A stretch of DNA of 16,590 nt from Archangium sp. (GTDB lineage Bacteria > Myxococcota > Myxococcia > Myxococcales > Myxococcaceae): the NCBI GenBank assembly GCA_031367385.1, contig JANLPS010000046.1:1-16590 (forward strand), read 5' to 3'. Both the position numbers and the translations under genes were made by a program. How positions within the stretch are numbered: the first letter of the stretch is position 1; each line of letters begins with the position of its first letter. The notes under the pieces are model-generated. The model was not told the DNA's origin and ran no database searches. It saw nothing but the letters and a program-made list of their open reading frames with translations. Positions 1 through 16,590 of this stretch are shown here, piece by piece.

Positions 1-899
1 GTGGAACGGGCGGAGGCACTGGCGGCGGAAGCGGGACGGGCGGCGGCACTGGCGGCGGAAGTGGCACGGGCGGCGGCACGGGAGGCGGAAGCGGTACGGG
101 CGGCGGCACCGGCACCGGCGGCGGAAGTGGAACGGGCGGCGGCACGGGCGGCGGAACAGGCGGCGGAAGCGGAACGGGTGGCGGCACCGGCGGCGGAACC
201 GGAACGGGCGGCGGCACGGGCACTGACGGTGGCACCGGCGGCGGAACCGGAACAGGCGGCGGCACGGGCACCGACGGCGGCGGCACGGGCGGCGGAACTG
301 GCGGCGGAAGCGGAACGGGTGGCGGCACCGGCGGTGGAACCGGAACAGGCGGCGGCACGGGCACTGACGGCGGTGGCGCAGGTGGCGGCTCGGGAAGCGC
401 CGACGCGGGCCTGCCTTGTCACGTCGTGATCAACGAGCTCAAAGCACAGCGAGCCCTCGACGGTGGCCTCAGCGATGAGTTCGTCGAGCTCTTCAACACC
501 TGCCAGGTCTCCTTCACCTTCAACGTCGGCACGCTCGAAAAGCACTTCCCCGGTGGAGCCATCACCACGCTCGCCGACCTCAGCGGCCTCACCATCGCAG
601 GCAACGGGTTCTTCCTCATCGCCGGCCAGGAGTATTCAGGCACCCAACCCAGCGATGCCCTCTTCACCTCAGCCGATGTCATTCCAGCCTTCGGGGGGGG
701 CCTCATGATCACCGCGGGCGCCGGGGTGATCGACGCAGTCTGTTGGGGCAACGGCGCGACGACTGGCGCGTGCGAAGGGCAGGGGCTTCAGGCGCTATTC
801 GGCAACTCGAGCTTCGCGCGCACGCCGAACGGCAACGACACCAACAACAACTTCCGCGACTTCGTCACTTCGGTCGCCACGCCCAGGGCCGCGAACTAG
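1..899 (+). CDS. 5'-truncated secreted/surface protein: Gly/Thr/Ser-rich linker followed by a C-terminal lamin tail domain (LTD)
   Basis: Frame starting at nt 3 is open to TAG at 897-899. It reads GTGGGTGGGSGTGGG...GTDGG...SADAGLPCH, then VVINELKA...DEFVELFN...GFFLIA...IDAVCWG...SFARTPNGNDTNNNFRDF...TPRAAN, the typical bacterial LTD signature. The start lies upstream of the window. Confidence 0.8.
   Translation, partial: GTGGGTGGGSGTGGGTGGGSGTGGGTGGGSGTGGGTGTGGGSGTGGGTGGGTGGGSGTGGGTGGGTGTGGGTGTDGGTGGGTGTGGGTGTDGGGTGGGTGGGSGTGGGTGGGTGTGGGTGTDGGGAGGGSGSADAGLPCHVVINELKAQRALDGGLSDEFVELFNTCQVSFTFNVGTLEKHFPGGAITTLADLSGLTIAGNGFFLIAGQEYSGTQPSDALFTSADVIPAFGGGLMITAGAGVIDAVCWGNGATTGACEGQGLQALFGNSSFARTPNGNDTNNNFRDFVTSVATPRAAN
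3..400 (+). repeat. Low-complexity coding repeat (GTGGG/GGGSG/GTDGG units) with an internal 95-bp duplication (135-229 vs 276-370)
   Basis: Read directly. The two copies are offset by 141 nt and differ at three positions (158/299, 194/335, 206/347), all third codon positions in frame 3. Confidence 0.9.
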
Positions 900-910
900 G
901 CCGTGACCGC

Positions 911-2956
911 TCACCTCAGCGGCGCGAGCATCGCCTCGAAGGCCTCGATCGTGCTCACCGGCGCCTGACACGCAAAGTGCCGGCACAAGTACGCCGTGGC
1001 ATCGCCGCGCGCGGTGCGGTCCGAGAGCACCTGGGCCGACACCGCGGGTATCTGCTTCGATGGCGCATGCCGGTGCACGCTCAACGTGGGCAAGTACAGC
1101 GCATCGAGGCGTGCCATGAACGCCGTCGGAGCCTCCCCCACTACCGTCACCTCGGCCGCTCCATCGAGGTACGAATCGGCCGCGAGCAGCAAGTGGCCGT
1201 AGCCCAGCGGGTTGTCGAGGCACTCCGCGCGCATCGTCTCGAGGTACTTCGCCGCCTGCTCGAGGTGCCGCGCCCGCCCGGTCAACGCCGCCAACGCCAC
1301 GTGCGCCTCGGTCAATGACGACGCCCCAGAGGGAAACGCGTTGTCATGCAAGGCATAGGTCGGCACCAGCAGGTCTTTCTGGCCCTTCGGCGCCGCCAAA
1401 TACGCCTTCTTCGACGCATCCCAGAACAGCGCGACCGCCTGGTCCGCGAGCTCCTCGGCTGCCGCGAGGTACTTCGCGTTGAAGGTCGCTTGGTAGAGCG
1501 CGACCAACCCGGCGGCGAGGTCTCCGAAGTCTTCGAGCATGCCGTCGAGGCGGGGCTGGCCCTCTTGAAACGAACGGTACAACCCGCCGGTACGCCGCAG
1601 CGTGCGCAGCAAGAAGTCAGCGGCACGGCTGGCCATGGCCGCCCACTCGGGGCGCTCGAAGACCCGCGATGCCAAGGCGAGGCTGCGCAGCATCAGCCCG
1701 TTCCACCCGGCCAGTACCTTGTCGTCACGGCCTGGGGCGACGCGTTTGGCCCGCGCCTCGAACAACACCCGTCGCGCGGAGTCGAACCTGGCCCGATCAC
1801 CCTCGGCTACCGGCTTCGCCGCCTCGAAGATCGAAGCGCCGTGCTCGAAGTTGCCACCGGGCACCACTCCGAAGTGCGTCTTGATGAGCTCCGCATCAGC
1901 CCGGCCCAGCAGCGCCTCGAGCTCCTCGGGCCGCCAGACGAAGAACTTGCCCTCTTCGCCTTCGCTGTCGGCGTCTTGCGCCGCGTAGAAGGCCCCATCG
2001 GGTGACGTCATCTCGCGCTCGACGTAGTTCACCGTCTCTTCGACGACCTTCTTCCACAACGGCCGCGGCTCGAGCTGCATCGCCTCGCTGTACAGATGCA
2101 TCAGCTGCGCGTTGTCGTAGAGCATCTTCTCGAAGTGCGGCACGAGCCAGCGTTCGTCGACCGAGTAGCGAGAGAACCCGCCGCCGAGCTGATCGTAGAT
2201 GCCACCCAGCGCCATTTTCTCGAGCGTGAACAGCGCGCTCTTCAACATCGATTCGTCTTTGGTTCGCCGCCACCCGCGAAACACCAACGCCAAGCTCATC
2301 GGGTTTGGAAATTTCGGGCCCCGCGAGCCGAACCCGCCATTGACCGGGTCGAGCCGTGACGCGGTCTTGCGCGCCGCCGCCTCGACGTCAGCGGGCGCGA
2401 AGGCAGAGCCTGGCTTGCTCGGGTCGAGCCCATACGCGGCGTAGTCGGTCAACCCGGCCTTGAAGCTGTCGGCCTGCTGGTCGAGCTCAGCGCGCTCCTT
2501 GCGCCAGGCTTCGGCGATGCCCAGCAGCAGCGACGAGAACGCGGGCAGCCCATGCCGCGGCGCGGGAGGAAAGTAGGTGCCTCCGTAAAACGGCCGCAAG
2601 TCGGGCGTGAGAAACACGGTCAACGGCCAGCCCCCGCCGCGGCCCATCAGCTGCACCACGCCCTGGTAGAGCTGGTCTAAATCGGGGCGCTCTTCGCGGT
2701 CGATCTTGATGTTGACGAAGTTCGCGTTCATCACCTCGGCGGTCTGCGCGTCTTCGAATGACTCGTGCGCCATCACGTGGCACCAGTGACAGGCCGAGTA
2801 GCCAACCGAGAGCAGAATCGGCTTGTCTTCGGTCTTGGCGCGGGCGAGCGCCTCGTCGGCCCACGGGTACCAGTCGACCGGGTTGCTCGCGTGCTGGCGC
2901 AGGTATGGCGAAGGCTCGGCGGCGAGGCGGTTGCGGTGGGTCGAATCGGCGCTCAT
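911..2956 (-). CDS. yyaL: Thioredoxin-domain-containing protein, YyaL/SSP411 (SPATA20) family: N-terminal thioredoxin-like domain plus six-hairpin glycosidase-like barrel
   Basis: Motifs [90 protein letters not shown] and C-terminal [13 protein letters not shown]. Start set at ATG 2956 ([11 protein letters not shown]), just before the conserved NRL motif. Confidence 0.93.
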
Positions 2957-3045
2957 GGCGCGCACCGTAACCTCGGCGCGCCCAACCGGCCCGCTCGAAT
3001 CTTTCGAATCTCGACGACGACGTGTGAAGTCGGCTAGCACGGGGC

Positions 3046-3690
3046 ATGATCATTCGAACGTCACTGCTTCTCGCCGCACTCACCCTCGTCTCGTGCAAAG
3101 ACCCGTCGAAAGACACCGCCAAAGCGACCGTCGCCGAACCTGCAAAGACCGTGGCCGCGGCCCAAGCGCCTGCCGCGAACGAAGAAACGCTGCCGGTGAC
3201 TTCGGAGAATTCGAAGTTGGGCTTCGTCGCCTCGAAGGTCACCGGGAGCCACGAGGGTGGCTTCAAGAAGTTCACTGGCACGCTGCGCCTCGACCCGGCC
3301 AAGACCGAGGCGAGCCACATCGACATCGACATCGACATGGGCTCGGTGTTCACCGACAGCGAAAAACTGACCGGTCACCTTCAGACCGCCGACTTCTTTC
3401 TGATTGAAAAGTACCCCACGGCGAAGTTCGTGAGCACTCAGATCAAGGCTGGCGGCGAAGGTGGTGCGTCGCACACCATCACCGGCAACCTCACCTTGCG
3501 TGGTGTCACCAAGACCATTTCGTTTCCCGCGGAGGTGACCGTGACGTCGGCGGCGGTGACGGCGAAGGCCGAGTTTGCCCTGCCGCGCTCACAGTTCGGA
3601 GTGGCTTACGCGGGCAAAGCCGATGACCTCATTCGTGAAAACGTGATCATCAAGCTCGACGTGAACGCGCCGCGCGCTGCCGCAAAGTAA
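3046..3690 (+). CDS. yceI: YceI family (polyisoprenoid/lipid-binding) lipoprotein
   Basis: Lipobox LTLVSC and an Ala/Pro linker, then [74 protein letters not shown]. Divergent from yyaL. Confidence 0.92.
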
Positions 3691-3712
3691 GCGACCCGCG
3701 CGCAAGCCGCTC

Positions 3713-5617
3713 ATGCCCCGCGACGTCTCCCACTTCGAAAAGCTCAAGCGCCTCCTCGAGCTGGAGCGCCGTGACGAGCGCGAGCGCCTCTCCCTCGAGC
3801 GCCAATCGCTGCCGTTGGCCGAGCTCGAGGCCCGCGGCCTGGTCGTGCTCGACGTCGAGCTCACCGAGACCTCGGTCGGCCTGGGCGGCCGCGACCTCGC
3901 TACCTTCACCCGCGCCGATCGCCGCCTGCTCACCGCCCGCCTGGGGCCTGGAGACTTGATCTCCGTCTCTCCACGCAAGGCGCCGATCGAAGACCCGCCG
4001 CAAGGCACCGTCACCCGCTCGACCAAGGCCAACGTGCAGGTGGCGTTCGACAAGCCGCTCCCAGAATGGGCGCAAGAGGGGCGCCTGCGCCTCGACATCA
4101 CCGCCAACGACGCCACCTTCGAGCGCGCGCGAAAGGCCCTCGCCACCATCGCCGCGATGGACAGCGGTCAGGCCCGCGATCGCCGCGAAGTGCTGCTGGG
4201 CAACGCGCCGCCCCGCTTCGAGAAGTTCAAGCCGCTCACGCAGACCCGCCCGCTCAACCCGGAGCAGCTCGAGGCGGTGCAGCTCTCCCTCGCGGCCCGC
4301 GACGTGGCGCTGGTTCATGGCCCGCCCGGCACCGGCAAGAGCACCGTGCTCGGCGAGGTCGCGGTTCAATTCGCCCGCGCGGGCAAACGCATTCTCTGCA
4401 CCGCTGGCAGCAACGCCGCGGTCGATCACCTGCTCGAGCTGTGTCTCGATCAGGGCCTCTCGGCGATTCGCGTCGGCCACCCCGCCCGGGTGTTGCCCCA
4501 TCTGCAACAGCATACCCTCGACCTCACCGTCGAAGAGCACCCCGACCGCATCATCGCCCGCGGCCTGTTCGAAGAGGCCTTCGAGCTGCTCGGCTACGCC
4601 CGCAAGCAACGCAGCCGGGGTCGTAGCCGCGAACGTTTCTCCAATGCCCGCGAGGCCCAATACGAAGCCCGCAAGCTGATGGACGATGCTCGTGCCCTCG
4701 AGCGCAAAGCGGTCGACTCGGTGCTCGGCTCGGCCCAGGTGGTCTGCGCGACCTGCTCGATGCTCGCCGGTCGGGTGCTGCGCGACGAAAACTTCGACGT
4801 GGCGCTGCTCGACGAGGCGACCCAGACCATCGAGCCGCTCGCGTTGATGGCTTTCTTGAAAGCCCCGCTGGTCATTCTCGCCGGAGACCCCCAGCAGCTC
4901 CCGCCGACCATCATCTCGATGGAGGCCGCCAAGCAGGGCCTCGGCGTCTCGCTCTTCGAGCGCCTGCTCCAAGACTGCGGCGATGACGTGAAGCGAATGC
5001 TCAAAGAGCAGTACCGCATGAACGAGCAGCTGATGGCCTTCCCCTCCCGCGAGATGTACGGCGGCGAGCTGCGGGCCCACCCGTCGGTGGCCGCTCGAAC
5101 GCTGCGCGAGGTGCTCAGCACCGACCTCGACGCGCCGCCGGTGCTCTTTCTCGACACCGCCGGCAAAGGCTTCGATGAATCGAAGGCGCCCGGCACCGAA
5201 TCGCTGCGCAACGAGGGCGAGGCGCAGTTGATCTGTGCGCGGGCGCGAGAGCTGATCGCCGCCGGGCTCTCACCCCGCGAGCTGGCCGTCATCACGCCGT
5301 ACCGTGCGCAGGCCGCGTACATTCGCGAGCTGCTCACCGACATCGCCGAGCTCGAGGTCGACACCGTCGACGCGTTTCAAGGCCGCGAGAAAGATGCCGT
5401 GCTGCTCTCGATGGTGCGCTCGAACGCCGAGCAACAGGTGGGGTTTCTCGAAGACCTGCGCCGCATGAACGTCGCGATGACCCGCGCGCGCCGGCACCTC
5501 TTCGTCGTCGGCGACTCTGCGACGTTGAGCGGTCACCCGTTCTACGCGCGATTCTTGGAGTCGGTTGAACGGCTCACAGGCTACCGCTCGGCCTGGGAGT
5601 GGCCCCCAAGCCCGTAA
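3713..5617 (+). CDS. Superfamily 1 helicase, IGHMBP2/Upf1 (DNA2/NAM7-like; AAA_11/AAA_12)
   Basis: Q-motif LNPEQ, Walker A GPPGTGKS, SNAAVD, motif II DEATQ, LAGDPQQLPP, SLFERL, QYRM, ITPYRAQ, TVDAFQGREKD, RRMNVAMTRAR. Confidence 0.93.
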   Translation: MPRDVSHFEKLKRLLELERRDERERLSLERQSLPLAELEARGLVVLDVELTETSVGLGGRDLATFTRADRRLLTARLGPGDLISVSPRKAPIEDPPQGTVTRSTKANVQVAFDKPLPEWAQEGRLRLDITANDATFERARKALATIAAMDSGQARDRREVLLGNAPPRFEKFKPLTQTRPLNPEQLEAVQLSLAARDVALVHGPPGTGKSTVLGEVAVQFARAGKRILCTAGSNAAVDHLLELCLDQGLSAIRVGHPARVLPHLQQHTLDLTVEEHPDRIIARGLFEEAFELLGYARKQRSRGRSRERFSNAREAQYEARKLMDDARALERKAVDSVLGSAQVVCATCSMLAGRVLRDENFDVALLDEATQTIEPLALMAFLKAPLVILAGDPQQLPPTIISMEAAKQGLGVSLFERLLQDCGDDVKRMLKEQYRMNEQLMAFPSREMYGGELRAHPSVAARTLREVLSTDLDAPPVLFLDTAGKGFDESKAPGTESLRNEGEAQLICARARELIAAGLSPRELAVITPYRAQAAYIRELLTDIAELEVDTVDAFQGREKDAVLLSMVRSNAEQQVGFLEDLRRMNVAMTRARRHLFVVGDSATLSGHPFYARFLESVERLTGYRSAWEWPPSP

Positions 5618-5621
5618 TTTT

Positions 5622-5633
5622 TGCAACGTTGCA
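5622..5633. promoter_or_regulatory. Perfect 12-bp palindrome TGCAACGTTGCA, candidate regulator (enhancer-binding protein) site
   Basis: Perfect dyad in an AT-richer intergenic stretch about 60 bp upstream of a sigma54-like element. Confidence 0.4.
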
Positions 5634-5690
5634 GGCTGAAAACTTGTGCGCGCCCTGACTCAACGCATCGAATTCATTGGCACAAGTGAG

Positions 5691-5706
5691 GGGCACGCGG
5701 AGTGCT
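5691..5706 (+). promoter_or_regulatory. Probable sigma54 (-24/-12) promoter GGGCACGCGGAGTGCT
   Basis: GG-N10-GC spacing (GG 5692-5693, GC 5704-5705) with a GGCACG core and TGCT, compared with consensus TGGCACG-N4-TTGCW. The predicted +1 near 5717 lies just before ATG 5723. Confidence 0.55.
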
Positions 5707-5722
5707 CACAGAAGTGCTCGCC

Positions 5723-5893
5723 ATGACCCAGACCCAACCGCAGCTCCAGCTGGTCGACAACGTGTGGACGGTTCGCATCGAGCAGGCCAACGGAAAAGTG
5801 CAGGTATACCGCTGTGCCACCGAGGCCCAGGCCCGGCAAATGGCGATGGTCTTGGTACCGCCGTCGCCTGCGTCGGCCGTCGCGCTCAGCTAG
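5723..5893 (+). CDS. Small hypothetical protein (56 aa)
   Basis: High-GC3 codon usage and a protein-like sequence (VWTVRIEQANGKVQVYRCATEAQARQMAMVL, strands then helix). It fills the gap between the helicase and gtrA. ATG 5723 is preferred because GTG 5702 lies inside the sigma54-like element. Confidence 0.7.
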   Translation: MTQTQPQLQLVDNVWTVRIEQANGKVQVYRCATEAQARQMAMVLVPPSPASAVALS

Positions 5894-6437
5894 CCTTGCT
5901 GGTGACCGTGGCCGCGGCATTCGAACCGCCGCTGGCCTCGTAGATCTCTTTCTTCTCCGAGCGGGGGAAGACGATGTACCGAAGCACCAGCAGCTGCGCG
6001 AAGGTGAAGATCGCCACGTCAGCCACCATCTTCGCCACCACGAAGGGCCAGGCCAGCGAGTCGTGCAGCCAGACCACCAATTGACCGTGCACGATGCTCG
6101 AGAAGCAGGTCACCACGACGAACTTGAGCATCGAGCTCGCCAGCTCGGGGTTCTTCTCTTTGAAGGCGAAGAAGCGGTTCGCGAAGTAGGTGAACGCGCC
6201 GCCGATGATGCTGCCGCTCATCGCCGAGATTCGGGTCTCGACGTGAAAGCCCGAGTTCAAGCTGGTGCCGATGATCAGGTCGATGCCCGTCGCCAGGGCA
6301 CCCACCGCCAGGCTGCGGGTCGCCCACGAGTTCCAAATCGTGTGGAGTCGCTGTTTGAGCTTCGACTCGATCGGCGGGGCGAGGGCGGTAGCGGTAGACA
6401 CAGGGGGGGCCATACTCTCTGCTGTGACAGACGTCAT
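5886..6437 (-). CDS. GtrA family membrane protein (putative undecaprenyl-phosphate-sugar translocase / cell-surface glycosylation)
   Basis: Four hydrophobic segments with the GtrA pattern VGALATGID, FTYFANRFFAFK, KFVVV, AKMVAD..F..LRYIVF. ATG 6413 is an alternative start. Confidence 0.85.
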   Translation of the reverse strand: MTSVTAESMAPPVSTATALAPPIESKLKQRLHTIWNSWATRSLAVGALATGIDLIIGTSLNSGFHVETRISAMSGSIIGGAFTYFANRFFAFKEKNPELASSMLKFVVVTCFSSIVHGQLVVWLHDSLAWPFVVAKMVADVAIFTFAQLLVLRYIVFPRSEKKEIYEASGGSNAAATVTSKAS

Positions 6438-6587
6438 GCGGGCGGGGGTAGCAAGGCCCGCTCCAGCGCCTAAATGGCTATTATTCCATAGCGTCGTACG
6501 CCGAATGACCAGGCAAGCGTGTCACGGTGGCACAGGGCTGGGCGAGGCGTTGCGCACCTCAGCGGGGGTTTTGGGCACATCGCCTTG

Positions 6588-7517
6588 TCAGGTGAAGTGC
6601 TGAAAGCCGCCGGGCCTGCGCCATACCTTTCCGTCCACCAGCACACCTGTGCCCCTGGCGACGGCGCCGATGCGGCTTACCTCGAAGTGCCTCATCGCCG
6701 ATTCGAAGGCCTTTGCGCGGCGCGCCGGCACGGTCACCGCCAGCACGTAGTCTTCGCCTCCAGTCAGCGCGTGCTCGAGCGCCGCGGGCCTCGAGCCGGC
6801 CCAGGCCGTGAGCGCTGCATCGAGGGGCACCAGCGACGTGTCGATCTCGATTCGCACCCCCGAGGCGCGCGCCAGGTGACCCAGGTCTTGGGCCAGCCCG
6901 TCTGAGACGTCGATGCTGGCGCTCGCGAACCGGGCCGCGGCCTGCGCCCACGCCAGGTGCGGCTGCGGCCGACGCTGGGCTTCTTTCAACCGCTCGAACC
7001 CGGCTGACTGTTTGGTGAAGAGCGCCTGAAGCCCCGCACTCGCCAGCCCCAACGGGCCCGACAGGTAGAGCGCGTCGCCAGCCTGTGCGCCTGAGCGCAG
7101 CATCGGGTGCCGCACCGTGCCCGCGACGGTGAGCGTCACGGTCAGCACGGGAGAAGCGGTCACATTGCCGCCGACCAACGCCACGCCATGCACCCTCGCC
7201 AGCGCCGCCATGCCGCGACCGAGCGCGCGAAGCTGCGTGGGCGTGAAGCGCTCGGGCAACCCCAAGGCGCAGACCGCCCAGCTCGGAGTCGCTCCCATCG
7301 CGGCGAGATCTGAGAGGTTCACCGCCAACGCCTTGTGCCCGATGTCTTCGAGCGACGAGGTCTCGCGCGTGAAATGCACGCCTTCGACGACGGCATCGGT
7401 GGTCACACAGCTTTGGGCCGCCGCGGGCAATACCGCCGCGTCGTCGCCCGGCCCGAACGGCGTGGGCACGCGGTCGAACTGCGCCACGAAGGCGTCGATG
7501 CGCTCGAACTCGTTCAT
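6588..7517 (-). CDS. thiL: Thiamine-monophosphate kinase
   Basis: MNEFERI, GPGDDAA, TTDAVVEGVHF, GHKALAVNLSDLAAMGATP, LVGGNV, SIDVSDGLAQDLGHLARASGV, ALTGGEDYVL, GGFQHF. SD-like GAAGGAG lies upstream of ATG 7517. Confidence 0.96.
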   Translation of the reverse strand: MNEFERIDAFVAQFDRVPTPFGPGDDAAVLPAAAQSCVTTDAVVEGVHFTRETSSLEDIGHKALAVNLSDLAAMGATPSWAVCALGLPERFTPTQLRALGRGMAALARVHGVALVGGNVTASPVLTVTLTVAGTVRHPMLRSGAQAGDALYLSGPLGLASAGLQALFTKQSAGFERLKEAQRRPQPHLAWAQAAARFASASIDVSDGLAQDLGHLARASGVRIEIDTSLVPLDAALTAWAGSRPAALEHALTGGEDYVLAVTVPARRAKAFESAMRHFEVSRIGAVARGTGVLVDGKVWRRPGGFQHFT

Positions 7518-7568
7518 GACAATGCCGGCTCCTTCTCGAGTGCGAATTGGGGTAATTCGCTTGCCCTC

Positions 7569-10052
7569 ATGGCACACCTCGACGAGCCACACCCGTTCGC
7601 CCTCGAAACCGCGAAAGCGCATTACCCGCCAGACCGCTTCGTTCAGGCCAAACACCTCGCCATCGAGCTGACGCTCGACTTCGAGAAGCGCTCCATCGCG
7701 GGGGCGGTGACCTTCACGTTGCACTGCGTTCGCGAGGTCGAGCGGGTCACCTTCGATGCGGTCGAGCTGAACATCGAGCGCGTCACCATCGATGAGAAGA
7801 AGGCGAGCTTCGACGCGTCGGGCACCCACCTGCACGTGTACGCGAGCAAGCCCATCAAAGCGGGCAGCACCGTCGTCGTGCGCATCGAGTACTCGGCGAC
7901 TCCGCGGCGAGGCCTGTACTTCATCGCGCCCGACAAGGCGTACCCCAAGCGCGCGCTCCAGGCGTGGACGCAGGGTCAAGACGAAGACTCGCGGTACTGG
8001 TTTCCCTGCCTCGATTCGCCGGCGCAGAAGTGCCCGACTCAGGTGACCGCCACCTTTCCACTCGGCATGACCTCGTTGTCGAATGGGGAGCTCGTCGACG
8101 ACGCGAAAGACGGCAAGCGCCGTACGATGCAGTGGCGGCTCTCGAAGCCGCACTCGCCGTATCTGGTCACCCTGGTGGTCGGCGAATTCGAGGTGCTCGA
8201 GCAGAAGCTGGGTCAGCTCAAGCTGCGTACGTATTTCCCCAAAGGGCGAAAGGCCGATGCGTTGCGCTGCGTCGAGCGCACGCCGCGCATGGTGCAGATG
8301 TTCGAGCGGCTGACCGGGCAGGCGTACCCGTGGGGTGATTACGCGCAGATCTTCGTCGGCGAGTTCATCTTCGGAGGCATGGAGAACACCGGCGCGACCA
8401 CGCTCACCGATTCGGTGTTGCACGACGAGCGCGCGCACCTCGATTTCTCGGCAGAATTTTTGGTAGCCCATGAGCTCGCCCACCAGCGGTTCGGCGACTT
8501 CTTGACCTGCCGCGACTGGCCCCACGGCTGGCTCAACGAGGGCTTCGCGACCTACGGCGAAGTGCTGTGGAAAGAGGAGGCCGATGGCATCGACGAGGCC
8601 GACCACGGGCGCAAGGTCGACCTCGAGGCGTACTTGAGCGAGGTCGAAGAGCGTTACGCACGGCCGATCGTCGCGCGCTCGTTCGACGCACCGATCGATT
8701 TGTTCGACCGGCATTTGTACGAGAAGGGCGCGCTGGTGCTGCATGAGCTGCGAACCCGGTTGGGTGACGCCGACTTCGTGCGGGTGATTCACGCGTACGT
8801 CGCCGCGCATCGGCATGGCTCGGTCGAGACCGTCGATCTCGCGCGGGCGGTCGAGCAGGTGACTGGCCGAAACATCGACCGGTTCTTCGATGAGTACGTG
8901 TACCGCGCGGGGCACCCGGTGTTGAAGGTCGAGGTGCACTACCGCGCCGAGGCGAAGACGCTGAAGATTCACGTCAAGCAGACCGCGGAGGTGTTTCATC
9001 TGACCCTGCCGGTGCGCATCGAGCTGCAGGGCGCGGTGTCGGAGCACGCGTTCGAGGTGAATGACAAGGCGCACCACTTCGAGCTGCCCATGCCTCGCGA
9101 GCCGTCGATGTGCATCATCGATGGGCATCGAGATTTGCTCGCGACGATCGAGGTCAAGAAGCCGGTCGCGTGGTGGAGCGAAGAGCTCAAGGGCGCTTCG
9201 ATCGCCCGCGCGCGTTCTGAGGCGGCTGCGGCGTTGGGCAAAGATGGCTCGGCCCGGGCGGTGACGGCGCTCTGCGCGGGGCTGGTCGATGAGAAGTCGT
9301 TCTGGGGGGCGAGGGTGGCGTGCGCCAAGGCGTTGGCCAAGGTGCGCAGCCCGCAGGCGCTCGCGGGGTTGCTGGCCGCGGTGAACGTGAAGCACCCCAA
9401 GGTGCGCCGTGGGGTCATCGGGGCGCTGGGGGCGTTTCGAGGTGAGAAGGGTGCGGTCGAGGCGCTGCTTCGGGTGTGTGTGAAGGGCGACAAGAGCGTG
9501 CTGGTCGAGGCTGAGGCCGCGCGCTCGCTCGGCAAGACGCGCGACCCTCGGGCGTTCGAGGCGATCGTGCCGATGCTGAAGCGGCCCGCTCACGTCGACG
9601 GCATTCGGGTCGGCGCGCTCGATGGGCTCGCCGAGCTTCAAGACCCGCGGGGCTGGGCGGTGGCTGCCGCCGCGGCGGCGTATGGGCAGCCTCCGACTGG
9701 GCGCCGGGCCGCGACGATGGCGATCGCCAAGCTCGCCGAGGTTGCCGGTAAGAAGACGCAGACCGTCGATATGCTCGCGCAGCTGCTGCGTGACCCTGGG
9801 TTTCGGGTGCGCATGACCGTGCCTGACGCCGCGCAGGCGCTGGGTGATGAGCGGTTGATTGAGGCGCTGACGACGACGCCGCTGACCGATGGGCGTGAGC
9901 AGCGCTCGGCGCGCGAGGCCGTGCGGGCACTGCGCGGCAAGACTCCGGGCAAGGAGCTCGCGTCGGTTCGCAGCGAGCTCGATGCGCTCAAGGGTGAGAT
10001 GCGGGCGCTCAAAGAGAAGGTCGAGCGGCCGAAGGTCAAGAAGAGCGAGTGA
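7569..10052 (+). CDS. pepN: M1 family zinc aminopeptidase (PepN-like) with C-terminal HEAT/PBS-lyase repeats and a terminal coiled coil
   Basis: RYWFPCLDSP, GGMEN exopeptidase motif, HELAH-X18-E (NEGFATY), catalytic Tyr in LYEKGA. Helical repeats (RSEAAAALGK, RVACAKALAK, RRGVIGALGAF, EAEAARSLGKT) and a heptad tail ELASVRSELDALKGEMRALKEKVE. Start ATG 7569, divergent from thiL. Confidence 0.93.
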   Translation: MAHLDEPHPFALETAKAHYPPDRFVQAKHLAIELTLDFEKRSIAGAVTFTLHCVREVERVTFDAVELNIERVTIDEKKASFDASGTHLHVYASKPIKAGSTVVVRIEYSATPRRGLYFIAPDKAYPKRALQAWTQGQDEDSRYWFPCLDSPAQKCPTQVTATFPLGMTSLSNGELVDDAKDGKRRTMQWRLSKPHSPYLVTLVVGEFEVLEQKLGQLKLRTYFPKGRKADALRCVERTPRMVQMFERLTGQAYPWGDYAQIFVGEFIFGGMENTGATTLTDSVLHDERAHLDFSAEFLVAHELAHQRFGDFLTCRDWPHGWLNEGFATYGEVLWKEEADGIDEADHGRKVDLEAYLSEVEERYARPIVARSFDAPIDLFDRHLYEKGALVLHELRTRLGDADFVRVIHAYVAAHRHGSVETVDLARAVEQVTGRNIDRFFDEYVYRAGHPVLKVEVHYRAEAKTLKIHVKQTAEVFHLTLPVRIELQGAVSEHAFEVNDKAHHFELPMPREPSMCIIDGHRDLLATIEVKKPVAWWSEELKGASIARARSEAAAALGKDGSARAVTALCAGLVDEKSFWGARVACAKALAKVRSPQALAGLLAAVNVKHPKVRRGVIGALGAFRGEKGAVEALLRVCVKGDKSVLVEAEAARSLGKTRDPRAFEAIVPMLKRPAHVDGIRVGALDGLAELQDPRGWAVAAAAAAYGQPPTGRRAATMAIAKLAEVAGKKTQTVDMLAQLLRDPGFRVRMTVPDAAQALGDERLIEALTTTPLTDGREQRSAREAVRALRGKTPGKELASVRSELDALKGEMRALKEKVERPKVKKSE

Positions 10053-10809
10053 GGGGCGGCACGGCCTCTGCCACTGCGGTGCGCTTGTGCGCGCGCCGAC
10101 GGCGTCGCATGCCTTCGTGAAGCGACTGCAGGTGGTACCGAACGCACAGCATGGCGTTGCCGTGGTGTGCGGCGAGGCCCTGTTTCGAGACGTGCTGTAC
10201 GGTCTCGAAGAGCAGCCGGGCGAGCTGGCGGGTCAATCTCGCGGCTTGATTGAACTGTGCCCTCTGCATCACTTGGCGGTGCTTCACGTACTTGCAGTCG
10301 GTGATCAGCATGTGCGCCTCAGCCGCGAGCGCGTCGACCGTGTCGCGATCGGCCACGGCTTCGCGGTGAGCCAGGGCGTTGAGGATCACCGGCTCCATCT
10401 GGTTCGCGACGGTCATGAATCGCGTCGTGTGCTTGGTGGCGAGTGAAAAGAGCATGGGGCTCAGCGCTGCTGCCGCTCCAAGCATGGCCAGGCGCTCTCG
10501 AATCTTGAGCAGGCGCCGTCGGGCGGTCTCGGCTCGCTGCGCCAGCCGTTTCGACTCGCTCGTCGAGTCTCCGTCAGCGCGCGTGTCCATCATGAGGTCG
10601 AAGAGCAGCTTGATTCGGTCGTATGTCGCATCTGGGAGGGGGTAGCCCCGGTCTCGCAACGCGTTGGCGTCGTCTCGGGTGAGCAACACCCGCCTCGCGT
10701 CGGCCATCAGCTCTGCCAACTCGCCGGGCGCTTTGGTGAAGGTGGCGCCCAGCCCTGCTGCTTCAGCCAACAGTGAGTCTCGACTTGGTTTTTCGCGAGG
10801 AATTCGCAT
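10036..10809 (-). CDS. Hypothetical all-alpha protein (257 aa) with a basic C-terminal tail
   Basis: GGAGG SD 9 nt upstream of ATG 10809. Amphipathic helical composition, tail MRRRRRAHKR. Overlaps the pepN 3' end convergently by 17 nt. No family recognised. Confidence 0.75.
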   Translation of the reverse strand: MRIPREKPSRDSLLAEAAGLGATFTKAPGELAELMADARRVLLTRDDANALRDRGYPLPDATYDRIKLLFDLMMDTRADGDSTSESKRLAQRAETARRRLLKIRERLAMLGAAAALSPMLFSLATKHTTRFMTVANQMEPVILNALAHREAVADRDTVDALAAEAHMLITDCKYVKHRQVMQRAQFNQAARLTRQLARLLFETVQHVSKQGLAAHHGNAMLCVRYHLQSLHEGMRRRRRAHKRTAVAEAVPPLTRSS

Positions 10810-10833
10810 GGGTTGCAGCCTCCGGCGCGTTTG

Positions 10834-10980
10834 ACGGCGGTGGCGGCGCGGTATTCATCGCGGGTACCAGATTATTTTTTCGCGGTGGCGCGCTCTCGGC
10901 GGGTGGCGGAGCGCTCACGGGGCCTGGCGGGGTGCATTTCGGCCGTGGCGGGGCAGCCTCACCCGGTGGGCCCCGCTCGG
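10834..10980. repeat. Degenerate 21-bp periodic tract (core (G/C)TGGCGG)
   Basis: Core starts at 10840, 10903, 10924 and 10945, with the variant GTGGGC at 10966: spacings of 63, 21, 21, 21. One further copy at 10885 is off phase by 3. Confidence 0.45.
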
Positions 10981-11246
10981 AGACGAGTTCTTGGTGACTG
11001 GGCGGCTTCGGGGTGGCCGGTTTCACGGCTCGAACGCGTGGTGCTCACCTCCACCAGCTTCAGGAGCTCGTCGGTGTGGCTGCGCTCAGAGCTCTCAGCG
11101 TTGGGCGAGTGCCGGGTCGTCAGTGAGGGTGACGAGCTCGGTCGTCGGCCCGTGGCTCTTGGCTGTGTGCTCGGCCGGCGAAGGAAGCGCGTGAGTGATT
11201 TCGGAGTTGGCAGGCTCCCGACGTTTGGGGGCGGGCCGGCCCGTCG

Positions 11247-11825
11247 TTACCGGGTCAGCGCTCTGCGTTGTGAATAGAAACCAGCGAGGTCGGCTGGCGT
11301 GTCGAAATCATCCGCCACCGCTGGGTCGTCGACCGACACCCGCACCCGCCGCTGCCCGAGTGCTTCGAGGCACGCGTGGAGTGACTCCATTGGCGCACCA
11401 ATCGCCTCGCGTCGAATCACCACCGGGTGCCCCCCATGCCCCTGAAACCTCGGGGTGACCGCCACCACCGAATCACGCATCGCCCCCAGCAGCTGCCGTA
11501 ACGTCTCGGCTCGAACAGGCATCGCGTCTACCGGGGTCACCACCACCACGTCGACGCCCGCGAGCGCACTGCTCCCGATGAGCACCGATTCAGCTTGAGA
11601 CCGTGACACGACCCCGACGACGCAGGCCTCGGGCACCCACGCACGCACCTGCTGCACCACCTGCGGAGGCACGACGACCACGACCCGCGCGCACCCCACC
11701 TCCAGCAACCGAGCTTTATGCAGCCGAATCAGCGGCTCGCCATTGACCTGCAGCAGCGCCTTTGGGCCGCCCATGCGCTGGCCCATGCCCCCCGCCACAA
11801 TCAGGCCGCCCAGACCGGCCGTCAC
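11247..11825 (-). CDS. mocA: Nucleotidyltransferase, MocA/MobA-like (probable molybdenum cofactor cytidylyltransferase)
   Basis: LIVAGGMGQRMGGPKALL, PVDAMP, GHPVVI, DFDTPADL. GTG start at 11825 overlaps the stop of the Mo subunit (GTGA), and the gene sits in a xanthine-oxidase-family operon. Confidence 0.8.
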   Translation of the reverse strand: MTAGLGGLIVAGGMGQRMGGPKALLQVNGEPLIRLHKARLLEVGCARVVVVVPPQVVQQVRAWVPEACVVGVVSRSQAESVLIGSSALAGVDVVVVTPVDAMPVRAETLRQLLGAMRDSVVAVTPRFQGHGGHPVVIRREAIGAPMESLHACLEALGQRRVRVSVDDPAVADDFDTPADLAGFYSQRRALTR

Positions 11826-14068
11826 ACGCTCACCTCGAGCTGCATCGGCAGCCGCCTGATGCGCCGACCAGTCAGCGCGAACACCGCATTGGCGATCGCC
11901 GGCGCGACGGGAGGTACGCATGGCTCTCCGACCCCGCCGGGCTTTTCGGTGCTCTTGATGATCTCCACCTCAATCACCCTCGGCACGTCGCGAATTCGAG
12001 CGAGCTTCGCGTCGTGAAAGTTCGACTGCACAGTGGCGCCCTTCTTCATCGTCGCGCCTCCGTAGAACGCGTGGCTGATGCCGAAGACGACCGCGCCCTC
12101 CATCTGAGAGCGCACCCGGTCGGCGTTCACGATCAACCCGGCGTCGACCACGACCCACGCGTCGTCTATCGCGATTCGCCCATCGGGCCGGGTGACCGCC
12201 GAGACGACCACTCCCACGTAGCTCAAGAAGCTGCGGTGCGCCGCGAGGCCGAGCACCTTGCCGTTCTGCTTGCGGTCGGCCCAGTTGGAGATCTGCGTCA
12301 CCCGCTCGATGACGTTGCGCAGCCGGCCCGCATCGACGGGGTGGTCTTCGAGCGTCGCTCCGTAATTCGGCAGCTGCTTCACGCCCAGCGCCTCGAGCGA
12401 CACCTTGCGTGCCGGCCCAATCACCTCGAGCCAGGTCGCCTTGGGGTCTTGGCCTTTGGCGAACGCCAGCTCATCGACGAACGAGCCCACCGCGAACGCG
12501 TGAAAAATATTGTAGACCGAGCGAAGCCACCCCACTCGTACGTGCGCGGGAGCGCGGCCGGTCTCCGCCCGAACATTCGGCGCCGCCAGCGCGAGGTCGA
12601 GCACTCCTTGCTGCAGGTCGTTCACGAGCGGAGCGCTGATTGGGGCGAACAGTGATGCGATCGGCGTGAACGCGGTGCGATGCCGCCAGGCCGTGACCGA
12701 CCCCGAGGCGTCGAGCCCGGCGGTGAGCTTCTGCGTGCTCACCGCGTTGTAATAGTCGTGCTGCACGTCGTCTTCTCGCGTCCACTGCACGCGAACCGGG
12801 GCGCCCATCTCCTTCGACAACAAGGCCGCCTCGGCCACGAAATCGGCCTTCGATTTTCGCCCGAAGCCTCCGCCCACGAAGGTCACATGCACGGTGACGT
12901 CTTTCGGGTCGATGCCCAGTACCTTCGCGGCGTTCTCTCGCGCTTCTTGCGGGTTCTGCGTGCTCGCCCACACTTCGCATCGGCCGTCGTGAAAATGTGC
13001 CAGCGCGACCGGCGGCTCCATCGGGAGATGCGCGAGGTGCGGCACGTGGTACTCGGCCTCGACCACTCTGGCGGCAGCAGCCAGCGCCTGCTCGACGTTG
13101 CCCACGTTTCGGGCGACGACCCCGGGCGTGTTGACTGATTCGCTGAGGGTCTTGCGGTACTCGTCGGAGTCGTACGCGGCGTTGTCGCCGTCGGTCCACG
13201 TGATGTCGAGCGCGGCCCGACCCCGCATCGCGGCCCAGGTGTTGTCGGCGATCACGGCGACTCCGCCCCAGGGTTGAAACACGTACGGGGGCACCGGGTT
13301 TCGAACCTGCACCACCCGCTTCACCCCCCGCACCGCCATCGCCCGCGAGCCATCGACGCTGCGCACCGTGCCTCCGACCACCGGAGGCCGCGCAATCACC
13401 GCCACCAACGTGCCCGGGAGCGTGACGTCGGCGCCATAGACGGCCTTGCCGGTGACATAGGCCGGGCCGTCGAGCAGGGGCATGTTGGTGCCGACGTGCT
13501 CGAGCTCGGCCTGGGGCCGGAGCGTGACCTTCTCGGCCCGAGGGACTGGCAGCGCGCCAGCGGCGTCGGCCAACTCAGCGAAGGTCAACTTCGCCTGAGT
13601 GCGTTGGTTCGTGACGACGTGGTTCTTGGCGAAGCAGAGCGTTGGGCTCACTCGCCACCTTTGAGCGGCAGCGGTCTCGAGCATGCTGCGCGCCGTCGCC
13701 GCGGTCAGCCGCAGCGCATCGTATTTGCCGCGAATGCTGCTCGACCCATCGGTGTTCTGGTCTCCGTACTTCTCGTCGCCGTCGGCCTGCTCGATGTTCA
13801 CCAACGCGAGATCAGCCCCCAGCTCGTCGGCCAGCAGAACCGCCAGAGAGCTGCGAATGCCCTGGCCCATCTCGGAGCGATGGCACACCACCGTCAACCG
13901 CCCATCGTTCGACAGGTGGAGAAAGACGTTCGGCGTCAGGCCCTTGCTCGCTTTGGTGGCAGGGGCAGCGACGCCCAGGGTCGGGTACAGGCCCAGCACC
14001 AGGCCTCCCGCCGAGAGGTTGAGCAATGCCAGCATCGAGCGCCGGGTCAATCGAGGCGACGGGGTCAT
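11822..14068 (-). CDS. iorB: Xanthine dehydrogenase family molybdopterin-binding subunit, isoquinoline 1-oxidoreductase beta (IorB)-like, with a Tat signal
   Basis: N-terminal LTRRSML plus a hydrophobic stretch. Motifs [50 protein letters not shown] and [18 protein letters not shown] (catalytic Glu). The substrate cannot be inferred. Confidence 0.92.
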
Positions 14069-14523
14069 GGCCCTGACCCCGCGGCCTTCTTGATCGCGGC
14101 TCGTATGCGGGTGTACGTGCCGCAGCGACAGATGTTGCCGCCCATCGACCGATCTATCTCGTCATCGGTCGGGTGCGGAGTCGACGCCAACAACGCGGCC
14201 GCGGTCATCAGCTGACCGGCTTGGCAGAACCCGCACTGCGGCACCGCGAGCTCGACCCACGCCTGTTGCAGCGGGTGACTGCCGTTGGGCGAAAGCCCCT
14301 CGATGGTGGTGACCTGCGCTGCGCCCACCCTGCTCATCGGCGTCACGCACGAACGAACCGGCCGCCCATCGAGGTGTACCGTGCATGCACCGCACAGGGC
14401 CTGCCCACAGCCGAACTTGGTACCCGGCAGATTGAGCAGATCGCGGAGCACCCAGAGCAAGGGCATCTCGGGCTCTGCATCAACATGGTGCTCCACGCCG
14501 TTCACGGTGAGCGTCAGGCTCAT
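14065..14523 (-). CDS. iorA: (2Fe-2S)-binding small subunit, IorA-like
   Basis: [52 protein letters not shown] 14523 overlaps the upstream stop (ATGA). Confidence 0.95.
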
Positions 14524-15170
14524 GGCGTTTTCTCCGCGGGGCAGTGCGCGCCGGTGGCGACCCACCCGTCGATCAGCGCTCCGAATTCACGCTGGGAGCC
14601 GGGCGCGGGCTCGCGGCGTGAGCCGGGCACCCAGCCCCACGCCACCAGCTCGTCATGCGCGCTGTGCTCTTGAATTTGCGCCAGCGTCTTGCCGCCATTT
14701 CGTGCCGGGTCTTTGAGCTGCTCGCACAGCTGATGGGGCGTTCGGCCAACCCACGCCATGATGCGGGGAGCGAGGCTCCACTTCGGTGCGCCAGGCACCC
14801 GAGCGAGTGGCTGGTTCTGGGGCTGGTGGCAGGTCCCGCACTCCATGCCCACGACGCCGTGATCCTCCGGGCCGCGAACGACCGGCGGGTCATGAATGCG
14901 TTGCTCGAGGCCCTGAAGCGGCGAGTCGCCGGCCGGGTGGCAGTTGCTGCAGCGCGGGTGGAGCATCACTTTTGTCGCCTCGATGAAGAACGCGACCGAG
15001 CGCTCCTCGTCAGAGTGCAGCGCGGCAAAGGCGCTCAGTGGTCGGAGGGTGCGGGCGTCGCCCTCAGCGGGGCTCAGTGCGTCTGCCGCGACCAAGCGCG
15101 AGTCATGCTGGCACGAGGTGCCCAGCACCAGGAGCGATGCCATCACTGCCAAGGGAACGGAGCGGATCAC
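14520..15170 (-). CDS. Dihaem c-type cytochrome lipoprotein associated with IorAB-like molybdoenzymes
   Basis: Two CxxCH motifs ([17 protein letters not shown]), lipoprotein-type signal ending LGTSC, segments [13 protein letters not shown] and LVAWGW.PG..REP.P. Translationally coupled to iorA. Confidence 0.85.
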
Positions 15171-15176
15171 GAGGGG

Positions 15177-15182
15177 AGAATA
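15177..15182 (-). promoter_or_regulatory. Candidate -10 hexamer TATTCT, 6 nt before the GTG start of the molybdoenzyme operon (possible leaderless transcript)
   Basis: Minus strand reads ...CCTATTCTCCCCTC-GTG with no SD sequence. An A7 tract lies further upstream (15208-15214). Confidence 0.4.
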
Positions 15183-15231
15183 GGAAGGTGCGAGCGGGGC
15201 GGTGGGGTTTTTTTCTGCGAATCAGCACCCA

Positions 15232-16344
15232 TCACGGGCCGAATTGCAGCCCATCGCCGTTGAACGACGCGGGTTGCACTTCGAATGAGAACGGCAAGCG
15301 CTGCATCGAGCTGCCGTCGAACGGGCCGATGCTCACGGCGGTCAGAAGGCTGCCGCCATAGGTGCCAGCGCGAAGCAGCACTCCTACGCCATCGAGGTAG
15401 CTCACGTCGAACGACTTCGGGGCAAGCATGCCAGCGTTGTTTTGGGCCACCCACGCCTCGAGGTCGCACTGCTCGGGGAGCTTCAGCTCGACCTGGCCCA
15501 CCGAGACCTCGACCGATTCGCGCCCGATAGCGCCAAGTACTTGGGAGCGCGACCACTTGACCGGCTTGACCCCGTGGAGAATGACCGAGCCGACCACTTG
15601 GCTCAGCGATGGGTCGAGCAGGTTGATGGTCGCATCGCGGTAGGTACCCTCGCCACGTGCCCACTCGTTGAGCCAGTCTTTCACCGCGGTGTTGCTGCCG
15701 AAACCAGTGAACGTGACGTTGTCGACCGTACCCTGGCAGCTGCTCCAGGTCTGCCACCCACCGGCACTGGGGCCCATCGGCGTGGCAGCCCAGCGCGCCG
15801 TAATCGCCGACACCGACGAGGTGCGAAGGCCATACAGCGCCGTGGTGGAGAAGTTGCTCGCGACGCTTGCGAGCGATTTTTTGAGCACCACCGGCCTGAG
15901 CAAGCGGGGCGGGCGCTGAGCGACCAGCTCTCCACCCTCGAGCGACAGCCACGCAGGGCACAACCTGCCGGTGCAGCAGTTGTCAATCGACGCCCGCAGA
16001 GCAGCGCCACCAAGAAACGCGGCGGTTGAGCTTGGCCAGGGAGTCGTTGGCTGGCCGACCCAGTCGGTGTTGGCCGCAGGGCAGTAATTCGCTTGCGCCT
16101 CTTGGCACACCCAGGCCGTGCCGCTCCAAACCGGGTTTTGGCCCACCTGACAGGTCACGCCCGCAAGTGCCGCAGGGCCTTGAGGCCCGACGGGGCCGGT
16201 CGCTCCCATGGCCCCAGGCGCGCCCTGGTCTCCTTTCGGGCCTTGTGGGCCGGTCATGCCAGCTTGCCCTGTCGCTCCACCGGCGCCGCTCCCACCGGTG
16301 CACCCGACGAAGCCTGCGAATGCAATGACCCAGATGAAGCGCAT
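15232..16344 (-). CDS. Predicted lipoprotein (370 aa) with a collagen-like stalk and phage tail-tube (T4 gp19/Afp1-like) domains
   Basis: ATG 16344 with AAAGGG upstream; signal MRFIWVIAFAGFVG-C; 12 G-X-Y triplets; CQVGQNPVWSGTAWVC. The segment NVTF..SNTAVKDWLNEWARGEGTYRDATINLLDPS..VVGSVILHGVKPVKWS..GRESVEVSVGQVE follows the gp19-family pattern as I recall it. Confidence 0.75.
   Translation of the reverse strand: MRFIWVIAFAGFVGCTGGSGAGGATGQAGMTGPQGPKGDQGAPGAMGATGPVGPQGPAALAGVTCQVGQNPVWSGTAWVCQEAQANYCPAANTDWVGQPTTPWPSSTAAFLGGAALRASIDNCCTGRLCPAWLSLEGGELVAQRPPRLLRPVVLKKSLASVASNFSTTALYGLRTSSVSAITARWAATPMGPSAGGWQTWSSCQGTVDNVTFTGFGSNTAVKDWLNEWARGEGTYRDATINLLDPSLSQVVGSVILHGVKPVKWSRSQVLGAIGRESVEVSVGQVELKLPEQCDLEAWVAQNNAGMLAPKSFDVSYLDGVGVLLRAGTYGGSLLTAVSIGPFDGSSMQRLPFSFEVQPASFNGDGLQFGP
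16171..16278 (-). repeat. Collagen-like (Gly-X-Y)12 coding repeat
   Basis: GAT GQA GMT GPQ GPK GDQ GAP GAM GAT GPV GPQ GPA (aa 23-58 from ATG 16344). Confidence 0.92.
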
Positions 16345-16590
16345 GTGTTCAGCCCTTTGAAGTGTCGAGCGTTTTACCGCCGCGCGTCGTGTCACCGGTA
16401 TGCCCCGTTTTTCAAGCTCGCGCAGCCACCCGTCGTCGGGGTCAATCGCACGCCCTTCGTCACGAGGCTGACGATCGCCCCCTCGCACGACGATGAGTCG
16501 ACGAGTCACCCAAGCCACGCGCCAAGGCACTGGTCGCGACGAGCAGTGGTCCGCGAGACACTCCGAACCCGCCCACCTCAAAAGCCGCCG

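Follow-up and report, generated by a model that had tools for sequence, protein, structure and literature searches.

Tube-fold proteins are parts of phage tails, tailocins, contractile injection systems and the type VI secretion system, and, to our knowledge, duplicated versions of the fold are known only as tandem fusions or hub proteins. The window analysed here, 16,590 nucleotides of Archangium sp. (contig JANLPS010000046.1), encodes a protein, P0001, that raises the question of whether two tube domains can be nested in one collagen-stalked chain, so that three chains would give a pseudo-hexameric ring.

The gene, its product and its relatives

The P0001 gene is real. In the ORF list and its translation it occupies window positions 15235-16344 of the minus strand and encodes 370 aa beginning MRFIW. 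Its GC3 is 0.78, the highest of the codon positions throughout aa 61-370, and upstream of Met1 GC3 falls to 0.57-0.60. As GC3 holds steady over the gene, a frameshift or a wrong frame was discarded as the explanation for the missing homology of P0001. A promoter and terminator scan gave nothing meaningful. The coordinates and numbering of the preliminary description, in which aa 109-361 correspond to 15262-16020, are correct. The features are as follows.

15232..16344, minus strand: whole gene of P0001, 370 codons plus stop, coding part 15235-16344
16300..16344, minus strand: aa 1-15, putative signal peptide with lipobox-like FVGC (Cys15), from by-eye sequence reading
16171..16296, minus strand: aa 17-58, collagen-like stalk of 14 uninterrupted G-X-Y triplets (PF01391 and regex)
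16033..16170, minus strand: aa 59-104, neck with disulfide-hairpin motif C65..W..G..W.C80 plus C88
15865..16032, minus strand: aa 105-160, proposed N-half of an outer tube domain A, N(A), Cys-rich
15472..15864, minus strand: aa 161-291, inner complete tube-like domain B, gp19/PF06841-like, with halves N(B) and C(B)
15262..15471, minus strand: aa 292-361, second tube C-half, C(A), with Trp helix DLEAWV, strands and IGPFDGSS
15235..15261, minus strand: aa 362-370, C-terminal tail NGDGLQFGP, kept in P0123 and P0124 and not in P0125

The lipobox, read by eye, is MRFIWVIAFAGFVGC, and P0001 is probably a secreted, lipid-anchored extracytoplasmic lipoprotein. Its eight non-lipobox cysteines, common to its relative P0124, would fit an oxidising compartment. 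The stalk qualifies as collagen in Pfam, where PF01391 matches aa 14-60 with 28.3 bits against a cut-off of 27.2; the G-x-x run itself was located by regex, and P0124 has 24 triplets at the equivalent place. The disulfide-hairpin motif of the neck is kept in P0124 and present twice in a further relative, P0125, and AF2 models the hairpin of P0001 (aa 69-82) at pLDDT 61-65. An unrelated protein of 1304 aa in L044 also contains repeats of this motif. The stalk and neck are followed by a head of ~265 aa.

P0001 lies without phage or contractile-injection context. Its neighbours encode a two-CXXCH protein, a Fer2_2/MoCoBD oxidoreductase and a MobA-like protein. Its own genome, 98% complete, has no sheath, gp25 or Hcp gene (PF04984, PF04965, PF05638) and 0 PF06841 matches at E <= 1 in Pfam.

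Proteins of this family are extremely rare: when 1.84 billion protein representatives were searched exhaustively, four matched, three being relatives and one an ordinary single-domain tube protein; the latter, P0126, is a true gp19 protein found directly at E 1e-3. P0124 matches P0001 over its full length with 41% identity (E 2e-55), and P0125 matches at a library-wide E of 3e-4. With PF06841, P0125 scores 49 bits, above the cut-off, and P0124 16 bits, below it. The layout of P0001 is common to the only three relatives found, and the type of stalk on the same head varies, being collagen in P0001 and P0124 and coiled coil in P0125. A word-indexed homolog search with P0001 and P0125 as queries gave self-matches only, none of 60 close relatives had a match, and no per-genome E below 0.001 was obtained in 400 same-phylum genomes. 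When genome and metagenome collections were scanned with degenerate patterns, the P0001 head brought up no relatives, and P0124 and P0125 as queries brought up collagen or neck matches only. There was likewise no match of P0001 among 50,697 phage records, only a chance match in the PDB sequence search (E 1.4), and no usable match in the ESM Atlas. With P0125 aa 340-632 as query, the best ESM Atlas score was 0.81, a lead only, and 16% of the members of the top cluster carry PF06841.

Tube homology and the two C-halves

Pfam, NCBIfam and PHROGs recognise only collagen in P0001, and PF06841, with a gathering cut-off of 28.2 bits, gives no match at E <= 10. A local gp19 HMM built from 20 PF06841 proteins and run with filters off scored 11-13 bits on aa 206-270 (11.0 corresponding to E 1.4e-5 for one comparison) at HMM positions 48-116, and none of 3000 shuffles reached this score. 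The P0001 ORF came out on top of the 53,132 six-frame ORFs of its own genome, at a genome-wide E of 1.3 and with the next ORF just 1.2 bits below; 12 of 20 unselected gp19 proteins placed within the top 1000 of 53,152. The 400 same-phylum genomes gave as best match a genuine PF06841 protein (L023; Pfam score 123.9 bits), which shares 22 of 57 residues with P0001 aa 209-265 in BLASTP. With hhalign, the family profile aligned domain B to the tube template with Prob 88-92% and E 5e-7 to 3e-6. The remote homology of P0001 to PF06841 is above chance by HMM shuffles, by hhalign and by the link through P0125, and aa ~201-291 are shown to be homologous to the gp19/PF06841 tube family.

Alignment and modelling support domain B (aa ~160-291) as a complete tube-like domain. 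Twelve gp19 proteins align contiguously, over their whole length, onto domain B in MAFFT. With the family alignment as input, AF2 models aa 159-291 as a contractile injection system (CIS)-type tube domain at pLDDT 62-82, and this fold is not independent evidence because the confident part of the model is driven by the gp19 rows of the alignment. The model superposes on a CIS tube protein with VIA Z 12.2 and rmsd 2.4 A over 135 residues, and has a Foldseek E of 1.3e-5. The profiles align domain B only to template ~40-129; MAFFT and AF2/VIA span the full domain, with the model leaning on the gp19 rows. Outside domain B, aa 83-149 and 292-331 fall below pLDDT 50, and single-sequence AF2 of whole P0001 gave a mean pLDDT of 34.

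The preliminary description had noted two parallel tube C-halves at aa 221-287 and 294-361. Profiles bear this out, and the two predicted C-halves are confirmed. The family alignment A1, which consists of 4 sequences, was compared with 20 gp19 proteins by hhalign; aa 201-284 aligned onto template 42-128 (Prob 88%, E 2.9e-6), aa 292-355 aligned onto template 60-127 (P 0.006), and the register was the one proposed in the preliminary description. With P0001 as master, C(A) gave P 0.006 to 1.2e-3 against template 60/62-127, and with P0125 as master it gave E 4.9e-5. C(A) alone scored 23.7 and 30.9 with these masters, respectively; column-shuffled controls had a mean of 10.6 and a maximum of 19.5, and 0 of 60 reached the real score with either master. 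Profile-profile comparison of C(B) with C(A) gave E 1.6e-3 (P0001 master) and 4e-5 (P0125 master), as against 0.3-0.8 for N-versus-C control pairs. P0125 itself has two consecutive tube C-halves, at 460-530 and 550-624, without an N-half between them; they score 14.1 and 16.0 bits, and none of 1000 shuffles equals either. The 16.0 bits belong to the stretch homologous to C(A). As a single sequence, C(A) of P0001 scored -1.3 bits, equalled by 99 of 1000 shuffles, and its support comes via alignment with P0125, in 4 sequences only. A direct internal-repeat comparison of the two C-halves by Smith-Waterman gave only chance similarity, with a z of 0.26 and equally high scores in 38% of 2000 shuffles.

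Pairing of the halves

The end of C(B) and the start of C(A) are 3-5 residues apart in P0001, P0124 and P0125, which does not correspond to a tandem order. Because a second C-half directly follows B without an intervening N-half, the tandem order N-C-N-C is ruled out for P0001, and N-N-C-C, as a nested domain or a half-domain, is the only reading left. The most likely architecture of the head is one tube domain nested within another, and we give it about an even chance. In this arrangement domain B (aa ~161-291) would interrupt a second tube domain, A, which would be more degenerate and consist of aa ~105-160 and 292-361; the insertion would fall between the 'ITLKR'-type strand of A and its Trp helix, and the N-terminal segment would complete domain A. 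As a guess, C203 and C293 could form a disulfide at the base of the insertion. Of the order N(A)-N(B)-C(B)-C(A) set out in the preliminary description, the complete domain B and the C-half directly following it are supported, and N(A) is a putative tube N-half.

The two N-half-like segments described earlier (aa 109-157 and 163-212) are confirmed by no statistic. The N-half HMM scored -1.3 bits on aa 100-160, reached by 119 of 1000 shuffles, and gave no score on aa 145-210; the best pairwise matches were reached by 23/100 and 29/100 shuffles, and N(A) against N(B) gave a profile-profile E of 0.2-0.3. Neither P0001 nor P0124 nor P0125 carries an N-half sequence signal, the best being N(A) of P0125 (28/1000 and 4/100 shuffles). 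Support for N(B) is indirect, through its MAFFT contiguity with gp19 proteins and the AF2 model, and since N(B) is equally undetectable, the missing N-half signal means little. The 110 aa of aa 105-214 would fit two N-halves in size. The shortened hairpin ascribed to A is seen in A1, where ~20 residues of P0125 are absent from P0001 and P0124. In the AF2 monomer, domain A is mostly below pLDDT 50. The AF2 model also indicates that the strand VVLKKSL (aa 152-158) may be the first strand of B and not the last of N(A).

A search with aa 109-157 spliced to aa 291-361 had been put forward as a check of nesting, and its outcome was mixed. As a single sequence the splice gave no tube match to the gp19 HMM (-2.2 bits); as a family profile it gave a partial match (template 39-127, Prob 49-59%, E 1-2e-4), and no spliced profile matched over the full length. 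This check has no discriminating power, since even the genuine domain B fails to align to template 1-40. The end of N(A) (RPVVLKKS) lifts the spliced-profile score to 30.2, a value that 0 of 40 controls with shuffled N(A) columns reached (24.5 +/- 1.0).

Rather than a nested pair, the head may hold one and a half tube domains, which we regard as possible but on the unlikely side: only B would be whole, with aa 292-361 left over from a partial duplication and aa 105-160 forming an unrelated Cys-rich subdomain. Tentatively, aa 292-361 would then pack as an additional helix and sheet, or would extend the strands of B or of the chain next to it, and the trimer might, with similarly limited probability, have only three whole tube modules and form no closed ring of six. 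Consistent with this, aa 105-160 show no N-half signal in any test, contain Cys 123, 124 and 129, which are absent from P0125, are the least conserved part of A1, and lie below pLDDT 50 in AF2. On the other hand, N(B) cannot be detected by sequence either, despite lying in a domain that folds as a tube; moreover, aa 105-160 have the right length for an N-half, their end raises the score when spliced to C(A), N(A) of P0125 is marginally above shuffles, and we know of no case in which a lone C-half is a stable unit of the tube fold.

It is improbable that the two modules are completed between chains or crosswise, with the ring held by domain swapping and not by simple nesting; equally improbable examples are N(A) with the next chain's C(A), or N(A)+C(B) with N(B)+C(A). 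Crosswise splices score as well as nested ones in hhalign (E 1.6e-5 to 3.7e-5 for N(A)+C(B) and 2.4e-6 to 1.3e-4 for N(B)+C(A)), so that sequence cannot tell which halves pair, but gp19 proteins run contiguously over N(B)+C(B) in MAFFT and AF2 folds N(B)+C(B) as one domain. We consider it very improbable that the head is an unrelated beta-rich fold with coincidental tube-like motifs. The head has no match in the curated libraries, the gp19 HMM reaches only the genome-wide E given above, and the region was chosen by eye, so the test was not fully pre-specified; however, no shuffle reached the HMM score, a true gp19 protein was matched directly among 1.84 billion proteins, and a chain of links leads from P0001 through P0124 (E 2e-55) and P0125 (E 3e-4) to PF06841 (49 bits).

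The predicted ring and known systems

The 14-triplet collagen stalk would make P0001 a trimer, and the coiled-coil stalk of P0125 points the same way. By analogy with known double-module tube proteins, the three chains, each contributing two tube modules if the head is nested, would form one closed, Hcp-like pseudo-hexameric ring, displayed on a stalk ~12 nm long, and the shortened hairpin of A would prevent such rings from stacking into a tube. As a guess, the ring could bind a partner in or on itself. It is conceivable, albeit doubtful, that this family represents a third, independent way of putting two tail-tube modules in one chain, with one inserted in the other, and that a phage-tail building block was recruited as a free-standing surface ring: a non-stacking, Hcp-like pseudo-hexameric ring on a collagen stalk (coiled-coil in P0125), anchored to the envelope of a bacterium without an injection machine. 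If true, the family would stand apart in being secreted and stalked, in its tube-in-tube arrangement, and in coming from a genome in which searches found no sheath, baseplate or Hcp gene; the tube fold would have been reused outside any injection machine, and a pseudo-sixfold ring would be reached through a new topology. Full-text literature searches, judged mostly by title and abstract, found no description of such a protein. As the head is compact (~265 aa), it suits structural study.

Among single-domain tube proteins (PF06841), Afp1/Afp5, Pvc1/Pvc5, AlgoCIS and the Streptomyces CIS match the domain B model with Z 10.7-12.2 and rmsd 2.4-4.9 A over 129-144 residues, and these proteins share the motifs NVTFTG, DW helix, INLLDP and PVKW with P0001. 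Unlike them, P0001 is below the Pfam threshold, has a predicted signal peptide, a collagen stalk, eight non-lipobox Cys and a second half-domain, and lies outside any sheath or baseplate gene cluster.

The gp27/VgrG hubs are trimers in which two tube-like domains per chain give pseudo-sixfold symmetry. P0001 has no match to hub or VgrG families at E <= 10 in Pfam and, unlike gp27/VgrG, is much smaller and without needle, lysozyme or OB domains. The tube domains of gp27/VgrG-type hubs are linked differently from those of T5 pb6, according to an excerpt of PMC5717097. The same excerpt describes pb6 as having two tube modules per chain, in the tandem order domain 1, linker, domain 2, and forming a trimeric pseudo-hexameric ring; the P74-26 TTP likewise has two tandem tube modules and a trimeric pseudo-hexameric ring in the excerpted text of PMC10034513. 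P0001 would resemble both in having two tube modules per chain and, by analogy, in building a six-module ring from three chains. They are, however, tandem proteins that polymerise into phage tails, whereas P0001 is N-N-C-C and a predicted stalked lipoprotein.

A further group is formed by 'phage tail-like proteins' of ~310 aa with two tandem PF06841 domains, of which there are 1803 at E <= 1e-5 (for example L040:1597-2523, minus strand; L039:2535-3521, plus strand; L037; and L038). They have two modules per chain, as P0001 would, and come from the same bacterial order; signal peptides or a Tat-plus-lipobox leader are present in some, and their genes lie away from injection-system genes, adjoining response-regulator, TPR and PAP2 genes. 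Unlike P0001, they are N-C-N-C and have no stalk. Kinship of P0001 with this family was considered and rejected: a 5-member HMM gave 4.9 bits for P0001 and 7.2 bits for aa 245-370 (0/1000 shuffles), and with a 121-sequence HMM the score is -0.6 bits and the 5-sequence signal is gone.

Finally, P0001 resembles Scl1/Scl2, Lcl and collagen-like phage tail fibres in combining a G-X-Y stalk with a globular head. Its NCBIfam and PHROG matches fall on the stalk only, at 26 bits versus family cut-offs of 325-500. Unlike the bacterial collagen-like surface proteins, P0001 carries an unrelated head and, in place of LPXTG, a putative lipobox anchor.

Architecture and relatives of P0001

P0001, the 370-aa protein under study, is read from a single open reading frame, and the residue numbers of the preliminary description agree with a start at MRFIW. 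Third-position G+C (GC3) is the highest of the codon positions across aa 61-370 (0.78 for this gene vs 0.80-0.87 for neighbouring genes), and falls to 0.57-0.60 upstream of Met1. Thus, frame and start are sound, and the GC3 along aa 61-370 rules out a hidden frameshift. Direct reading gives the following features.

Window 15235-16344, minus strand: P0001 gene, 370 aa, start MRFIW; stop 15232-15234
P0001 N-terminus: hydrophobic leader ending FVGC (Cys15), read by eye
P0001 aa 17-58: collagen stalk, 14 uninterrupted G-X-Y triplets
P0001 aa 65-80 (window 16105-16152): neck, Cys-flanked hairpin C65...W.G..W.C80
Remainder after the neck: ~265 residues (the head), five further Cys

The leader looks like a lipoprotein signal, a putative assignment from its appearance, and the eight non-lipobox Cys, conserved with the relative P0124, fit an extracytoplasmic location. 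Pfam Collagen scores 28.3 bits (cut-off 27.2), and matches in Pfam, NCBIfam and PHROGs are confined to this part; Pfam gives no PF06841 (Phage_T4_gp19 tail tube) match at E <= 10. No relative was found in a word-indexed search of 5.8 billion proteins (only a 369/370-identical copy), in 60 close genomes, in 400 genomes of the phylum (E < 0.001 per genome), in genome and metagenome collections scanned by pattern, in 50,697 phage records or among PDB sequences. Full-text literature searches, judged mostly on abstracts, found no such protein described. An exhaustive phmmer search of 1.84 billion representatives returned four matching proteins.

Proteins matching P0001 in the exhaustive search
P0123: 129 aa, fragment; 84% identical to P0001; same family
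P0124: 391 aa; 41% identical across the whole head, E 2e-55; 24 collagen triplets, neck and head as in P0001
P0125: 632 aa; E 3e-4; signal/anchor, long coiled-coil-like region, two neck hairpins, P0001-type head
P0126: 149 aa; E 1e-3; ordinary gp19 protein (Pfam 102.5 bits)

P0001 and P0124 carry this type of head on collagen, P0125 on a coiled-coil-like stalk, an exchange that fits a head working as an oligomer; a collagen triple helix would imply a trimer.

The hairpin module (C-x2-G-x2-P-x-W-x-G-S/T-x-W-x-C) is small and recurs in otherwise unrelated secreted proteins, directly behind collagen, Gly-rich or coiled-coil stalks. Besides P0001, it is found in P0124 (aa 78-93), P0125 (aa 255-270 and 323-338) and, in several copies, a 1304-aa fibre-like protein (L044:4432-8346:+). 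It appears to be a portable element used as a neck or junction.

Two tube C-halves in the head

An HMM built from 20 PF06841 proteins of same-order genomes aligned, with filters off, P0001 aa 206-270 to HMM 48-116 (11.0 bits, E 1.4e-5 for one comparison), a stretch made up of the Trp helix, the strand leading into it and three strands. None of 3000 shuffles reached this score (maximum 6.6). P0001 ranked first among 53,132 six-frame ORFs (>= 80 aa) of its own genome, by a small genome-wide margin (E 1.3; second ORF 1.2 bits lower). Across the 400 genomes of the phylum it matches best to a true PF06841 protein (L023, Pfam 123.9 bits), with 22/57 residues identical over aa 209-265 in the register of the HMM match. 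A phmmer search with the head placed 12 of 20 unselected gp19 proteins inside the top 1000 of 53,152 sequences, a count that overstates independence because those proteins are kin.

The preliminary description had two parallel C-halves, C(B) and C(A). As a single sequence C(A) is at chance (-1.3 bits; 99/1000 shuffles reach it), as is direct pairwise comparison of the halves (z 0.26). With the four-sequence family alignment, hhalign matched aa 201-284 to gp19 template 42-128 (Prob 88%, E 2.9e-6) and aa 292-355 to template 60-127 (P 0.006). C(A) alone scored 23.7 (E 1.2e-3) with P0001 as master and 30.9 (E 4.9e-5) with P0125; column-shuffled controls averaged 10.6 (maximum 19.5), and 0/60 reached the real score with either master. 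The profiles of C(B) and C(A) also matched each other (E 1.6e-3 and 4e-5 with P0001 and P0125 as master, respectively, vs 0.3-0.8 for N-vs-C control pairs). Thus, both C-halves are real and in the register claimed. P0125 itself exceeds the PF06841 cut-off (49 bits), and the gp19 HMM finds in it two consecutive C-halves, 460-530 (HMM 40-116) and 550-624 (HMM 62-131), with no N-half between them; a C-half-only HMM gives these 14.1 and 16.0 bits, reached by 0/1000 shuffles.

For domain B (aa ~161-291), 12 gp19 proteins align without a break to aa ~160-293 in MAFFT. Single-sequence AlphaFold2 was useless (mean pLDDT 34). With the MAFFT alignment (17 rows), mean pLDDT was 55; residues 159-291 reached 62-82, and aa 83-149 and 292-331 stayed under 50. 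Foldseek matched this model to extracellular contractile injection system tube proteins (E 1.3e-5, target TM 0.73), and VIA gave Z 12.2 and rmsd 2.4 A over 135 aligned residues, every listed row covering domain B only. Because the gp19 rows drive the fold, the model indicates compatibility of domain B with a tube fold and is no independent proof.

N-halves, proposed nesting and alternatives

The two N-half-like segments proposed earlier were not borne out: aa 105-160 and aa 161-214 carry no tube N-half signal, nor do their counterparts in P0124 and P0125 (best, P0125 N(A), reached by 28/1000 and 4/100 shuffles). Since domain B's own N-half is equally invisible, the missing N(A) signal is no evidence against N(A). 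The shortened hairpin did hold, as N(A) of P0001 and P0124 lacks ~20 residues of P0125 at the site of the tube proteins' long hairpin. The check suggested in the preliminary description, a full-length tube match of spliced domain A (N(A) + C(A), aa 292-361), failed with the single sequence (aa 109-157 + 291-361; -2.2 bits) and was partial with the family profile (template 39-127, Prob 49-59%). The spliced profile scored 30.2 with the true N(A) vs 24.5 +/- 1.0 with column-shuffled N(A), ~6 points more (0/40 shuffles reach it), a gain that is marginal with P0125 as master (1/40).

The order in P0001 is firm: ~110 aa, then a C-half, then a second C-half. The simplest completion of it would be a nested domain, and to a nested head of two modules carried by a trimeric stalk we give about an even chance. 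Of this interpretation, the tube homology and the N-N-C-C order are supported, and the nesting and the proposed pseudo-hexameric ring of three chains we infer. The main rival, one and a half tube domains with a leftover half-domain, is possible and less probable. Swapped halves are improbable; crosswise splices equal the nested ones in hhalign score, so the pairing of halves is undecidable by sequence. Chance resemblance is very improbable.

Genomic setting and known tube duplications

The P0001 gene sits at the end of its contig (16.6 kb), and its neighbours encode a 216-aa two-CXXCH protein, a [2Fe-2S]/molybdopterin oxidoreductase pair and a MobA-like protein. PF06841 is present in 34 of 80 other genomes of the order; P0001's own genome (98% complete) shows neither a further PF06841 gene nor any gene for sheath, gp25 or Hcp. 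Thus, the tube fold here is used outside any injection machine.

Window 14520-15170, minus strand: 216-aa protein, signal-like N-terminus, two CXXCH haem-binding motifs
Window 3-899, plus strand: first ORF, (T/S)GGG repeat protein, no family

The gene for the 216-aa protein lies directly downstream of P0001 and runs into the beginning of 14065-14565, which encodes the [2Fe-2S] subunit of the molybdopterin oxidoreductase; the 216-aa product has no Pfam or NCBIfam family and is possibly a cytochrome partner of that enzyme. Gly-repeat and collagen-like ORFs are numerous in the genome (window 3-899, contigs C90, C210, C331, C362, C434, C494 and C546), with 28 six-frame ORFs reaching at least 8 G-x-x triplets, some of them surely spurious, and several of its collagen stalks lead into a different Cys-containing head.

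Elsewhere, 'phage tail-like proteins' of ~300-330 aa with two tandem PF06841 domains per chain number 1803 at E <= 1e-5 (for example L040:1597-2523:-, L040:271-1170:-, L039:2535-3521:+, L038:2988-3962:+ and L037:2094-3164:-). Signal peptides, or Tat-like leaders that include a lipobox, are present in some, and the genes of the family adjoin response-regulator, TPR and PAP2 genes, not injection-system genes. They may form their own trimeric pseudo-hexameric rings.

The tube duplications of T5 pb6 (PMC5717097) and P74-26 TTP (PMC10034513) are in tandem. P0001 differs from both, and its ~110 aa-C-C order excludes a tandem duplication of their kind. Duplicated tube modules are already known; what is new here is the topology, the putative stalked lipoprotein architecture and the context.
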